From: a virus | Lineage: Duplodnaviria > Caudoviricetes | Virus record (IMG/VR): IMGVR_UViG_3300028887_000067 | Span: 224,001 to 288,000 of that record | DNA: 64,000 bases | Direction: 5' to 3' (one strand) | In this document: in pieces, positions 1-64,000 of the stretch | Layout of the letters: every line of letters begins with the position of its first letter | Numbering within the stretch: the first letter of the stretch is position 1 | Program-made: the position numbers and the translations under genes | Notes under the pieces: generated by a model | Told to the model about the DNA's origin: nothing | What the model saw: the letters and a program-made list of their open reading frames with translations, nothing else | Databases searched by the model: none

Positions 1-91
1 GAGACGAAGGAACCCAGCAACACGGCCAAGCTGCTATCCTGGATGAAGATCAACATCGACAATCTCATGAACTAACCGGTCGACTGATTTC

Positions 92-125
92 AAAAGCGGT
101 ACCGGGTCACCGGTGCCGTTTTTTG
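92..125 (+). terminator. Intrinsic terminator after a gene ending at 75
   Basis: GCGGTACCGG-gtca-CCGGTGCCGT stem plus T-tract. Confidence 0.7.
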
Positions 126-162
126 TTCGGTTTGCTATATTTTGCAGAAAAATGGAGACATT

Positions 163-543
163 ATGCAAAATAACCTGTATCAGAATCAGTTGAAAGTTTT
201 ATATTCGAAAACGGATACAATCTACGTGCTGGTCGGAGAGAACGACAGGTACTACGCCGAATCGTTCAATGAGCCGAGTGCCGAACACGCGCTCTACGCC
301 ACCGAGAACATAAGCGAGGCTACCAAGTTCTCTAGCGAGGCAGATGCCGAGCTGCTTATAACCCGCATAGCCTCGTTTCACATTTCGTCGGACGACGTTA
401 TAGCGAAGGTACGCCAGGAGTTTGTGTCCAAGTGCAAGCCGAAGGAGATCATACACGAGGAATGTTTCTCGGTGCGGGAAAAGGTTCTGCGTGTCCCTGT
501 AATGCAGGTTCCCCTCAAAATGGAATCGATAGCAAAAAGGTAG
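163..543 (+). CDS. Hypothetical protein
   Basis: TGCTATATTT at 133-142; GGAG RBS before ATG 163. Confidence 0.65.
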   Translation: MQNNLYQNQLKVLYSKTDTIYVLVGENDRYYAESFNEPSAEHALYATENISEATKFSSEADAELLITRIASFHISSDDVIAKVRQEFVSKCKPKEIIHEECFSVREKVLRVPVMQVPLKMESIAKR

Positions 544-569
544 CATTGACAGGATTGTGGACGCCGGCA

Positions 570-2273
570 TTACGTTGCCGCGTCAATCCACGTCGACATC
601 GACCGGCCTATCTTCTCGACGATGCCGGTAACCAGGGCGTTCCCCATGAGGAACGCTCTTTTAGTGTCCGTCACTCCCTCGGTGTGGTTGTCGGGGAACA
701 TGTTGAGCCGCTCCAGCTCGATTGGCATCAGCCTGCGGTAGCGACCCGACGGGGTCAGTATTACGTGCTTGAACCTGGACGGCGCCGTACCGCCTTCGCC
801 GGTGATGATAGTACGGGACGGCTTGCCTAGGTTGTCCGGAAACGCCATCGGGCCCTCGGTGTAGTTGTACTCGTATCCCTCGGAAGTCACTCGCTTCTCG
901 CATTTCCCGCCTTTCAGGTACTGCCATCTCGGTAGGTCCTTGCTGTCGATGAAGAACTCGGCCGGCACGTCCTTCTCGTCCACGAGAACGTCGCCGAGAG
1001 TTATGCTCGGCCCCACGTAGCACGAGTCGACATCCACGGTGGTCACAAGGCGGTCGCGTAGTATGCCCGCCGTGAGGAACGGGGAGGTCTTCTTCCCCTT
1101 GTTGAACTCGTCGGAGACCTTGACGAGATCATCATCGAGGGAGAATGCGTTCATCTTGGACTTTGCCGACGGCTTCGACTTGAACGCCGTGCCGATCACG
1201 CCGTTATATATGGCAACCTCGGCCGACTGGCTGCGCATCTTCGTGGCAAGGTCGCCGTCGTTCCTGTAGGCTACCATGTACGTCCGGCGCCGTCGTTGCG
1301 GCATCCCGTAGTCGGCCGCGTTGATGACTCTCCACTCAACATCGTAGCCGAGGTTGGCGAGAGAGGCGAGGATGATCGCGAAGTCGCGACCCCGCTGCTT
1401 TGCCGGGGATTTGAGGAGACGGTCTACGTTCTCGAATATGCAGTAGCTCGGTTTGTGCTTGCTGTCCTTGAGGATGCGGTAGATTTCCCACCAGAGTACA
1501 CCCTTCTTCCCCTCGATACCGCCGGAGCGGTTGAGAGTGGAAGCGACGCTGTAATCTTGGCAGTTATGGGTAATCATATGATTGGCGATGAACGAATGAG
1601 TATTTTCTACTTCAATGTCGTATACTTGGGCTTCGCCAGATTCAACAACGTTTACGACCTTGTCAAAATATTGTATTTGGTTGTCGTCAACACACGACAA
1701 GTAAATATCTTTATTTGCTGATTTAATTTCATCTACCGTTATCCATTCTAGTCCAAACGTGGCAAATCGGTGATTGCCAGTCGCAACGATGGTTATTCCG
1801 CTATCCAAAGTTAGGGTGTATACTTTCTTGATGCCTTGATCAAATACTTTTGTAACCGGCTGATAGGATTTGTCGTGCGACAACACCTTATCACCGACTA
1901 CAACTACTTTTAACGGAATCTGTCCACGATCTGTCCAGACTAAGGTGTCACCGGTAAGGCAAGGGAAACCTCCCACGACCATATCGGCTTCCGGAATCTG
2001 GTCTACGCCGACCTTGCATACGTCCTCGTTCGAGTGGCCTTTCTTGCCGAAACGAGCCACGTACACCTCGGAAGCGTCCTGCTTCTTGGTTGACGGCTCC
2101 CATTGGCTACTCCACACAGTCTTGAACCGGTCGGACGCACGTTCGAGACCGATGCGGAACCCGCCGACTCCCGCGAAGAGTTCGACTACGCGAACCGGGT
2201 CGCCGGAGTACGGCGCGGTCGCGGTTGGTTGGCTGTTCAGATAATTCTCTATGGCGGGGCAGTAATGTGGCAT
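570..2273 (-). CDS. DNA cytosine-5 methyltransferase, M.Sau3AI-like (probably GATC), containing an intein
   Basis: ELFAGVGGF (I), GGFP/CQDYS (IV, split), ENVDRLL (VI), QRRRR (VIII), LMGNA (X); the NQWEPS-like segment and GKKGVL/QRGRDF recall M.Sau3AI; start reassigned to ATG 2273. Confidence 0.92.
   Translation of the reverse strand: MPHYCPAIENYLNSQPTATAPYSGDPVRVVELFAGVGGFRIGLERASDRFKTVWSSQWEPSTKKQDASEVYVARFGKKGHSNEDVCKVGVDQIPEADMVVGGFPCLTGDTLVWTDRGQIPLKVVVVGDKVLSHDKSYQPVTKVFDQGIKKVYTLTLDSGITIVATGNHRFATFGLEWITVDEIKSANKDIYLSCVDDNQIQYFDKVVNVVESGEAQVYDIEVENTHSFIANHMITHNCQDYSVASTLNRSGGIEGKKGVLWWEIYRILKDSKHKPSYCIFENVDRLLKSPAKQRGRDFAIILASLANLGYDVEWRVINAADYGMPQRRRRTYMVAYRNDGDLATKMRSQSAEVAIYNGVIGTAFKSKPSAKSKMNAFSLDDDLVKVSDEFNKGKKTSPFLTAGILRDRLVTTVDVDSCYVGPSITLGDVLVDEKDVPAEFFIDSKDLPRWQYLKGGKCEKRVTSEGYEYNYTEGPMAFPDNLGKPSRTIITGEGGTAPSRFKHVILTPSGRYRRLMPIELERLNMFPDNHTEGVTDTKRAFLMGNALVTGIVEKIGRSMSTWIDAAT
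1563..1961 (-). mobile_element. Mini-intein, 133 aa, no homing endonuclease
   Basis: Starts CLTGDT, block B TGNH, block F VYDIEVENTHSF, ends THN followed by extein Cys; visibly more AT-rich than flanks. Confidence 0.93.
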
Positions 2274-2355
2274 TTTGGAGTCCTTCCGAAAGTGTTGCCA
2301 AAATATAGATCCGAGATGGTTGAAGTTCAAATTTCCCATGGCTATATTGATTCGC

Positions 2356-3096
2356 ATGAGGACAATTACAATCGAGCTCAAGGTCGACGACCGAGATGGA
2401 ATGCCTGACAACGACCGCCTTTGCGACGTACTGGGGACGTTGGGCAGCGACATCATCCGCGAAGTCGGAAACATTGCCAAGCCCGTGTGCATGCGGATAA
2501 ACGACGTCATGGTTTGGAGCAGGTTCATCCCGCTCCCGGCCCCGTTCAAGAATATCGACCTGTTCGACACGTTCTTCGACTCCCTGCGCGAGGATTACCC
2601 CGGCTTCAACGAGTGGTTCGAGCGAAAGCGGGACGCGACTGCGTACGTGGTTTTCGACGCATCCAACAAGCTGGCGGGTTTCCTCCATACCAAGGTCGAG
2701 GACGAAACCGAGGATTATTCCGATATCGGCGACCTGCCGCCGAAGCGACGTCTCAAGATATGCACGTTCAAGATATCCGAATCCGGTTGCGGCATCGGTT
2801 CGATGTTTATGCGCATCGTGGATTCGGAAGCGAAGCGCAACAAGGTGGACGAGACTTATTTCACTATCTACATGCGTACGCAGGGCCAGGTAGACCTGTG
2901 CCGTTTCATGGAACGTTACGGATTCCTATATTACGGCTACAGGAAGAATAAGGAATACGTGTTCCAGAGAAAGGAGAACCCAGATGGAAAAGGAAATATG
3001 GGGGTCGATGCCCCACCTGCCGCAGTGCATATCGGAGATGACGCCCGAGCAGCGGGCGTACGTGGAACGTTCCAAGGCGAGCCTACCGCGCCGTAG
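2356..3096 (+). CDS. GNAT acetyltransferase of the type seen in PIN-GNAT-ASCH loci
   Basis: FFDSLREDYPGFNEWF, LKICTFKI, GxGIGSMF, FMERYGF. Confidence 0.7.
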   Translation: MRTITIELKVDDRDGMPDNDRLCDVLGTLGSDIIREVGNIAKPVCMRINDVMVWSRFIPLPAPFKNIDLFDTFFDSLREDYPGFNEWFERKRDATAYVVFDASNKLAGFLHTKVEDETEDYSDIGDLPPKRRLKICTFKISESGCGIGSMFMRIVDSEAKRNKVDETYFTIYMRTQGQVDLCRFMERYGFLYYGYRKNKEYVFQRKENPDGKGNMGVDAPPAAVHIGDDARAAGVRGTFQGEPTAP

Positions 3097-3793
3097 CCCG
3101 AAACCGCCCGACCCCGACTACATCGACAAGGTCATCGACGGCGAAAAGGACATGACCACGTTGAAGCCGAGAAATATGAAACCGAGGAATACCTGGCGAA
3201 TGGGAGGATGCATAGCGAGCGTACCCGAGGACGACGAAGTCAGCGAGCGGTTATGTTTCGAGCAATTCCGGCGAGATTACAGGTTTATGCGACGCTTGAT
3301 GCGACTGGACCTACCGAGATACCGCGACGGGCGTCTCGACTATGAATCGCTATTCGGCCGGGACATAGCCGAGATTCGTGCCGAGGAGGCGCACGAGAAG
3401 GAACAGGAGCGTCTGGTCGACCAATGGCAGGCGCCTACCGTGGAGGATATCCTTGCTGTATGTTTCGACGCAATCGAAAAAATCTACATCAGGGAGCACA
3501 AGCACGTGTCGCGATCGCACACTAGGGCCGGCTACCAGCGGAATCTCGACAAGGAAAGGAACCGAATGAAAGGCGTATTCCTGGACAAGCTGGACGACTT
3601 CTGCTACACGATGAAATGCCCGAATAAACTGAAGCTGGTCTGCCGTGCGAAGATACTGGACACCTGGTGGATGGAGGCCTACGTGCCGCTCAAGACTATG
3701 CTCCAGAGCGTCGGCGTCGCTTTCGACGGCGAAAAGTTCTCCATCGGCGACCAGTCGATAAGCGTCGACTCTATATTGTCGGCGAAACGCTAA
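2984..3793 (+). CDS. Hypothetical protein
   Basis: GGAG RBS, 269-aa ORF. Confidence 0.6.
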   Translation: MEKEIWGSMPHLPQCISEMTPEQRAYVERSKASLPRRSPKPPDPDYIDKVIDGEKDMTTLKPRNMKPRNTWRMGGCIASVPEDDEVSERLCFEQFRRDYRFMRRLMRLDLPRYRDGRLDYESLFGRDIAEIRAEEAHEKEQERLVDQWQAPTVEDILAVCFDAIEKIYIREHKHVSRSHTRAGYQRNLDKERNRMKGVFLDKLDDFCYTMKCPNKLKLVCRAKILDTWWMEAYVPLKTMLQSVGVAFDGEKFSIGDQSISVDSILSAKR

Positions 3794-4467
3794 ATCGTTG
3801 CCCCGGACATGACCATATAGTGTATCTCGACCTTCGTCGCGGTATACACCTTCAGCTTCCTGAGACGGGCCCACAGCCCGAAAATGTGTTCTGCCAGATA
3901 CCCGTCTATCCGGAAGTTGCTCTCGTCGATTCCGTGGAACTCGTCGAACAGCCGCAGTTTTGGGAACAGCCACTCGCAGTATTCGGCCATCAGTTCGCGG
4001 CGGGCGATGAACATGTTGCACTGCCGGAGAGTGCGCTCGCCCATGTAGGATAACAGCATCTTTCCGAGGCCGTCGTACTTCTCGTCAAGTATGTCCGCCC
4101 AGGCGAGCAGGTCGTCTATCTTTCCGGCCCGGATGAAATACTTGTACGCGCTGAAACCCTTGACGTGGGTGTAGTTGCACATTATGATGTCGTGCGTCTT
4201 CAATATTTCGGACGCCTCGTCCAGCGTCATCCTCGTCTTGTTGTGCTTCGGGGAGGCGAAGAATCTCCTGTAGTGCTCGAGGCCGACTATTTCCGACGTG
4301 GAGTGCTTCCACATATGGTAAAGGCCGGTCAGCTCGCAGTACCATTTGTTGAGAAAGTCGATATTGTCGCCGTCGTGCGGAACGTCCACGAGAAACTTCT
4401 CGCGCCCCGCATCCAGTTCGGGAAACATGTTCTTCGACGACCCGACTACGTATATGCTCATATTCAA
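3790..4467 (-). CDS. DUF4422/GT111-like glycosyltransferase (galactofuranosyltransferase family)
   Basis: GDNI..LN.WYCELTGLY, VGLEHYRRFF, CNMFIA, YCEWLF, RIDGYLAE. Confidence 0.85.
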   Translation of the reverse strand: MNMSIYVVGSSKNMFPELDAGREKFLVDVPHDGDNIDFLNKWYCELTGLYHMWKHSTSEIVGLEHYRRFFASPKHNKTRMTLDEASEILKTHDIIMCNYTHVKGFSAYKYFIRAGKIDDLLAWADILDEKYDGLGKMLLSYMGERTLRQCNMFIARRELMAEYCEWLFPKLRLFDEFHGIDESNFRIDGYLAEHIFGLWARLRKLKVYTATKVEIHYMVMSGATI

Positions 4468-4470
4468 TTC

Positions 4471-5145
4471 CTATCTGAAGTTCTGCTTGAGCTTGCCGGC
4501 AATCCAGTTTATGTCGAGCATCAGCGACATGAAGTCGACCTGCGTCGGGTCCATGAACCAGAACGGGCGTATGTGATGCTTCAGCGAGACGTGCGTCCGG
4601 TTGTCCATATAGTAGACTGTCCTGTAGTAGGCGAGGAGCACCCTGACGAGCGGAATGGATTCCGAGTCCGTGTTCAGGATAAGAACCTTGTCGGTGATCG
4701 ATTCCCTGTTATCGAGTACGCAACAGGTGTGCGACCCGCAGAAAATCTGGTGATACGCCGTCGTCGGGACGCTCATCGCGCCGCCGAATAGGCATTCCAT
4801 ATCGGCGCCGTGTTTCTCCCTGCCGGTGAACAGCGACTTGCAGCTGATGACGCAGGGGCGGTCGAATGTATAGTACGACAGGTCGTGCTTGCCGTCTTCG
4901 CTCCGGTAGTCGACTTTCCTGAAGTGGCTCGACGACCATTCCATGCCGGCCGTAGTGAGCATTAGCGGAGCCGCCTGCGTACAGGCGAACTCGGTAGTCC
5001 AATGGTGCTCGTTTTGCTTGTAGCCCAGGTACAGAGGAACTCCCTCGAACACGTGGAAGTGGCTCCCGTCGGTAGGACGGACCAGGTCGGGCCTGTTGTT
5101 GACGTTGACGACGAAATTGTAGACCATATTTTTGAAATTAGTCAT
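4471..5145 (-). CDS. Hypothetical protein upstream of the GT111-like gene
   Basis: 224-aa ORF coupled to the GT gene; weak KVLILNTDS similarity to SGNH/AlgX-like proteins. Confidence 0.55.
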   Translation of the reverse strand: MTNFKNMVYNFVVNVNNRPDLVRPTDGSHFHVFEGVPLYLGYKQNEHHWTTEFACTQAAPLMLTTAGMEWSSSHFRKVDYRSEDGKHDLSYYTFDRPCVISCKSLFTGREKHGADMECLFGGAMSVPTTAYHQIFCGSHTCCVLDNRESITDKVLILNTDSESIPLVRVLLAYYRTVYYMDNRTHVSLKHHIRPFWFMDPTQVDFMSLMLDINWIAGKLKQNFR

Positions 5146-5226
5146 TTTGTTGTCGCCGAACTTGAAAAATGCTATAATTTATGTTGGACGGCAACGGTGC
5201 CGTACTTTGATCAAAGGAAAAACACT

Positions 5227-5892
5227 ATGGGAATTCTTAATACCCTCAAAAAAATTCTCCACATCGGCGCGGTCGTCGTCGATGATGGTCTCAACAAACT
5301 CATTAGCGTTGAACTCCAGCTGAAGGCGGTCGAGAAGGATACTATCGACGCCTTGGACAAGCAGGCCCAGAACGCTGTGAAGCTCAACGCCGCGAAGATC
5401 GAGTTCGACCGCAACTATGACAAGGCCAAGCAGGAACTTACCCGCATGAAGACCTCGTGCGAAGTACTGAAGAACAATCTTGTCAAGCAAGGCAAGAACC
5501 CGAACGAAGACGAGGATATGCAGCTCGCCGCAGCCACCTACGTCGAGCAGAAGAAGCTCGTTGACGAGATGGCTAACCAGAAGGAAAGCATGGACACCAT
5601 GATCAAGCGCGTTGACAAGATCCTCAAGCATCTCAAGCTCAACAAGAGCGTGATCAATATGAAGGCCACCATGCTCCGTCAGAAGATCACGATGTACCAG
5701 AACCAGGCCCTCATCAGCGAATCTGGCATGATCGACATCAACAACACGTTCAGCGAAATCGACGGCATTGTCCAGAAGATGCAGGACGAGCAGCAGGCAG
5801 CCCAGCGCGTCGACGCAATCGTCAACGGCCGCGACACCGCTCAGGTCGCCAACGATGCCGACGTCATGAACTTCATCGACAGCTTGTCCTAA
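5227..5892 (+). CDS. PspA/IM30-like coiled-coil protein
   Basis: 221 aa, MGILNTLKKIL amphipathic N-terminus, long heptad helices; TGCTATAAT upstream, AAGGA RBS. Confidence 0.6.
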   Translation: MGILNTLKKILHIGAVVVDDGLNKLISVELQLKAVEKDTIDALDKQAQNAVKLNAAKIEFDRNYDKAKQELTRMKTSCEVLKNNLVKQGKNPNEDEDMQLAAATYVEQKKLVDEMANQKESMDTMIKRVDKILKHLKLNKSVINMKATMLRQKITMYQNQALISESGMIDINNTFSEIDGIVQKMQDEQQAAQRVDAIVNGRDTAQVANDADVMNFIDSLS

Positions 5893-5918
5893 TCAGGCAG
5901 GAAACTCCGTTATCCCCT

Positions 5919-5947
5919 AAGTGTCGCCTCCGGGCGACACTTTTTTC
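5919..5947 (+). terminator. Intrinsic terminator
   Basis: GTGTCGCC-tccg-GGCGACAC plus T-tract. Confidence 0.85.
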
Positions 5948-5969
5948 TATTTTTTTTTACAAAAAGCTA

Positions 5970-5998
5970 TTGACGATGATGATTTTGTATGCTATAAT
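5970..5998 (+). promoter_or_regulatory. Sigma70-type promoter of the ATPase-terD operon
   Basis: TTGACG-17 nt-TATAAT with extended TG. Confidence 0.85.
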
Positions 5999-6045
5999 TA
6001 TTGCGGCGTCCAACCCCGGCCGCCACAACTATATGGATATACAAT

Positions 6046-8682
6046 ATGCAGCTTAACGGATTGACTTCGAATGAAGTTACTCAGTCTCGTGCCAAATTCG
6101 GCACGAACCAGATTCCGGATACGGAACCGACCACCTTCTGGGCGGAGTTCAAGGAGTCCTTCAGCGACCCGATGATTCGTATCCTCCTCGCCATCGCAGG
6201 CCTTATGCTTGCCTTGTGGGTGGCTAAGTTCATCTTCCCCAACGCCGGCATCGAGCAGACCATCTACGAGCCGATCGGCACCATGGTGGCAGTCCTCCTC
6301 GTGGCGACGATTTCCGCGAAGACGGCGGTTTCGTCCGACGGCAAGTACCGCGACCTCAAGAACCGTACCGAAAAGGACAAGGCCAAGGTGATCCGCGACG
6401 GATCCACGCAGACCGTCGACTTTGACGACGTGGTTGTCGATGACATCGTCCACCTGCAGTCCGGCGACAAGATTCCCGCAGACGGCACCCTCATTCAGGG
6501 CGAACTTCGCGTCGACAACTCCGCGCTCAACGGTGAAGCCGAGGAATGTCACAAGGAAGCCGACGAGAACGGCGTAATTCCCGAAGAAATTACCGGCGAC
6601 ACGTTCGTCGACAAGTCTTCCCTCTTCCGTGGCGCCATCGTGTACGACGGCGACGGCTTCATGAAGGTCCAGAAAGTTGGCCTCAAGACTATGATGGGCA
6701 AGATGGCCGAGGAAATGTCCGGCGACGAACCGGATTCCCCACTCAAGACCAAGCTCGCCAAGCTCGCTAACCAGATTTCCGTTTTCGGCTACATTTCCGC
6801 AGCTCTTATCGTTATCCTCTACCTCGTTACCGGCATCCTCAGCGCGGGCGGCGTGGGCGAGTTCGTCGATATGGGATGGCAACACGTGCTCAACACCTTC
6901 ATCCGTGCAGCAGACCTCGCTATCCTTATCGTGGTATGCGCCGTGCCCGAAGGCCTGCCGTTGATGATTTCCCTCGTGTTGATGCAGAATACCTCCAAGC
7001 TTCTCGACCATAACGTCCTGGTGCGCAAGGCACAGGGCATTGAGACGGCCGGCGCGGTAAATATCCAGTTCTCCGACAAGACCGGAACCATTACCAAGGG
7101 CAACCTCGAGGTTGTCGAGCTCTTTGACGGCAAGGGAAATTCCACTGGGATGTCGGATAAGCTCATCAATTGCATCGCCCGCAACACCCAGTCCACTTTT
7201 GACCGCAAGGGCGCCGTCATCGGTGGCAATGCCACTGAACACGCACTTATGAATTATATCGGCATGGACAACTACCACGGATGCTCCGTCGGTGTTACCG
7301 CCATGCAGGGATTCAACTCCGCCAACAAGTTCTCCCAGGCCAAGCTCGCCGACGGCACCCTCGTGTACAAGGGAGCCCCCGAAAAGATTCTCGCCAAGTG
7401 TACCAAGTTCATGGACATGAACGGCAACATTGACGACGTCGACATGAATGCGATCAACGCCAAGATTGATGAAATGGCCAACAAGGCTATGCGCATGCTC
7501 GCTTTCGCGTACTGCGACGCCGAACTTGAAGAAAACGTCATCCACGACAACCTGACTCTCATCGCCGTCGCCGCCATCCGTGACGACGTCCGCCCTGAAG
7601 CCAAGGCTGCTATCGAGGCCATGCAGAACGCCGGAATCCAGGTCGTGATGATTACTGGTGACCGTCTCGAGACGGCCCGCGCAATCGCCAAGGACGCTGG
7701 ACTCGTCAAGAGCACCAAGGATATAGTCCTCTCTTCTTCCGACCTCGCCACGATGTCCGACGACGATGTCAAGAAGATTCTCAAGGATATCCGCGTTATC
7801 GCCCGTGCCCTCCCGACCGACAAGTCCCGCATGGTCCGCATTTCCCAGGAAATGGGCCTCGTCTGCGGTATGACGGGTGACGGCGTCAACGACTCTCCCG
7901 CACTGAAGCGTGCCGACGTCGGTTTCGCTATGGGTTCCGGTACGGAAGCCGCCAAGGAAGCGGGCGACCTGATCATCCTCGACGACAACTTCAACTCCAT
8001 CAAGGATGCAGTGTGGTTCGGTCGTACGATTTTTCACAACATCCTGAAGTTCGTCAAGTTCCAGCTTACCATTAACGTCGCCGCAGTCGGTGTGACCCTC
8101 CTCGCACCGCTCTTCGGTTGCGAACCTCCCCTTACCGTTGTCCACCTCCTTTTCGTTAACCTTGTGATGGACGGCCTCGGATCCATAATGCTCGGTTCCG
8201 AACCCGCTCTCCCGAAGTATATGACAGAGAAGCCGCGCAACCGCGAAGACTCCATCATCGACAAGTCCATGGTCGGCTCCGTAATTATTCCGGCTGTCTG
8301 GATTATCGCTCTCGGATTCGTGTTCCTCAAGGTTCCGTTCTTCACGACCCGTTTCGACTCCGTCCTCCAGATGAACACGGCATTCTTCGCGTTCTTTATC
8401 TGGAGCGCACTCTGGAACGGATTCAACGTGCGTTCCGACCGCTTCGCCATCTTCTCGCGTTTGGCTGAAAATCCGGGTTTCCTGAAGGTGCTCGTAATCA
8501 TCGCTTTTGTGCAGGCCTTGATCATCAATGTCGGCGTGCTCAATAACCCGGTGTGCCAGACGATTTCCAAGATGTTCAGCTGCATCCCGTTCGGCTTCAC
8601 CGAATGGTTGATTATCGCGGTGCTCTCGTTCACAATCATCCCAGTGGCATCCGTTGCCAAGCTGGCTCTCGCAAGGAAATAG
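6046..8682 (+). CDS. P2-type cation (probably Ca2+) translocating P-type ATPase
   Basis: VPEGL, DKTGT, KGAPE, MITGD, TGDGVNDSPAL, many TM helices; TGES appears as NGEA. Confidence 0.93.
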   Translation: MQLNGLTSNEVTQSRAKFGTNQIPDTEPTTFWAEFKESFSDPMIRILLAIAGLMLALWVAKFIFPNAGIEQTIYEPIGTMVAVLLVATISAKTAVSSDGKYRDLKNRTEKDKAKVIRDGSTQTVDFDDVVVDDIVHLQSGDKIPADGTLIQGELRVDNSALNGEAEECHKEADENGVIPEEITGDTFVDKSSLFRGAIVYDGDGFMKVQKVGLKTMMGKMAEEMSGDEPDSPLKTKLAKLANQISVFGYISAALIVILYLVTGILSAGGVGEFVDMGWQHVLNTFIRAADLAILIVVCAVPEGLPLMISLVLMQNTSKLLDHNVLVRKAQGIETAGAVNIQFSDKTGTITKGNLEVVELFDGKGNSTGMSDKLINCIARNTQSTFDRKGAVIGGNATEHALMNYIGMDNYHGCSVGVTAMQGFNSANKFSQAKLADGTLVYKGAPEKILAKCTKFMDMNGNIDDVDMNAINAKIDEMANKAMRMLAFAYCDAELEENVIHDNLTLIAVAAIRDDVRPEAKAAIEAMQNAGIQVVMITGDRLETARAIAKDAGLVKSTKDIVLSSSDLATMSDDDVKKILKDIRVIARALPTDKSRMVRISQEMGLVCGMTGDGVNDSPALKRADVGFAMGSGTEAAKEAGDLIILDDNFNSIKDAVWFGRTIFHNILKFVKFQLTINVAAVGVTLLAPLFGCEPPLTVVHLLFVNLVMDGLGSIMLGSEPALPKYMTEKPRNREDSIIDKSMVGSVIIPAVWIIALGFVFLKVPFFTTRFDSVLQMNTAFFAFFIWSALWNGFNVRSDRFAIFSRLAENPGFLKVLVIIAFVQALIINVGVLNNPVCQTISKMFSCIPFGFTEWLIIAVLSFTIIPVASVAKLALARK

Positions 8683-8685
8683 CAT

Positions 8686-9393
8686 ATGCTTTCACTCTCT
8701 AAGGGCGGTTCCCTCAACCTCTCCAAGGAATCCGACGGCCTCACCCATATCTTCCTCGGCATGGGTTGGGCTATCAAGGACAAGAATAGCAAGGAGACCT
8801 ACACCGAGGAAGTCCCGGTCAAGTCTATCGGCAACCTGTTCCGCTCGATTTTCGGCGGCTCGCTCGTCACCAAGACCGTCACCCGTACGCGCAGGGGCCC
8901 CACTTCCCCGTTCGAATACGACCTTGACGCGTCTTGCGCCCTCATCAACCTCGATGGCAGGTGCAATAACTCCGACCTGATCTACTTCAACCACAAGAAC
9001 CACTCGTCCGGAGCGGTCGCGCACGGTGGCGACAACCTCACCGGCAGTGACGGCAACAAAGACGACGAAGTCATCGATGTCCGTCTGGACAAGGTCCCGA
9101 ACAACATCAAGACCATCGTGTTCTTCATGAACATCTACCAGGCGTCCTCCCGCAAGCAGTCCTTCAAGGACCTCACCAAGGCATACATCCGTATTGTCAA
9201 TGCCGACGGGAACGCCGAGCTCTGCCGTTACGACCTTACCGACCTGAGCCCCAATGACACCGCTCTTATTCTCGGCAAGCTCGAACGCCAGAATTCCGAA
9301 TGGGTGTTCACGGCGGTCGGCGAGTCCCTTACGGCCGATTACCCGAGCGAGGTGGTCGGCAAGCTCAAGAAATTCATCAACAACAAGAGGTAA
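8686..9393 (+). CDS. terD: TerD-family protein
   Basis: LSLSKG, GMGW, DLDASC, GDNLTG..DDE, NIY. Confidence 0.9.
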   Translation: MLSLSKGGSLNLSKESDGLTHIFLGMGWAIKDKNSKETYTEEVPVKSIGNLFRSIFGGSLVTKTVTRTRRGPTSPFEYDLDASCALINLDGRCNNSDLIYFNHKNHSSGAVAHGGDNLTGSDGNKDDEVIDVRLDKVPNNIKTIVFFMNIYQASSRKQSFKDLTKAYIRIVNADGNAELCRYDLTDLSPNDTALILGKLERQNSEWVFTAVGESLTADYPSEVVGKLKKFINNKR

Positions 9394-9399
9394 ATCATC

Positions 9400-9963
9400 A
9401 TGATCAATCTTACCAAAGGCGAAAACCACGCACTCGACAAAAACACTCAGACGGCCCTGATCGGTCTCGGTTGGGACATCAAGTCCGGCGCAGGCGACAA
9501 CTTCGACCTCGACGCTGCGGCTTTCCTCCTTGATGACAAGGGTCATCTCGCGAGTGACGGCGACTTCATCTTCTTCAACAACAAGAAGCACTCGTCCGGC
9601 GCGGTCGTGCATTCCGGTGACAACCTCACCGGCGAAGGCGACGGCGACGACGAGCAGATCAAGATCGACTTCAGCAAGATGCCGGCCAACATTGCCCGTA
9701 TTGCCATCGTGGTCAACATCTACCAGGCCGCCGCACGCCACCAGAACTTCGGCCAGGTCAACAACGCCTTCGTGCGTCTCGTCGACACTACCGGCGGAAA
9801 GAACTCCGAAGAGTTCCGCTTCGACCTCACCGAGGACTACTCCGGATTCACCGCAATCCGCGTGGCCGACATCTATCGCCACAATGACGAATGGAAGATG
9901 AAGGCCGTGGGCGAGGGTTCCAACAACGACCTCGGCGCGTACGCCACTTCGTTCAAGGGGTAA
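9400..9963 (+). CDS. terD: TerD-family protein
   Basis: GLGWD, FDLDAAA, HSGDNLTGEGDGDDEQI, QNFGQV, WKMKAVG. Confidence 0.93.
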   Translation: MINLTKGENHALDKNTQTALIGLGWDIKSGAGDNFDLDAAAFLLDDKGHLASDGDFIFFNNKKHSSGAVVHSGDNLTGEGDGDDEQIKIDFSKMPANIARIAIVVNIYQAAARHQNFGQVNNAFVRLVDTTGGKNSEEFRFDLTEDYSGFTAIRVADIYRHNDEWKMKAVGEGSNNDLGAYATSFKG

Positions 9964-9969
9964 TTGTCA

Positions 9970-10584
9970 ATGGCACTTACTCTCTCCAAAGGCAACGTGA
10001 TTTCCTTGAAAAAGGGAGTCAAGTATGCCAAGATTGGCCTCGGTTGGCAGTGCGGTACGCAGAACATCGACCTTGACGCGTCGGCGTTTCTTCTCGGTTC
10101 CAACGGGAAGTGCGCTTCCGACGACGATGTCGTGTTCTACGGTATGCAAAGCGACGACAAGGTCCACGTATCCGGCGCAGTGAAGTACGGCGGTGACAGC
10201 CTCTCCGGCGGCGACGGCGACGAGGACGACGAGACGCTCTTCTTCGATTTCGAGAAGATGCCCAGGCGCGTCACCGAGGTCGACATCACGGTTACCATCC
10301 ACCGTTGGAAGACCCGTAACCAGACGTTCGGAATGGTCAAAAAGGCTTACTGCCGCCTTATTGCCACCGACGCGAACGGCAACCCAGACGGCTCCGGAGA
10401 CGAGCTCCGCTTTAACCTCCCTGATGACTACCCGAAAGATACCGCAATCCTCGTGGCCAAGCTCATCAAGGACGACGCCAGCAGGACGTGGTCGTTCAAG
10501 GCGGTCGGCGACGGCTACCAGAACGCCGGCCTCGGCAAGCTCGTCCGCGACCGCGGCCTCGTTTGCGACGACGGAGACCAGTAA
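9970..10584 (+). CDS. terD: TerD-family protein
   Basis: GLGW, DLDASAF, GDGDEDDE, QTFGMV, WSFKAVG. Confidence 0.9.
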   Translation: MALTLSKGNVISLKKGVKYAKIGLGWQCGTQNIDLDASAFLLGSNGKCASDDDVVFYGMQSDDKVHVSGAVKYGGDSLSGGDGDEDDETLFFDFEKMPRRVTEVDITVTIHRWKTRNQTFGMVKKAYCRLIATDANGNPDGSGDELRFNLPDDYPKDTAILVAKLIKDDASRTWSFKAVGDGYQNAGLGKLVRDRGLVCDDGDQ

Positions 10585-11030
10585 TGGGCGAAGCTTACGA
10601 TATGGAAAACAGAACGCCGTCGAACCGGAATGGCCGTAACAAGGCCATCCTGTTTGCCTGCCTGCTTGCCTATATCGCGTTGGTCGCGCCGTCCGTCTAC
10701 GGTATGGCCCGGTTCTTCACCGGTATGGCAACCGGAGGCTCCTGTACAGCCGACGTAGCCATCGTGCAGCCGGACGGCACGTATATCCAGTCTGCCGTGA
10801 TATCGCTCAATGGTGACGGCGTTGTCGTGAAGGACATGTCGTGCGCCAAGTTCAACGAGCGTTACTCGGAAGAACGTCCGCTTAACCTATTTCGCTACGC
10901 GCATCCGTACTTCGCGCTATACTCTTTGCTGGTATGCGCGGGGACGCTGGTGGCCTTAGTGTCCTGGCCACTGGCGTCTTTCGGCGGATTCTTGTCCCGT
11001 AGGTTGGTCAAGCGTAAACAGAATTGCTAG
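10584..11030 (+). CDS. Two-TM membrane protein
   Basis: TAATG coupling to terD; two hydrophobic segments. Confidence 0.6.
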   Translation: MGEAYDMENRTPSNRNGRNKAILFACLLAYIALVAPSVYGMARFFTGMATGGSCTADVAIVQPDGTYIQSAVISLNGDGVVVKDMSCAKFNERYSEERPLNLFRYAHPYFALYSLLVCAGTLVALVSWPLASFGGFLSRRLVKRKQNC

Positions 11031-11048
11031 TAGTCCATATAGCAAGCC

Positions 11049-11080
11049 AAAGCGCCTCGCCGGTAACGGCGGGGCGTTTT
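11049..11080 (+). terminator. Intrinsic terminator
   Basis: GCGCCTCGCCG-gtaa-CGGCGGGGCGT plus TTT. Confidence 0.75.
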
Positions 11081-11084
11081 GCTA

Positions 11085-11113
11085 TTGACAATTCACTGTA
11101 TATTTGTTATATT
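11085..11113 (+). promoter_or_regulatory. Sigma70-type promoter, probably leaderless
   Basis: TTGACA-17 nt-TATATT, ATG 6 nt downstream. Confidence 0.8.
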
Positions 11114-11119
11114 TACGGT

Positions 11120-11668
11120 ATGGAAAATGTACCCGATTCTACGCCGGAGACAACGAAGCACATCGATGCCGTCTTCGAACGCCTCCTGAATTTCGCAACG
11201 AAGATTATCAGGCGCGGCCACTTGCACGACCGTACCAAGCTCCTCCCGCCGGAAAAACCTGGTTTCGACAAGTACACGCCTGACCTCGCGAAGCTGAAAT
11301 ACGGAACCAAGGCGTACGAGGAAAACAAGGTCAGGATGGCCCCGTTCCTCGGCCACCACTACAGGAACAATTCGCACCATCCGGAACACTTTAAAAAATT
11401 CCACGACGGGATGACTCTATACGACCTTGTCGAGTACTATGCCGACATATCGGCGTCGGTATCACGCGGGAAGGACGGGAATATTTTCAAGTCGCTCAGA
11501 ATCCACAAGAAGAAATACAAAATGTCAGACCAGCTCTATAACATACTGAAGAACACGGCCAAGCTGGACTTCCGCAGGGAGCCGGCGCCCGGCGTCGAGG
11601 GATATGCCACCGAGGACCTAGCCAAGTCCGCGAGCACGGTCGATGAGATCGTGAAAGAAGCTCCATGA
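11120..11668 (+). CDS. DUF5662-like HD-type protein
   Basis: HDRTKL, HHYRNNSHHPEHF, MTLYDLVEYYAD. Confidence 0.75.
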   Translation: MENVPDSTPETTKHIDAVFERLLNFATKIIRRGHLHDRTKLLPPEKPGFDKYTPDLAKLKYGTKAYEENKVRMAPFLGHHYRNNSHHPEHFKKFHDGMTLYDLVEYYADISASVSRGKDGNIFKSLRIHKKKYKMSDQLYNILKNTAKLDFRREPAPGVEGYATEDLAKSASTVDEIVKEAP

Positions 11669-12573
11669 GGACGCTCCTTGCTATCCCGTCGAAGGGACAG
11701 GTGAAGTACCTGCCCCGCATGCTTGCCGACCTCTGCGCGATGTCGGTAAAGCCCGATCGTGTCCTCTACATGTTGGACAGGCCGCCCGCATCGGATATCG
11801 TGGAATGCAGGAAGCTGCTTTCCGGAAATGCGTCCGTCGAGCTTGTCATCGTCAACAAGATGCCTGATCGCATCGGGCATCCCCAGATGGTCTACGGGGA
11901 ATCCCAGTTCCTCGCCGGACACGTCAGGGAACTAGCCATCAACTACATGCTGGATAACGGATACGACGCCGTGGTGTTCACCGACGGCGACTGCCTACCC
12001 GAGCCGGATCTCGTCAAGGAGCACGTCGCGGCGCTGGACTGCGGTTCGCCCGCCGTGTCGGTGGGACAGCGCAAGGAGTTCATCCATGACTGGGCTGACC
12101 AAAGACTAAGGCCGGATAGCCAGATATCCGTGTTCTTCGATCGGGCGACTCCCGTAGAGAAGGAATGCTACTTCGTCGATTCCGGCGTGGTATGGACGTG
12201 CAACTTCGGCATGAACAGGGAAGCCGTCCTGAAGTTGCGCGGTATCAACAATACCCTCTACGGAAGGGAGGAGACGTTCCTGAGCGACTTCCACGGGACG
12301 TGGGGAGGCGAGGACGGCTTTATCGGCATGGAGTGCTTCTACACGGCGATACCGGTCATTGCGCTCCCACTGGGGCCCAGCGGGGTCAAGCACCAGTTCC
12401 ATACGAGGGAATCCGACAAGTACCAGCACGACTCGTTCATAGACTATCTCGAATCGCACAGGGAACAGCTCCTGTACCTTCTCGACAGGTATGGCCTGAA
12501 CGTACGCGGGATCGGCTTCCTCCCGCGTGAGGACATACTGAAGCGCGACGGGATTTTCGAAACCGAGCCCTGA
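11665..12573 (+). CDS. GT2/GT-A glycosyltransferase
   Basis: VVFTDGD, WTCNFG, GTWGGED. Confidence 0.8.
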   Translation: MRTLLAIPSKGQVKYLPRMLADLCAMSVKPDRVLYMLDRPPASDIVECRKLLSGNASVELVIVNKMPDRIGHPQMVYGESQFLAGHVRELAINYMLDNGYDAVVFTDGDCLPEPDLVKEHVAALDCGSPAVSVGQRKEFIHDWADQRLRPDSQISVFFDRATPVEKECYFVDSGVVWTCNFGMNREAVLKLRGINNTLYGREETFLSDFHGTWGGEDGFIGMECFYTAIPVIALPLGPSGVKHQFHTRESDKYQHDSFIDYLESHREQLLYLLDRYGLNVRGIGFLPREDILKRDGIFETEP

Positions 12574-12605
12574 CTAAATTTTCATTCACTTAAAGCGAGG
12601 AATAA

Positions 12606-13289
12606 ATGAAAACCGTAACAGAATATGCAATCAATCAGAAAGTGTCCATAAAGGAAACTGACATCGCAGAACTGTATGGCCTTTCCATTAAGGTCACTGG
12701 GTTCATGTACCATAAACCCGAATGTACTTTGAAATACAGTCGTAAACTCATTGATGGCGTAAGCGGTTGTGGTTGGCTTAACGGCCTCAATGATTATGGA
12801 AAGCCTGAAAAGACTATCACGTTATTCCTCAAGGAAGAGGGCAGGCCATCCAAGAACCTGGCTCTAAACTTGAAGGCGGAACCGATCAACCCCGAGTTCG
12901 TTAAGATCTTTGAACAGGATATTGCCGCACTTGAACAGAACAATGTAACCGGTTTCTTCTACAACTATCTTATTTGCAATGGCGGAGCCAACTACAAGGA
13001 AATGTCCATTAAGGACGCGGAAGCTATGATGGTTCTCGATGAGAATGGGAATTATAAAGGTTTCACGCTGTCGAATCTGACTAATTTTAGCAGCATCATT
13101 CTTACTGCCGCCGCCATCAACCAGGCTAGAGAACGCTATGAAAAGGATACCAGCAAGGAAAAGGTTACGCTCGAAAAAATCGAATCTTATCAGGAAGTCG
13201 AGAAGGGTTATGATGTGTTCTATGGTGGCCTGATTTTCGGTAAGGATATTAAGAGCCATGAATATGGTTATAAGTCAGAAGGGTGGTGA
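12606..13289 (+). CDS. Hypothetical protein, more AT-rich than neighbours
   Basis: GAGG RBS, 227 aa. Confidence 0.7.
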   Translation: MKTVTEYAINQKVSIKETDIAELYGLSIKVTGFMYHKPECTLKYSRKLIDGVSGCGWLNGLNDYGKPEKTITLFLKEEGRPSKNLALNLKAEPINPEFVKIFEQDIAALEQNNVTGFFYNYLICNGGANYKEMSIKDAEAMMVLDENGNYKGFTLSNLTNFSSIILTAAAINQARERYEKDTSKEKVTLEKIESYQEVEKGYDVFYGGLIFGKDIKSHEYGYKSEGW

Positions 13290-13370
13290 TAATGGCTGTC
13301 CGTCTGGCGACATTCATACTGTACCAAGAGGCGTAATATATAAACTGCGGTTAGTAATAAGGAATTTCTT

Positions 13371-15704
13371 ATGCCGACCAACAAGCAGGTGCTATATCGA
13401 GTTATCCATCAGATCCTAGGCCTGCCCGAGTGCGACGCGGGCGATATCAAGGTGGATATGAACGACATCTCGCTTTCCGACCGAGGATTCGTCGTAAAGT
13501 TCCGTACACCCGACTCGACCTCTCCCCTGTTCGTTATGAAGTCCAATATGGTCAACACGGAAATCGTGTTCCGTGACGAGAACGTCAGGCGACGTATCGA
13601 TGTTACCGACACGGGAATATCCGACGTTGACCTCGGCTGGGTCAAGAAGGCGATCGCCTACTACGTGCGCACGGTGCGCGAAATCGCGACCCGCGTCATG
13701 ACGGCCGAGGGCGCGATGCAGTCGGAGCGTGGCGAACCTTATTTCGAACAGTTCCCGAAGGCTTCCCCGAGACAACTGCTCGACCAGTCGTACCCGAGTC
13801 CGGAGCTCGTTGACGCGGTGAAGAACTATCTGACCGTGATGGGCGCCTACGACGAGGAAGCCGCCGAGGGAATCCTGACGGACAACAGGGTAGCGCTATC
13901 CAGACTCGTCGCCTCCGGGGTGTCTCCGGCCGACGCGGTCAAGTACGTGTTCAACTCGCCGACGCAAATCGCCAACATCGATCCCGACGACATCGTGGTT
14001 TCCGACAGGAAGACCGGTGAATCGGTCACTCTCGGGCGCAGCTCGGGAAGCCGGCTCTCCACCCTTCTCGACGCCCCGCTCAACGAGAATACGTCGTGCT
14101 CTGTCGACATTGGCTACCTGCAGGGCGGCGAGCGTCCGGCGATGTTCTACCGTCTCACCATAGACGGCGGCAAGCTGGCTCTCACGCGCTACACGAACCC
14201 CGACGAAGGCGGTAAGGTCAATACCAGCTCGGTCAAGTCTACTACCGCCCTGGGTGATCTCGATTCGCTGAACGAGTGGATCGATTCCACCATCCAGTCC
14301 CTCTACGAGGTCGACTACGACATCGACAACAAGCCGAAGGGCAACCTCGTCGTGTATTTCGGTGAGAACCCGCCGGAAAAATATCCGGACGACGTGGCCG
14401 CGACCATGGCGGCCTACAGGAAGGCGGGACACCGGGTCGAGATGTCGGCGAACGCCGGTAGCACGAACCTTGTCAGCGATGTCCCGGTCGAGTTCAAGGT
14501 GGCCGACACGGCGGACGACAGTACCGACCACGCCGTCGTATACCTGCTTGGCAGTACCAAGCTTCCCGTCATATCCATCCCGGTCGACGGCGACACGTCC
14601 CACGCGGGAGAAGGTTTCATCGTTGTTGACGACGGCGCCGGTACGGAGATGAAGTATATGACCCGCGTCGGTCGCAAGACGGCATACGCTTCGGAATCAT
14701 TCAACACGGTTGCAGGTGCGGTTAGCTTCGCCCGCAAGCTAGTCCCTGCATACAAGCTCGTGACCGATTTTGACAAGGGAGTACGAGGCCTCGTCAGGCT
14801 TCTCATCAATTCCGGCGCGAAGGACGTGGAAGGCGCAAACATATCCCATATCGACCCGTCGAACTACTACACCGATTCGAAAATAGACAAGGTCGGCGAC
14901 AACGTGAAGGTCGTCATGACCCTGTTCTCGACGATTTCCGACAAGACGATGGTGTTCGACGCGATCGTTTCCGACGTCGAAGGCGGGGTGAAGGTCGACT
15001 TCATGTACAGACCCGCCGCGGCAAGTACGCCGGTAGAGGTCAAGCTTGGCGACGAAAGCGTTGCCCAGGCGCTTACCGACCCGTCCAACGGCAGCTTCAA
15101 CGACATAATCAAGACCATGATACCCGTGCTGGCGTCTTCTATGTACGGCAACAAGCCTACCCAGAGCGAAATCGCCAAGAACACGGCCCAGGCCGAGCTG
15201 GAGCGCCGCCGTCGCAACAGTCTCGTCGCTGAACCCGAAGTGGACAAGTCCGACGCCATCGCCAAGATTGGCGCCTGCCGCACGGCGTTCGACAACACGT
15301 TCGGCCCGATGGTCGAGCAGCTCCGTGACAAGTCCGGCGAGGGAGCGTACGCCGACGTTACCTACAAGCTCAGCCAGAACTACGTGTCGCGAAACGATGA
15401 CGGAAACATAGTGTCCGTGTCGTTCAACGTGGACAACGGCGAGAGCGGAAACTTCTTCACGATGCAGAAAGCCGACGAGGCCGGAAAGCGTCTTGACGAG
15501 AGCGTCGTTGTATGCCAGGTCGAGGGCAACGCGAACAGCTACGTCTCTTACGAGAACGGAAGGCTGTCTCCGAAGTTCGTCGAGTGGTTCCTGTCCAAAC
15601 CGGGCAAGCTGCAGAGCGCTATAGCAAGGGCGAGACGGCACGCTGAGGAGCCGCCCGCAGAACCGGACACTTCCCTGATATACAGGGACGGCCCAGAGGA
15701 CTAG
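13371..15704 (+). CDS. Large hypothetical protein, possibly virion-associated
   Basis: 777 aa, AAGGA RBS, TATAAACT upstream. Confidence 0.7.
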   Translation: MPTNKQVLYRVIHQILGLPECDAGDIKVDMNDISLSDRGFVVKFRTPDSTSPLFVMKSNMVNTEIVFRDENVRRRIDVTDTGISDVDLGWVKKAIAYYVRTVREIATRVMTAEGAMQSERGEPYFEQFPKASPRQLLDQSYPSPELVDAVKNYLTVMGAYDEEAAEGILTDNRVALSRLVASGVSPADAVKYVFNSPTQIANIDPDDIVVSDRKTGESVTLGRSSGSRLSTLLDAPLNENTSCSVDIGYLQGGERPAMFYRLTIDGGKLALTRYTNPDEGGKVNTSSVKSTTALGDLDSLNEWIDSTIQSLYEVDYDIDNKPKGNLVVYFGENPPEKYPDDVAATMAAYRKAGHRVEMSANAGSTNLVSDVPVEFKVADTADDSTDHAVVYLLGSTKLPVISIPVDGDTSHAGEGFIVVDDGAGTEMKYMTRVGRKTAYASESFNTVAGAVSFARKLVPAYKLVTDFDKGVRGLVRLLINSGAKDVEGANISHIDPSNYYTDSKIDKVGDNVKVVMTLFSTISDKTMVFDAIVSDVEGGVKVDFMYRPAAASTPVEVKLGDESVAQALTDPSNGSFNDIIKTMIPVLASSMYGNKPTQSEIAKNTAQAELERRRRNSLVAEPEVDKSDAIAKIGACRTAFDNTFGPMVEQLRDKSGEGAYADVTYKLSQNYVSRNDDGNIVSVSFNVDNGESGNFFTMQKADEAGKRLDESVVVCQVEGNANSYVSYENGRLSPKFVEWFLSKPGKLQSAIARARRHAEEPPAEPDTSLIYRDGPED

Positions 15705-15708
15705 GATT

Positions 15709-15740
15709 AAAAAAAAAGGCACCGCAGTAGCGGTGCCGTT
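15709..15740. terminator. Terminator between convergent genes
   Basis: A9 then GGCACCGC-agta-GCGGTGCC. Confidence 0.8.
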
Positions 15741-15757
15741 CTCGTCTTCAGAAATGG

Positions 15758-16357
15758 TTACCACGCGAACGTCTTCTTCAGCGAGTCGGCGGTACGGCCT
15801 TGCCGCTTAACCCATTCGTGGTCGTGTTGCATCTTTTCCCCGTTCTCTTTCTTTTTCTTTTCGCCTTCGGGTTCATCCGGATCCGGCGCGAGGTCGCCCC
15901 ACACCATGTCGTCGTCATCGACATCGGGTTCGTTTTCTTCGACTTGCTCGCCTTTCAGGCTACGTACGTGCTTGTTGATGGCGGCTACTATGTAGCGGTA
16001 AATCTTGTTCCTTGTCTCGTCGTCGGCGGATTCGAAGTCGGCGATGAGAGGCATGTAGTACGACGTCGCGATGTCGCGTACTTCTTCCTGCGTGATGTGG
16101 GGAGTGTCGCAGTCCGCCGGAATGCTGTTGGCGTATTCTTCGGTAAATTTCTTCACAGCCGCGTTGTATATGTCGTTTGGCGTCTGCGCCTGTTGCTGTA
16201 CGGGCTCCTGGTCATTCTCCGACTGCTGTGCCGTAGCCGGTTGAGCCTGCTGGGCCTGCGTAGCGTCCTCGAATATGGAATTGGGGTTATGTTCGCCGGT
16301 ACGCTCGAAAATGCGACCGAATGCGTCAAGCATGTTGCACCCAATGTGTTCAATCAT
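15758..16357 (-). CDS. Acidic, Gln-rich hypothetical protein, possibly a head-internal protein
   Basis: 199 aa; TATAAACT upstream on minus strand. Confidence 0.65.
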   Translation of the reverse strand: MIEHIGCNMLDAFGRIFERTGEHNPNSIFEDATQAQQAQPATAQQSENDQEPVQQQAQTPNDIYNAAVKKFTEEYANSIPADCDTPHITQEEVRDIATSYYMPLIADFESADDETRNKIYRYIVAAINKHVRSLKGEQVEENEPDVDDDDMVWGDLAPDPDEPEGEKKKKENGEKMQHDHEWVKRQGRTADSLKKTFAW

Positions 16358-16416
16358 AATAGGCTCGCGGTTCGTTTTGATGTAGTTTATAAGATTGAAC
16401 TAAATAGGAACCACGC

Positions 16417-17370
16417 ATGACACCGGAAAACATCTCTGATAGGGAATCCAAGTTCGCTCTGAAGCTTGTCGATTCCAACGCTAAACAGTTCACCGCAGGC
16501 GATGCCATCGACATCGGCGGTGGATTCAGCATCACGCCGTTGACCACTAACATCAGCTCGTACTACTACAAGACTCCGACCACGAAGACACAGATATGTC
16601 TCCATTTCACGGTCGGCATGATCCAGTCGGACATAGCCACGCTGACGAGGGCGAACAACCATATGTCCGTGCAGTACGTGGTCGACCGCCTCGGACACAT
16701 CTACAGGCTATTCCCCGACGAGTTCTGGAGCTACCATCTTGGCGCGAGCGCGGTCGGCGGCAACGCGGCTATGTCGAAACAGTCCATCGGTATCGAGATT
16801 TCGAACTACGGCCCGCTCAAGCTCAACGGGGCCAAGTATGAAGATGTCTACGGCAGTACCTATACGACGGACGACTCGCTCGTAGACAAGGTGTCCTTCC
16901 GTGGTTACGACTACTACGCCAAGATGTCCGAACGACAGAAGGAAGCCGTGGCGCGTCTGGCCGTGTACATCTCCAAGAAACACGGGATCCCGCTCGACTT
17001 CAAGGAATTCTTGTCCGAACCGTTCAAGAGCAAGGAGGACGCGCTCGCGTTCCGTGGGATATTCTGTCACTGCCATGTCCGCAGCGACAAGTACGACCTG
17101 CCTCCCGAACAGGCGATGCAGATCAAGGACGCGATAGCCGCCGTCACCAGCCCAGTTGCCGAACCGGCGCAGGAACCCGTACAGGAGCCGGAAAAGGAAC
17201 CCGATAAAGAGCCGGAAAAGGAACCGGAAAAAGAGACAGAAAAGGAGGCCGAACCGCAACAGGCGCCCTCCGTGGAAAGTCGTCCGGAACCTGTCCGGCA
17301 AGTTGAACCGCCTGCACGCCTGCCGTGGTGGCAACGGCTTCTTGAAATTCTTCGCGACGCGTTCCGCTAA
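16417..17370 (+). CDS. N-acetylmuramoyl-L-alanine amidase (Amidase_2), endolysin-like
   Basis: ICLHFT, SVQYVVD, WSYHLG, SIGIEI, HCHVRSDKYD; EPEK-repeat linker. Confidence 0.85.
   Translation: MTPENISDRESKFALKLVDSNAKQFTAGDAIDIGGGFSITPLTTNISSYYYKTPTTKTQICLHFTVGMIQSDIATLTRANNHMSVQYVVDRLGHIYRLFPDEFWSYHLGASAVGGNAAMSKQSIGIEISNYGPLKLNGAKYEDVYGSTYTTDDSLVDKVSFRGYDYYAKMSERQKEAVARLAVYISKKHGIPLDFKEFLSEPFKSKEDALAFRGIFCHCHVRSDKYDLPPEQAMQIKDAIAAVTSPVAEPAQEPVQEPEKEPDKEPEKEPEKETEKEAEPQQAPSVESRPEPVRQVEPPARLPWWQRLLEILRDAFR
17161..17262 (+). repeat. 12-bp coding tandem repeat (EPEK linker)
   Basis: GAACCGGAAAAG-like units giving EPAQ EPVQ EPEK EPDK EPEK EPEK ETEK. Confidence 0.8.
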
Positions 17371-17398
17371 GTTCAACCGTAATTGCTATATTTGCACC

Positions 17399-17893
17399 AT
17401 GATCGACATTACAAAGACACACGCATTCTTTTTCACCGAGTGGCCGTCCAACTTCTACTATACGACCATCGAATACAAGGGGCAGAAGTTCTTCTGTTCC
17501 GAGCAGGCGTTCATGTGGGAAAAGGCCAAGTATTTCAAGGACGAGGAAACCGCCTCCCTCATCCTTATGGTCGATACGCCTATGAAGGCAAAGCAGCTTG
17601 GGCGTAAAGTCCGTAACTACGTCGATTCTGAATGGGACAAGGTGCGGTTCGACGTTATGTACGAGGTCAACTTGGCCAAGTTCTCCCAGAACGATGAGCT
17701 GAAGCGCAAGCTGCTCGACCCGAAGTTCGACGGCAAGACCTTCGTCGAGGCGTCTCCCTACGACAACATCTGGGGAATCAAGATAGGCCTCGGAGATGCC
17801 CGCCTTCACGACGAAAAGAACTGGATGGGGCAGAATCTCCTCGGTAAGGTCATCACGAAAGTCCGCGAAACCCTCAAGTCGGAAAGTAAGTGA
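17399..17893 (+). CDS. NADAR (YbiA-like) protein
   Basis: SNFY, SEQAFM..KA, AKQLGRKV, AKFSQN, EASPYDNIWGI, GQNLLGK. Confidence 0.92.
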   Translation: MIDITKTHAFFFTEWPSNFYYTTIEYKGQKFFCSEQAFMWEKAKYFKDEETASLILMVDTPMKAKQLGRKVRNYVDSEWDKVRFDVMYEVNLAKFSQNDELKRKLLDPKFDGKTFVEASPYDNIWGIKIGLGDARLHDEKNWMGQNLLGKVITKVRETLKSESK

Positions 17894-18393
17894 TGGCTAC
17901 CGCAGTCTTCTATGTCGTGTTTGCCGTTCTGGGATTCGTCGTGCTGGCGCTGTCCCTTCGGAACGACTTCGCCGGACGGTCGCGTGACATAGTGGACGCG
18001 TGGTATGCCAGTACTGTAGACAAGATCAAGAAATACGCCGAGCTGGAATGCGGATGGAACGGATACGACGCCCCGATGATACCCCCCGAGGTCATCGCGT
18101 TCAGTCTCGCAGTGGTCGAGGAAATGAAGTCGTCCGGCCCGTGGGTCGCCCTGTGGGAGGTGTTCCCGACGGGGAGGGAGACCATACAATTCGAAACGAG
18201 CCAGACGGCCTATGTCGAAGTGGAAATATACAAGAAATACGCTGTGCTGTTCGACCAGAGCAAGAAGAGCAACAGCGAACAGGTATTGCATGCTTTCGAC
18301 GCCAAGGACGTCGTCGAAAAGATGAGGTCGGCGACGAAAGTCCCTCTCATGAAGAAACTCAGTTGGTATTGGTATGGCGACACTCAACAATAA
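17890..18393 (+). CDS. Membrane-anchored hypothetical protein
   Basis: N-terminal TM; GWNGYDAP and VFPTG..IQFE motifs. Confidence 0.65.
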   Translation: MMATAVFYVVFAVLGFVVLALSLRNDFAGRSRDIVDAWYASTVDKIKKYAELECGWNGYDAPMIPPEVIAFSLAVVEEMKSSGPWVALWEVFPTGRETIQFETSQTAYVEVEIYKKYAVLFDQSKKSNSEQVLHAFDAKDVVEKMRSATKVPLMKKLSWYWYGDTQQ

Positions 18394-19582
18394 ATATGAT
18401 GTCCTGCTTGTCGGGGCCGGGCTGTTCAACGCGGTTCTCGCGTGCAGGTTGCAGAAAATGGGGCTTTCCGTACTTGTAGTCGAGAAGCGGAAAGGGGAGG
18501 ACGCTATCGGCGGCAATTGCTCGACAAGGAATATGGGTGGAATCCACGTGCATACGTACGGGGCGCACATCTTCCACACGTCGGACGAGTCCGTATGGAA
18601 TTTCGCAAACAAGTTTGCCAAGTTCACCCCATTTGTCAACAGCCCCGTAGCTATGGTGACTACTGACCACGACCAGGCTCCTCGTCGCGCAAATACCTCG
18701 GAAAAGGTCGTTCTGCCCCGCAAATATTACGCGTACAACCTCCCGTTCAACATGAACACGTTTGCACGCCTGTTCAACGAGACCGACCCTTGCATAGTCA
18801 AGTGTATCATCAATGAGGAAACTGCCCCGTACGTCAAGCCCGAGTACGCGAACCTCGAGGAGAAGGCTCTTTCGATGGTTGGCCCGACCATCTACGAGAC
18901 GTTCATCAAGCACTACACCGAAAAGCAGTGGGGACGCCCGTGTACCGAATTGTCCCCCGATATCATAACGCGCATCCCGCTCCGGTTCACCTACGACAAC
19001 AACTATTTTACGGACACGTACCAGGGAATCCCTGTCGGTGGGTACAGCCAATGGATCAAGAATATGTTCGGCGATGCCCACATAATCACGGGCGTCAATT
19101 TCCTCGAACACACGGAAGACCTTATCCCCATCGCGAGCCACGTATTTTATTCCGGACGGGTAGACGACTTCTTCAAGCGCAAGTACGGGGAACTGGAATA
19201 CAGGAGCCTTAGCTTCGACATCCGTTTCGAGCCGACGGACAATTACCAAGGTGTTGCCGTGGCCAACTGGCCGGGGCCGGAAGTCCCTTACACGAGGACA
19301 ATCGAACACAGACATTTCATGTCGGCCGAAGAGCAGAAGTCCATAGAGCATAAGGGCACGTACATCACGACGGAATACCCATCCAAAATGTACACATACA
19401 GCGAGCCGTTCTACTCGGTGAACGACGCGAAGAACAACGCCTTGTACGCGAAGTATCTAGCGGAATGCCCCGACTATATGACGTTTGTCGGCCGGCTGGG
19501 AATGTACAAGTACAACGACATGGACGACACCATACTGCAGGCGTTAAATATCGACTTGTCGCGGTTTGCTAAAAAATTATGA
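18374..19582 (+). CDS. glf: UDP-galactopyranose mutase
   Basis: VGAGL, IGGN, HTYGAHIFHT, YTEKQWG, YQGIP.GGY, LEYRSL, GRLGMYKYNDMD. Confidence 0.95.
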   Translation: MATLNNKYDVLLVGAGLFNAVLACRLQKMGLSVLVVEKRKGEDAIGGNCSTRNMGGIHVHTYGAHIFHTSDESVWNFANKFAKFTPFVNSPVAMVTTDHDQAPRRANTSEKVVLPRKYYAYNLPFNMNTFARLFNETDPCIVKCIINEETAPYVKPEYANLEEKALSMVGPTIYETFIKHYTEKQWGRPCTELSPDIITRIPLRFTYDNNYFTDTYQGIPVGGYSQWIKNMFGDAHIITGVNFLEHTEDLIPIASHVFYSGRVDDFFKRKYGELEYRSLSFDIRFEPTDNYQGVAVANWPGPEVPYTRTIEHRHFMSAEEQKSIEHKGTYITTEYPSKMYTYSEPFYSVNDAKNNALYAKYLAECPDYMTFVGRLGMYKYNDMDDTILQALNIDLSRFAKKL

Positions 19583-19650
19583 AATGTGTCATAGCATTTC
19601 AATGGAAATATAGCAAATAATTCGATAATTGTGCAAAATAAATACTATGT

Positions 19651-20694
19651 ATGGTGAAGGCGGCACTTCGCCGCAGGAAGCTGGACCTTGAAATCCGGCA
19701 GAAGTGCATTGAGGCCGGCAAGGCAATCCCGAAGCGTGTAGCCTACCGGCTCGACCACAAGCCTAGCATGCCTAGGACTGCCAAGGCGAACGCAGAAATT
19801 AACTCGATATGCTGCTCGGTACAGGACGGCGAGCATACGACGTTCTCGATATGGGTCGAACTGAAGTCGATGTTTTCGTGCGATGAGTACGCGAGAGGAT
19901 ATTCAATCCAGATTCCGTTGAAGCGGACGAAGATGGACGACAAATGGAGGGCGGGTGAACACGAAATATTGCCGTCCATCCTGCTGTCCGACAATGCGAT
20001 ACATATAAGGTATCGTCGTCCGGTCCCCGAATGCAAGGGAGAACGGATAACTGGTCTAGATCAGGGGGTGCGCCGCATGCTTACCGCATCTGACGGCACG
20101 GTAATTCCTGATGACGGGCATGGGTTCAAGCACGTACTGCGGAAGATAGCCAGGAAGAGGCGCGGTTCAAAGGCATATCAGCGTGCGCTGAAGGAGAGAG
20201 CAAATTATGTATTCCATTCCATCAAGCAGGTGGACTGGTCGGTATACAAGCTGATCAACCTAGAAAGACATTTCGACATTAAACGGGGAAGGAAAACAAG
20301 CAGGATGCTTACCGCCTTCTCCAACCCACAAATACGCAATGCGTTGTACATGCGGACAACCGAAGAGTTGGGCGTCCCACTCCAGGAAGTCGATAACGTA
20401 TGCAATTCGTTGCGGTGTCCAATGGACGGCTGGGTGCATGTAAAGAACAGACCTAAGAAAGGAGTCGTATTCCGCTGCTGCAAATGCGGATACATCGACG
20501 ATGCGGACAAGGTAGGTGCAATCAACGCCAACCTCCATGCAAATGGTCTGCCCGACTGCAGTCACGCACTCGTATTCACGTGGAAGCTGCATAAGAAGTT
20601 CGGATTCTTCTGGACTAATGAAGGCTTCTTCGATGAAAAAGGAAATCCTATTTCCGTGGTCGGGAGTTCACAGTCCCCGACAGGCCTAAAATAA
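19651..20694 (+). mobile_element. tnpB: IS200/IS605-family TnpB without TnpA; N-terminus possibly shortened
   Basis: RuvC-I GLDQG, RuvC-II INLE, Zn ribbon CPMD..CCKC, RuvC-III DADKVGAIN; hairpins at and after the 3' end. Confidence 0.8.
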
Positions 20695-20828
20695 CTAGAA
20701 GCATTTTATATGATTTCTAGTAACTGTAATATATTGCTTTTTTTGCCTTCCGGCCACCCGTTAGACAGGGTATTTTTAGCGAAATATGCAATATATTGCT
20801 GTTTTCGGCGAATATTTTAGCTGCATAA

Positions 20829-21287
20829 CTATCTTGCTTCCGGCCAGAGCGTCCGTATGGCGGTCAACGTCTTGTTGAACGTCTCTATCTTGTCGTCGCC
20901 GGTAACGTCGACCATGGCGAGCTTGTTCTCCGTCATTCCGAACTGGTCCATCTGTTTGAACGTCTCAAGATACAGGCCGTTGTACTTCGGCGCGTCGAGG
21001 TCGAAATCCGATATCGGCTTCTCCCGTGTTCGGATCCGGCGCATCAGTTCCTCACTATCCGTGTTGACCATAAAGATGACGATTACGTCGTTGTTCTTCA
21101 GGTATTCACGGATATTGTTCGTGCGGGTGACCATGTTGATATCGAACATCATATTCGCCGATATCGTGTCGCGGTCGCGATCCTTGATTTTCACCGGAAT
21201 GTAATGGCTTTGAAAATACTCGTCCAATGCCTTTATGACGGTGCTCTTGCCGACTCCGTCAGTACCTTCTATCACTATCGTCTTCAT
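20829..21287 (-). CDS. Small P-loop nucleoside/nucleotide kinase
   Basis: IVIEGTDGVGKST; lid LMRRIRTR. Confidence 0.75.
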   Translation of the reverse strand: MKTIVIEGTDGVGKSTVIKALDEYFQSHYIPVKIKDRDRDTISANMMFDINMVTRTNNIREYLKNNDVIVIFMVNTDSEELMRRIRTREKPISDFDLDAPKYNGLYLETFKQMDQFGMTENKLAMVDVTGDDKIETFNKTLTAIRTLWPEAR

Positions 21288-21835
21288 ATCTTAGCCTCCT
21301 TGTTCCACTTCACCAGCGTGGCTACGGCGAGCGCAGTCCACACTATATACAGGCCCAACAAGTACAGAGCCTGGTTCGGGAGCATCCAGAATTCCACGAC
21401 GTAAGCAATGTCGTTCACGAGCCACACGACCCACGCTTCGACCTTCCGGAGCGCCATGAGCCAGAGAGCGACGAACGTGGTCACCGTTGTGAATGCGTCG
21501 ATGAACGGCAACGGGTCGTCTGTGTTGCGCAGGATGACGCTCGCCACGGCAACCGCCAATACAGTGAGGACTATTACGGCCGTTGCCTGAATCGCGGTAC
21601 AGTACCTGATGGCCGACTCGGCGCGTCCCCACTGCCACCACGCGTATGCGCATATGCCTACCATTATGCCGTTCTGTACCAGGTCGCCGTACAGGCTGTT
21701 CATATACGAGAACGCGATCAGGGCGACAAGCTGGACGATGTAGACTATCCAGTTGCACCTCTTGTTCATGAGAACGAGGATTCCCTGGGCAAGCCCGAGT
21801 GCCGTAGCCAATATTTCGACCTGTGCCGATGTCAT
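21284..21835 (-). CDS. pnuC: PnuC-family transporter
   Basis: Multi-TM; PLPFIDAFTT, LMALRKVEAWVVWLVND. Confidence 0.88.
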   Translation of the reverse strand: MTSAQVEILATALGLAQGILVLMNKRCNWIVYIVQLVALIAFSYMNSLYGDLVQNGIMVGICAYAWWQWGRAESAIRYCTAIQATAVIVLTVLAVAVASVILRNTDDPLPFIDAFTTVTTFVALWLMALRKVEAWVVWLVNDIAYVVEFWMLPNQALYLLGLYIVWTALAVATLVKWNKEAKI

Positions 21836-22380
21836 CTTGCGACTCCCCTGCTTAATCTATGCAGCTCGTCCAGGCACGCGTCTCGGGCGGCTGTCGCCGA
21901 CTCGAACTCGTGGAACCTGATTTGCGGGTTGATTGCCTTCGCCTGTAGGAACGGGTACCAATAAGGATGGTGGATCTGGCCGTCTAGGCCGACCGCAGTC
22001 GAGTCTACCTCTGTTTTCCTAATGGACTTTACGTAGTACACGTCGATATGTTTCAGCTCCGTCGCGGCGAACACGAGCTCGGCGAGCGTACCCGGCGCGT
22101 CCACGCCGTCGGGGAAGACGAGGAATACGTGGGTGGCATCCTTGATGGCTTCTATCTCGGCCTCGACCACGTCGGACGGGCCTAAGCCACGCTTGTAGTA
22201 ATAGAACGGACCGACGTAGTCAACCTCGCCGATGGCGACCGACGGACCCTTTTGCTCGATGAACGGGTCGCCGACGAACGAGTACCTGAAATCCTTCTTG
22301 ATGTTTTCCTCGGAAAACTCGGCGTACTTGAATGAGAACGGTCCGCCTATGTAGACCCTAGGCCTGTTGTTGCTGTTCAT
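21832..22380 (-). CDS. Nucleoside 2-deoxyribosyltransferase-like protein
   Basis: VYIGGPF, EIEAIKDA, PGTLAELVFA. Confidence 0.65.
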   Translation of the reverse strand: MNSNNRPRVYIGGPFSFKYAEFSEENIKKDFRYSFVGDPFIEQKGPSVAIGEVDYVGPFYYYKRGLGPSDVVEAEIEAIKDATHVFLVFPDGVDAPGTLAELVFAATELKHIDVYYVKSIRKTEVDSTAVGLDGQIHHPYWYPFLQAKAINPQIRFHEFESATAARDACLDELHRLSRGVAR

Positions 22381-22735
22381 GGTATAGTCCTAACATTTTG
22401 AGTGTTGCTTCCATATCGACGTCCGGATAATACTTCTTCCAGGTGTCGTATGCGTCGAGCGGCTTATCCGGCTTTGTAAATCGGGCGCACTCCCAGTCGA
22501 GTGCTGCCTGCACCTTGTCCTTGATGTCGCCGGTGCTCCTGTGATAATGGTGGTTTGACCATGCCCGGTGAAGAACCTGTGTCAGGCGCTTGCCGAACAA
22601 GATATACATCGGGACCTTGTCGAGGTCGTGAAACGGGAACGAGAACCCCTTTTCCTTTGCGAGCTTCTGCAACGCCCTATGATGGTCGAGCGTGTACTTG
22701 ATTAGCGCGATACGGGACTTCAATGTCTTAATCAT
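22358..22735 (-). CDS. DUF5662-like HD-type protein
   Basis: FHDLDK, HRAWSNHH, LDWECAR. Confidence 0.65.
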   Translation of the reverse strand: MIKTLKSRIALIKYTLDHHRALQKLAKEKGFSFPFHDLDKVPMYILFGKRLTQVLHRAWSNHHYHRSTGDIKDKVQAALDWECARFTKPDKPLDAYDTWKKYYPDVDMEATLKMLGLYHEQQQQA

Positions 22736-22822
22736 AGCCCAAATATAGCAATTTGCTGTTTAAACCGATTGATGCTATATTTAGGCGTGCATTCTTAAAC
22801 AACCATTATCAATGGAGCTTTT

Positions 22823-23335
22823 ATGTCCGCTTTTGAAACCAAAGGAATCCTCGTGTCCAAGCAGGACGCCGTAATCAAGGAAACCCGCGTAACCAAGCTG
22901 AAATTCAAGATAACCTCTCCGGGATCGGTACGATCCTTCGCCCGTGCCCTGCAGACCGAATGCAAGGTCGACGGCGTCATCTCGGCGACCGATTCCACCA
23001 GCGGAAACTGGTCCTACAAGGTCAACACTAAGGAATACTGCATCTACCTCAAGTTCTGCTTCGGTACCGAACTGGAGAACATCACCGAGTTTGACGGCCA
23101 GCTCGTCGGCGCGTCATTCTCCCATTCCATGAAGGAAGTCAAGGAAGAGCTCGTCGAGAAGTCGTCCTGCACCATAGAGATCCTGAAGGAGCGAGACACC
23201 GACGCCGACTTCAAGCTTGGCGAATACATCAAACGAACCATCACCGACGAGAAGACCAACAAGAAGATACTTGTCACGATGGTACTTTCTGCCGACCCGA
23301 TTCCACAAAACCCGATTATAGGCACGGAAATCTAA
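22823..23335 (+). CDS. Hypothetical protein
   Basis: TGCTATATTT promoter, GGAG RBS. Confidence 0.7.
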   Translation: MSAFETKGILVSKQDAVIKETRVTKLKFKITSPGSVRSFARALQTECKVDGVISATDSTSGNWSYKVNTKEYCIYLKFCFGTELENITEFDGQLVGASFSHSMKEVKEELVEKSSCTIEILKERDTDADFKLGEYIKRTITDEKTNKKILVTMVLSADPIPQNPIIGTEI

Positions 23336-23336
23336 A

Positions 23337-24212
23337 ATGCAAAAATTCCTGATATCTTCCGACATAGGCGGTGCAAGCCTTACCAAGGGCGCCCTAGAGT
23401 ATATTCTCGACCATAATGGCGAAGCCGGCACTGACAACAAGTATTCGGAATCCAACGGATGCGTGTATAGGGAGTATACCCTTGGGTATACCGGCGCTCG
23501 GGAAACATGGCCCAGCCCGCTGTATACGGAATGGTATCAGCTCTACAAGGAGCAGACCCCGACCGAATCAGTCCGTCCGTTCAACGAAATTCCACTCGAC
23601 GCATCGGTCCAACTGCCCACAAGCAACTGCCTGAGAAACTTGTTGCCGCAGGGAATGACGCAATCCGTGTATGACGCGTACGTCCCGAGCGAATATTTCA
23701 GTGAGCTTGACCGGCTCAACGGTGGATGCCGTCTCCGCATCGTCACCGTGCCGGAAGGCGCCGACGTGTATATTGTCTCCGATGACGACATGGGATGCGA
23801 GCGGGTCGAGGAATTTCACCGTTCTTGGTCTGTACAGCCTGACGACGAAATCGCTTTTGTTGAAACGGTAAAGAGACTTTCGTCAGTTTTTGAACATGAC
23901 CCGATCAAACCGAATCAAGTAGTGGACACCGATGAAATCCAGTTCGTTCACCGTGGCTGTAAAGGCGACGGCGTCCTCTTCGTGCATAATGGACGCGAGG
24001 GCATCGCCGTGTCCAAGAAAACGGGCAAGGTTGCTTTGCTCGTGCTCGCCGAATATTTCTGTGAGACGGACATACACCCGAAAAGTTGGTTCGAAATTGT
24101 CGGCGCGGAAAAGGATCACATCACGTCACAGTACGGAATGCTGTTCAAAATGAAAGAGATGAAATCATATATGGACTTGTGGACGCTACTCCAGCAACGG
24201 CTGAACAAATAG
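23337..24212 (+). CDS. Hypothetical protein
   Basis: 291-aa ORF abutting the upstream gene. Confidence 0.65.
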   Translation: MQKFLISSDIGGASLTKGALEYILDHNGEAGTDNKYSESNGCVYREYTLGYTGARETWPSPLYTEWYQLYKEQTPTESVRPFNEIPLDASVQLPTSNCLRNLLPQGMTQSVYDAYVPSEYFSELDRLNGGCRLRIVTVPEGADVYIVSDDDMGCERVEEFHRSWSVQPDDEIAFVETVKRLSSVFEHDPIKPNQVVDTDEIQFVHRGCKGDGVLFVHNGREGIAVSKKTGKVALLVLAEYFCETDIHPKSWFEIVGAEKDHITSQYGMLFKMKEMKSYMDLWTLLQQRLNK

Positions 24213-24218
24213 GAGGTT

Positions 24219-24623
24219 ATGGTGCCAGCAAATATGGAAAAATCGCTACCTGTTGTACAATCGTCGACAGCTGAGCGGGAAGCTAACATCATCAACTATT
24301 GTATAAAGTTGCAGAAAAAGATCAAGTATTGCGACACCGCTATGGCTGTATTGCATGCCTTGATTGTAGTCGACGCGGTGTCGTTATTTTTCTCAATGCT
24401 AATATACGCAAGCGCGGATGCCGCTTTGGCCGGCGTTATTTTTGTGGTATCTCTCAGCCTCGCGCCATTGTTGATACTGGGCATCATTTTCTGTCCTACT
24501 CCGAATCCATACGGAACCCAGCTCATGGTAGCGGCAAACAAGTTGCCGAACAACACGGATGCAATGATGCACTTGAAACGCCGACTCATCGACGAAGCCG
24601 AAGACGCCATAAAATGGCATTAA
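24219..24623 (+). CDS. Two-TM membrane protein
   Basis: GGAGG RBS; two hydrophobic helices. Confidence 0.65.
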   Translation: MVPANMEKSLPVVQSSTAEREANIINYCIKLQKKIKYCDTAMAVLHALIVVDAVSLFFSMLIYASADAALAGVIFVVSLSLAPLLILGIIFCPTPNPYGTQLMVAANKLPNNTDAMMHLKRRLIDEAEDAIKWH

Positions 24624-25270
24624 TCGTCCCAGAACTTCTCGATCGTTCCGACCAGTGCGTATTTACGCAACGCGCTTATGCAGGAATGGTATGACGAGTA
24701 GTGGTTCTGCACATTGAGAGCAATGTCCTTCAATGTCGCTCCCGGATTCGCCTGCACGTATTCCTTGGCGCGTGCGATGAAACGCGAGAACGAAGTTGAC
24801 CTGGAGCCGGCCTGTGTGCCGGCTTCAAGCTTTTTGTCCATGTGCCTGAGTTCGGGAAGCCAGAAATCGAGGTCGCCCGGCAATGGTTCGGCTTTCAGGG
24901 CGATTCTTGCGAACCTCTGGGGCGTGTCGTCGAGTATTCCCTGGTATTCGCCAACCATTATATAGCCAATCCCCAGTGCGCGGAGCACCTGTCTGGCATC
25001 GTTGTTCAGCGTACAAGGACAGGCGACATACACACGTGTGGCTGTATCGAGCCACCTGGTCGCTTGCGCAATGACCTTGATGTTCAGCTGTTTCTTGAGC
25101 TCGATAGCGATCACCTCGCCGTCGTTGAAGTATACCAGGTCGCACGAACCCGATCCGCCGATGCCTACTTCCTCGGCCATCTCCATGCCCTTGAAAAGGT
25201 TGGCGTCCTTTATGGCGCGTCCTACCTCTACCTCGCTAATGTCGAACTTGAATTGCTTGCGTCGTCTCAT
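24620..25270 (-). CDS. PD-(D/E)xK nuclease-fold protein (MmcB/DUF2161-like)
   Basis: EEV..CDLV..IAIELK..IAQA..VYVACP..LGIG. Confidence 0.7.
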   Translation of the reverse strand: MRRRKQFKFDISEVEVGRAIKDANLFKGMEMAEEVGIGGSGSCDLVYFNDGEVIAIELKKQLNIKVIAQATRWLDTATRVYVACPCTLNNDARQVLRALGIGYIMVGEYQGILDDTPQRFARIALKAEPLPGDLDFWLPELRHMDKKLEAGTQAGSRSTSFSRFIARAKEYVQANPGATLKDIALNVQNHYSSYHSCISALRKYALVGTIEKFWDD

Positions 25271-25461
25271 GCCGAAAATATAGCTAAATGTCCATAAAAA
25301 GCGAAATCCATCGCGTTTGCGATGGATTGCCCCTTGTGCTTCTCTTTCCTCGTGTACTTCGATTTTAGCTGTACCACCCTTGTTCGAAGGGTGGCGCCGT
25401 TGCTGGTTCCGGCAACCCTCGCCATGCGCTGTCGCGCCGTTTCGGTAGCTTTCGTCTTCAT
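25267..25461 (-). CDS. ArfA-like small basic protein (putative ribosome rescue factor)
   Basis: 64 aa, GAGGA RBS; LRTRVVQLKSKYTRKEKHKG resembles the ArfA FRxRV..Y.RK.KH core; internal terminator-like hairpin. Confidence 0.55.
   Translation of the reverse strand: MKTKATETARQRMARVAGTSNGATLRTRVVQLKSKYTRKEKHKGQSIANAMDFAFYGHLAIFSA
25296..25328 (-). terminator. Terminator-like hairpin inside the ArfA-like ORF
   Basis: AATCCATCGC-aaac-GCGATGGATT then TCGCTTTTT, upstream of the stop codon. Confidence 0.65.
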
Positions 25462-25527
25462 ATTGCTTTCCTCGCGTTGATACAAGTTTAGCAATTTGCT
25501 ATATTTCGGTCAACCAAAGAGGATCCG

Positions 25528-26010
25528 ATGGACACGAAAGACACACTCAAGCTCAGCAACCTGTATAACGCTAAAAACCTGACTACCTTGGTCGGCGACC
25601 AACTCAAGGCGCTGAAGACGTACGACCCGCGCAAGTTCGCCCAGGTAATCGAGAACCAGCTGTGCCTGAACAGCGGAAACATGCCGAAGGCGTTCAAGGA
25701 CGTGCTCAAGTTCAACGTACCCATACTGCAGTCCGAGCTGAAGCCTTACGTGTATGAAGATAAGTTCGGCCGTGGCACCGTGCCGACTGACACTTATTTC
25801 GTCAAGAGCTGTGGAAAGGTCAGCGCGATTATCAAGATCATCGGCGGGGAGACCGGCATCGGGACGGTCAGCCCGTCGAAAATACCCGATGACGTGTACG
25901 TGTATACGGTCGGGGAAATCAGCGAGAAGGTGGTCGCCACCATCAAGCTGTTCACCGACGAGATCGAACGTCTCCGCGCCGAGGAACGGGTGAAGAAGGA
26001 ACAGGATTGA
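25528..26010 (+). CDS. Hypothetical protein
   Basis: TGCTATATTT promoter, GAGG RBS. Confidence 0.7.
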   Translation: MDTKDTLKLSNLYNAKNLTTLVGDQLKALKTYDPRKFAQVIENQLCLNSGNMPKAFKDVLKFNVPILQSELKPYVYEDKFGRGTVPTDTYFVKSCGKVSAIIKIIGGETGIGTVSPSKIPDDVYVYTVGEISEKVVATIKLFTDEIERLRAEERVKKEQD

Positions 26011-26495
26011 TGAGAACCATCGGCTTGTGCGCACTTGCGGCCGTGCTCGTTGCCATTTCGGTGAAGAACGCATTCCGCGACTTCGTCCGCAAGTGCAACG
26101 GCATGATTCGTCTGGTGGCGTGCGCCGGCGGGTCCTATATGTTGTTAAGGTGCGTCGTGTTTCACGCCGACCCCTATCACTCGGCGATCGTATATGTCGC
26201 GTTGAGCGAGACGGAATGTAAATCTGTGATACAGGATATGTGTGACAAGTACCCGAAGGTATTCGAATATGATGACATACTCGGCATTAAACGGTCCCGG
26301 CTCAAGACAAGCGGGTTTTTTATCTCGCCGAATGCGAAATTGAAGCAGACGATTCCTGATTGGGACGACTTCAGACATTTCCTAAAAAGCCTCAACAATG
26401 TCCCACCCTTCTGGCGCAATCCCGTGCCTGTAGACGACATTATCAGTGATTTCAAGTCACGATGGAAACAAACTATTATAAAATATGGAACATAA
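26007..26495 (+). CDS. Hypothetical protein with hydrophobic N-terminus
   Basis: Coupled to the upstream gene. Confidence 0.55.
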   Translation: MMRTIGLCALAAVLVAISVKNAFRDFVRKCNGMIRLVACAGGSYMLLRCVVFHADPYHSAIVYVALSETECKSVIQDMCDKYPKVFEYDDILGIKRSRLKTSGFFISPNAKLKQTIPDWDDFRHFLKSLNNVPPFWRNPVPVDDIISDFKSRWKQTIIKYGT

Positions 26496-26504
26496 GGAGA
26501 TCAT

Positions 26505-27896
26505 ATGACAAAGCGCATATCAGAATCCGTAATCGCCAAGGCGAGACGTACGATTGGGCACCGCTCGGGCCGCGCCACTTCGGTGAGCCCGCGCCTTCCT
26601 AAGCAGTACAAGAAGAAGAACCCGAGCAAGTGGATAATCCACCACTTGACCCAGACGGACCTGTACAAGTATTCAATGGGCCAGCTATACTTCCACAAGC
26701 ACCGCAACGTGCAGGCCCGCTGGGAGTTCAAGCTGCGTTCCAAGGGGGTCCGTCTCGACCACCTTTACGAGGCGATCAACCTCGAGCTCGACCACCTCTG
26801 CACGCTTCGCTACACCATGACTGAACTGAACGGGCTCCGCGTAGTCGGCCCGTGGCTCGCTGAGGACTTCGTCCGTTACCTGAAACTCGTCCAGCTCAAC
26901 CGCGAGTACATCCATTGCGAATACGACCCCGATGACGAGTGTGGTCTCAAGATATGGGCCGAGGGACCGCAGATGGACGTGTTCTGGTTTGAGATTTACT
27001 GCCTCCAGATTGTCCAGCACCTCTATTTTGATGACCTTGAGATCGACTGGGACGCTTCCAAGGCAGCTCTCGACGAAGCTATCCAAAAGTGGAAGGCCGC
27101 CGCCGAACGCGGTATCAAGTTCACCATCTCTGACTTCGGTATCCGTCGCAGCGTCGACGACAATTGGAACGAGTATATGGTGTCCACCATGTTGAAGGAA
27201 CTCCCCGGCGTATTTGTCGGCACCTCCAACGTTTACCTCGCAATCAAGCTGGGATGCAAGGCCATCGGAACTTTCGCCCACGAACTCTACCAGGTTTACC
27301 AGGGCCTCGACTACATCAACCTCCGCATGTTCCAGGTTGCCGTGTTCGAGGACTGGATGCACGAGTTCGGCGGTGACCTCGGTATCGCTCTCTCCGACAT
27401 CGTCGGCTTCAAGGCATTCCTCGCCGACTTCGGTGGCGACGACCCGCGTGGCAAGCTCTACGCTAAGGTGTTCGACGGATGCCGTCACGATTCCGGCGAC
27501 CCGTACACGTGGGGAGAGATGCTAATTGCGCATTACCGGAAGTTGAAGATTCTGCCCGAGACTAAGATCGGCTGCTGGAGCGACTCCCTCAACGTCGACA
27601 AGTCCATCGCCATCGCGGAACACTTCAATCTCCGCATCAAGATCGCTTTCGGAATCGGCCAGTTCCTCTGCGCGAGCCTCTTGAAATTCAAGAACAATAC
27701 GGACAACCGCAAGCCGCTTTCCATGGTGATGAAGGTCGTCATGATCAAGGCGCACGACAAGGCCCCGTGGGTATGGGTCGTCAAGCTGTCCGACTCGGTC
27801 GGAAAGACGATGTGCCCCGACCAGGAGCGCATCGACCTGATCAAGCGTACGTTCAACTACAGTTCGATTGACGACGACCCCCCGAGCTGCCAATAA
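26505..27896 (+). CDS. pncB: Nicotinate phosphoribosyltransferase
   Basis: TDLYKYSM, DFGIRRS, GTSNV, GTFAHE (phospho-His), RHDSGDP, WSDSLN, AFGIG, VKLSD; lacks the NAMPT DSYK/HDFGxRG pattern; basic N-terminal extension. Confidence 0.92.
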   Translation: MTKRISESVIAKARRTIGHRSGRATSVSPRLPKQYKKKNPSKWIIHHLTQTDLYKYSMGQLYFHKHRNVQARWEFKLRSKGVRLDHLYEAINLELDHLCTLRYTMTELNGLRVVGPWLAEDFVRYLKLVQLNREYIHCEYDPDDECGLKIWAEGPQMDVFWFEIYCLQIVQHLYFDDLEIDWDASKAALDEAIQKWKAAAERGIKFTISDFGIRRSVDDNWNEYMVSTMLKELPGVFVGTSNVYLAIKLGCKAIGTFAHELYQVYQGLDYINLRMFQVAVFEDWMHEFGGDLGIALSDIVGFKAFLADFGGDDPRGKLYAKVFDGCRHDSGDPYTWGEMLIAHYRKLKILPETKIGCWSDSLNVDKSIAIAEHFNLRIKIAFGIGQFLCASLLKFKNNTDNRKPLSMVMKVVMIKAHDKAPWVWVVKLSDSVGKTMCPDQERIDLIKRTFNYSSIDDDPPSCQ

Positions 27897-27953
27897 CTTG
27901 TTAACCAAAGAATCCAGTTGCCACGCGACTGGATTCTTTGCTATATTTTTCGC

Positions 27954-29081
27954 ATGGCATCCATTACATTTATTTATGGCGGCGCGTTTGACCCGATTAC
28001 CATCGGTCACGAGAGCATCATCTACAACTTGACGCTTTACATCGACTCCATCATCGGAAAAGACAAATTTGATAGTGTCCACCGGATTATCGCCGTGACG
28101 GCGAACGACGAGAAGAGCTATCACTTATCGCTGAAGCATCGCATGGAGATGGTTCAAATCGCCATCCCGGAGGCGCTGGGGTGGAAAGTTGTCGAGCAGG
28201 AAACCCGCATGGCGGATTTCGTACGGAACCTGCGCAAAGAACAGCAGACCCCCGAAGATAGCATACCCGGTCCCTTGTTCGTCATTGCCCTCGGTTACGA
28301 TGAATGGGAAGACTTGAAACATAACAAGTGGGTCGACTCCGATTTCCTCTTGCACAATTGCTCGTTCATCGTCGTGGATCGCCCTGATGTGCATAGCAAG
28401 TATACCCGTCAAGACGAGACCGGTTACTCGGTCACGCATGTTAAATGGGGCGTGCCCTGCGTATCCTCGACACAGGTCAGAAACGATATGCGGAATACTC
28501 CGCTGTATGCCGGCAAGGACGTATCCATTCCCGTTTCGATGTACCTCCGCGGCCACCACCTGCTCGGCCAGACTACGGCGGTCGAGTACGAGGAGATAGA
28601 GAACGAAGGAATCAATTCCTATAACCCGAAAGACTTCCCGAAGCCGTCGGTCACGGCCACCACCCTTATTATGTTTAAGGATCGTGTGCTTCTTGTTCGG
28701 AGGAAGAATTTTCCCGACCACGACATGTGGTGCTTTCCGGGAGGCTTCGCCAACCCGCACGAGAATATCGAGACGGTCGGGGCTCGCGAGGTGTTCGAAG
28801 AGACCCAGATTTCCATACCAGAGGACAAAATCATCCAGCTCGGCGTGTTCACTCCCGACGACCCGCGCATCTGGAAGTTCGAAAAGTTCTGGTCGTACGA
28901 CGTTGCCCTTTGGGCGGACGTGTCGTTCCATCAAAACACTAACTTACTTGAGCCGAGGGCGGCCGACGACGCCAAGGACGCCTGCTGGTTCCCTATAAAG
29001 GAAGTCAGGGGCATGCAGTTGGCGTTCCACCACAACAAGATTCTCGAGAAGTTCTTATCCACACATCCCGGTTACGTTTAA
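27954..29081 (+). CDS. Bifunctional NadD-like adenylyltransferase and NUDIX (ADP-ribose pyrophosphatase-type)
   Basis: YGGAFDPITIGH, VSSTQVR; PSVT, PGGF..E....GAREVFEET, AADDA, LAFHH. Confidence 0.88.
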   Translation: MASITFIYGGAFDPITIGHESIIYNLTLYIDSIIGKDKFDSVHRIIAVTANDEKSYHLSLKHRMEMVQIAIPEALGWKVVEQETRMADFVRNLRKEQQTPEDSIPGPLFVIALGYDEWEDLKHNKWVDSDFLLHNCSFIVVDRPDVHSKYTRQDETGYSVTHVKWGVPCVSSTQVRNDMRNTPLYAGKDVSIPVSMYLRGHHLLGQTTAVEYEEIENEGINSYNPKDFPKPSVTATTLIMFKDRVLLVRRKNFPDHDMWCFPGGFANPHENIETVGAREVFEETQISIPEDKIIQLGVFTPDDPRIWKFEKFWSYDVALWADVSFHQNTNLLEPRAADDAKDACWFPIKEVRGMQLAFHHNKILEKFLSTHPGYV

Positions 29082-29111
29082 ACCGGCATACAGCCAAAAG
29101 GAAAAACAACC

Positions 29112-29738
29112 ATGATTCAGAAAGATTCCTACGATTTCCTCGAAGTCACCGACTGGCAGGGCGACTTCAACGATGGTGCCCTCAAGAATGACGCCGCTAT
29201 CGCGAAGGAAGATGCAGTCATCGCCGAAATCGACAACTTCGAAGGCGATGTCCTAATTGCAACCCGCGATACCCATGACAAGGACACATACGGCGATTCC
29301 GTCGAAGGACAGAACCTCCCGATTCACTGCGTAAGGGGCACTCCCGGCTGGGAAATCACCCCCCGTGTACAGGAAGCTCTCGATCGGGCGAAGGCCGCCG
29401 GAAAGACGGTCAAGTATGTCGACAAGTCGACATTCGGTTTCCTCGGCTGGCCGAAGGTACTGTTCGATATCGACAGCACCGACCAGGAAGCCGTACACGC
29501 GCTTCTCCGTGGCAAGAAGATCCGCATCCGCATCATCGGTACCTGTTCCAACATCTGCAACATGAGCGCTGCCGTAATCCAACGCGCCTGGTTCCCGATG
29601 GCCGATATTGAATTTGTCGATGGCGCATCCGCACCTTCCGGCCTTACGTCTAAGGAAGTTGAGGATAACCAGAAAGCCGCGTTGACCATCGCGGCAAGTA
29701 TGCTCTGTAAGGTTGTCCCCACGGTCTACAAGGGTTAA
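29112..29738 (+). CDS. pncA: Nicotinamidase / isochorismatase-family cysteine hydrolase
   Basis: DWQGDF.DGAL, TRDTH, PIHC...T.GW, DKSTFG, GTCSNIC. Confidence 0.82.
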   Translation: MIQKDSYDFLEVTDWQGDFNDGALKNDAAIAKEDAVIAEIDNFEGDVLIATRDTHDKDTYGDSVEGQNLPIHCVRGTPGWEITPRVQEALDRAKAAGKTVKYVDKSTFGFLGWPKVLFDIDSTDQEAVHALLRGKKIRIRIIGTCSNICNMSAAVIQRAWFPMADIEFVDGASAPSGLTSKEVEDNQKAALTIAASMLCKVVPTVYKG

Positions 29739-29741
29739 GAT

Positions 29742-30545
29742 ATGCCGGGCAAAGACGTAGTTCAGTTTACGCAGATAAGCGACATCCACCTCGGCGGGGA
29801 TTACAAAGGATTTTTCCCCGTAGAGGAAAACTTCAAGCAGGTTCTCGACTGGGCGCCGGCGGACTCCTACCTCATTATCACGGGAGACCTTGCCGACAAC
29901 AACCACCGCGAACACTACGAGCGCATCAAGCGTGACGTCGAGGCTAAGTTCAATGACCGGTACTCGGTCTTGCCGGGAAACCACGACGACGTAAATGTAC
30001 TGAACGAAGTCTTTGCCGGCCATACGAGCTCCTTTGTATACAGGGGTGTCCCGGTGTCTCTAATCCCGACTATATGGGACGAGTCCGCAGGGAGCGAGTT
30101 CGGCGTAGGGATGGATTTCTTTGACGACTACGATATGTTGCCCGGTTCGATAGTGTTCACCCACTACCCCGTGTTCGACACGTCGCACAAGTTCATGAAC
30201 AAGCACGCGCTGTCCCAGCCAGGAAAGCAACGCATCCGTAACCTGATGGAAAAAACGAAGTCCTCCTTGCTGTTCTGTGGCCATTTTCACGATTGTTGCA
30301 AGTCAGAAATCACCAACACGGTAACTGAAACGCACGATATGGGTCATACCGAGGTCAGGAACGGGACTGAATTTGTCCAGTACATCTGTCCCGCGACGCA
30401 GTGCCAGATCGACCCGTTGTCGGATATGTTCGTATGTTCGAGCAAGAAACCGAACGGGTTTACCATAAACGTCTATGTCGACACGCCGACTCCGCAATCC
30501 GTTATACGCCGTTCCGATGTCGGCGTCCGTCGTTTCGTAATTTGA
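29742..30545 (+). CDS. CpdA/Icc-like metallophosphoesterase
   Basis: QISDIH, TGDL, PGNHD, THYP, CGHFH, CPATQCQ. Confidence 0.85.
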   Translation: MPGKDVVQFTQISDIHLGGDYKGFFPVEENFKQVLDWAPADSYLIITGDLADNNHREHYERIKRDVEAKFNDRYSVLPGNHDDVNVLNEVFAGHTSSFVYRGVPVSLIPTIWDESAGSEFGVGMDFFDDYDMLPGSIVFTHYPVFDTSHKFMNKHALSQPGKQRIRNLMEKTKSSLLFCGHFHDCCKSEITNTVTETHDMGHTEVRNGTEFVQYICPATQCQIDPLSDMFVCSSKKPNGFTINVYVDTPTPQSVIRRSDVGVRRFVI

Positions 30546-30550
30546 ACGCC

Positions 30551-31012
30551 ATGATGAATAATCCGCTTATCGAAAATGAAATCTATGAGCTTCCACGATA
30601 TCCCCATACGGAGGCCGTATTCATTGTTCCTAAAGACGGGATGTACGAGATAACCAAATTCAATACGTTTAGGCTAGAAAATGACCAAAAACCAGTCTTG
30701 GTCGACAGCCTCTACGACGCATGTTGTCTTGTAACAGAGTATCTAAATTTCATTGCGCGTGAATTTCTTCATCCGCATACCGAGTTGTACGACTATTCCG
30801 GAAAACAGGTGTACTTCATACGGAATGCGCAATATGCGCTGGTTCCTGACTTCAATAAGGATGGCGGATGGCGGGTGTTCGACTTTGTCGGGCTGAACAC
30901 GATTTCGTTCAATACATATACCGAAGCGAAGGACGCGCTAAATACGCTGATGAGTGTTGTCTCTCGGAAAGACGACGTGTTCGTCGCCGCTCCGGGATGT
31001 TCTTTGAAATGA
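30551..31012 (+). CDS. Hypothetical protein
   Basis: ORF in a co-directional run. Confidence 0.55.
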   Translation: MMNNPLIENEIYELPRYPHTEAVFIVPKDGMYEITKFNTFRLENDQKPVLVDSLYDACCLVTEYLNFIAREFLHPHTELYDYSGKQVYFIRNAQYALVPDFNKDGGWRVFDFVGLNTISFNTYTEAKDALNTLMSVVSRKDDVFVAAPGCSLK

Positions 31013-31022
31013 AGAGGATGCA

Positions 31023-31319
31023 ATGAGTAGCCCGCATGTATGTTCTAAGATTTCCTACGTGGTTATTAGCGCACAAGTCAAGGAGTTCCTCTGGTTCGGT
31101 ACAACCTATCACGGCGTCGGGCTCGACTCGCTGAGCGCATATTCTGACCTTATGACGTGCTTGACCGACTTCGACAAACGTCATGCCGATTACCGAATAA
31201 AGGTAATGTATATTGATACAGTGGGTAAGGCGAGAACCTTATGGCGTACTCGGCCGATGACGTTCGACTTTATTAAACGTCTTGCTACCGAAAACTGGAG
31301 CAAGAAGGACCACAATTGA
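31023..31319 (+). CDS. Hypothetical protein
   Basis: GAGG RBS. Confidence 0.55.
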   Translation: MSSPHVCSKISYVVISAQVKEFLWFGTTYHGVGLDSLSAYSDLMTCLTDFDKRHADYRIKVMYIDTVGKARTLWRTRPMTFDFIKRLATENWSKKDHN

Positions 31320-31675
31320 AATTCTCTCCGATAAAAGATGATTCCATTGGATTCAAGCACGTCAACGGTGTCTATTTCGCCGGCTCTCTGCAACAGAAGC
31401 TCTGTACCGACCTGGTCGACATATCCGAGGTCGACATCGATCTTTTCAAGGTATTGATAAATGGCGGCAACGGCATAAACGGTCTCTCCGTCGAGGTGGA
31501 AGGATTTGATGGAGACGCCGTTCTGTATGCGTGGAAATCCAACCGAGGCGTAGTAATGATTTGCAATCCCGGATTCGAGGCTTTGTGGTTCCGTGGATTC
31601 ATCGTCGACAAGTCCGACAAGGATGCAGTTGAATACGCGTCGAAATGTTTCGAGGAAAAGAGACAAATTTTGTAA
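31316..31675 (+). CDS. Hypothetical protein
   Basis: TTGA overlap, AAGGA RBS. Confidence 0.55.
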   Translation: MKFSPIKDDSIGFKHVNGVYFAGSLQQKLCTDLVDISEVDIDLFKVLINGGNGINGLSVEVEGFDGDAVLYAWKSNRGVVMICNPGFEALWFRGFIVDKSDKDAVEYASKCFEEKRQIL

Positions 31676-31730
31676 TTGCAAAAAGTTGTCATCAAAATTT
31701 TAATATGCTATATTTAGGCGCGAGGTTAGT

Positions 31731-32651
31731 ATGAGCTGGACAGACTTGACTAAAAGACTGAAGGACATTGGCATCCATACAGCAGCGGACGGCGTCGGAA
31801 ATTATGGGTTTTCGTATAACGGGTATCACCTCGGCGGATATACAGATGGCGACCCGTATGTCACGTTCGCTACCGACTGGAAACGCAACGACAATGACAA
31901 ATACTCGTTCGCATCCCCTGAATACATCATGTCCGTCGATACGAAGAAATACAAGTGCGCCGATTTCGACAAACTCTCGGACGACGAGGTAATCAACATT
32001 ATTACCGATTCGCTCAAGCTCTTGAAAGCGAAGTACCCGCAAGTCGACCGCATCCCGCAGACATTAAACGGCCCCATACGGTCGTCCCGCTTCATCGTTT
32101 TCGAAGGCATCGACAATTCCGGTAAGACGACCGTGTCCAAGCGGGTCGCCGAAATGATGCCGTGGTTCACTTGGACGAAGGAGCCGGCTTTCTCTACCGA
32201 GGAGGCCGACCGGCTGAATTCCGACGAGTTCAAGGGCAAGGACGCCAAACGCGAGGTGTTCTTCCTCGAATCCCGATTGAAGCAGCAGTTGCTGTACAGA
32301 TCCTCTCCCTGTCTGCTAGACAGGTATCTATGGACTGGCATCGCCTACGTGAAGGCGTTCTCCCCGTCGATATACGAATTCTGCGCCGAGCTGTACACCA
32401 ACCATAACATTTTCATGAAGCCCGACCTCGTGTTCTTCATGGAAACCTCGATCGATAAATGTTACGACCGGGAACCGAAACTGAAGAAAGAGCCCGGACG
32501 CCTCGAACGTATCCGCCGGGCATACAGCGACACCGAGAATCTCGTTTCTTCCCCCATTGTCTACATCGATGGCAACATGGGAATCGAGGAATGTGCGAAA
32601 TTCTGCGCCGACGAGATAGTCAGGCGCTTTCCCGACCAGGAAATTTTCTAA
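31731..32651 (+). CDS. tmk: Thymidylate kinase with an N-terminal extra domain of about 115 aa
   Basis: FIVFEGIDNSGKTT, TKEP, LLDRY, KPDLVFF. Confidence 0.85.
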   Translation: MSWTDLTKRLKDIGIHTAADGVGNYGFSYNGYHLGGYTDGDPYVTFATDWKRNDNDKYSFASPEYIMSVDTKKYKCADFDKLSDDEVINIITDSLKLLKAKYPQVDRIPQTLNGPIRSSRFIVFEGIDNSGKTTVSKRVAEMMPWFTWTKEPAFSTEEADRLNSDEFKGKDAKREVFFLESRLKQQLLYRSSPCLLDRYLWTGIAYVKAFSPSIYEFCAELYTNHNIFMKPDLVFFMETSIDKCYDREPKLKKEPGRLERIRRAYSDTENLVSSPIVYIDGNMGIEECAKFCADEIVRRFPDQEIF

Positions 32652-32689
32652 ATTAACCTACAACAACCACAAACAAAAGGACGTCTAAC

Positions 32690-33016
32690 ATGAAAAAGAC
32701 TGATCTGATTACCAATTCCACCCCTTCCGCTTGCGGTTGCGGTGCAAGCTGCAAGGCTTCCTGCGCCTGCAAGTGCCACGCAGCCAGCAAGGTTGCCAAG
32801 CTCGCCGACGCTAAGAAGGCCGCCGCTTCCAACCTCAAGACGCTCCGTGACGCCGCCAAGGCCTCTGCAAAGAGCCACAGCGCCGTCGCCAAGAGCTTCA
32901 AGGAAAGCCAGAAGGGTCTCAACAAGGCCAACAAGGCCGTTGCCAAGGCCAAGGCCGTCTACGAGCAGGCATCCCGCCGTCTCGCCGAAGCCAAGGCAAA
33001 CCTCAAGACTAAGTAA
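32690..33016 (+). CDS. Lys/Ala-rich histone-H1-like protein with N-terminal Cys cluster
   Basis: CGCGASCKASCACKCH followed by a K/A-rich helix; terminator follows. Confidence 0.7.
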   Translation: MKKTDLITNSTPSACGCGASCKASCACKCHAASKVAKLADAKKAAASNLKTLRDAAKASAKSHSAVAKSFKESQKGLNKANKAVAKAKAVYEQASRRLAEAKANLKTK

Positions 33017-33032
33017 TCCTCCAGTTGATGGG

Positions 33033-33062
33033 AGGGGCGGCCTCACGGCCGCCCTTTCTTGT
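33033..33062 (+). terminator. Intrinsic terminator
   Basis: GGGCGGCC-tcac-GGCCGCCC plus TTTCTT. Confidence 0.8.
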
Positions 33063-33064
33063 TT

Positions 33065-33454
33065 CTAAGCCATCTTTCCGTGGCACATGAAGAACGCCTC
33101 GGTAAGCACCTTCCTCAATTTCAGGTCAACTTGCATCACGGATTCCTGGAACGCGCCGGGGGGCAACTGCTCGTAAGACCACGAACCGGACATATCGTCC
33201 TTGATGTGCTCGGATACGGTTTCCAATCCAGCAGTCACGGTATCGCCCATCCGGTTGGACTTGTATACGAATCGTTGCTCGCCGTCCTGAACGTCTCCGT
33301 ACCCGACCTCCCCGAAAACCTCGTCATACGGGTCGATCAGCTCGACCGTGTCCCCCTTGTCGCGGGTACGCAGGCCGGTGCCCTTCACCATCGCGTTCAC
33401 CGCGTCGTGCAGGGCGGAACTAAGCTTGACGTTGACGATTTCGGGACGTGGCAT
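33065..33454 (-). CDS. Hypothetical protein
   Basis: GGAG RBS, ATAAACT upstream. Confidence 0.6.
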   Translation of the reverse strand: MPRPEIVNVKLSSALHDAVNAMVKGTGLRTRDKGDTVELIDPYDEVFGEVGYGDVQDGEQRFVYKSNRMGDTVTAGLETVSEHIKDDMSGSWSYEQLPPGAFQESVMQVDLKLRKVLTEAFFMCHGKMA

Positions 33455-33512
33455 GTTGTTTCTCCGTTGATTCAGATGTAGTTTATCGTCGGGAGGCATA
33501 AACTTACCTCAT

Positions 33513-33977
33513 ATGAGCAAGATTGACGAAAAACATCCCATCGTGGAAGGCCTTGACGCGCCGAACTGCCTTTCGTTCGGCCGTGGATACGGGGAGACCG
33601 CTTCCCCGTTCGGCGTGGACGCCACCACGAGGTACAACTCGTTCGTCACGCGCACCGACCCGTACACTGGCCGTACGAACCCGGTTCTCGCCAGGGTTGC
33701 CGGATTCGAGGCGAACAACGCGGGAAAGTACAGGCCCGACCCAAATCCAGAACTTGACGAGTTCGTCGATACACTTTTCCTCGACGACATGGGCCCCGAG
33801 GGCAGCTTCATCAACGGCGAGAACACGTACAAGGTGATAGAGAGCATCCCGTCACGCGAAGTCGCTTCCGCCCCGCAGATGCCGGCTCCGAAGAAAGTCG
33901 ACGACGTAAATGAAAAGGAAGCCATCGACGACGGCTTCCTGGACTTCGCTTCAATGTTCGGTTCGGCTAGAAATTGA
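33513..33977 (+). CDS. Hypothetical protein
   Basis: ATAAACT immediately upstream. Confidence 0.6.
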   Translation: MSKIDEKHPIVEGLDAPNCLSFGRGYGETASPFGVDATTRYNSFVTRTDPYTGRTNPVLARVAGFEANNAGKYRPDPNPELDEFVDTLFLDDMGPEGSFINGENTYKVIESIPSREVASAPQMPAPKKVDDVNEKEAIDDGFLDFASMFGSARN

Positions 33978-34320
33978 CGCCGCAGTCGGAATTGTTGAAC
34001 TCGCGGTTGATAAAATCCATCCCCTCGGAATTGCTGGTGTTGCCGCGTTCCTCGTCCCACGGTAGACAGCGCGGGCCGTTGTTGGACACGGTTCCCGGTT
34101 CCATCACGTACCCGTTAGCTATCATGTCGTAGCGTCCGTCGGCGTATCGCACGGCGGTCATCTCGTGGTCCGTGGTCGGGGCCGCCTCGACTATTTTCAA
34201 TGTCCCGAAATGCGGTTCCGGGCGAGGAGGGGGGCACGCCATCCCCGGATAGTGGGACGGGTGCCTGAGGTCCGGATGTTCCGGACCTGGGCCAAAGAAC
34301 GGGTTGAACGGCGGTTTCAT
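33967..34320 (-). CDS. Pro-rich hypothetical protein
   Basis: GGAGG RBS, third gene of an operon. Confidence 0.6.
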   Translation of the reverse strand: MKPPFNPFFGPGPEHPDLRHPSHYPGMACPPPRPEPHFGTLKIVEAAPTTDHEMTAVRYADGRYDMIANGYVMEPGTVSNNGPRCLPWDEERGNTSNSEGMDFINREFNNSDCGVNF

Positions 34321-34323
34321 AGA

Positions 34324-34704
34324 TTACCTCCCGTAACACCTGAACGGGATGCACCCGTTGGGCGGATAGGCCATGTAGAAAGGCATATACGGGCCGTACG
34401 CGTGATGGGGCATGGGCGGGCGCCACGGGCCACCGCAACGGCCGCACGGATTCGGGTACTGTATCGATGGTACGTACTCCCAAGGACCCTTCTGCGGGGC
34501 AGGGAACGAGCAACAGCTGAAGTCGGGCACGGGCGGCTGGTTCGGGATAAACAGGACGGGACCGCAGGGGGCGCAACTCCTGGTGAAGAAGGCCGGCGAC
34601 TGGCCGATGTGCGGATGTACGCAACAACCCCCGTAATTCGGCGGGGGTACCGGCGTCGGGCGCGGCATAGGCTGTACGTAGTTTCTCTGGCAGGCGCAGC
34701 TCAT
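34324..34704 (-). CDS. Cys/Pro-rich low-complexity protein
   Basis: GGAGG RBS; 126 aa dominated by P, C, Y, G. Confidence 0.6.
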   Translation of the reverse strand: MSCACQRNYVQPMPRPTPVPPPNYGGCCVHPHIGQSPAFFTRSCAPCGPVLFIPNQPPVPDFSCCSFPAPQKGPWEYVPSIQYPNPCGRCGGPWRPPMPHHAYGPYMPFYMAYPPNGCIPFRCYGR

Positions 34705-34707
34705 AGG

Positions 34708-35211
34708 CTACCTCCCGGACATTGACGTCCTTCTGCTAATGGTTCGGCGGGACTTCCTGGCCGGAGCGTTGGGCATCCGGAGAACCTGCGTGTGTATCTC
34801 GTGTATGTAGGAATTGCCGCCCAAGTCGGAATAGACCTTGTACATCTTCTCGAAATTCTCCCGGTCGTAGTCGCCGATGTAACCCTTCTCGATCGCGTTG
34901 TTGTAGATTGCGGTGAGGTCGTTGCGCGTTGACGCTATTGTCGCTTCCTTCATTAGCGCCTGTTCTTTCCGGTCGTTGTCGAACTTGACTTCGAGGTCCT
35001 GTTTCAGGACGGTCACGAAGTTGTTGATGTTGGCGACGTCGGCCTCGATCTTGGTGACACGGGTGTTGAAGTCAACGGACTTGTTTAGACGTTGAACCAC
35101 CCATCTGCGCAGAGGACTTACAAAGCCCACGACGGCGGCGGATAACGATGTCATCGCAATGATAAGGCCCGAAACAAGTTGGATATAATCGGTCAGCGTA
35201 CTAAGTTCCAT
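34708..35211 (-). CDS. Holin-like membrane protein
   Basis: N-terminal TM, coiled coil, Y..Y.DLGGNSY motif typical of a phage lysis-region family. Confidence 0.55.
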   Translation of the reverse strand: MELSTLTDYIQLVSGLIIAMTSLSAAVVGFVSPLRRWVVQRLNKSVDFNTRVTKIEADVANINNFVTVLKQDLEVKFDNDRKEQALMKEATIASTRNDLTAIYNNAIEKGYIGDYDRENFEKMYKVYSDLGGNSYIHEIHTQVLRMPNAPARKSRRTISRRTSMSGR

Positions 35212-35269
35212 GTTCAGCGATTCCTATGTTACACCAGTTAAGTTTATAGCAGGCGGGACCCATTTCCCA

Positions 35270-35298
35270 TTGACAAACGGGGGTCTGAAAACTATATT
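35270..35298 (+). promoter_or_regulatory. Sigma70-type promoter
   Basis: TTGACA-17 nt-TATATT. Confidence 0.8.
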
Positions 35299-35335
35299 TT
35301 TATTATTATTTTTCATCCACCAACAGAGGTCAATT

Positions 35336-35809
35336 ATGGTATACATCGAACAGCACATGGACATCCGCAACTTTATCGACGGGGACGACGTAGTGGTCGC
35401 CCACTGCATAGCTGCTGACCTCAACTGGGGAAGCGGTGTCGCCCCGATAATCAACCGGGAAATGTTCGACGCGGAGGACGCCTGCCGTTACCGCTGTTCC
35501 ACGAACGCCATCGGGGTGCCGACCCCACTGCGCGTGGGCGAGTGCCTGCCGGTCAAGACGTACAAGCATCACGCAACGCTCGTCAACCTCATCACCAAGC
35601 TCCGTTCCCAGTACAAGCCGACTTACGAGAGCCTCACCGAGTCACTGGTGTCCCTCCGCTCGTACATGCAGGTGAACGGCAAGAACATCCTCTATATGCC
35701 CAAGATCGGTTGCGGTATCGACATGCTCCACTGGGACGTAGTGAGCAACATCATCAAGGGCGTGTTCAACGGAACCGATGTCAAGATAACCATCGCCATC
35801 AAGGACTAA
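35336..35809 (+). CDS. Macrodomain protein, Poa1p/TARG1/DarG-like
   Basis: AHCIAAD..WGSGVA, VNLITK, KPTYESL, MPKIGCG.D.L.W. Confidence 0.88.
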   Translation: MVYIEQHMDIRNFIDGDDVVVAHCIAADLNWGSGVAPIINREMFDAEDACRYRCSTNAIGVPTPLRVGECLPVKTYKHHATLVNLITKLRSQYKPTYESLTESLVSLRSYMQVNGKNILYMPKIGCGIDMLHWDVVSNIIKGVFNGTDVKITIAIKD

Positions 35810-35811
35810 CC

Positions 35812-36861
35812 ATGAAATATCCAGCAATTATAAACCGCCTACACGAACGCGTACGCAAGATTGTCGCCTCGGTCATCCCGAATAAGGCCAAGGACGACGA
35901 CACGAAGTCGAACAACGAGCTTCCGCAAGATCTACACTCGAGGATGAAGCGGTACGAGTCTTACTTCACGGGCAAGCAGACCAAGGATATCCTTCCAAAC
36001 TTCCCGCATCGGAACGCGGTCGTCATACCCGCAGGCTGGCCCATTGGGCTCGACGGCTATACCACGATCCCCGAAGGGTTCTACCCCGTAATCCGTGTCG
36101 ACGGGCACAAGTTCAGCACATTCACGAAACAGTTCGACAAGCCTTTCGACAAACGCGTCACAGATGCGATGATCGCCGCCACCAAGGCCATCGTTGACAA
36201 TTTCCAGGGCATCATCGGCTATACCCAGTCCGACGAGATCACCCTCGTCCTTCCCAAGCATTCTGAGATGTTCGGGCGCCAGTGCCAGAAACTCGCGTCA
36301 CTCGCCGCCTCGTGCGCTGCGGTGCATTTCTACGACTCCCTCATCAAGTCCGGCTACGGGGCGGGAAAGTCCGTCGTGAAGATGCCGGAGTTTGACGGTC
36401 GCACGTTCGGCATTCCCGACGACTCCGAACTCGCCAATATGTTCGTATGGCGCGAACGCGACGCTATCCGTAACTCTATCAGCGCCGTCGCCCGCCGTTT
36501 TTTCAGCGACAAGTCCCTGCTCGGTATCAACAGCACAGAGAAGCTTGCCAAGCTCTCTGAAAAAGGTGTCGACTTCTGGAATATGTACCCGCCGTGCTGC
36601 ACCAGGGGAGCGTACTTCAAGCGCGTCGAGATCGACCGCAATTTCAATGTGGAAGACCTCGAGAAACTACCCCCGAAGCACCACGCCCGTACCAACCCGG
36701 AAGAGTTCTTCGCCCGTCACCCGACCTGCACCGTCGTGCAGGAGATGAAGTTCCCGGTGATATCCACGATTGCCAACCTTCCGGACGTCCTTATCAACAA
36801 CGCCACGCCCGTACGGAAGGATGAGGCCGGCAACCCGCTTAAATCGGTAGACGAGGCGTAA
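35812..36861 (+). CDS. thg1: tRNA(His) guanylyltransferase / Thg1-like 3'-5' polymerase
   Basis: RMKRYE, IRVDGHKFSTFT, YTQSDEI, FDGR, WRERDAIRNS. Confidence 0.92.
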   Translation: MKYPAIINRLHERVRKIVASVIPNKAKDDDTKSNNELPQDLHSRMKRYESYFTGKQTKDILPNFPHRNAVVIPAGWPIGLDGYTTIPEGFYPVIRVDGHKFSTFTKQFDKPFDKRVTDAMIAATKAIVDNFQGIIGYTQSDEITLVLPKHSEMFGRQCQKLASLAASCAAVHFYDSLIKSGYGAGKSVVKMPEFDGRTFGIPDDSELANMFVWRERDAIRNSISAVARRFFSDKSLLGINSTEKLAKLSEKGVDFWNMYPPCCTRGAYFKRVEIDRNFNVEDLEKLPPKHHARTNPEEFFARHPTCTVVQEMKFPVISTIANLPDVLINNATPVRKDEAGNPLKSVDEA

Positions 36862-36862
36862 C

Positions 36863-37291
36863 ATGGGCCTTATCGGGAACATCATCGGCAGCGTGCTTAC
36901 CGACATGGCGACGAAGGCCGTCGGCAAGGTCATCGCCAAGGTAATCGGCCTACGCAAGGGTGACGGCATCGACATCAACGGGACGAAGGTCAAGGCCGAC
37001 GGCGGGGACCTCAAGGTTGACGAGCACGGAGTTCATGTCGACGGCAAAACCTACGCCGTCAAGGACAGAATAGTCAACATTTCCGTGTACGGAAACCCCG
37101 GACACGTGTCGACGGCGAGCGGACGCGTCAGCGTATCGGGATCGTCCGGCTCCGTCACGACGACGTCAGGAGACATCAGCGTGGGCGGCAACGTCACGGG
37201 AAACACGCAGAGCGTATCTGGAGACATCGACATCTCGGGTCGCGTAGGCGGTAACGTGTCGTCCGTGAGCGGCGACATCGATATAGGATAG
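36863..37291 (+). CDS. DUF4097-like beta-repeat protein
   Basis: Repeated V.(T/S).SGD(I/V). Confidence 0.7.
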   Translation: MGLIGNIIGSVLTDMATKAVGKVIAKVIGLRKGDGIDINGTKVKADGGDLKVDEHGVHVDGKTYAVKDRIVNISVYGNPGHVSTASGRVSVSGSSGSVTTTSGDISVGGNVTGNTQSVSGDIDISGRVGGNVSSVSGDIDIG

Positions 37292-37294
37292 TAG

Positions 37295-38128
37295 ATGCTC
37301 ACATATTTCATTTCGGACATCCACGCGGACGCGTGGCTCCCCCTGACGAAGAACGAATCCGTCCTCCGTCCGGAACTGGAGCGGATGTACGACCGCTATT
37401 TCCACCCCGCCGACGCCGTGTCGCTGTCGGGCGACATAGCCGACGACTCGACCCTATTCCTGTCCGTGGTGAAATTCCTCGCGGAGAAATATTCCCGCGT
37501 CTTCCTCACGCTCGGCAACCACGAGCTCGCCGTGAGCGACAAGTTCGTCATCGACGATGCGTTCGACGACACCGAGTCCAAAATCGCGTTCCTGAAGGAA
37601 CACCTATCGGATATCGGCAACGTCCACCTGCTCGACGGTGACGTCGTCGAAGGGTTCGGCGGTACGATGGGGATGTGCGACTTCAGCTTCCAGGTCGAAG
37701 ATGGGCGTCCGTACGACTCGGTGGCAATGTGGAGTCGCGCATACCACGACGGCAGGTGCTGGAAGTACATGAACCAGGACCCACTCGCCATCCTGAAATC
37801 GGAACGCGAGAAGCTTTCCGGAATAGTGGAACTGGCGCCGAAGGTCGTTCTGACCCATTTCTTCCCTGTACAGATGGGTGTGCGTGGCAGCTTCGCGGAG
37901 GACGAGAAGACGGCGTTCTATTGTTTCGACGCGAGTGAATATCTGGAATCCCTGCCCGAGTCCACTATATGGCAGTGCGGACATACGCACAACATAGTCG
38001 ACACTACATGGGTGGATAAAAATAACAAGGGGCATCGCATCATCTGCAATCCCCTTGGCCTTCCGTCCGAGAACAACGGATTCAACTTCTTCTACGACGA
38101 GAAGACGTTTCTTATCAACATTTGTTAG
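37295..38128 (+). CDS. Calcineurin-like metallophosphoesterase
   Basis: ISDIH, SGDI, LGNHE, LTHF, CGHTH, CNPLG. Confidence 0.88.
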   Translation: MLTYFISDIHADAWLPLTKNESVLRPELERMYDRYFHPADAVSLSGDIADDSTLFLSVVKFLAEKYSRVFLTLGNHELAVSDKFVIDDAFDDTESKIAFLKEHLSDIGNVHLLDGDVVEGFGGTMGMCDFSFQVEDGRPYDSVAMWSRAYHDGRCWKYMNQDPLAILKSEREKLSGIVELAPKVVLTHFFPVQMGVRGSFAEDEKTAFYCFDASEYLESLPESTIWQCGHTHNIVDTTWVDKNNKGHRIICNPLGLPSENNGFNFFYDEKTFLINIC

Positions 38129-39410
38129 GTTCGGTCCAGTCCATCGCGTAATGCACGATGGTATTGCCGATAGTTATCGCTATCGTCGGTGGAACCTGTT
38201 TGGCACGACGGGCATAGTCCTCCTCGGTCAACCGGCGCACGGCCTCGCCGTACTCCTTTCCGGGGGCGATGCCCATCGAGGCCACCTTTTTCCGGATGTC
38301 GGCGGGGTCGGTATGGTTGTCCTTCAGGAACAGTGCCGTCTGCAGGCGGATGGCGAAATCCGAGCAGCGCTCGACCGTGTAGCCGGTGGCGGCGATCAGG
38401 GTGACAAAGTCGCCGCTGATAAACCTGACCGCGTCGGTCCAACTGGTCTCCCAGTTACCCGAATCCACGACGTGCTTGTTCTGGACATACCATTGGAACA
38501 GGTCCTTCTCCTCCCTGGTGGGGACGAGGCTTTCCAGCGTCTGGTACGGGCTGTGGGACAGGAACGCGAGGACGGGCACCAGGTTGCGTTCGTTCAGGAG
38601 AACCTTGGGCGCGTGTTCCGTCAAGAAGGTACGTGCGTACATCCTGGGCAGGGCGGACAGCAACGACATCTTGTTGCATTGCGACAGCGCCTTGATGTGA
38701 TGCATTATGTCGAGATCCAGCACCATGTTCACGAACGTGTAGAAGTTGCCGCGACTGACGACACTCATGAACTCCTTGCGCACGCGCTCAAGAGTGAGGC
38801 CGTCGAGCTTATCGGCGTTCCGCTTAATCGAGTCGGCCGTGTCCTTGTCGAGGGAATATCCGAACACGTTGGCAAACCTGAGGGCGCGAATCATACGGAG
38901 CGCGTCCTCGCCGAACCGCTGGTCGGGGTCGCCCACCGTGCGAACCCTCCTGTGGACTATGTCGACGACGCCGTCGAAATAGTCCACCACCTCGCCGTTG
39001 TCGTCGAGACCCATCGCGTTAATCGTGAAGTCGCGACGAGACGCGTCCTCGCGGAACGTCTTGGCGAACGTAACGGAATCGGGATGGCGCCCGTCGGAAT
39101 ATTCGCCGTCGTTACGGAACTGGGTGACCTCGAACGCCTCGCCACAATGAAGGACAAGGATGGTACCGTGCTTTTCGCCGTTATTGCTCCTTGTCGCGTA
39201 TTGCTTTTTGAGGGAATCGATGGGCATGTTCGTGGCGATGTCGACATCGTGGATGTCGAGCATGTCCGACTGCCGGAGATCGTACCTGACAAGATCCCGA
39301 ACACATCCGCCGACGGCGTACGCCTCGTAGCCGAGTTTCCTGATGTCGGAAACCAAGGACATCGCGTCCTCGAGCAGCTTAATGTTGTACTTGTGGTAAT
39401 CTATCTTCAT
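38115..39410 (-). CDS. cca: CCA-adding tRNA nucleotidyltransferase
   Basis: VGGCVRD, DVDIAT, EVTQFR, RRDFTINAM, RFGEDALRMIRALRF, ERV. Confidence 0.92.
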   Translation of the reverse strand: MKIDYHKYNIKLLEDAMSLVSDIRKLGYEAYAVGGCVRDLVRYDLRQSDMLDIHDVDIATNMPIDSLKKQYATRSNNGEKHGTILVLHCGEAFEVTQFRNDGEYSDGRHPDSVTFAKTFREDASRRDFTINAMGLDDNGEVVDYFDGVVDIVHRRVRTVGDPDQRFGEDALRMIRALRFANVFGYSLDKDTADSIKRNADKLDGLTLERVRKEFMSVVSRGNFYTFVNMVLDLDIMHHIKALSQCNKMSLLSALPRMYARTFLTEHAPKVLLNERNLVPVLAFLSHSPYQTLESLVPTREEKDLFQWYVQNKHVVDSGNWETSWTDAVRFISGDFVTLIAATGYTVERCSDFAIRLQTALFLKDNHTDPADIRKKVASMGIAPGKEYGEAVRRLTEEDYARRAKQVPPTIAITIGNTIVHYAMDWTEPNKC

Positions 39411-39527
39411 TTTGCCTCGCTTTTGGGCTAAATATAGAAGAAACTATTAAAAATGTCAATACTTCTCGGAAAACTCTTGACGGGCACCCAGTTTAAATGT
39501 ATATTGCGTACAAAACACGAGGACACA

Positions 39528-40364
39528 ATGCCAGAATTAAACGACGACAAGTACAAACTCCACGACGAGCCCGTCGTGGTCCACCACCCAGCGGGGAATA
39601 TCGCCAAGCGCATCCAAAGCGAGCCGGCCATCCATATCCTCGTAGACCTCGAGGGTACTGTCATAGAGTCGCTCAGGAATCCCCGATTGCTCATATACAA
39701 CTGCGTGAACATCAGCGAGTTCATCAAGACGCGGATCGCGGTGATGAGGAAGCCGGTAGTAGTCGACATTTTCACGTGGGGATGGAAGACGAAGGACGAA
39801 GTCAACGGCGAGCTCGTCGAACAAGTATACAACAGCATCGGGGTCTACTCCGAACATCGCGGCTCCGTGTTCGTCAAGGAGGATTCCGTCGACGTCTGGT
39901 TGGACAGAACTCACGACGTGCAGGATAAGGATGCCATGAAGCGGATTCTTATGCAACCCGGCGGAATGGGCAAGTTTATGGTTAGGAAGGCCAGTTGCGC
40001 CATCGACCTGCTGGGTGATAACGACGAGGCCATCCTGATCGACGACACGGTCATCGACGGCGTCGACACCGCTCCCGGCAGGTACGGGCGCAGGGTCACC
40101 TGCGTCAACCCGAACACCCTTCTCGTCAAGGTGCATAACGAGCTCGGCATGTTCCAGTCGGAACTCATGCTATGCTCCCCTGACGGGAAGTACGTCGGAT
40201 GCGTGAAGAACCGCGCAGCGTATGACGACGTGCTATCCCAGATACGAAAGAAACATCTGGAAGGCTTTTACTTCATGCTCAATACGGGGCGCGTATACAT
40301 CAGTGCCGACGGCGATATCGTCGACCCCACGCCCGAGTTCAAAATCATTATCAAAGAGGACTAA
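39528..40364 (+). CDS. HAD-like hydrolase (divergent)
   Basis: LVDLEGTV, IFTWG, ILIDD; promoter TTGACG-17-TATATT at 39477-39505. Confidence 0.55.
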   Translation: MPELNDDKYKLHDEPVVVHHPAGNIAKRIQSEPAIHILVDLEGTVIESLRNPRLLIYNCVNISEFIKTRIAVMRKPVVVDIFTWGWKTKDEVNGELVEQVYNSIGVYSEHRGSVFVKEDSVDVWLDRTHDVQDKDAMKRILMQPGGMGKFMVRKASCAIDLLGDNDEAILIDDTVIDGVDTAPGRYGRRVTCVNPNTLLVKVHNELGMFQSELMLCSPDGKYVGCVKNRAAYDDVLSQIRKKHLEGFYFMLNTGRVYISADGDIVDPTPEFKIIIKED

Positions 40365-40366
40365 AC

Positions 40367-41206
40367 ATGACCGAACAAGTTCACCACACCACGCGTCGCC
40401 TCCACAAAGAACTGAGGCCTACCCATCTACTTAACGCAATCAAGATGATGAAGGCGGCCAGCCCCAACTGGGTCGACTGGGTTCTGAACATCAGACAGTC
40501 CATGGGTATGGAATCGCTGTCCTATGACACACTGACCCGTCCCGACGTGATTGTCGCCAAGACCATATTCGAACTCAAGGCAAAGCTAAAAGAGATCAAT
40601 TCCGAGCAGCAGGCGCTTAACCGGCTGAACAAGGCCGTTCCTGCCTTGAGGAAGGATTTTCCACACGCCCACATTACGGATCTTATCGACAATGCCAGAA
40701 AGCACTGCAACGCGATTGTAGAGGCATCCGCCGCATGGCGCGATATGCTGTCCCTGCTGGCGGAACTGCACAGGGTGTCCTGCGGGAGCATGCGTCTCGT
40801 CAACGACATCCTCCACAACATCAATCCCCAACGCTGGTACTCGATCATATCCGTCGAAGTCACCAAAATGCTTTCGATATACGACACCCGCGAACCCGAA
40901 TTCCGCTATAACCAGATTCCCGAATTTAATCCCCGTTTCCTCGGGGCCAACAGCACTATCCTGCCCGAAGACGGGACGAAGGGATGCGGCGTCCACGCCA
41001 TTATCTTCGCCGGTTACGAACCTAACGGGCGCCCGATCCTGTTCTCGACGGACGGCACGTTCCGTTATGTCAAGAATCAGGCCGGCAAGAAAATCATCCA
41101 GTTCGACATGATTTCCGGCGAACCGATTTCCCCGCAGTGGCATATCGTGTGTTTCCAGCCGTCGCATCCCGAGTTCGCCCGTCCGCGCAAGGACCAACCG
41201 GCATGA
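40367..41206 (+). CDS. Hypothetical protein
   Basis: GAGG RBS, 279 aa. Confidence 0.65.
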   Translation: MTEQVHHTTRRLHKELRPTHLLNAIKMMKAASPNWVDWVLNIRQSMGMESLSYDTLTRPDVIVAKTIFELKAKLKEINSEQQALNRLNKAVPALRKDFPHAHITDLIDNARKHCNAIVEASAAWRDMLSLLAELHRVSCGSMRLVNDILHNINPQRWYSIISVEVTKMLSIYDTREPEFRYNQIPEFNPRFLGANSTILPEDGTKGCGVHAIIFAGYEPNGRPILFSTDGTFRYVKNQAGKKIIQFDMISGEPISPQWHIVCFQPSHPEFARPRKDQPA

Positions 41207-41763
41207 CCAAACCCGTACACGCATACTATCCAGGCTCGTTCAACCCGGTTACGCCGGGACATCTCGCCGTGGCGGCGAGCGCCTCCGTGCTATTCGAACG
41301 GGTGACGTTCCTGGTGGCCGTAAATCCGGCCAAGAACTACGGGGTGTCCGCCGAACAGAGAGCCGCTTGGATTCGCCGTTCCGTCGCCGGCATAGATAAC
41401 ATCGACGTGGAAATCCTGCCTCAGGGCGAGACCGTCGTCGGCCACCTTGTCAAGGACCAGAACAACGTCATAATCAAGGGACTTCGGGGAGTGGCGGATG
41501 TGGAAAGCGAGTTCGAGCAACAGGTATACAACGAGATGCTGAACGACATCGGCGTGCCTCTCCGGTTTATGTACATGTTCATCCCGCCGATGAAGTACAT
41601 ATCGTCGACCGGTCTACGCGACACGGCGAAGCTTGTCGATTACAATAAATTCTTTTCGATGTTCAGCATAGACACGGCATTGCTTGACCAGCTTGCCTTA
41701 CATAACACCTTACTGAGCTACAATACCATCCTGAAGGAAGTATACGAGACTTACCATGGATAG
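41203..41763 (+). CDS. coaD: Phosphopantetheine adenylyltransferase
   Basis: YPGSFNPVTPGH, VAVNPAK, IIKGLRG..D.ESE, ISST. Confidence 0.88.
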   Translation: MTKPVHAYYPGSFNPVTPGHLAVAASASVLFERVTFLVAVNPAKNYGVSAEQRAAWIRRSVAGIDNIDVEILPQGETVVGHLVKDQNNVIIKGLRGVADVESEFEQQVYNEMLNDIGVPLRFMYMFIPPMKYISSTGLRDTAKLVDYNKFFSMFSIDTALLDQLALHNTLLSYNTILKEVYETYHG

Positions 41764-42535
41764 CACAAAATTCGTCATAATTACAGGTCAGATGGGATGC
41801 GGAAAGTCCACGGTATGTTCCGACCTCCGTGAAATGGGCTACCTGACCTGCGACTCCGACACGTTAGTACGCACCCTATACACGAAGGACAACATAAAGA
41901 CGGCTTGTGCCAATGCGTTCGGAGAAGATGTACTCGACACCAACAAAAGCATCGACATCAAGGTGCTGGCCGAACGGTATTTCCGTCTGGACTATACGAC
42001 GGGAAGGGTGGCGTTCGAGGATGTACTGTTCCCCGAATATGCCGACTTGGTCATCGAGCGGTACAAGGACACGAAAAAGCTGGTGTTTATCGAGATCCCG
42101 CCAATTAAACAGATAGCCGAGTTCGGAAAGCGAATCAAGGTAGAAGGAGTCGCCTATATTCATGTTGACCCCGACGTACAGAGGGAACGCCTGCGGGCCC
42201 GTGGAATGAACGATACTGACATACTGAACCGTCTGATGTTGCAGAACGCCAGCAACGTACTCGGTGGCCAATGGATATCCGGAATTGTCCCGAACGTAAT
42301 CCACGGAAACACGTTCCCATACGACTATCCTTCAATTCGAATGGCTGCCGAAATCGTGTCTTTGTTCGCGTCGGATCTCGACAAGATGCACGCGTTCAGC
42401 CAACAGTTCAGTGGTTTCAACCGCTATACGCAAAAAAAGATAGTATGCAAGATGTGGCACGATGCGCCATGCGGATGCACGAAGTGCCCATACCAGTGCA
42501 GCCCATACCAGTGCAATCGCGCAAGGGAGAGTTAA
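41756..42535 (+). CDS. coaE: Dephospho-CoA kinase with Cys-rich C-terminal tail
   Basis: ITGQMGCGKSTV, DSD, FGEDV, IEIP, QRERLRARG..ILNRLMLQ. Confidence 0.85.
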   Translation: MDSTKFVIITGQMGCGKSTVCSDLREMGYLTCDSDTLVRTLYTKDNIKTACANAFGEDVLDTNKSIDIKVLAERYFRLDYTTGRVAFEDVLFPEYADLVIERYKDTKKLVFIEIPPIKQIAEFGKRIKVEGVAYIHVDPDVQRERLRARGMNDTDILNRLMLQNASNVLGGQWISGIVPNVIHGNTFPYDYPSIRMAAEIVSLFASDLDKMHAFSQQFSGFNRYTQKKIVCKMWHDAPCGCTKCPYQCSPYQCNRARES

Positions 42536-42536
42536 A

Positions 42537-42908
42537 ATGGGTAAATTATTCTTTTTCTTATTGGGCATCGCGACCGGCGCCTGTATTGTCACCGGGATAA
42601 TGCTGTTCACCGACTGGTTGTCAAGGGAACCGGCACCGCCGTGCAAGAACGAAAATTATATCGTGTGTTTCAAACCGGCCACGAACGAGATTACGGTTCC
42701 ATATGTCAATATGACGATAAATGTGGGCAACGTGTCGATAAACAATGCCGGAAATGTCGCATGCAAGTCGTTCCCGCTTAATGACTACATCATAGAACGT
42801 ACATGGTTAACCCACCGTCTCTTTTTTACTAACAAGGTTAACCCGATCGAAACGTTCGAATTCAACACATATGAACTGTCGTCACATCGCAAGCTATGTC
42901 TGGATTGA
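42537..42908 (+). CDS. Membrane-anchored hypothetical protein
   Basis: GGGAG RBS, N-terminal TM. Confidence 0.6.
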   Translation: MGKLFFFLLGIATGACIVTGIMLFTDWLSREPAPPCKNENYIVCFKPATNEITVPYVNMTINVGNVSINNAGNVACKSFPLNDYIIERTWLTHRLFFTNKVNPIETFEFNTYELSSHRKLCLD

Positions 42909-43019
42909 TTCAGTTTCCCGTTTCATATCAACCAGACAAGTGACGACAGGCACCCCACCGCGATAGTCAACAAGGCTATGCCGGCCAAGTAGATAGTTTT
43001 CTTGAGTGGGGACATATCG

Positions 43020-43808
43020 TTAGACTGAGACGTTGCCATAATCCCTGATCTCCTGAAGTATGTTTTTTCGCATGATGGCTTTCATCTTCTGGCCGATGGA
43101 ATCCAGATAACGGACGAGGTCGGCCTCGTTCGTCTTGTAATCCATATAGGCACCGAGCCGTCCATAGCTGATCGTGTTTTTTTTAGGCCCGAAATATGTG
43201 ATTATCATGTCGTAATCTTCGTCTTCGTGCCTGCCGACCGAAAATGTTATGGAGTAGCGGCCTAGACTAGCCGTGAAGAAAACATGGTCTGACCGCCTCG
43301 AGTTACGCACGGCATCTTTGTACGCCTCCAGCGTGTCGATATTGAGGTGGTGCGTGGTTAGCCGCTTCCCGTAGCTCTCGACTGCATCGAGAAGTTTCCC
43401 GTATGCAAGATGCAACTTGTTTAACCTATCCTCGGCATTAATCTCGGCAATCCGCTTGAGCTTGGCGTCCATGGCGACGTCATATTGTTCCTTCACGAAG
43501 TGGGCGAACTTTGAAAGCTCGTCTTCGTTCATGAAGAATGGTTCTATACTGACCCCAAAAGCATTATAAGCAGTTTCGAGCTTGATATGTCTAGTTTCGT
43601 TTGGCCTAGTTACGACGCTCGCCCCGATAATTTCGTTCGGTGCCGGCATATTTATGTTCAGTATCTTGCCGTCCGGCATTTGAATCGTATGCAGCTCTCC
43701 GCCGTATTGGAAAAGTTGTCCGCACACGTGCTTGACGTGCTCGATAAATCCCTGGTGACTGTCGACATGCTTGTTGAAAGCATCGTTGGTGGTTGCTATC
43801 GGTTCCAT
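43020..43808 (-). CDS. Hypothetical protein
   Basis: GGAG RBS, 262 aa. Confidence 0.65.
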   Translation of the reverse strand: MEPIATTNDAFNKHVDSHQGFIEHVKHVCGQLFQYGGELHTIQMPDGKILNINMPAPNEIIGASVVTRPNETRHIKLETAYNAFGVSIEPFFMNEDELSKFAHFVKEQYDVAMDAKLKRIAEINAEDRLNKLHLAYGKLLDAVESYGKRLTTHHLNIDTLEAYKDAVRNSRRSDHVFFTASLGRYSITFSVGRHEDEDYDMIITYFGPKKNTISYGRLGAYMDYKTNEADLVRYLDSIGQKMKAIMRKNILQEIRDYGNVSV

Positions 43809-43817
43809 AAGAGTCTC

Positions 43818-44594
43818 CTATCCATGAAACGCGTCGCCGTATTTGTAAGCCAACACGTCCGACAGTTTCGGTTCCTTACCATACTCGTCGAACAACGGAG
43901 CGCGGGTAGATTCCGGTTCACTACCACTGATATCCATAAGTTCTTGCAAACTCGCGTCGAAGAATCCGGAAGGATAGTCGACCACATGGCCTTCCTGAAC
44001 AAACGACCCGTGCTCGTTCAATGTCATCGGCTTGCTGCGACCGTGCGTGGCGAAGTGGAAAAGACAGATGTTCGGCTTGTGCTCGTAATCGGTCGCCGTG
44101 AGATAGCGGATATGGTTGATGAAATGGAAACCGGGGTTCTGCATTGTCAGGCTTATGTTTTTCGTCCCAGCCTGCGCAAATACGAAGTCCGCGAACTTGA
44201 TATCGGCTTCCGGCCAGAACGAACCCAGTATGATTGCCTGCAGCTGGTCTTTTGACGTGTCGGCGAAGTAAAGGCGCGTGACCCAAGTAGCCAGACGCTT
44301 GACCATAAAGTCTTGAAGGTCGTCCATATGGTTCATATATTCAAGCGATATGTCGGTCACCTTCCCGTCGCCATCGCGGTTCACCTTGATTGAACGACGC
44401 CCGTAACGCTTGGCAGCTTCCTCGGGCGTAATGCCCAGCATCCCGGAAAGGATGTCAGAGCATTTGGCGGCCTGTTCCAGCGCCCAGTCGGTATCGGCGT
44501 TCTTGATGTCGGGGTATACGATGCGCGGGTTTTGCGACGGACGGGGCCTGTCGATCAAGTGAGGCGAACCGGTATAGATGGTAATAGCGCCCAT
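43818..44594 (-). CDS. Hypothetical protein with a DUF3696-like C-terminus
   Basis: DYPSGFFD; AGGAG RBS. Confidence 0.6.
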   Translation of the reverse strand: MGAITIYTGSPHLIDRPRPSQNPRIVYPDIKNADTDWALEQAAKCSDILSGMLGITPEEAAKRYGRRSIKVNRDGDGKVTDISLEYMNHMDDLQDFMVKRLATWVTRLYFADTSKDQLQAIILGSFWPEADIKFADFVFAQAGTKNISLTMQNPGFHFINHIRYLTATDYEHKPNICLFHFATHGRSKPMTLNEHGSFVQEGHVVDYPSGFFDASLQELMDISGSEPESTRAPLFDEYGKEPKLSDVLAYKYGDAFHG

Positions 44595-44645
44595 TGTTAT
44601 ATCTCCTGTTGAATGATAAAAATATACATTATATGACAGCCGGTG

Positions 44646-45134
44646 TCAATGTGAAAATCTTGGACAGGCCGGCTTCGGCAGTTCGTCGATTGCTTGCAAT
44701 ATGGCGGTCGTGACCAGGCTTTGAATACACCGGTCAGTTAATGGCCGACAATTACCGAAGGCATTTGATTCCAAGGTTTTCTCGATTAGAGTATTGATAT
44801 AGACCGGCGGTCCATACGACATCACGAGTACCCGAAATCCGGCAGGCGGTTTGTTTAGCTGTACCTCATTGTTCAATCGCTTAGCTAGATATTCTCTGAC
44901 CCGACTTATATTATTCATTGTCGTTATGGCAACAAACTTCTTGTTTAAATAATATCTGTCATTATCCGAACCTTGATACCACGGGAGATTCACATTGTCC
45001 TTATACATTACGCCAAATATGACGACAGTATATGAAGGAGACAGTGTCATGAAGTATCGCCACCGGCTTATGGAATGACGGATGCCAGCCAGAAAGCTGC
45101 ATAGCAATACGAATCGTGCGATTTTTCCTTTCAT
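44646..45134 (-). CDS. Membrane-anchored paralog family A
   Basis: Hydrophobic N-terminus then AGIRHS. Confidence 0.6.
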   Translation of the reverse strand: MKGKIARFVLLCSFLAGIRHSISRWRYFMTLSPSYTVVIFGVMYKDNVNLPWYQGSDNDRYYLNKKFVAITTMNNISRVREYLAKRLNNEVQLNKPPAGFRVLVMSYGPPVYINTLIEKTLESNAFGNCRPLTDRCIQSLVTTAILQAIDELPKPACPRFSH

Positions 45135-45649
45135 TCTCTAGTAGCCATTTTGTGCAACGATTTCGCACAGTCGACAAGTAGGTGTATATACAAATGTTCA
45201 GCGTAAGTCTTGACTGTTTCCCGTACGAGTTCTAACTCGTCGTGCCGAATAGTCTGTTCATTGCGCAAACGACCCAACCCATATTTTTTGCGTAGAACTA
45301 CGACTTCTTGACGGGACTGGCATTCACGGACCGATATTCGCAAGTTAGAACTATGCTTATCCAATTCGGCGTTCACATATTTTTGGAACATATCTATACA
45401 ATATTTGGTATCTAAATTCCACGGGGAAAATATCCGTCTTTCAATGGTGTATCGTATGATCGACCCATTTTTATCGGTTACCCATATGAAGACTCTAATT
45501 CCCCTATGGTAACGCGCCATGAAACTTCCGACCCAACGCATGTACAAACCGAGCCGAGTGACTCTCATCAATCGGTTGAACGAACGGAAACCCGCGTGAA
45601 TAGCGACAATCGCGTATATGACGAGTAGACTGGTATTCTTCAAGCGCAT
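45131..45649 (-). CDS. Membrane-anchored paralog family A
   Basis: Hydrophobic N-terminus then AGFRSF. Confidence 0.6.
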   Translation of the reverse strand: MRLKNTSLLVIYAIVAIHAGFRSFNRLMRVTRLGLYMRWVGSFMARYHRGIRVFIWVTDKNGSIIRYTIERRIFSPWNLDTKYCIDMFQKYVNAELDKHSSNLRISVRECQSRQEVVVLRKKYGLGRLRNEQTIRHDELELVRETVKTYAEHLYIHLLVDCAKSLHKMATRE

Positions 45650-45827
45650 TACGACCTCTGGTTCGAAAGCGACCGCAGGTAGTTCGGCTGTGACGATTTT
45701 GTCATCATGGACAGGATCATTGTGTCTCCTTGATGCCGGAAATATAGCAATATGTGGCCGTCACGTGCCGTTATTGCTATATTTCCGGCATAGGCAATCC
45801 CGCCTATTCATTTTCGAGGCTATACAA

Positions 45828-46661
45828 ATGGACCACAAACCTAAAATGAAGCTGATGACCATCACACCCAAGATGGCCGCTGACATTCTCGAACGTACCG
45901 CGAAAGCCGGCGTCAAGAACCGCAACATAACCCAGTCCACGATTGAGAAATACGCCAACGCGATCAAGAACGGCCGCTGGAAGCTGAACTCGCAGACTAT
46001 CGTCCTCGACGAGAACGGATGCATTATCGACGGGCAGCACCGCCTGAGCGCCTGCGTCCTCGCCGGCGTCCCGTTCACTACGTATGTGGCGAAGGGTCTC
46101 GACCGCGACGAGGTGTTCGACACTATCGACTGCGGGCGCACCCGTACCCTGTCGCAGCTCCTCGCTATGCAGGGGCGCAAGTACAGCCGCAGTATTTCCG
46201 GCATCATCACCGGATCCGCCGAAATTATGAGCGAAGGCCACACGGCTAACCACAGCCGCTGTATCTCCAACCAGGACGGGATGGACGAGTACTACCGCAA
46301 CCAGTCCCACTACGACTTTGCCGCAGAGGTCGGCGTTCCCAGTGTGGTGTATTCGAGGAGCATGACCCCGAAACTTGCAGGCGCCATCGCCTACGTGCTC
46401 GTCCACCATCTCCACCAGGACCCCGCCGTGGTCAAGGACTTCGTCATCGGGATCAACTCCATTTCCACCCACAGCAACAAGACCATCGACTCCGTACGCA
46501 AGTGGCTTGCTCGTCACTCCCACACGAAGATTTCCGAGCGCATCAAGCTCGCCAACGTGATCAACGCATGGAACGCCTTCGCGACCGGCTCGGACAAGTT
46601 TACACCGGGCGACCGTTGCCGCATCGACCCGATGCCAAAGTTCGTCCCGATGTCCAAGTAG
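45828..46661 (+). CDS. ParB/Srx-like DGQHR-domain protein
   Basis: ITP..A, KNRNI, GRW, IIDGQHRL, IDCGRTRT. Confidence 0.8.
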   Translation: MDHKPKMKLMTITPKMAADILERTAKAGVKNRNITQSTIEKYANAIKNGRWKLNSQTIVLDENGCIIDGQHRLSACVLAGVPFTTYVAKGLDRDEVFDTIDCGRTRTLSQLLAMQGRKYSRSISGIITGSAEIMSEGHTANHSRCISNQDGMDEYYRNQSHYDFAAEVGVPSVVYSRSMTPKLAGAIAYVLVHHLHQDPAVVKDFVIGINSISTHSNKTIDSVRKWLARHSHTKISERIKLANVINAWNAFATGSDKFTPGDRCRIDPMPKFVPMSK

Positions 46662-46713
46662 TTTCTGTTGCCACTGAATACAGGGCGCCCCTCGCGGGAC
46701 GCCCTTTCTTTAT

Positions 46714-48181
46714 GACAAAGAGGCGGTCGCAAGCTCACACCCTTTAGGGTGTGGGTAAGACCCGCCGATTGTGAATGTAAGAAATAAATTACATAACAAG
46801 ACTACTAAATCATATTATATTTGAGTTGGATAGTTATAAACTTTAAGCGAAGTCAAGAATTTAAATATGGAACTTGTAAGAAGCGAAGATACGAAGGCCA
46901 AGATACGGGCGAGCATGTCCGCAACGAAGGCCAGACGGCAGACGCAAGTCTGTCGAGTATTCGAGCTTAAAGTTTCCATCAGGCACAATCCGAAGGAAAC
47001 CTTCCAAAAGCTGTCCAACTGTTTCAAGGAAGCGAAGTGGGTAATCAACGACATGCTGTCGTTGTCCAAGGATAATCCAGACAACAGCATGTTCGACTAC
47101 AAGTACACCGAGCATAAGGATGTAGTCCACTACGACAAGGACAAGAACCCGATAACGGATACAGTCACATTGCCGTCAGTTCTACATAGGGCAACCGTAG
47201 CTCAGAAGAAGACGGATATTGTCAACCTTGCCAAGGCCAAGAAGAAAGGCATCAAGGTCGGTGCGTTGAAGTTCAAGTCGGAAGTCAACTGCCTACCAAT
47301 TATTACCGGATTTACGCAGATTCTGGACGGATGTCGAATAACCATTCCTGGCTTTCGTAAGCTCCGTGTACACGGCCTTAATCAATTACATCAATTTGAG
47401 AAGTTTGAACTTGCCGATGCCAAGCTGATTAGGAAGGCATCCGGCTACTACGTGAAGATTAGCGTAATGCTACCGAAGGAGAAGAGGATTCCTACCAACC
47501 GCAACGTTGGTCTCGACTTCGGCATAAAGGATTCCATAACGACATCGTACGGTGACAAGTACAAGTGTAATGTGCGAGAAACAGACCGCCTAAAATTCCT
47601 GTCGCGGAAACTTAACCGTAGAGGGAAGAAAAAGAACGAGAAGGGGTCGAAGCTGTATTACAAGTGTCTTCGTCAACTGAATCGTGAGTATGAACATATT
47701 GCCAATGTCCGCAAGGACATTGCCAATAAAATCTACCACAAACTGGTAACCGATTATGATGTTATCTACTTTCAAGATGAGCAGATAAAGAACTGGCATA
47801 AGGGACTGTTCGGAAAACAGGTGCAGTCCTCGTGTCTTGGCGCATTGAAACAACGGCTAGTTGCATTGGAAGCATCCGGTCGTAGCTTCAAGATTTCCAA
47901 GTGGGAACCGACTACCAAGCTATGTCCAGTATGCGGTACTATCAACCATCCTACTCTTGCCGACCGTATCTATAAGTGTGAATGTGGTTATACGATGGAT
48001 AGGGATGTTCATTCTGCCCGTGTAGTCTTGATGATTGGCTCCTCAAAAAGAGCTGAGTGCTTGGAACAAGCCTCGCCGGAGCTGAGTCCGCTACCGACTT
48101 GCAATCCGATTGCAACTAGGCAAGACTTGGCGTCGATGGCACAACACGAAGCTCACCGCCTTTAGGCGGTGGGTAGTTCAC
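46714..48181 (+). mobile_element. TnpB-only IS200/IS605-family element (IS1341-like)
   Basis: Matching subterminal hairpins AAGCTCAC...CTTTAG...GTGGGTA at 46731 and 48149; TTTAT before the left end; right end TTCAC. Confidence 0.8.
46867..48165 (+). CDS. tnpB: TnpB RNA-guided nuclease
   Basis: GLDFGI, IYFQDE, PTTKLCPVCG..CECG, DRDVHSA. Confidence 0.92.
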   Translation: MELVRSEDTKAKIRASMSATKARRQTQVCRVFELKVSIRHNPKETFQKLSNCFKEAKWVINDMLSLSKDNPDNSMFDYKYTEHKDVVHYDKDKNPITDTVTLPSVLHRATVAQKKTDIVNLAKAKKKGIKVGALKFKSEVNCLPIITGFTQILDGCRITIPGFRKLRVHGLNQLHQFEKFELADAKLIRKASGYYVKISVMLPKEKRIPTNRNVGLDFGIKDSITTSYGDKYKCNVRETDRLKFLSRKLNRRGKKKNEKGSKLYYKCLRQLNREYEHIANVRKDIANKIYHKLVTDYDVIYFQDEQIKNWHKGLFGKQVQSSCLGALKQRLVALEASGRSFKISKWEPTTKLCPVCGTINHPTLADRIYKCECGYTMDRDVHSARVVLMIGSSKRAECLEQASPELSPLPTCNPIATRQDLASMAQHEAHRL

Positions 48182-48423
48182 GGCGACAGCGTGTAATATC
48201 TCCCGTCCCTAGCTATCAATACAATAAATACATAGCACCTAGCGCCGGCGCGAACATGGTTGGGTGTATGAAATTTTAATCCGAGCACATTATATATACG
48301 GGTCCGCATTCTCCGTACGGACGAACGGCACCCGGCATATATCGCGTAAAGAGCCAGAAGATATCTAGCCTTAAATAAGCAATGGACAACGAGTGATACC
48401 ATCTTGCCTATCATGTGACCCAA
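48178..48423 (-). CDS. Short member of paralog family A
   Basis: IYAGCRSS; stop codon supplied by the IS end. Confidence 0.5.
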   Translation of the reverse strand: MGHMIGKMVSLVVHCLFKARYLLALYAIYAGCRSSVRRMRTRIYNVLGLKFHTPNHVRAGARCYVFIVLIARDGRYYTLSP

Positions 48424-48914
48424 ATTCCCTTCGACCGGTATTCCAGTACTAGTTGACGACGGGTTGCTTCGAGCTGACGCATAATCGTTTTATTCGGTCT
48501 CGCTATATCAATCTGGCTCCACTGGATATTGTTGATCAGTTCGCCGGAATCATCCTTCCACAATGCATAGGCAATGGAAACCGACTTGAACTCCATCGTA
48601 AAGCATTTATTCATATCTGACTCGAACTTCATGATGACCTTGGTGGCCTCGTAATAGTCTTTGCCTGGTACAATCAAGTCGAGACCGGTATGTATCTTCG
48701 TGAACGGGGGACCCTCGCGTACATCGGCGATACGATAGAACCTCTTCAGCGGTGCGTAATAAAACATTGCGCGGAAATGGTACCGTTTCGAGCCCCAGTT
48801 GAACACGCCGTATTTAAGCATATTCTGCACGGAATGGCGCAGTCCGGCGCATATAACCAGCCCGACCAATATCCACGCGGCTAACCTAAACGACACATAA
48901 CGCACGGGCATCAT
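48411..48914 (-). CDS. Membrane-anchored paralog family A
   Basis: ICAGLRHS; C-terminal LEYRSKG. Confidence 0.6.
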   Translation of the reverse strand: MMPVRYVSFRLAAWILVGLVICAGLRHSVQNMLKYGVFNWGSKRYHFRAMFYYAPLKRFYRIADVREGPPFTKIHTGLDLIVPGKDYYEATKVIMKFESDMNKCFTMEFKSVSIAYALWKDDSGELINNIQWSQIDIARPNKTIMRQLEATRRQLVLEYRSKGIWVT

Positions 48915-49356
48915 AAATCCACTTTCCTTTACTACGATATTCAATGACGGCTTTCTTCTTGGCGTTGTAAAACGGCAGAAGAAACCATGTTGATATCGTG
49001 ATGTACGACGTTATACGGCTGTACTCATTATCAGTAACAAATACCAATACATGCGGGTCGGATGGGTAACCCAATGCATCATTGACCGATTTGGCGAACA
49101 ATTTGGCCGTTGTTATGGCTTCCCACAGATTGGCTGCCATTATGATGATATCCAGCTCGTCGGTAAGTTCACGGAATGCTCCATTGCACACAAAGCCTGA
49201 ATATATACGGTATGTTCCTCCGCGCCTCTTATGGAATATTACCCCGTGAAACTTGTACTGAACCAATCTGGTATCGTATATATGCGTAACCAGCCTCCGA
49301 CACGATCTAAAGATTCCGGCCACTAAAGCCAACAATGCAAGGAAAACCTTAATCAA
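48886..49356 (-). CDS. Membrane-anchored paralog family A
   Basis: VAGIFRS; IEYRSKG. Confidence 0.6.
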   Translation of the reverse strand: MIKVFLALLALVAGIFRSCRRLVTHIYDTRLVQYKFHGVIFHKRRGGTYRIYSGFVCNGAFRELTDELDIIIMAANLWEAITTAKLFAKSVNDALGYPSDPHVLVFVTDNEYSRITSYITISTWFLLPFYNAKKKAVIEYRSKGKWIYDARALCVV

Positions 49357-49906
49357 GCCGCGCCTCCTTAATTAATTCCTTGGCGCATTCCTCTGGCGAT
49401 CGCTCGCCACAGGCGACTTGCCTTAACTTTGCGTGGTTAGCCACAGCGTATGCGCTTACCGCCTTGATAAGGCGCATCATTCGGGGACTGACGCTCCGCT
49501 CCGGCGATTGCGACGGCCAGTACCCCCCCTGCCACATACGAAGTTTCCTATTATAGAAATAGGCTCCGCAACTAACGGTTGCGATGTGGTATGGAGCTAT
49601 TTCCCTCCTGATTCGTAATAATGATAAAGCCGCATTGACTACATCATTTAAGCCAGTTAACGTAGCTAATTTCTGGTTATCGTTGATAACTAATATTTCG
49701 GTGCCCTTAATTGGATGGACAATAATCGAAGTCTCTGTGATAAGTTCTAACACTATTTGGCGCAACGACAATATTGTCTCCGACGTGTTGGACGGGAGTT
49801 GGAATGGCAACGATTTGCTGCCCATCAGATACTTGGCCCGGTTCCGCAACGCGGAAACGATGCCGGCACACAGTACCCCCGCCAATATGAATAACCTAGT
49901 CATCAC
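49349..49906 (-). CDS. Membrane-anchored paralog family A
   Basis: LCAGIVSALR. Confidence 0.6.
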   Translation of the reverse strand: MMTRLFILAGVLCAGIVSALRNRAKYLMGSKSLPFQLPSNTSETILSLRQIVLELITETSIIVHPIKGTEILVINDNQKLATLTGLNDVVNAALSLLRIRREIAPYHIATVSCGAYFYNRKLRMWQGGYWPSQSPERSVSPRMMRLIKAVSAYAVANHAKLRQVACGERSPEECAKELIKEARLD

Positions 49907-50373
49907 CTATCTTGCTCCCCGTATTTTCTGCCCGCCCGATATTCCATGAGTATCCGTTCCGGATTGTTGTTCATCTTCTCGATTACAGCCAACATTGCGT
50001 CGAACTCGGCCGGCTCGATAATACGGCATACGTAGATCATGTAATTGATTGGTATAACATCGATATGCTCGCGATATATACACATCTCCTCGTGTATCCT
50101 GGCAAGCTGGTCGATCATCGCCTGATGTATCACATTGCTATAAGGAAAACACTTGATGTTTATGGCGGGGAATGACCGCCAGTTGCGGTCTCTCACGGCG
50201 CATGTTTCGCCACTCTGATTAATAATGACGACTTTGTAACGGATCGACTTATCCGCGACCAGTATCCGCCACCCAAACTTGGTCAGCGCACGGATGCCGG
50301 AAAATACGCCGAGCGCCGCCGAAAAGGCGAGCGCGGCCAGTTTTCCGTAAAATTTGATGTCTCGGAACTTCAT
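49903..50373 (-). CDS. Membrane-anchored paralog family A
   Basis: FSGIRAL; MEYRAG. Confidence 0.6.
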   Translation of the reverse strand: MKFRDIKFYGKLAALAFSAALGVFSGIRALTKFGWRILVADKSIRYKVVIINQSGETCAVRDRNWRSFPAINIKCFPYSNVIHQAMIDQLARIHEEMCIYREHIDVIPINYMIYVCRIIEPAEFDAMLAVIEKMNNNPERILMEYRAGRKYGEQDR

Positions 50374-50436
50374 TTCGACATCAAATATAGCTATTCGCCG
50401 TTACATATGCTATATTTCGGCACAAAGGAGATCTAT

Positions 50437-50991
50437 ATGGATATCAGCGCTATGTTTACCAGGGACGACGCTATACAAGCAATAATGAAGGCCGCCGAAC
50501 TTCCTACGGACGCGTATTCCGTAAAAAACAACACGTCCAATGAACTGTCATACGTATACAAGGATTCGGGACGCTTGTTCATTGAGGCCGCAGGTGACCT
50601 CGAGAACAACAGCGGAATGACCATCCAGCTGTATGAGCCGAAATTAAAGAAATACTGGTTCCGTGACACCGAGACGTTTGACCAGCTCCTGCCGCTCATC
50701 GTGAAACACGTCCGCGCCCTCCACCTCTACTGCAAGTCCGAGATCAAGATAAACAACGGCACGTTCAAGGTCATCGTGCAGGACCTTCGCGAAACTACGA
50801 ATTCCATCTGTGGACGCCTGAGTTCACCGAACGGATTGTGGACGGTAAGATACCGCCAGGGTTCCATATACCTGGACAACCCGGACCTATTCCCCGAACA
50901 GATGTCCGACTATACCTACATGGTGCATCAGTTCTTCATCCCCGCAGTGAAAGAGCTCACGGCGAAGGACAAGAATGAAACGGACGTATAA
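50437..50991 (+). CDS. Hypothetical protein
   Basis: TGCTATATTT, AAGGAG RBS. Confidence 0.7.
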   Translation: MDISAMFTRDDAIQAIMKAAELPTDAYSVKNNTSNELSYVYKDSGRLFIEAAGDLENNSGMTIQLYEPKLKKYWFRDTETFDQLLPLIVKHVRALHLYCKSEIKINNGTFKVIVQDLRETTNSICGRLSSPNGLWTVRYRQGSIYLDNPDLFPEQMSDYTYMVHQFFIPAVKELTAKDKNETDV

Positions 50992-51256
50992 GGACAGGCG
51001 CGACAAGAAGTTGCGCCGTATGCTGATGGAATACGACAAGGTCAATCACGGCGCAGGAGCCGACGTCCTGAGGAAGTACGGGGCGGACACCGACGACCTG
51101 CACAGCGCGATCAGGGAAACCTGTTCCGTACCGGGCCCGGCCGACAACAGCAGGGCGGCCTACCGGCACGAAATACGTTCCAACAAGGAAAGGGCGCTAT
51201 CCAAGTACGAGCGCCGAGAACTGGAAGAAGCAATCAACGATGAGGAAACCACATGA
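50975..51256 (+). CDS. Small charged hypothetical protein
   Basis: Overlaps both neighbours. Confidence 0.55.
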   Translation: MKRTYKDRRDKKLRRMLMEYDKVNHGAGADVLRKYGADTDDLHSAIRETCSVPGPADNSRAAYRHEIRSNKERALSKYERRELEEAINDEETT

Positions 51257-52455
51257 GCGAAGACGCCAAGCCAAACGACAAAATGAACGCATGTACTACC
51301 GACATCATAGACCCGTCGTCGGTAATGAAAAATGACCCGACTTTCTGCGGGTCTACATTGCAACAGGGAATGCCCGACCCCCGCACCGCCGAGCCCAAGG
51401 AATCCTTCCTGTTCGGCGGCGTTGTAAAGAATATGACGTTTCGCGATGACGATATAAACCTTGTCGGCCGCCTAATCACGTTCTACAACTGCCGCTTCGA
51501 GGGCGATATCAATATCAATGCCGAAGGGTGCGCATCAATCGCGTTCAAATTTTGCTCGTTTACCAACAGCGTTACCATCAATTTGAAAAACGGGACGAAT
51601 TTGTTTATCGACGACTCTGACGGAAACAACATCTCCATAAAGGCTCGTGATGATTCCATTACATGCGCCCGTATACACAATACTCGGCTATCTCGCCTTC
51701 GTATGTCGCACATACAAACGGTCCACATCAGCAAACGCATCCCTGTGAGCGTAGAAATAGCATACTGGAGCAACGTCACCATATACGACATAGTCAATGA
51801 GTTCAAATGGAGCTCCTTGTGCCTGAATTGCTCCATCGGCGAAGCCGACCTTTCACTGCACAATGTCGACATGAATAATCGTGGCTGGATTGGGATCTAC
51901 GACTCCCTTTGCAAGATATACGCGAACCACGGGTCGAAAATCAATGTTCTCCGCGCCAACAAGTCGTGCATCAAGAAACTGTCCTTGACCGACGCGAGCG
52001 TCCACATCCTGGCGGGCAATGATTCTCTTATCGACCACTGCGACATGGTCGAATACGCCGGCGCGACCCAATCCCACGGCTTCCCCGAAATTCCGATGAC
52101 CCTGTACAAGAAGGTGAAACTGAAGACCTACACCCTGTTCGGTAAATTTGTCGGCGTGGGGCCGGCAATCGTCAAGCTGGAGGTGCCCGAACACGCCATC
52201 AAGCATTTCTCCATCGGCTCCAATAACAAGATACGCGTGTCCGAGGCGATGCCGGTCGCCGTGCTCGACATCACCGGAAGCGAGATCCGACTGCCGTGGC
52301 GCTACCGAATCACTTCATTGTTCGACCCCACGTACGAGTACCGGATCGGACGGACCGCAGTCCCGAATCGCCCCTTCGACGACTCCGACGCCACCTGCGC
52401 TTCCGGAATCCACGGATTCCTCGACATTAAATCTGCCGTCGAGTATACAGGATAG
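51253..52455 (+). CDS. Beta-solenoid plus DUF5758-like C-terminal domain, paralog B1
   Basis: LYKK, IVKLEVP, KIRVSEA, PFDDSDATCASGIHGF. Confidence 0.75.
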   Translation: MSEDAKPNDKMNACTTDIIDPSSVMKNDPTFCGSTLQQGMPDPRTAEPKESFLFGGVVKNMTFRDDDINLVGRLITFYNCRFEGDININAEGCASIAFKFCSFTNSVTINLKNGTNLFIDDSDGNNISIKARDDSITCARIHNTRLSRLRMSHIQTVHISKRIPVSVEIAYWSNVTIYDIVNEFKWSSLCLNCSIGEADLSLHNVDMNNRGWIGIYDSLCKIYANHGSKINVLRANKSCIKKLSLTDASVHILAGNDSLIDHCDMVEYAGATQSHGFPEIPMTLYKKVKLKTYTLFGKFVGVGPAIVKLEVPEHAIKHFSIGSNNKIRVSEAMPVAVLDITGSEIRLPWRYRITSLFDPTYEYRIGRTAVPNRPFDDSDATCASGIHGFLDIKSAVEYTG

Positions 52456-52457
52456 CC

Positions 52458-53660
52458 ATGTCAAGCGAAAGTAACAAGACAATAAAGATAAAGAACAAGC
52501 GCGATGTCTTCGTCGACGGCGGCGCCGGCCTCGCGAACTATGTATCGAAGTTCTTTGAAACGGTCGGACACGGCGACGAGGAGAGGACCATCTGCGTGTC
52601 CGACACCACCTTCGTCGTGAGAAACGACCAGTCCCATTTCTTCATCCCCGGCACGCAGGTCAAGTTCCTCAGGTGCAAGTTCAATTGCATCGAACTCCTC
52701 ATGGCGAACCAGTGCGTGTTCCAGAACTGCATCTTCGATGCCGACACCGTAATCTCGATGGTCCACGACAAGAAGATCTCCCTGGTCGGCTGTACGAAGG
52801 GATCGCTGATCCGCTTCACCTCGTACTACCCAAGGGCGGAGCTCGTCATCGACGGCGTCAACCGCTCGGTCTCCCTCGGCATATCGGCGACCGGCTTCGG
52901 CAAGGTGACCATCGCCAACCTTTCCGACCCGCTGGACGGCGTCCTGATCGAGAAGACCGGCGAGGTGGTGTTCGACCACGTGTGCATGTATGGCAGGACC
53001 CAGCCCGACTGCGCAATACGCATCAACGATATGAACGGCGCCGACGACAGGGGGTTGACGTTCATCGAATCGACCATCAACGTACCCGTCCTCGTCCGCG
53101 ACTCGTTCGTCAACATATTCGCCAGGAACCATTCCACGGTCAACTACCTCGAGGTGGACCTCTCCATGCTGAAACGCATCTGGGTCGAGCTCAAGTGCGC
53201 CGTGAACACGCTGAAGACGTTCCGCAGCACGTTCGCCTCGAACCGCGTCGGGCCGGGCAAGGCCAACCTGTTCCCCACCCAGTCCAGCGGCTACGACACG
53301 TTGCCGGAAATATTCATCTACAAGAAGGCCGACCTGTATCTCGGCCCGTGGTTCCTGCCGTCATGGCTCTGCATCAAGACCCGCCACCAAGTGATAGTGG
53401 AACTCCGCGTCCCCGAGGGGGCCGGGCGCCACGCGTCCATCGACGGCAAGATCAGGGTGGAACGCGCCAAGGTATTCGCCTTCCGCTACCTCCAAGGGAA
53501 GGTCGGCCCGTTCCACTCGGTCCGCAGCTTGCACTACCCGAATTTCACGTACAGGATGTGCAAGGACGTCCGGCCCGACGAGCCGTTCGACAACTCCGAC
53601 AACACGTGCGCCTCCGGGATCCACGGGTTCCTCTCCCTCAATGAAGCGCTCAACTACTAG
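52458..53660 (+). CDS. Paralog B2 (DUF5758-like)
   Basis: IYKK, KIRVERA, PFDNSDNTCASGIHGF. Confidence 0.75.
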   Translation: MSSESNKTIKIKNKRDVFVDGGAGLANYVSKFFETVGHGDEERTICVSDTTFVVRNDQSHFFIPGTQVKFLRCKFNCIELLMANQCVFQNCIFDADTVISMVHDKKISLVGCTKGSLIRFTSYYPRAELVIDGVNRSVSLGISATGFGKVTIANLSDPLDGVLIEKTGEVVFDHVCMYGRTQPDCAIRINDMNGADDRGLTFIESTINVPVLVRDSFVNIFARNHSTVNYLEVDLSMLKRIWVELKCAVNTLKTFRSTFASNRVGPGKANLFPTQSSGYDTLPEIFIYKKADLYLGPWFLPSWLCIKTRHQVIVELRVPEGAGRHASIDGKIRVERAKVFAFRYLQGKVGPFHSVRSLHYPNFTYRMCKDVRPDEPFDNSDNTCASGIHGFLSLNEALNY

Positions 53661-53668
53661 GATGACAT

Positions 53669-54961
53669 ATGGAAGAAATTAGCCTTTCGAAGAAAAAGTG
53701 GCCGAAGGACCCCGAACTGGTCCGGAAGACCGACCCGCAATTCCGCGGATCGACCCTGGAATACGACTACTGCGAGACGCATTGCGTCACCGACGACGGC
53801 TTTGCCAGGGTCGTCGACGAACACGCCATGGTGGATGTCGACGACGACCACAACCCGATCGTCGTCATCCGCGACATGGTGTTCGCCGGACGCATCTACG
53901 TTACCCTGGACGGCACCAAGTTCGCGTCCAAGATATACCCCCACCGCGTCGTGTTCAGGAACTGCGTGTTCCAGATGGACCTCGGCCTCCCGCCCGCGAT
54001 CTACGTAAGCTCGACCACCGTGTTCGCCGACTGCTCGTTCAGCCCGAATACTATCGTCCACGCCGGATGTCGCTCGAACATCACCTTCCGCTACCCCTTC
54101 AGCGCATCGATGGAAGTGCGCGGGACGGAACCGGTCGAAATGCTTCCCGGCACCAGAGTGTCCTTCGACCACGCGGACGGCGTCAGGGACCTCCACATCA
54201 ACTACGTGAGGGAAGCCACCATACACGACGGGACGGCGCCCTACTGCGTCCAAGCCTACGCCTGCTGCAGACTGACGCTCGCCCGTCTCGGCCCGAACAG
54301 CCATCAGAAAACGTCGGTCAGCTTCGACAATGCAGCCGGGTACCGCCCGCAGCTGTCCTTCGACAGGTGCTCTCTCGACCCGTCTGTGTCGACCGTGAGC
54401 GTAAACGACTCGGCGGACTGCGGCGTGTCGTCCGTCGAATCGGAGCTCGGGTGCCTCCACGTGGTCGACAGCGTCCTCAGGTCGTTCAACCTCGAAAGGG
54501 GGTCCATACGCGTCCTCAGCGCGACCAACTCCATCTGCAAGCTGTGGGAAGGCGACCCGCCGGGCTTCGCGGCGTCCATCAATTCCCTCGGCTTCCCCGA
54601 GACCCCCGCCGTCCTGTACAAGAAGGTCCGCATCGACTACCACGACGGGAGGCCGGCGCTACGCACCCTGCTCAAGCTCGAGGTCCCCGCCGGCGCCCTC
54701 AAGTGCTACAGCAGCTACAACACGGGAACCTGCGGGAAGATACGCGTCTCCGAGGCGAGGGTCGTCGCCATGGTCGACTCCGACGGCAACCCCCACAGGA
54801 AGCCGTTCCTCTCGTCGCTCTCCAGCATCCACGACCCCAACTTCAAGTACAGGATAGGCAAGACCGTCCGCCCGAAGACACCGTTCCTCGTGGCCGACGA
54901 GGTCTGCGCCCCCGGTATCCACGGGTTCCTCTCCGTCGAGGAAGCGGCAAACTACGAATAG
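53669..54961 (+). CDS. Paralog B3 (DUF5758-like)
   Basis: LYKK, KIRVSEA, CAPGIHGF. Confidence 0.75.
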   Translation: MEEISLSKKKWPKDPELVRKTDPQFRGSTLEYDYCETHCVTDDGFARVVDEHAMVDVDDDHNPIVVIRDMVFAGRIYVTLDGTKFASKIYPHRVVFRNCVFQMDLGLPPAIYVSSTTVFADCSFSPNTIVHAGCRSNITFRYPFSASMEVRGTEPVEMLPGTRVSFDHADGVRDLHINYVREATIHDGTAPYCVQAYACCRLTLARLGPNSHQKTSVSFDNAAGYRPQLSFDRCSLDPSVSTVSVNDSADCGVSSVESELGCLHVVDSVLRSFNLERGSIRVLSATNSICKLWEGDPPGFAASINSLGFPETPAVLYKKVRIDYHDGRPALRTLLKLEVPAGALKCYSSYNTGTCGKIRVSEARVVAMVDSDGNPHRKPFLSSLSSIHDPNFKYRIGKTVRPKTPFLVADEVCAPGIHGFLSVEEAANYE

Positions 54962-54967
54962 CGAGAC

Positions 54968-55297
54968 ATGAAGACGTACACAGAGAAGAAAGCCCTGGAA
55001 CTGCTCGCGCTGCCGTGTCTCGGCTACCACACGTATTCCCCCGACGGGAACGAGTTCGACTGCGAATACCAGGCCGAATGCATCTGCGAGGACTGCATCT
55101 GCAACTTCGGCGAATGCCACGGCCACATCGACCCCAGGACGAACCACCACGTCTCCCAGAAAATCCTCGACAAGATGCGGGAAATCTACTCCTTGCCGTT
55201 CCGGCGGATGAAGGACAACCCGCTGCCCCCAGAAGAGTTCCGGAAGTACCTAGAAGACCTCCAATACTGGAAATATCCCACGCCGTACAGAGGGTAA
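54968..55297 (+). CDS. Small Cys-rich protein
   Basis: DCEY..ECICEDCICN..CH. Confidence 0.6.
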   Translation: MKTYTEKKALELLALPCLGYHTYSPDGNEFDCEYQAECICEDCICNFGECHGHIDPRTNHHVSQKILDKMREIYSLPFRRMKDNPLPPEEFRKYLEDLQYWKYPTPYRG

Positions 55298-55300
55298 CCC

Positions 55301-56608
55301 ATGACCAAGAAAAAGACAGACACCAAAGAAGACAGCGCCGTCCTCCTGGACGACAGCCTCCCCTTCGACACGTTCCTAAAAAAGCACGCCCGCGTGGACA
55401 GCTTCCTCTTCCAGGAAGAGAGCTGGCGTTCCGGCGAAGTCCCGAAAGGCCTGGCCAAGGCGTACACCCTGCCGGCCTTCATCGTCGAGAACCTCACCCT
55501 GATGTCGAACGACATCCGCATCGAACCCGGCGACAAGTCCCGCCCCGTCGTCTTCAGGAACTGCACCTTCCGCCCCGTCCTGAACAAATGCACGACGTTC
55601 GTGCGGATCGCCGAGGAGAGGAAGGCTGAGTTCGTCGACTGCAGGTTCGAGGCGCCGCACAGGACCTGCTTCACCGTCGAATCAGGCGCCGACCTCAACC
55701 TCACCCGCTCGAAAACCGAGTCCACGATACTCGTCGAGGGGATGGGCAACTCCGACGTCAGGGTGGACGACTGCGACATCTTCAATTTCCTCGTGATGTC
55801 CGTCTACCGCATCAACTTCGTCTCGAGACTCCCCTACTCGGTCGACATCGAACAGGCCTCGTACGTACAGGTCTCCGACGTGGACGAGTCGGACCCCAGG
55901 TTCGAGTCGGCGCACCCGTGTCTCTCCGTCTGGAACGGGAAGGACGGCGCGTTCTCCACTGTCCGTTTCTACGACTCCGCCCTATCCGCAAAAAGGGTCG
56001 TTTCCATCCGGGACTCCGTATACTCCGTCTACTGCCTGCGTTCCCATATACAGGTCCTCGACATAGAGCAGTCGCTCATAAGGCAGCTCTATACCCCCGA
56101 TTCCACGATACGGATGCTCAGGACGGCCGACTCGACCCTCGTCGAGCCCTGCGGCAAGTCCGTGGAGAACGCGGTGCGCTCCTGCGCCCCCGCGAGGTCG
56201 CACGGCTTCCCCGACCTGCCCATGGTCCTGTACAAGAAGGCCGTACTCCGTATCCCTAGCCGAAACCCATTCTCCCGAAAATGCGCCCGCAGCGAGGAGG
56301 TCATCGTCAAGCTGTCCGTCCCCGCCTCGGCCAGGAAACGCTACGATACCTCCTACAGGAAGATAAGGGTCTCCGAGGCCGTCGTCACGGGCCTGTACAA
56401 CCTGAAGAACGAAGAGCTGACCCTCCCTGCCCTCGGTCGCCTCCTCGGACGCTACGAGGTCCACTCGTTCAGGGACACCTCCTTCAGGTACTGGCCGAAC
56501 AAGACGGTGAAGCCGTCCCTCCCGTTCGACGACTCCGACAACACGTGCTCCTCCGGGATCCACGGGTTCCTCGACTTCGAGGACGCCGTCAACTACAGCA
56601 TCTGGTAG
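55301..56608 (+). CDS. Paralog B4 (DUF5758-like)
   Basis: LYKK, KIRVSEA, PFDDSDNTCSSGIHGF. Confidence 0.75.
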   Translation: MTKKKTDTKEDSAVLLDDSLPFDTFLKKHARVDSFLFQEESWRSGEVPKGLAKAYTLPAFIVENLTLMSNDIRIEPGDKSRPVVFRNCTFRPVLNKCTTFVRIAEERKAEFVDCRFEAPHRTCFTVESGADLNLTRSKTESTILVEGMGNSDVRVDDCDIFNFLVMSVYRINFVSRLPYSVDIEQASYVQVSDVDESDPRFESAHPCLSVWNGKDGAFSTVRFYDSALSAKRVVSIRDSVYSVYCLRSHIQVLDIEQSLIRQLYTPDSTIRMLRTADSTLVEPCGKSVENAVRSCAPARSHGFPDLPMVLYKKAVLRIPSRNPFSRKCARSEEVIVKLSVPASARKRYDTSYRKIRVSEAVVTGLYNLKNEELTLPALGRLLGRYEVHSFRDTSFRYWPNKTVKPSLPFDDSDNTCSSGIHGFLDFEDAVNYSIW

Positions 56609-56878
56609 CGGACACGTCACCCAGTACCCCCCTACCCCCCGTACCCCCCAAATTTTTTTTGAAAACGGGTCACTGGGCATGCGTTTTTACGTGGGTAGGG
56701 CCCGACGGCACCCCTATATGAATATGCCGAGACCCCCCAGCATATAGTATGCTCCGGTCGATTTTCCGCACCGGGGCTTTTGATTTTTTTGTTTTTTCGT
56801 ACCCATGAATAATTTTTGAAAAATTTCCCCGCCCCTCTTCCCCTGCCTCTCCCTTGCCTCCCTCTGCCCCCGTTGTCC

Positions 56879-56973
56879 GACCCTGCCAGGCCCTGCCGGT
56901 TCCGGCAACCCCCGGCACACCCCTGCCAGACCCATGCCAGACCCATGCCAGACCCATGCCAGACCTTGCCGGA
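56879..56973 (+). repeat. 10-11 bp tandem repeat CCCATGCCAGA
   Basis: Three exact copies at 56931-56963 plus about four degenerate copies. Confidence 0.85.
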
Positions 56974-57137
56974 GCCGGCCCGCCTGGCCACCGGCCGCGA
57001 GCGTAAACCCCCACCAGAAAAAGGTGCCCGAATGTGCCCTACGGCGGTTTCGGCCACTACCGATCCGGGTCCGGGGTTCCTCCGGGTCGGCATCGGGATG
57101 GACGTGAGGACACAACCCCCTCGCATCGGAGTTGACT

Positions 57138-57293
57138 ATAGCAACGTGTGACATTGACAAGTTCTTCGACGACCTCGTGGCGAACGGAGCCAAGGAGCTG
57201 GATGCAGACAGGTACTTCAGGTGCCTGCGCAGCGGCATAAAGCCCCAAATGGCGGTGAAGATTTCCGCCATCCGCACGTCGCGTAAAGGTTAG
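57138..57293 (+). CDS. 51-codon ORF with ATA in the start position (possibly pseudogenised)
   Basis: Follows motif copy 1; GGAGTTGACT-ATA mirrors GGAGTTAAGCT-ATG. Confidence 0.45.
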   Translation: MATCDIDKFFDDLVANGAKELDADRYFRCLRSGIKPQMAVKISAIRTSRKG

Positions 57294-57478
57294 GCGCTTG
57301 TAATGGACATTTGGGCATATACGGCGGTTTCCCGCCGTATATTTTTGCCCTTCCGGCCTGTGCCACTGCCGGCCCGTTGCCGGGGCTCCTCAGCGCCCCC
57401 ATCGGATGTGTGTAAGGCGAAAGGCCGAGCACCGAACGGGTGGCGGTAAGGTTCCACCCCTCTCAAAGGAGTTAAGCT

Positions 57479-58345
57479 ATGTTGAAAGCCATTAACACGG
57501 CGTTCTTGGAGAAGTTCTATTCTTCGTTCGCCCGTCTTGAATACTGCGGAAAGGTCAAACTTGTCCAAAAGGCGAGGCTTGCGAACGCTGTCCTTGCTGG
57601 CAAGATTGCCGAACACGGGCTCTACGTTGCCCCCGTTGGCGACCCCTGCACCCTTGGCGACGTCTACAAGAGCAACACCTACGCCATCCAGCTTGGCGGT
57701 TCTATGGACTACAAGCGGTGCGTGATGAACGCCATCGGCCGTGCCGGAAACAAGGGCATTGTGGAAAGCTACGAGCCCGACCAGCGCAACACGGGTTACT
57801 TCCCCATCTTCAAGGATTTCCTGTACTGCAAGAACGACCTGACGGACTACGCTATCGCCGTGTACCGCCGGAGCGACACGTCCGACCCGAAATATTTTCT
57901 TGCAAACGGCACGGAAATCGACAAGTACGCCTTCGCCCAGTGGGCTCCGTCCGACGATTTCAAGCGTTGGAGCGGTGAAGAAGTCAAGAAGTCGGCCGTG
58001 GGCGTGATGGTTCCCGTGTTCACCAGCGACGGAAAAATGATTTTTGAGACGGATGCTGAAGGGAATCAGATTCTTGGCAAGGACGGCAAGCCCGTGCCCA
58101 AGAAAAAGAAGGTGATGCTCCCTGCACGTGACGACAACGGGGATATTATTTTTGAGAAGGATGCCGACGGCAATCTCGTACCGAAAGAAATTCCTCTCCC
58201 CCCGTTCCAGCGCATCAACCTCTCGAATTGCCGTGTGTACATCAAGGAACACAACATCACCGACCAAATTTTGTTGAACCGCCCCGTTGATATGGCGTGG
58301 CTGTTGCAGAAAAAGGCCGAATTTGAAGAACGGGTCGGGAAGTAG
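57479..58345 (+). CDS. Hypothetical protein
   Basis: AAGGAG RBS; terminator at 58363-58385. Confidence 0.8.
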   Translation: MLKAINTAFLEKFYSSFARLEYCGKVKLVQKARLANAVLAGKIAEHGLYVAPVGDPCTLGDVYKSNTYAIQLGGSMDYKRCVMNAIGRAGNKGIVESYEPDQRNTGYFPIFKDFLYCKNDLTDYAIAVYRRSDTSDPKYFLANGTEIDKYAFAQWAPSDDFKRWSGEEVKKSAVGVMVPVFTSDGKMIFETDAEGNQILGKDGKPVPKKKKVMLPARDDNGDIIFEKDADGNLVPKEIPLPPFQRINLSNCRVYIKEHNITDQILLNRPVDMAWLLQKKAEFEERVGK

Positions 58346-58413
58346 GGAAACCTACCAACGGCAGGGGGCGCAAGCCCCCTTTTTTATTTGCTCCAAAACT
58401 TTTGTTTTGGGGC

Positions 58414-58552
58414 TTTTTCCGTTCGTGCGCCCTATGGCGTTTTTTGTTCTGTAACCGCCTAGGGCGGTTTTTTCCGTTCGTGCGCCCTATGGCGTTTTTT
58501 TCGTTCTGTAACCGCCTAGGGCGGTTATTCTTTTTTAAGCTCCCTATGGCGC
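58414..58552. repeat. About 55-bp tandem duplication made of about 28-bp hairpin units
   Basis: CCTA(T/G)GG at 58431, 58458, 58486, 58515, 58543. Confidence 0.8.
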
Positions 58553-58758
58553 CCGTGGATGCCGTTTTTTGCGGTTCCCGTAGCCCGTGGGCTCGTTTTG
58601 TGCCTATGCCGTGTTGGTGTGGGGGTTTCTTTTTCGTGCCCTGCGTGGGCGGTTCGTGGCCGTCCCCCGGCCTGTCACTGCCGGACGGTGGCCGGGGCTC
58701 CTCCGCGCCCCCATCGGGTGTGTGTGAGGCGATGAGGCCTCGCAAAGGAGTCAAGCAA

Positions 58759-59082
58759 ATGAAAAACAAGTTTTTGCAAGTCCTGTTCGCCAACAGGGAG
58801 ACCCTGTTGAAGCAGGCACGTGCGGACTGGGAGTCCAAGAAGCGCCCCCACGGGCCGTTCCTCTCCCGTCTCTTCGTGGACGAACGCGGTAAGGTGTTCT
58901 ACGACTGCCGTAACGACCACGACCTGAACACGGCTCTCGTGACCCGTGTCCGTCTCGGCAAGGTCGTCATCGCCGCCATCAAGGGCGTGCTGAAGGTGAC
59001 GACCGAGGACGAATGCGAGCACGTGAGGATGGCGGAGCTCACCGAGGAGTACAAGCGCCTCCACGCTGGGGCGCAGGCCTAA
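58759..59082 (+). CDS. Hypothetical protein
   Basis: Motif copy plus AAGGAG RBS. Confidence 0.75.
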   Translation: MKNKFLQVLFANRETLLKQARADWESKKRPHGPFLSRLFVDERGKVFYDCRNDHDLNTALVTRVRLGKVVIAAIKGVLKVTTEDECEHVRMAELTEEYKRLHAGAQA

Positions 59083-59236
59083 GGCCTAGCCGTCCGACCC
59101 CCGACCCCGAGGGGGCAACGGACGGCCTTTGCCGTCCCTCCCAGGGTTCGGCACTGCCGGCCCGTGGCCGGGTTTCCTCGGGGGCGGGATAAATAATGTG
59201 TAAGGCGATGGTGCCTTACGGAAAGGAGTCAAGCAA

Positions 59237-60208
59237 ATGGAAAAAAGACTTACTTGCCGTGAAGTGGAGCGCAGGATAGGCGTTGAAATCACGGAAAAAT
59301 TTTTGGAGGCGCTTGACAGGCGTGTCATCCCTTGGGAACAGCCTTGGCTCAAGCGTGAGAGCGACTACTACGGAGCGTCGGGCAAGCCCTACGGGTTCCT
59401 GAACTCTCTCCTTCTGTGGCTCGGAGGCCAACAGGCGGGCGAGTTCGTGACGGTCGACCAGGTGATTAAGCGCACCGGCACCAGCCGCAATGGCGAGGGC
59501 GAGGCGTGCGTGTGGAATCGGTTCATCCGCAAGGACGGCAAGTTCCCCGAGGGCACTTATATCGTCTTCAGGGGCAAGGTGCTGGGCAAGCGCCGTGACG
59601 AGAACGGCAACGTCGTCAAGGACAAGGACGGCAACCCCGAGCTTGTGGAATATTGGTGCCTGAAGAGTCACAAGGTGTACCGCATCGGCACCGAGGTTGA
59701 CTGCCCGAGGAACATTCCCGAAAAAACTTTTGACAAGACCCTGCGTGTGGCTAACCCCATACCGAGAGCCGAAAAGATTGTTCTCGACTACGTTTCCCGA
59801 GAGGGGGTCGGGTTCGGCCACGAGATGCAGGGCAGGGCGTTCTATCACCCTGCGACCGACCGCATCAACGTGCCGAGCATAGAAAACTTTGTTTCCGAGC
59901 CCGCCTACTATCAGGCTTGCTTCCACGAGATGGCTCACTCCACGGGTCACTCCAAGCGCCTGCACCGCCCGAAATTTTTCGTCAAGGGCGACGAACGCTA
60001 CTCCCGTGAGGAACTCATAGCGGAAATCGCTTCTGCGGTGTTGCTTCACGAGAACGGGCTGGCGGTCAACACGACCGACAGGAACCACGTGGCCTACATT
60101 CAGAGCTGGGGCAAGGCGCTGAAGAGCGACCCGCTCTTGATAGAGAAGGCAATGGCCGGAGCTATGGCGGCCGTGGAGTACATCTACCACGGCAAGGCGA
60201 AAAAATAA
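59237..60208 (+). CDS. ardC: ArdC-like antirestriction protein (ssDNA-binding plus MPTase domains)
   Basis: IPWEQPW, SGKPY..LN.LLL, AFY.P..D.I.VP, FHEMAHSTG, YSREELIAE, YIQSW. Confidence 0.9.
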   Translation: MEKRLTCREVERRIGVEITEKFLEALDRRVIPWEQPWLKRESDYYGASGKPYGFLNSLLLWLGGQQAGEFVTVDQVIKRTGTSRNGEGEACVWNRFIRKDGKFPEGTYIVFRGKVLGKRRDENGNVVKDKDGNPELVEYWCLKSHKVYRIGTEVDCPRNIPEKTFDKTLRVANPIPRAEKIVLDYVSREGVGFGHEMQGRAFYHPATDRINVPSIENFVSEPAYYQACFHEMAHSTGHSKRLHRPKFFVKGDERYSREELIAEIASAVLLHENGLAVNTTDRNHVAYIQSWGKALKSDPLLIEKAMAGAMAAVEYIYHGKAKK

Positions 60209-60259
60209 ATCCGAAAACGGGGGAGCCGTGAGGCTCCCCCCTTTCCCTAGGGGGTTCAA

Positions 60260-60418
60260 ATGTTTTTTTCAATTAAACTTTTGCTTTGCGTCGTCGTGGG
60301 TTTCGTAATCACGGCCAAGTATATCAAGGGCAAGGCCTTCGCCGTGTTGCTGAGCTTTGTCGGGATTGTTTGCGTGACGTGGTGCGTCACGAGCTACATT
60401 CAGAAGATTTTTGCTTAA
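60260..60418 (+). CDS. 52-aa two-TM membrane protein (not in ORF track)
   Basis: MFFSIKLLLCVVVGFVITAKYIKGKAFAVLLSFVGIVCVTWCVTSYIQKIFA; AGGGGG RBS. Confidence 0.6.
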   Translation: MFFSIKLLLCVVVGFVITAKYIKGKAFAVLLSFVGIVCVTWCVTSYIQKIFA

Positions 60419-60603
60419 CTCCTAGGGGGAGCCGTGGCGCTCCCCCTTCCAAGATTTTTGCTTACTCCGATGGGCCCGCGGATCGATCTGCGGGCCCTGT
60501 TTCGGTGGCTCGGGGCTGGGCCACTGCCGTGGACAGTCCGGGGTTCCGCTCGGGCCGCATCATTAATATACAAGGAAACGGACAACCAACAAGGAGTTAA
60601 GCC

Positions 60604-60798
60604 ATGTCCAAGGAAACCAAGGAATTTGACGTCGTCGTGATGGATTGCGCCAACCGCAAGGTCACGAAGACCCGTCGCCGCCTCCCCGTCGACATCACCA
60701 AGGTCGAACTCGAGGAGCTGCTGGTGCTTGAGGGCGACTACGACCAGAACACGTGCCACGTGATGTTCGGCGACCACATCAAGGTGGAGGCCGCCTAG
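60604..60798 (+). CDS. Small hypothetical protein
   Basis: Motif copy plus AAGGAG RBS. Confidence 0.75.
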   Translation: MSKETKEFDVVVMDCANRKVTKTRRRLPVDITKVELEELLVLEGDYDQNTCHVMFGDHIKVEAA

Positions 60799-60799
60799 C

Positions 60800-61078
60800 A
60801 TGGGAGTGCCGACCAAGAAGAAGGACAGGCACCGGCCTGGCTACTACAAGGACTACGCCAAGCGCACGGGCCGCAAGGACCGCCACCGCAAGGGGTACTA
60901 CAGGCAGTACAACCTCGCCCACCCCGAGCGCATAGCGCACCTGCTGTGCGACGTGCAGGCCAACAAGCCGTGGTCTCCGAAGCACCCCGACTGGTTTGAC
61001 GAGTACGGCAGGCTCATAAAAGATTTCGGCGACGCCGACGACGTTCACCCGTGTTCCGAAGAAGGACTCGGGCAGTAG
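60800..61078 (+). CDS. Small basic hypothetical protein
   Basis: GGAGG RBS; KDRHR.GYY duplicated. Confidence 0.65.
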   Translation: MGVPTKKKDRHRPGYYKDYAKRTGRKDRHRKGYYRQYNLAHPERIAHLLCDVQANKPWSPKHPDWFDEYGRLIKDFGDADDVHPCSEEGLGQ

Positions 61079-61111
61079 TACAACATTTTACCGAAAGGAG
61101 AATTTTAAATT

Positions 61112-61318
61112 ATGAATCCGAAACTTTCCCAACTGCTGAAAGTGAACAGCTGGGACAAATGGGTCCCCAAGAACCAGCGCACGGCAGAAAATCTTTTGCG
61201 CCTCGTGATTGCCGAGAGCCCCGACGACGCTCCCGCAATGATGGAACAGATGAAGAAGCACGGCCTCACCATCCCGGACGACCTCGCACCGGCCAGAACG
61301 TGGAGCGACTTCAAGTAA
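61112..61318 (+). CDS. Small hypothetical protein
   Basis: AAGGAG RBS. Confidence 0.7.
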   Translation: MNPKLSQLLKVNSWDKWVPKNQRTAENLLRLVIAESPDDAPAMMEQMKKHGLTIPDDLAPARTWSDFK

Positions 61319-61442
61319 TATGGCGAAACATCAACGAATCTACAAGCCCACCAAGAAGCGCGTCAGCGGGTAGGCCGATCCCCTGGCGCGTCCGGGGCTC
61401 CTCCGGGAGCCCATTCCTCCTGTACCAACCAAAGGAGTAAGC

Positions 61443-61667
61443 ATGAACAAATTTAAAATTCTGAACAAGAAATCCGTAGGCTACTGGTCCGCGCTCAACG
61501 GGCTGGAGGTCAAGGAAATCGGCGACGACTACGTGGAATGTGTCAGCGGGTCGTGGGACGGCCACAAGAAGGTGGCTCACTGCGTAAAAATTCATCACAA
61601 CACCAAGGGCGCCTTTATCCGCCTTAGGGGTTACAACTTCTACCTTAGGGACATCGTACCGATGTAA
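61443..61667 (+). CDS. Small hypothetical protein
   Basis: Motif copy plus AAGGAG RBS. Confidence 0.75.
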   Translation: MNKFKILNKKSVGYWSALNGLEVKEIGDDYVECVSGSWDGHKKVAHCVKIHHNTKGAFIRLRGYNFYLRDIVPM

Positions 61668-61678
61668 TGGAGGCCAAA

Positions 61679-61819
61679 ATGTACAGACTTTTGTCAAAGA
61701 CCCGTTTCCTGCGCTTCGCCCAGTTTGCGAGCGGTATCGGCCTCGTGGCTCCCGTTCCCGTGGCCAAGCACGCCTGCAGCGACCTTTACGGGCGGTTCGT
61801 GAAGCGCAACGGGCGATAG
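61679..61819 (+). CDS. 46-aa basic peptide (not in ORF track)
   Basis: GGAGG RBS; MYRLLSKTRFLRFAQF... Confidence 0.5.
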   Translation: MYRLLSKTRFLRFAQFASGIGLVAPVPVAKHACSDLYGRFVKRNGR

Positions 61820-61944
61820 CGGGGGGCGCGTGCGGCCGGGCCTGCGGGCCCGTCCACGTGCGGGAACCGTCCCGCACAATGCCGGCGGCCGGCCGGGGCT
61901 CCTCCGGGCCCGCATCCATCCTATACAACGAAAGGAGCTAAGCG

Positions 61945-62523
61945 ATGGAAACGAACGAAACCAAGACCCTTTACCTCAGGTACGACTGCACGTCCGAAGC
62001 GGACGACGTGGCCTGCCTCGTGACGACAATGACCGGCGACGCCTACGAGGTCGCCGTGAGGAACCCCGCCGACATCCAGGCCGCCGTGGCCAAGGCCGTG
62101 ACCGGCCCGACGAGGCCGCTGGTGGCTGCGCTGCTCGAACGCATGGGCGGTCTCGACAGGGATAGCATCGGCACGGTCGAGGAGACCGGCTGGTACGAAA
62201 GCGCCCGCATCAACTGGGCCGACCCCGCCGCCTCGACCGACCACGACGGCGGGCTGTACAGGGCCGAGGTGCGCCTCGACGACGGCCTGCTCGAGCTCCT
62301 GCGCTCCGACGTAGCCTACGCGCTGGACGACTGGTCGGACTGGGACAAGGACAGGGACGGGGTGAACCCGACCACCGAGGCCGTGTGCGAAAAGATTTGT
62401 TCCGACGCCGGATTTGGCGACGCGGTGCGGGAAATTTTTCCCAAGGTGCTGGACGTGCTCCCCAAGGTGATTTACGACATTATCGCCGACCGCTTGGACG
62501 GGGCCGACATAAAGGAGGAATAA
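61945..62523 (+). CDS. Acidic hypothetical protein
   Basis: Motif copy plus AAGGAG RBS; Asp/Glu-rich. Confidence 0.75.
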   Translation: METNETKTLYLRYDCTSEADDVACLVTTMTGDAYEVAVRNPADIQAAVAKAVTGPTRPLVAALLERMGGLDRDSIGTVEETGWYESARINWADPAASTDHDGGLYRAEVRLDDGLLELLRSDVAYALDDWSDWDKDRDGVNPTTEAVCEKICSDAGFGDAVREIFPKVLDVLPKVIYDIIADRLDGADIKEE

Positions 62524-62525
62524 AA

Positions 62526-62789
62526 ATGATTTCTTTCGCCGAATACGCCGAAAAAGACCCCCGATACGTGCGCCTGCGCAAGAAATTTAAATCCATTGAA
62601 GCGCTTGCCGACAGGGTTGAAGAGAAGCTGGGCACACGGCAGACCCCCACGGGGTTCGGCCAGAACTTTGACAAGGTGACGGCCGTGCAGAATATGATGA
62701 CCGAGCGCCTTGTGCAGCTCCGCAAGTGGTACGACAGCGGTGTGCAGGCCGAGAAGGCGGGCAAGCTGCCCCCGAAGACATTTGCTTAA
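62526..62789 (+). CDS. Small hypothetical protein
   Basis: GGAGG RBS. Confidence 0.7.
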   Translation: MISFAEYAEKDPRYVRLRKKFKSIEALADRVEEKLGTRQTPTGFGQNFDKVTAVQNMMTERLVQLRKWYDSGVQAEKAGKLPPKTFA

Positions 62790-62924
62790 CTCCTGCGGGG
62801 ACGGGCGGGAAACCGCCCGCCTGCCCCCGTTCCACGGTCCGGCTATGCCTGCGGGCGGCCGGGGCTCCCGTGGGAACGCATCAACCCTATACAAGCGAGG
62901 AACAATCAACAAAGGAGTTAAGAA

Positions 62925-63530
62925 ATGGGAACCGCTAGTTTCAAACAGGGGATAGACCCCAAGTTCATCCCGAGGGTCGTCGAGGAACACCCGACCATCC
63001 CCGTGGCGACGACTCAGGTCACGCTGGCCGCCATCCGTCCGATAGCCAAGCGCATCATTAACGGAGCCCGCTGCATCATGTACGACGCCCCGTGCGTAGC
63101 CGAGAGCCACGGCGGTAAGCTGGAATACGTTGCGTGGGGCTCCGGGCGCACCATCAACGACGGGCTCGCCACGCTGTTCGACGCGACCCGCATCGTAACC
63201 ACCATCCCCCGCACGAGCATCCTGAAGCCCGGCGAGGTGGCGGTGAGCCTGGAACGCAACGGGAGCGTGTCCTTCTACAAGATGCCCGAGTCCACGGAAG
63301 AGATGAAGGCGATGGCGTGGATTAACGCGGGCAAGCCCTGCGGATACCGCTACGGATTTTCTTGGAAGGGTGCGAGCACGAGACAAATTTCTTCGGACTC
63401 CGCCCGTGCCAGACTCTCGCAGAAGAAATATTTTGAACTCAGCTACGAACGCCGTGGGGCGAGCACCATCACGTCACAGGGCGAAGAATGGCTCGTGTTC
63501 GTGGAATATTCCGAAAACGACCTCCTGTAA
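62925..63530 (+). CDS. Hypothetical protein
   Basis: Motif copy plus AAGGAG RBS. Confidence 0.75.
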   Translation: MGTASFKQGIDPKFIPRVVEEHPTIPVATTQVTLAAIRPIAKRIINGARCIMYDAPCVAESHGGKLEYVAWGSGRTINDGLATLFDATRIVTTIPRTSILKPGEVAVSLERNGSVSFYKMPESTEEMKAMAWINAGKPCGYRYGFSWKGASTRQISSDSARARLSQKKYFELSYERRGASTITSQGEEWLVFVEYSENDLL

Positions 63531-63651
63531 GGGTGCGGCGGGGCGGGAATCCCGCCCCCCGTTCCCTTCGGGAAACGGTGCGATCGATCCCGGCCGCCCG
63601 CCGGGGCTTCCCTGCGGGCGCATTTTTTCTATACAACCAAAGGAGTTGAAA

Positions 63652-64000
63652 ATGCCTACTAAAACAATCAAGAATGTCGCCAAGAAGGTGACGGGATGCC
63701 TGAATAGCATCGTAAAGGGGATGCGTGTCGTCGTCCTCAGCTGCAGGTACAACACGTCGAGAAGCGGGGACGGCGTCTTCCCGCCCGTGGTATGCTCCAC
63801 GCCGAGCCGTGCCCGTGAAGAGATGTGGAAGGACGTCAAGAAGTACATGAAGACATCCATTGGCGCGGTCAATAAAGACGGGACGATAGATTGGAATTCC
63901 GTGGCCGAGATAGGCGATTTTGACGGCACCGAAGAGGACAGCCCCAAGACGCTTGACGACTTGGAGAAGTACATCATGTCGGGCGATTTCGGGGACAGCC
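63652..64000 (+). CDS. Hypothetical protein, runs off the window end
   Basis: Motif copy plus AAGGAG RBS; open frame MPTKTIKN... Confidence 0.75.
   Translation, partial: MPTKTIKNVAKKVTGCLNSIVKGMRVVVLSCRYNTSRSGDGVFPPVVCSTPSRAREEMWKDVKKYMKTSIGAVNKDGTIDWNSVAEIGDFDGTEEDSPKTLDDLEKYIMSGDFGDS

Follow-up and report, generated by a model that had tools for sequence, protein, structure and literature searches.

[quoted passage not shown] Alternative rescue factors of the ArfA/BrfA/ArfT class are known from only a few bacterial lineages. ArfA itself (YhdL; PF03889; PDB 5U4I, 5MDV, 5H5U, 5MGP, 7OJ0) is a small basic peptide of beta- and gammaproteobacteria. The E. coli arfA gene contains a long stem of the RNase III type inside its open reading frame; this stem is also predicted by folding (z = -5.1), and it is subject to RNase III cleavage as well as to termination (PMC8012679). 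An arfA-derived sRNA is annotated in RefSeq from codon 56 on. The brfA gene (yqkK) of Bacillus subtilis has a rho-independent terminator before its stop codon, which yields a non-stop mRNA, and trans-translation holds the factor down (PMC8012679). In the FCB group, to which Fibrobacter belongs, a 2024 survey found arfA in none of 1,956 genomes (PMC11633108, Table 1).

A gene with the same regulatory layout is found in a jumbo phage, represented by a 308,245-bp IMG/VR virus record with an estimated completeness of 81%. It was studied in a window of this record, that is, the whole stretch of 64,000 nucleotides that was analysed. The candidate features of the locus are listed in Table 1. The preliminary description, made from the window letters, reported a basic 64-residue ORF with a perfect 10-bp hairpin and a T-tract in frame, and both the sequence and its folding bear this out. 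The T-tract, placed there about ten codons before the stop, ends about nine codons before it, and the stem ends 12 codons before it. The hairpin reads AATCCATCGC/AAAC/GCGATGGATT with a 4-nt loop. The T-tract is interrupted (UUUCGCUUUUU), and the interruption is CGC or CCC among the copies.

Table 1. Candidate features of the locus (window coordinates).
Feature	Position	Strand	Remarks
Putative sigma-70-like promoter of the small gene	25485..25513	-	TTGACC, 17 nt, TAAACT; TG before the second hexamer; 9/12 consensus matches (consensus scan)
Shine-Dalgarno box GAGGAAAG	25466..25473	-	4 nt upstream of the ATG; read from the sequence
Full ORF (small gene)	25267..25461	-	64 codons + TGA; basic 64-aa protein, C-terminal end ...LRTRVVQLKSKYTRKEKHKGQSIANAMDFAFYGHLAIFSA; stop beyond the terminator
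Conserved core, codons 1-44 (MKTKATETARQRMARVAGTSNGATLRTRVVQLKSKYTRKEKHKG)	25330..25461	-	residues 14-43 align to ArfA residues 14-46
Predicted in-frame terminator hairpin	25305..25328	-	codons 45-53 (QSIANAMDF); perfect 10-bp stem, AAAC loop
T-rich tract TCGCTTTTTA	25295..25304	-	directly 3' of the stem; expected mRNA 3' end within codons 53-56
Unconserved tail YGHLAIFSA + stop	25267..25294	-	translation expected from read-through transcripts only
Putative promoter motif AGCTATATT, extended -10 type	25277..25285	-	3' of the T-tract, 6 nt upstream of the next ATG
Neighbour gene, 216 aa	24620..25270	-	phrog_12193, E 3.7e-13, no assigned function; weak VRR-NUC and NucS-like matches only

The putative promoter of the small gene lies in a 66-bp divergent intergenic region, which it shares with a plus-strand promoter TGCTATATT at 25497. 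The homologues begin at the same MKTKA... start. At the other end, the TGA stop (25267-25269) overlaps the ATG of the next gene (25268-25270). This ORF is the single copy of its family in the 308-kb genome, and a megablast search of the region 24000-28000 against GenBank phages gave no match. No tRNA or tmRNA gene was found in the window; the whole phage genome contains two tRNA-Ala genes and no tmRNA gene. Release-factor domains (PF00472) are likewise absent from this genome at its 81% completeness. Thus the phage, having neither tmRNA nor a release-factor gene, would depend on host factors.

Pfam and NCBIfam gave nothing significant for ArfA with the 64-residue protein. The Pfam family ArfA (PF03889, gathering score 25.5 bits) does not match the protein at E <= 1, nor the six-frame translation of the phage genome at E <= 10, and it is matched at E <= 0.01 by one of 145 relatives. 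Direct BLASTP comparison with ArfA recovers only KxxYxRKxKH and is not significant. A large family emerges from a profile search of 1.84 billion protein representatives, which yielded 229 of them at E <= 1e-3, and the domain DUF7230 (PF23876) is matched by 97 of the 145 relatives at E <= 0.01. The phage protein scores 16.8 bits against DUF7230 (E 0.0075, profile positions 23-35), below the gathering score of 27 bits. This cut-off is passed by the relative L011 (30.3 bits), and P0009 carries PF23876 in precomputed data. L011 also matches Pfam ArfA at E 0.003 and thus bridges the two families.

The comparison of profiles with ArfA that the preliminary description had suggested was run as hhalign, and its outcome is divided. 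Directly, the core profile gives 34% (P 4e-4) with a plausible alignment of residues 14-43 to ArfA 14-46, with an ArfA reference alignment that is enterobacterial only and hence less sensitive. The indirect route leads through an intermediate group of short DUF7230-type proteins of 40-60 residues with the pattern ...KRNPIAKxLRxPxFRxRVVxDKKKYTRKEKHK. The clade of the phage protein aligns with this group at 98.3% (E 2e-14), and the group aligns with ArfA residues 11-50 at 94.5% (E 7e-8), with no common sequences in either comparison. A search of PDB with the HMM of the intermediate group matched six distinct sequences at E 8e-6 to 1.5e-4; each is an ArfA chain, and there was no other hit. With two other profiles of the family, PDB searches gave no ArfA and only chance TehB matches at E about 1, and BrfA chains were returned by none of the three profiles. 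A feature and structure search of the ESM Atlas gave only unnamed clusters with a 10% DUF7230 share and was uninformative.

The segment common to the phage protein and ArfA is R-x-R-V...K...Y-x-R-K-x-K-H (residues 26-42 versus ArfA 26-45). Residues Y36, R38, K39, K41 and H42 align to Y39, R41, K42, K44 and H45 of ArfA, which belong to the basic C-terminal segment in the mRNA channel. The motif KGKGS, already noted as missing, is indeed absent: all alignments have a 3-residue gap at ArfA G35-K36-G37, where the phage protein reads ...LKS-KYTRKEKH. N-terminal to the shared segment, GTxNGATL stands against EALLHDPLF of ArfA. The profile statistics may be optimistic, as the shared segment is short and rich in lysine and arginine. 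Judged by these profiles, the protein belongs to an ArfA-like superfamily outside the curated ArfA family. Thus the earlier, tentative claim of a relationship to ArfA holds as transitive profile homology (98.3%, then 94.5%) and fails as direct Pfam membership.

Among the closest named families are DUF7230 and PHROGs 18092, 2701 and 6310, which are short phage proteins with no known function. They share the C-terminal KYTRKEKHK with the phage protein. The PHROG matches have E-values of 1.6e-6 and 2.5e-5, and the PHROG profiles stop where the hairpin begins. Campylobacter phage CP81 and T4-like Acinetobacter phages encode members. BrfA has the same regulatory layout; it is likened to the phage-borne gene by design, not by sequence, and unlike it is a chromosomal gene of Firmicutes. 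The likeness to ArfA concerns both sequence and layout, since both genes have a stem-loop in the ORF before the stop, an expected active product of about 55 residues and an unconserved tail. However, the stem considered here is a short one of the terminator type followed by a T-tract, whereas that of E. coli arfA is long, and the gene resides in a jumbo phage with cellular relatives in Fibrobacter, whereas ArfA is found in proteobacteria.

The stem alone has a folding energy of -14.5 kcal/mol. In its 66-nt context the hairpin reaches -21.3 kcal/mol (z = -4.8), and none of 200 shuffled sequences folds as well. A terminator consensus scan lists the hairpin too, but weakly, as it reports 17 terminator-like sites per 10 kb with 9.5 expected. 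It is conservation and covariation in homologues, and not the consensus scan, that set this hairpin above chance. The 10 stem pairs form in 99.3% of cells across 60 distinct DNA sequences. One of them is C-G in 45 sequences, A-U in 11 and U-G in 4; other pairs alternate between G-U, A-U and G-C. The covariation score is reached by none of 500 shuffles, and pairing falls to 36-55% if the partner columns are shifted. Many pairs are G·U, which would be C·A mismatches on the opposite strand, and thus the selected structure is that of the coding-strand RNA.

The hairpins of most of the 229 protein representatives were assessed by amino-acid covariation rather than from DNA. Residues encoded by the opposite arms covary as pairing predicts (I/M, L/G, L/R, F/E, F/G, F/R, V/A, P/G). 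After clustering at 50% identity, each of the 72 representatives has a residue pair that allows the stem to pair (shuffles: mean 37, maximum 53), a count that is inflated by relatedness and still comprises at least five pair types. Compatible pairs make up 18% of all possible residue pairs. After the stem, TTTCGCTTTT or TTTCCCTTTT is kept in the phage and Fibrobacter copies. Within IMG/VR the hairpin sequence was found in this gene only, and an Rfam scan of 24900-25700 returned nothing.

Other roles of the hairpin were considered and rejected. A constraint on the encoded protein is not consistent with changes such as M to R and I to L, which preserve pairing and not chemistry. A cruciform at the DNA level is not consistent with the G·U pairs, which exist in the sense-strand RNA alone. 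Finally, attenuation of a downstream gene is not consistent with the Fibrobacter gene, which stands alone, flanked by genes on the opposite strand.

Three zones with different patterns of substitution can be distinguished within the ORF. The comparison set comprised about 60 distinct DNA homologues and the 229 protein representatives, and the zone counts come from five close DNA homologues. In the core (44 codons), 20-26% of bases differ from these homologues, and synonymous codon differences exceed non-synonymous ones (e.g. 18 versus 8). The hairpin and the T-tract (11 codons) have just 1-3 base differences, located in the loop or in the closing pair. In the tail (9 codons), 14-21 of 27 bases differ between close relatives. 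By these counts, purifying selection acts on the core as a protein, the hairpin is kept as nucleic acid, and no selection acts on the tail. Residues R28, Y36, R38, K39, K41 and H42 are invariant in the family.

Eighteen close homologues, located on contigs of up to 460 kb, are alike through ...KHKGQSIAxAMDFAF and then diverge totally, their lengths being 54-95 residues. The tails of the homologues span about 10-90 codons and have no mutual similarity. The tail of the phage protein is hydrophobic, as first described, because the T-tract and the promoter motif GCTATATTT, both T-rich DNA, are read in frame. A reading of the tail as a conserved degron-like feature is rejected, as the tails are random across homologues and the hydrophobicity mirrors the T-rich DNA.

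Protein-pattern searches blind to the hairpin yielded 12 phage-type loci and 56 more loci, the latter all from Fibrobacter or Fibrobacterales. The ORF passes through the hairpin and the T-rich run in every phage-type locus of the clade and in all Fibrobacter loci except one, and continues into unrelated tails of 13-88 codons. A stop codon before the hairpin is seen in none of the 12 phage-type loci and is absent from 44 of 45 distinct Fibrobacter-type sequences. In the exception, L075 from Fibrobacterales, the in-frame hairpin has been lost: a stop lies 8 codons past KH and is followed by a separate terminator. Near relatives that have no hairpin (L026-L029) end with an ordinary stop 3-8 residues past KHK. 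The more distant relatives examined from the DUF7230 and PHROG families (L010, L011, ORF185 of Campylobacter phage CP81, and Acinetobacter phage 133) likewise have an ordinary stop shortly past KHK and no in-frame hairpin, unlike the gene considered here. Since the hairpin-free relatives stop soon after KHK, the residues encoded by the hairpin are dispensable for the protein, and the ends of these relatives fit an active product that terminates near the hairpin.

The pattern [TA]GCTATA[TA]T has 29 occurrences in the phage genome. They are mostly intergenic, often form divergent pairs and often come right after a hairpin; several lie 6-8 nt from an ATG. The exact 9-mer TGCTATATT occurs 19 times in the genome, compared to about 2 expected by an estimate from genome size alone. 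The motif is retained 3' of the hairpin in L005, L006, L007, L014, L018, L021, L022 and L025. Its position between the terminator and the next ATG and its conservation in homologues indicate that the neighbour gene has its own promoter, with a start that is probably leaderless. On this arrangement, the neighbour gene is a separate transcription unit outside the device and the small gene is monocistronic, with its sole stop codon located beyond its own predicted terminator. Taken with the transitive homology to ArfA, the covariation of the hairpin and the random tails, the separate downstream promoter supports the central proposal of the preliminary description, an ArfA-like ORF with a terminator and hence a predicted non-stop mRNA.

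The gene and its hairpin are chromosomal in 56 Fibrobacter genomes; of 201 genomes sampled from the phylum, 55 carry the family. The Fibrobacter genomes with the cellular homologue contain tmRNA (5 of 5) and no ArfA recognizable at the Pfam level. The phage and Fibrobacter copies have the core motifs NGATLRTRVV and KYxRxxKHK in common. In a tree built from 44 columns, which resolve little, a single clade (99/97) unites the Fibrobacter copies and excludes those of the phages. A phage-type copy also lies on a 24.8-kb contig from the bin of a Fibrobacter MAG, together with other genes that it shares with this phage at 71% amino-acid identity. This contig gives a weak hint that Fibrobacter may be the host of the phage.

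On balance, and with some confidence, we consider the gene to be a distant phage-borne relative of ArfA, with trans-translation probably gating its synthesis. The reading of a rescue factor gated by trans-translation is drawn as for ArfA and BrfA and is probably applicable here. Transcription from the promoter at 25513-25485 would end at the hairpin and the U-tract (25328-25295), inside the reading frame; processing within the hairpin would give the same outcome. Most messages would then end at about codon 53-56 and have no stop codon. While the host tmRNA-SmpB has spare capacity, the stalled nascent peptide would be tagged and destroyed. Once tmRNA-SmpB is saturated, for instance by truncated mRNAs arising from infection or nucleases, a peptide of about 55 residues would escape. 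Its basic segment (RTRVV...KYTRKEKHK) would enter the empty mRNA channel of stalled ribosomes, and its middle part would recruit a class I release factor so that the nascent chain is released, in the way that ArfA uses RF2. That transcription terminates here in vivo, that the peptide is tagged, binds the ribosome and recruits a release factor, and that the phage gains from it, we infer; the steps after transcription follow the analogy with arfA and brfA (PMC8012679).

As for the purpose of the device, the sensing of stalls caused by RNase or tRNase defences, which had been proposed from the outset, is pure conjecture. Stalls induced by tRNases retain mRNA in the channel and are not substrates of the ArfA type unless the mRNA is also cut.

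One alternative is that the peptide binds the mRNA channel as ArfA does but acts against the host, either by competing with a host ArfA-like factor or with tmRNA-SmpB, or by sequestering the release factor, and thereby redirects translation. The similarity to ArfA is concentrated in the basic segment that binds the channel, with GTxNGATL and EALLHDPLF differing N-terminally to it; the likely host group already has a chromosomal copy, so that a second copy in the phage needs a reason; and the tree separates the phage copies from the Fibrobacter clade. However, the core motifs and the tmRNA-gated design are common to the phage and Fibrobacter copies, such gating is hard to reconcile with an inhibitor that is needed early and abundantly, and no feature specific to inhibition was seen. 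This alternative seems unlikely. The choice between termination and processing affects only one step of the preferred explanation. Rather than acting as an efficient terminator, the hairpin may be cut by an RNase such as RNase III or may stabilise the 3' end, in which case the mRNA would be truncated by processing. In E. coli arfA, RNase III cuts a stem of this kind in addition to termination (PMC8012679), and here the stem is long and perfectly paired and the U-tract is interrupted by CGC or CCC. On the other hand, the T-rich run right after the stem is kept in all copies, and a hairpin with a T-run precedes TGCTATATT promoters at other genes as well, as in ordinary terminator-promoter modules. 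Truncation by processing instead of termination is thus rather unlikely.

The similarity to ArfA could also be compositional. The product would then be an unrelated small basic protein binding nucleic acids, whose ORF crosses a terminator-promoter module after genome compaction removed the stop codon. The weak direct matches to ArfA, the abundance of lysine and arginine in the segment and the unnamed clusters of the ESM Atlas search would agree with that. We consider it improbable: about 60 distinct DNA sequences keep the stop-less layout in two very different contexts, in jumbo phages and in Fibrobacter genes that stand alone on the chromosome; two independent methods tie the intermediate group to ArfA and to nothing else in PDB; and the common part N-x-I-A...L-x-x-P-x-F-R-x-R-V is not of low complexity. 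It is hardly credible that there is no real gene here and that a chance ORF covers a regulatory region. Although the ORF is short and has no annotation, such an origin is contradicted by the 229 representatives at E <= 1e-3 in about 1.8 billion proteins, by the synonymous excess in the core, and by the good Shine-Dalgarno box and promoter.

A broader reading is that the family constitutes a large unrecognised branch of the ArfA superfamily and would give Fibrobacterota and many phages their first release-factor-dependent rescue factor; we regard the case for it as evenly balanced. Jumbo phages carrying their own tmRNA-gated copy would sense the exhaustion of host trans-translation during infection or nuclease-based defence, and would free stalled ribosomes for the synthesis of phage proteins. 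If so, a virus would encode a system for ribosome rescue together with an intact feedback switch. If the family is active, the class of ArfA-like rescue factors reaches Fibrobacterota and many phages, including, in the short form, cultured T4-like Acinetobacter phages and Campylobacter phages, and the non-stop-mRNA switch would have been retained independently despite strong sequence divergence. Such an investment of a virus in the quality control of ribosomes would also bear on phage responses to host mRNA decay and to defences that cut RNA.

At the level of annotation, viral ArfA is not a new idea. Phage genes annotated as ArfA are ATN93434 of Pseudoalteromonas phage J2-1 and g10 of Citromicrobium phage RXM (PMC8953757). 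No functional study of any phage ArfA was found in the literature searched. What is new here, as judged from the sequence comparisons, is that jumbo phages and Fibrobacter have a divergent branch of ArfA-like genes that retains the non-stop switch. Unlike the protein considered here, those of J2-1 and RXM are near enough to proteobacterial ArfA for automatic naming. The arfA gene of J2-1 has no internal terminator and ends with a normal stop codon that overlaps the start of the next gene.

Fibrobacter chromosomes also carry a member of this family, as a stand-alone gene. The copies share the consensus MAKNK...RIDGSQNGATLRTRVVRDKTKYNRNLKHKKSLADAGDFPF, and have in common with the phage gene an in-frame hairpin, AAATCCCTCGC CGAT GCGGGGGATTT CCCTTTT, followed by random tails. 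The family was found in 55 of the 201 sampled genomes of the phylum, mostly as one copy each. Since arfA is reported absent from this group, the Fibrobacter gene is a candidate for a rescue factor of cellular origin.

Among the cellular copies, only that of Fibrobacterales bacterium Fibro_02 has lost the in-frame hairpin. Its stop codon lies eight codons past KH, and a different terminator is found downstream of the stop. Judging by its sequence, this copy is a natural "deregulated" variant. Two metagenomic homologues (P0015 and P0018) have a shifted reading frame across the hairpin region (KHKVHRESDGFRF... and KEKSPNTRDASGRHCI, respectively). Either these shifts reflect errors in sequencing, or they are one more sign that the stem-encoded residues do not matter.

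A phage-type copy with the same hairpin was found on a 24.8-kb contig assigned to a ruminal Fibrobacter MAG. This contig and the phage have other genes in common (tblastx, at most 71% identity to genome positions 240417-241136). The contig may derive from a jumbo phage related to this one, which gives a weak hint at the host. Short ArfA-like ORFs of the DUF7230 type, with normal stops, are present in cultured T4-like Acinetobacter phages and in Campylobacter phages. The one in Acinetobacter phage 133 appears to be unannotated and is followed by a clean terminator.

Features of the phage and locations of homologues of the small gene
Feature	Location	Strand	Remarks
tRNA-Ala genes (anticodons TGC and AGC)	virus record 25-98 and 196-268		very start of record, outside window
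216-aa gene	window 24620-25270	-	next downstream; phrog_12193, E 3.7e-13, function unknown
Motif [TA]GCTATA[TA]T(T)	window 133, 5170, 5990, 17384, 19615, 22750/22773, 25285, 25497, 27939, 31706, 45749/45775, 50392/50408		14 other sites elsewhere in genome
Fibrobacter chromosomal copy	L044:2420-2740		example from loci L037-L092
Fibro_02 copy	L075:2501-2737		
Phage-type copy, Fibrobacter MAG	L093 (G001:C23:1-8000)		
Short ORF, Acinetobacter phage 133	L036:592-711		overlaps end of annotated CDS Acj133p022
CP81 ORF185, Campylobacter phage CP81	L002:1456-1590		between clamp-loader and rnh genes

A tmRNA was sought in the virus record and not found; the two tRNA-Ala genes are the only tRNAs detected there.

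The promoter-like motif [TA]GCTATA[TA]T(T) occurs at 29 sites genome-wide. The sites are frequently paired back to back in divergent orientation, and many are immediately preceded by a hairpin. At several of them (e.g. 17384, 22750, 25285 and 27939) an ATG lies only 6-8 nt downstream, which implies that the mRNAs initiated there would be leaderless. The start of the 216-aa downstream gene likewise appears, from the sequence, to be leaderless. Its product has only faint similarity to VRR-NUC and NucS-like nucleases.

Follow-up and report, generated by a model that had tools for sequence, protein, structure and literature searches.

The closest described counterparts of the repeats considered here are the PeSL and PmSL cassettes of T4-type phages (RB49, phi1, PST/T4, nt-1/KVP40) (PMC2839356, PMC4122927), the PmSLs being made of a Mot box plus a −10 (PMC4122927). 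Like them, the present repeats separate small orphan genes within a hyperplastic region, in a phage of the gp23 type, each combines a stem–loop terminator and a promoter (both predicted here) with SD and ATG, and relatives differ at them by gain, loss, or displacement of cassettes. Unlike in PeSL/PmSL, the promoter has neither a TTGACA-type −35 nor a Mot box, and four fixed boxes extend across ∼50 bp; whereas the PeSL/PmSL hairpin lies upstream of the −35/spacer zone, the present one overlaps it; and the density is extreme, with 44 to ∼73 copies in an uninterrupted co-directional block of 27–65 kb. The module is most likely a PeSL-like terminator–promoter joint with a non-sigma70 promoter.

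An earlier note on this DNA had also named plasmid leading-region repeats as analogs, and there the likeness is smaller. In the leading regions of IncN plasmids, the CUP repeats, reportedly described by Delver and Belogurov in 1997, carry sigma70 promoters under plasmid repressors; they too are repeated promoter modules heading early-entry genes, including anti-restriction Ard, but the promoter of the present module is not of the sigma70 type. Frpo promoters depend on a long single-strand hairpin in which −35 and −10 are re-formed. The analogy with Frpo fails, as the module hairpin, ∼8 bp long, cannot rebuild such a duplex.

The window, a stretch of 64,000 nucleotides (positions 224,001 to 288,000 of IMG/VR record IMGVR_UViG_3300028887_000067), comes from a T4-like jumbo phage of the rumen, whose capsid gene gp23 is of the T4 type (E = 8e-64). 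The upstream consensus CnnTnCC-N9-CCGGGKYTYC-N10-SAT has nine matches in the window, all on the + strand (Table 1), with 0 expected (100 shuffles). Extended by N6-TRTRY, it has eight, copy 1 being without the last box; the nine-copy gap-free consensus and the degenerate copy 1 of the earlier note are both recovered. The genome-wide scan that it proposed gives 44 copies in the 308-kb contig (G000), on the + strand throughout and confined to 281–308 kb. This array spans the last 27 kb and reaches the contig end, the nine copies of the window forming its first part; outside it, no PWM match exceeds 0.9 bits in the whole 308-kb contig. In all copies heading a called gene, a GGAG-containing SD, as described before, and an ATG follow 50–99 nt past the first C of CCGGG, the leader between module and SD being A/C-rich. 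Both 5′ hairpins named earlier are present (after copies 3 and 4), and GC hairpins followed by T-runs end several units. The + strand ORFs have phage-like codon usage and an antisense ORF of 772 aa does not.

Table 1. Features of the window at and around the first nine module copies
Feature	Coordinates	Strand	Remarks
Boundary region before array, gene-free	56610..57054	.	C-rich tandem repeats, 9–11 nt period (Tandem Repeats Finder rows 56620-56970); no ORF with family hit; 60-nt stretch at ∼56987-57046 80% identical in relative G001
Module copy 1, degenerate	57055..57104	+	TRTAC box missing; heads short unit, terminator 57318-57347
Module copy 2	57364..57413	+	ACTGCC box, CCGGGGCTCC at 57380, CAT, TGTGT; PWM 46 bits
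Cassette gene, 288 aa, orphan	57479..58345	+	Also first array cassette in G001 (homolog 28% identical) and G005 (homolog by tblastx); no lead from ESM Atlas
∼6–8 intrinsic-terminator-like hairpins with T-runs	58363..58623	+	Directly upstream of copy 3; includes 55-bp tandem duplication
Module copy 3	58676..58725	+	Then leader hairpin 58723-58744, 107-aa gene 58759-59082
Module copy 4	59152..59201	+	Then leader hairpin 59199-59220, in front of ArdC-like gene
ArdC-like gene, 323 aa	59237..60208	+	ArdC N-terminal domain and zincin-like metallopeptidase
Two GC hairpin terminators	60219..60446	+	60219-60241 and 60425-60446, flanking 52-aa ORF 60260-60418
Module copy 5	60522..60571	+	Heads three small genes, 60604-60798, 60800-61078, 61112-61318
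Module copy 6	61376..61425	+	Heads genes 61443-61667, 61679-61819; PWM 69 bits
Module copy 7	61877..61926	+	Heads genes 61945-62523, 62526-62789; then terminator 62797-62827
Module copy 8	62843..62892	+	Heads gene 62925-63530; then terminator 63538-63560
Module copy 9	63585..63634	+	Heads 138-aa gene starting 63652, extending beyond window end

When the initial C of CCGGG is taken as position 1, the four boxes of the module, which keep a fixed spacing, are as follows: an ACTGSC-like box (−14 to −9), CGGGnnTnC (2–10), YAT (21–23), and TRTAC (30–34). The relatives G001 (at least 26 module copies) and G005 (about 73 copies over 65 kb, 66 of them aligned) have the same four-box layout with identical spacing; box sequences and hairpin register differ. 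Thus, the invariant spacing claimed before holds in three genomes; of the variable spacers, however, the N10 segment is not free, but builds a hairpin. The distance of TRTAC is fixed relative to the upstream boxes and not to the SD. Across the three genomes, eight leader hairpins begin at positions 32–34, directly after TRT, and the one of the ArdC cassette is kept in G000, G001, and G005 through compensating changes. Because the compensated leader hairpins begin there, the transcription start is placed near position 33, most likely at a purine (±2 nt); the start suggested in the earlier note, a purine some 30 nt after the first C, would lie within 2 nt of the hairpin beginnings.

With a start at 33, YAT would fall at −12 to −10. 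The boxes would then occupy ∼−47, −31 to −23, −12 to −10, and the start site, a layout that would match what a bacterial RNA polymerase holoenzyme covers on DNA. The same start, deduced from the leader hairpins only, would give a −10 at 21–26, a spacer of 17 bp, and a −35 at −2 to 3, a canonical sigma70 spacing but with no T at −7. We infer promoter function for the motif by way of this start site. The lack of T at −7, together with the conserved bases of the “spacer,” is unusual among sigma70-family promoters. A sigma-54 promoter (GG-N10-GC, −24/−12) was considered and rejected: in G000, the upstream box is TGCC or TCCC and positions 1–2 are CC. The copies of G005 read TGGCA, then GC 10 nt later.

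Late boxes ([TG]ATAAACT) number 52 genome-wide, vs. 13 expected, and none is in the array. Loose sigma70-like sites (TTGnnn-N16-18-TAnnnT) occur at 0.04 per kb in the array vs. 0.52 genome-wide, and no sigma70-type site lies in front of any cassette of the window. Immediately upstream of copy 3 stand the stacked terminators, so that the genes downstream need re-initiation. With late boxes absent, sigma70-like sites depleted, and true terminators ahead of motif copies, the motif is left as the sole visible promoter. The idea of a fixed-spacing, phage-specific promoter-like module, not of the sigma70 type, at the head of each unit is supported.

The N10 segment tends to complement the CCGGGGCTCC box, with which it forms a hairpin in most copies (mean −13.1 kcal/mol vs. 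−10.0 with the right arm shuffled; Wilcoxon p = 3e-6). In G005, 63% of the cells are paired vs. 33%–49% in slid controls, with 73 double changes, a level of covariation reached by 0/500 shuffles; G-U combinations (12) outnumber A-C (3), which favors the sense strand. Hairpins in G000 are stronger where the module abuts a stop codon, with no separate terminator before it (−14.1 vs. −11.3 kcal/mol, p = 0.01), and a T/C-rich tail follows the module hairpin. The N10 hairpin is probably the terminator of the preceding cassette. Many G000 hairpins are without a good U-tract, and termination may be weak. Loops have 3–5 nt in G000 and 9 nt in G005, and the register differs between copies as well as between genomes.

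Covariation and the G-U bias indicate a sense-strand RNA, and the T-rich tail fits as well. The module could accordingly act at the RNA level only, as a terminator/attenuator, a processing site, or a nut-like site bound by a protein and made of a linear box and a hairpin whose loop is conserved, with the array transcribed from elsewhere as a long transcript that is shaped into stable single-gene mRNAs. In G005, a variable stem carries the conserved box in its loop, which would suit the site of an RNA-binding protein; in G000, however, the box is part of the stem, although it stands as far from YAT and TRTAC as before. Neither a sigma70-like nor a late promoter from which such a transcript could start lies in the array or upstream of it, and the stacked strong terminators would block it. 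The spacing of TRTAC tracks the upstream boxes instead of the SD, the leader hairpins start exactly after TRT, and no Rfam family matches. We consider a purely RNA-level role improbable.

The reading we prefer, at somewhat better than even odds (about 0.55), is that each copy is a ∼50-bp composite terminator–promoter module of the same kind as the T4-type PeSLs. The hairpin with its T/C-rich tail just before YAT probably ends the preceding cassette, so that each small gene would be insulated. Each copy is most likely a stop signal joined to a non-standard start signal for one small gene. The module is neither a host-type nor a late-type promoter, and the host core polymerase therefore probably needs a phage-specific factor; the module is probably read with one such as the phage's own altered sigma.

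This sigma is RpoD-like, with regions 2 and 4 present, and aligns to SigA, its SFAVFEVRRHM standing opposite TYATWWIRQAI of SigA and its SKEVIRRAKNRAL opposite TRERIRQIEAKAL. The altered recognition residues are conserved across the phage sigma family. The sigma is encoded in 3/3 array-bearing genomes (G000, G001, G005); G002 and G006 have it too, and their contigs, which are incomplete, show no array. Its gene has a sigma70-like promoter of its own, TTGCAT-N17-TATATT. With its replaced −10/−35 contacts, the protein is our leading candidate for the reader of the motif, though at slightly less than even odds, and it would supply the recognition of the module. The link between sigma and motif is drawn from elimination and co-occurrence, and the sigma could serve another class of genes.

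Regulons under phage sigma factors are those of SPO1 (gp28 and gp33/34). Others are those of phiEco32 and 7-11 (gp36) (PMC8948821, PMC4331800). As in these, a sigma70-family phage protein, here a candidate, would redirect the host core polymerase to phage-specific boxes, and the sigma gene stands behind a host-type promoter. On the other hand, the present protein is a complete RpoD-like sigma with regions 2 to 4, unlike those of the phiEco32/SPO1 type, and the candidate regulon is an array of accessory genes, not middle or late essential genes. Sigmas of this full RpoD-like kind have been described from the jumbo phages of group 2 (PMC7824862).

The factor could instead be an activator that works together with the primary sigma of the host, as happens at T4 middle promoters, which have a MotA box at −30 and a sigma70 −10 (PMC2988021), and in sigma appropriation. 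A phage or host protein would bind two direct RCTGSC-like boxes (∼−47 and ∼−27) and recruit the host holoenzyme, which itself would recognize only TAT and the T-rich −10 region. The upstream ACTGGC and the proximal RCTGCC are indeed alike and 20 bp apart in G000, G001, and G005, the center of the proximal box near −27 compares with the MotA box, and TAT at −12 to −10, with the T-rich sequence after it, looks like a host −10. The module shares with T4 middle promoters a non-canonical box in place of the −35, at constant distance from a TAT of −10 type; unlike there, no MotA or AsiA homolog is found in the phage, the box sequence is unrelated, and there are an extra distal box and a conserved start-site box. 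Immediate-early expression would be possible with an injected or host-encoded factor. However, no protein emerged as a candidate activator, most G000 copies have a weak upstream box, and the altered phage sigma would be left without a visible regulon. An activator is thus an unlikely choice, if a better one than action at the RNA level.

The earlier note had also envisaged reading by a phage RNA polymerase, and that part is not sustained: none was found, with no PF00940 match and no DxDGD-type motif in either of two giant ORFs (2197 and 1994 aa), although very divergent polymerases could escape the searches used. Comparison with families, PHROGs, and PDB sequences gave no match for these ORFs, which might hide a phage-encoded, possibly virion-delivered enzyme, for example, an N4-like one reading DNA hairpins. 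TRTAC abuts the predicted start, as in promoters of single-subunit polymerases, and the consensus G000 hairpins have a 3-nt loop with GGA on the template strand, which resembles N4 early promoters, where a stem of 5–7 bp with a 3-nt loop stands a fixed short way from the start. The 2197-aa ORF, however, sits among tail-fibre-type genes, register and loop size (3-nt to 9-nt) vary, and the hairpin ends ∼12 nt ahead of the predicted start instead of ∼5 nt. Moreover, the T4-like jumbo phages of group 2 reportedly have no polymerases of their own (PMC7824862). A promoter for such an enzyme is very improbable.

The flanks of the array are syntenic among the relatives and the content between them varies. 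Blocks of nucleotide homology between G000 and G001 begin 1–3 nt from a module; of the 15 cassettes shared, 10 are in order and five displaced, and ∼22 cassettes are unique to G001 and ∼40 to G000. The shuffling of cassettes through the repeats proposed in the earlier note agrees with this scrambled order, and related phages would exchange cassettes at the modules. Since every unit opens with the same module, recombination between modules may move, add, or delete cassettes. The homology starting at modules, the scrambled order, and the imperfect hairpin at each junction would also suit modules whose main role is to capture cassettes by recombination, as attC-like sites or crossover hot spots, expression being secondary. 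By eye, though, core sites of the integron type are absent from the module, the family hits of the array proteins include no integrase, and every copy points the same way as the genes; four boxes in this geometry, with SD and ATG at the 3′ end, make an expression signal. We give this option hardly any weight.

About 5/54 array proteins hit any family. PF08401 (4e-9), PF18818 (8e-30), and phrog_7245 (2e-45) are each matched by one array member, taken to be the ArdC-like ORF of the window, with homologs 45% identical in G001 and 41% in G005. The anti-defence island of the earlier note is, therefore, weakly supported, ArdC alone being recognizable. On the whole, its observation is confirmed and its interpretation partly supported.

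Should the modules require the phage sigma, expression of ArdC and the rest of the cassettes would be delayed-early and not immediate, which is odd for an anti-restriction gene. More tentatively than the candidacy of the sigma itself, the modules may represent an undescribed promoter class, the private regulon of an altered RpoD-like sigma, in which the −35/spacer zone doubles as a terminator hairpin. If so, the sigma and its promoters would be a natural orthogonal pair driving an accessory-gene array of 27–65 kb, and a single joint of ∼50 bp would insulate, express, and recombine the cassettes.

The pattern CnnTnCC-N9-CCGGGKYTYC-N10-SAT matches nine times in the window, where no match is expected by chance, and the nine-copy consensus of the earlier note is exact. 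Adding N6-TRTRY leaves eight matches and loses copy 1, whose last box had been called degenerate. Downstream, each copy has a leader rich in A and C, a Shine-Dalgarno (SD) sequence with GGAG, and the ATG; the two leader hairpins that the note had named are located (see the table), and GC hairpins with T-runs close several units. The window covers bases 224001-288000 of a 308,245-bp IMG/VR phage contig (G000). On this whole contig, the exact pattern occurs 28 times, and a position-weight matrix finds 42 copies, to which three weaker ones and copy 1 were added by eye. The genome-wide scan called for earlier confines the copies to one array, on one strand (the best matrix score outside it, on either strand of the whole contig, is 0.9 bits). 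The array spans 27 kb and holds about 55 genes; most modules (repeats of ~50 bp, each heading a cassette) precede a single gene, and the nine copies of the window are the head of the array. By codon usage, the + strand ORFs of the array are real and an antisense ORF across four cassettes is a non-coding shadow frame. Cellular genomes do not contain the motif as a repeat (10 scattered single matches in unrelated taxa, about as many as chance would give by our estimate); in the rest of IMG/VR the motif was not found as a repeat (one chance match inside a coding region), and Rfam gives no match at E <= 0.1.

The gene-free stretch before the array holds several C-rich tandem repeats with a period of 9–11 nt, together with T-runs, and a 60-nt piece of it is kept in the relative G001; it could be a boundary, an origin-like region or a protein-binding region. 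The stack of terminator-like hairpins after the first cassette gene, with a tandemly duplicated 55-bp unit, is an unusually heavy insulation of cassette 1 from the rest of the array.

Locations of the features discussed (window positions count from the start of the window, the others from the start of the contig named)
Feature	Location	Strand	Description
DUF5758 paralogues	window 51253-56608		a tandem of four paralogues (400-435 aa), each with DUF5758 at the C-terminus, immediately before the array
Gene-free stretch	window 56610-57054		450 bp separating the array from the DUF5758 paralogues
Tandem repeat	window 56879-56970		11-nt unit, ~9 times
Pattern matches	window 57055 to 63623	+	copies 1-9
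Hairpin stack	window 58363-58623		~6-8 intrinsic-terminator-like hairpins, 3′ of the first cassette gene, directly upstream of copy 3
Leader hairpins	window 58723-58744; 59199-59220		
Giant orphan ORF	G000:90575-96559	+	1994 aa
Sigma gene	G000:154897-155709		270 aa, regions 2 to 4
Giant orphan ORF	G000:183098-189694	-	2197 aa
Module array	G000:281,071-307,708	+	
Antisense ORF	G000:301566-303884	-	772 aa
SpoVG homologue	G000 288-308 kb		array protein, Pfam/PHROG match
DUF2958 protein	G000 288-308 kb		array protein, Pfam/PHROG match
ArdC			array cargo, ArdC N-terminal domain and zincin peptidase, phrog_7245
DNA binding protein (one)			array cargo, PHROG match
Endonuclease VII			array cargo, weak match

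Relatives were found with the sequence of the RpoD-like sigma factor of the phage. In G001 (355 kb; sigma 72% identical), at least 26 module copies lie at the contig end and read gACTGrC-N9-CCGGGnkTCC-N10-TAT-N6-TATACA. In G005 (348 kb, 91% complete; sigma 58–59% identical), 66 alignable copies at 232–285 kb, with another seven extending to 297 kb, read GACTGGC-N-(G/A)CGGGRCTGCC-N8-TAT-N6-TATACA. Counting from the first C of CCGGG as position 1, the three genomes share one register, with the upstream box at -14 to -9, the main box at 2 to 10/11, YAT at 21–23 and TRTAC at 30–34. The array start is syntenic in all three, with the same first cassette and with ArdC soon after. G000 is a linear contig, estimated 81% complete, with a gp23-type capsid gene (E = 8e-64) and is therefore placed among the T4-like “group 2” jumbo phages. 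Its end is not the physical genome end: the array of G005 is internal (232–297 kb of 348 kb), so that G000 and G001 stop at assembly breaks and not at genome termini. A 474,914-bp contig is on record with the identical sigma sequence, and a 479,300-bp contig with a 73% relative; assemblies of 314,393 and 334,597 bp are also listed with the identical or a related sigma. Fuller assemblies of these phages may thus exist, and the true genome may greatly exceed 308 kb.

The cassette order, which the earlier note proposed to compare in relatives, is partly conserved: G000 and G001 have 15 cassette proteins in common (28–69% identity), ten collinear and five displaced, with ~40 partnerless cassettes in G000 and ~22 in G001. 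The blocks of nucleotide homology between the two start within 1–3 nt of the first base of a module and stop at the gene end (e.g., G000 289,627 and 293,884), and the exchange unit is therefore the module plus its gene. Integron attC sites were considered, and by eye the module contains no core sites. Single-protein searches with the flanking gene and one cassette gene gave no further relatives. Among the more distant sigma-bearing contigs (44–67% complete, and thus of little weight), G002 and G006 show no repeated array motif over their whole length, and G007–G009 do not match the G000-type pattern, the sole pattern tried. G006 (253 kb) carries a different repeat of ~21 nt starting GATTTACATGG (6–7 copies) and 16 occurrences of the late box TATAAACTG; the 67% of its genome that is available shows no cassette array.

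The N10 segment had been taken for a varying spacer, but it is not free. In G000 it usually completes a hairpin, more stable than with shuffled right arms (p = 3e-6). The usual form in G000 is of the type GGGGCTCC-TCC-GGAGCCCC, and other copies use another register (e.g., CCGGGCC-5 nt-GGCCCGG). In G005, an 8-bp stem of varying sequence encloses a 9-nt loop that holds the conserved box; 63% of cells are paired, versus 33–49% with the partner slid, and the covariation observed (73 double-sided changes) is reached in 0 of 500 shuffles. Well-formed stems contain 12 G-U versus 3 A-C combinations, an excess that favours the sense RNA strand. YAT invariably lies just beyond the end of the stem, which is followed by a T/C-rich run (55% T in G005). 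In G000, hairpins of modules lying directly against a stop codon are the stronger ones, at -14.1 kcal/mol, versus -11.3 for those with a separate terminator before them (p = 0.01). The module hairpin is probably the terminator of the cassette before it, and it overlaps the predicted promoter of the next.

Several features point to the module as a probable promoter. No sigma70-type site precedes any cassette of the window in a consensus scan, and loose sigma70-like patterns are ~14-fold rarer in the array, which agrees with the non-sigma70 reading made at first; late-type [TG]ATAAACT boxes, in excess genome-wide (52 in G000), number zero in the array. True intrinsic terminators, the stack among them, lie within the array, and the genes beyond them need a new start. 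TRTAC keeps a constant distance to the upstream boxes and stands 5 to ~40 nt from the SD. In eight copies across the three genomes, leader hairpins of at least 6 bp begin at position 32–34, and compensating changes preserve that of the ArdC cassette (GTAAGGC/GCCTTAC, GTAAGC/GCTTAC and GTAAGCC/GGCTTAC). Position 32 is an invariant T and position 33 a purine. Such a 5′-terminal stem-loop would place the beginning of transcription at position 33 or immediately before it.

If position 33 is +1, the boxes would lie at -47 to -42, -31 to -23, -12 to -10 and -3 to +2, and a -35 hexamer (positions -2 to 3), a 17-bp spacer, a -10 hexamer (21–26) and a 6-nt discriminator would give the canonical geometry of a holoenzyme. 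Other promoter types were rejected. A sigma-54 promoter fits some G005 copies and not G000; an RpoH-like -10 (CCCCAT) occurs in many G000 copies, is absent in G001 and G005, and has no TTGAAA-type -35. With TATACM as a canonical -10, initiation ~7 nt further on would lie within the SD or past it where leaders are shortest, and transcripts would lack the conserved leader hairpins.

As readers, the earlier note had offered a phage polymerase, a sigma factor or an activator. The polymerase is not borne out: the genome has no PF00940 match for a T7-like RNA polymerase, and the two giant orphan ORFs have neither Pfam, PHROG or PDB matches nor a DxDGD motif. Group 2 jumbo phages are described as being without their own polymerase and as having RpoD-like sigma factors (PMC7824862). 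One full sigma70-family protein is encoded in G000 and aligns to SigA/RpoD across residues 48–257. It has SFAVFEVRRHMD where primary sigmas have TYATWWIRQAIT and, in region 4.2, SKEVIRRAKNRAL versus their TRERIRQIEAKAL; the residues contacting -10 and -35 are replaced, and the substitutions are kept in ~50 phage clusters, on large phage contigs. The nearest cellular sigmas, short primary sigmas of Latescibacterota, Gemmatimonadota and Bacteroidota, are only ~30% identical. The sigma gene has a sigma70-like promoter of its own (TTGCAT-N17-TATATT); beside it, a late-type ATAAACT box is oriented oppositely, into the divergent gene.

No MotA or AsiA was found in the genome. The phage sigma is present in all three array-bearing genomes and is, by elimination and co-occurrence, the leading candidate, tentatively, with a probability of about 0.4. 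Its chief rival would be an activator bound to both of the similar boxes, which lie 20 bp from each other, and bringing the host holoenzyme to a TAT/T-rich -10.

Only ~5 of the 54 array proteins match any Pfam or PHROG family, and no paralogues were found within the array. The first cassette protein, conserved in the relatives, gave no lead in the ESM Atlas. A DUF2958 protein, like ArdC, is a typical member of plasmid leading regions. The anti-defence island proposed earlier is only a possible one, with ArdC as its sole recognisable member.

The module follows the same logic as the promoter-early stem-loop (PeSL) elements of T4-type phages, namely, stem-loop, promoter, SD and ATG (PMC4122927). 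In PeSLs, however, the stem-loop is upstream of a sigma70-like or Mot-box promoter, whereas that of the module would overlap the promoter. The module works like a PeSL yet falls outside the PeSL definition by its promoter. In principle, it resembles the regulons of the phage sigmas of SPO1 and phiEco32/7-11. In the literature searched, we found no description of what the RpoD-like sigmas of group 2 jumbo phages read. Here, a sharply defined and very abundant motif is the only visible promoter of an entire region of accessory genes, in genomes that have such a sigma, which brings the question of its recognition within direct experimental reach: a single protein and a 50-bp template would do. 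As a genetic part, a compact orthogonal sigma/promoter pair that includes its own terminator could be of use. The module provides a sequence handle to find, in metagenomes, a fast-evolving pool of cassettes, including ArdC, and it extends the PeSL idea, in which genes are shuffled by way of terminator–promoter joints, to a promoter outside the sigma70 type and to uncultured phages of the rumen.
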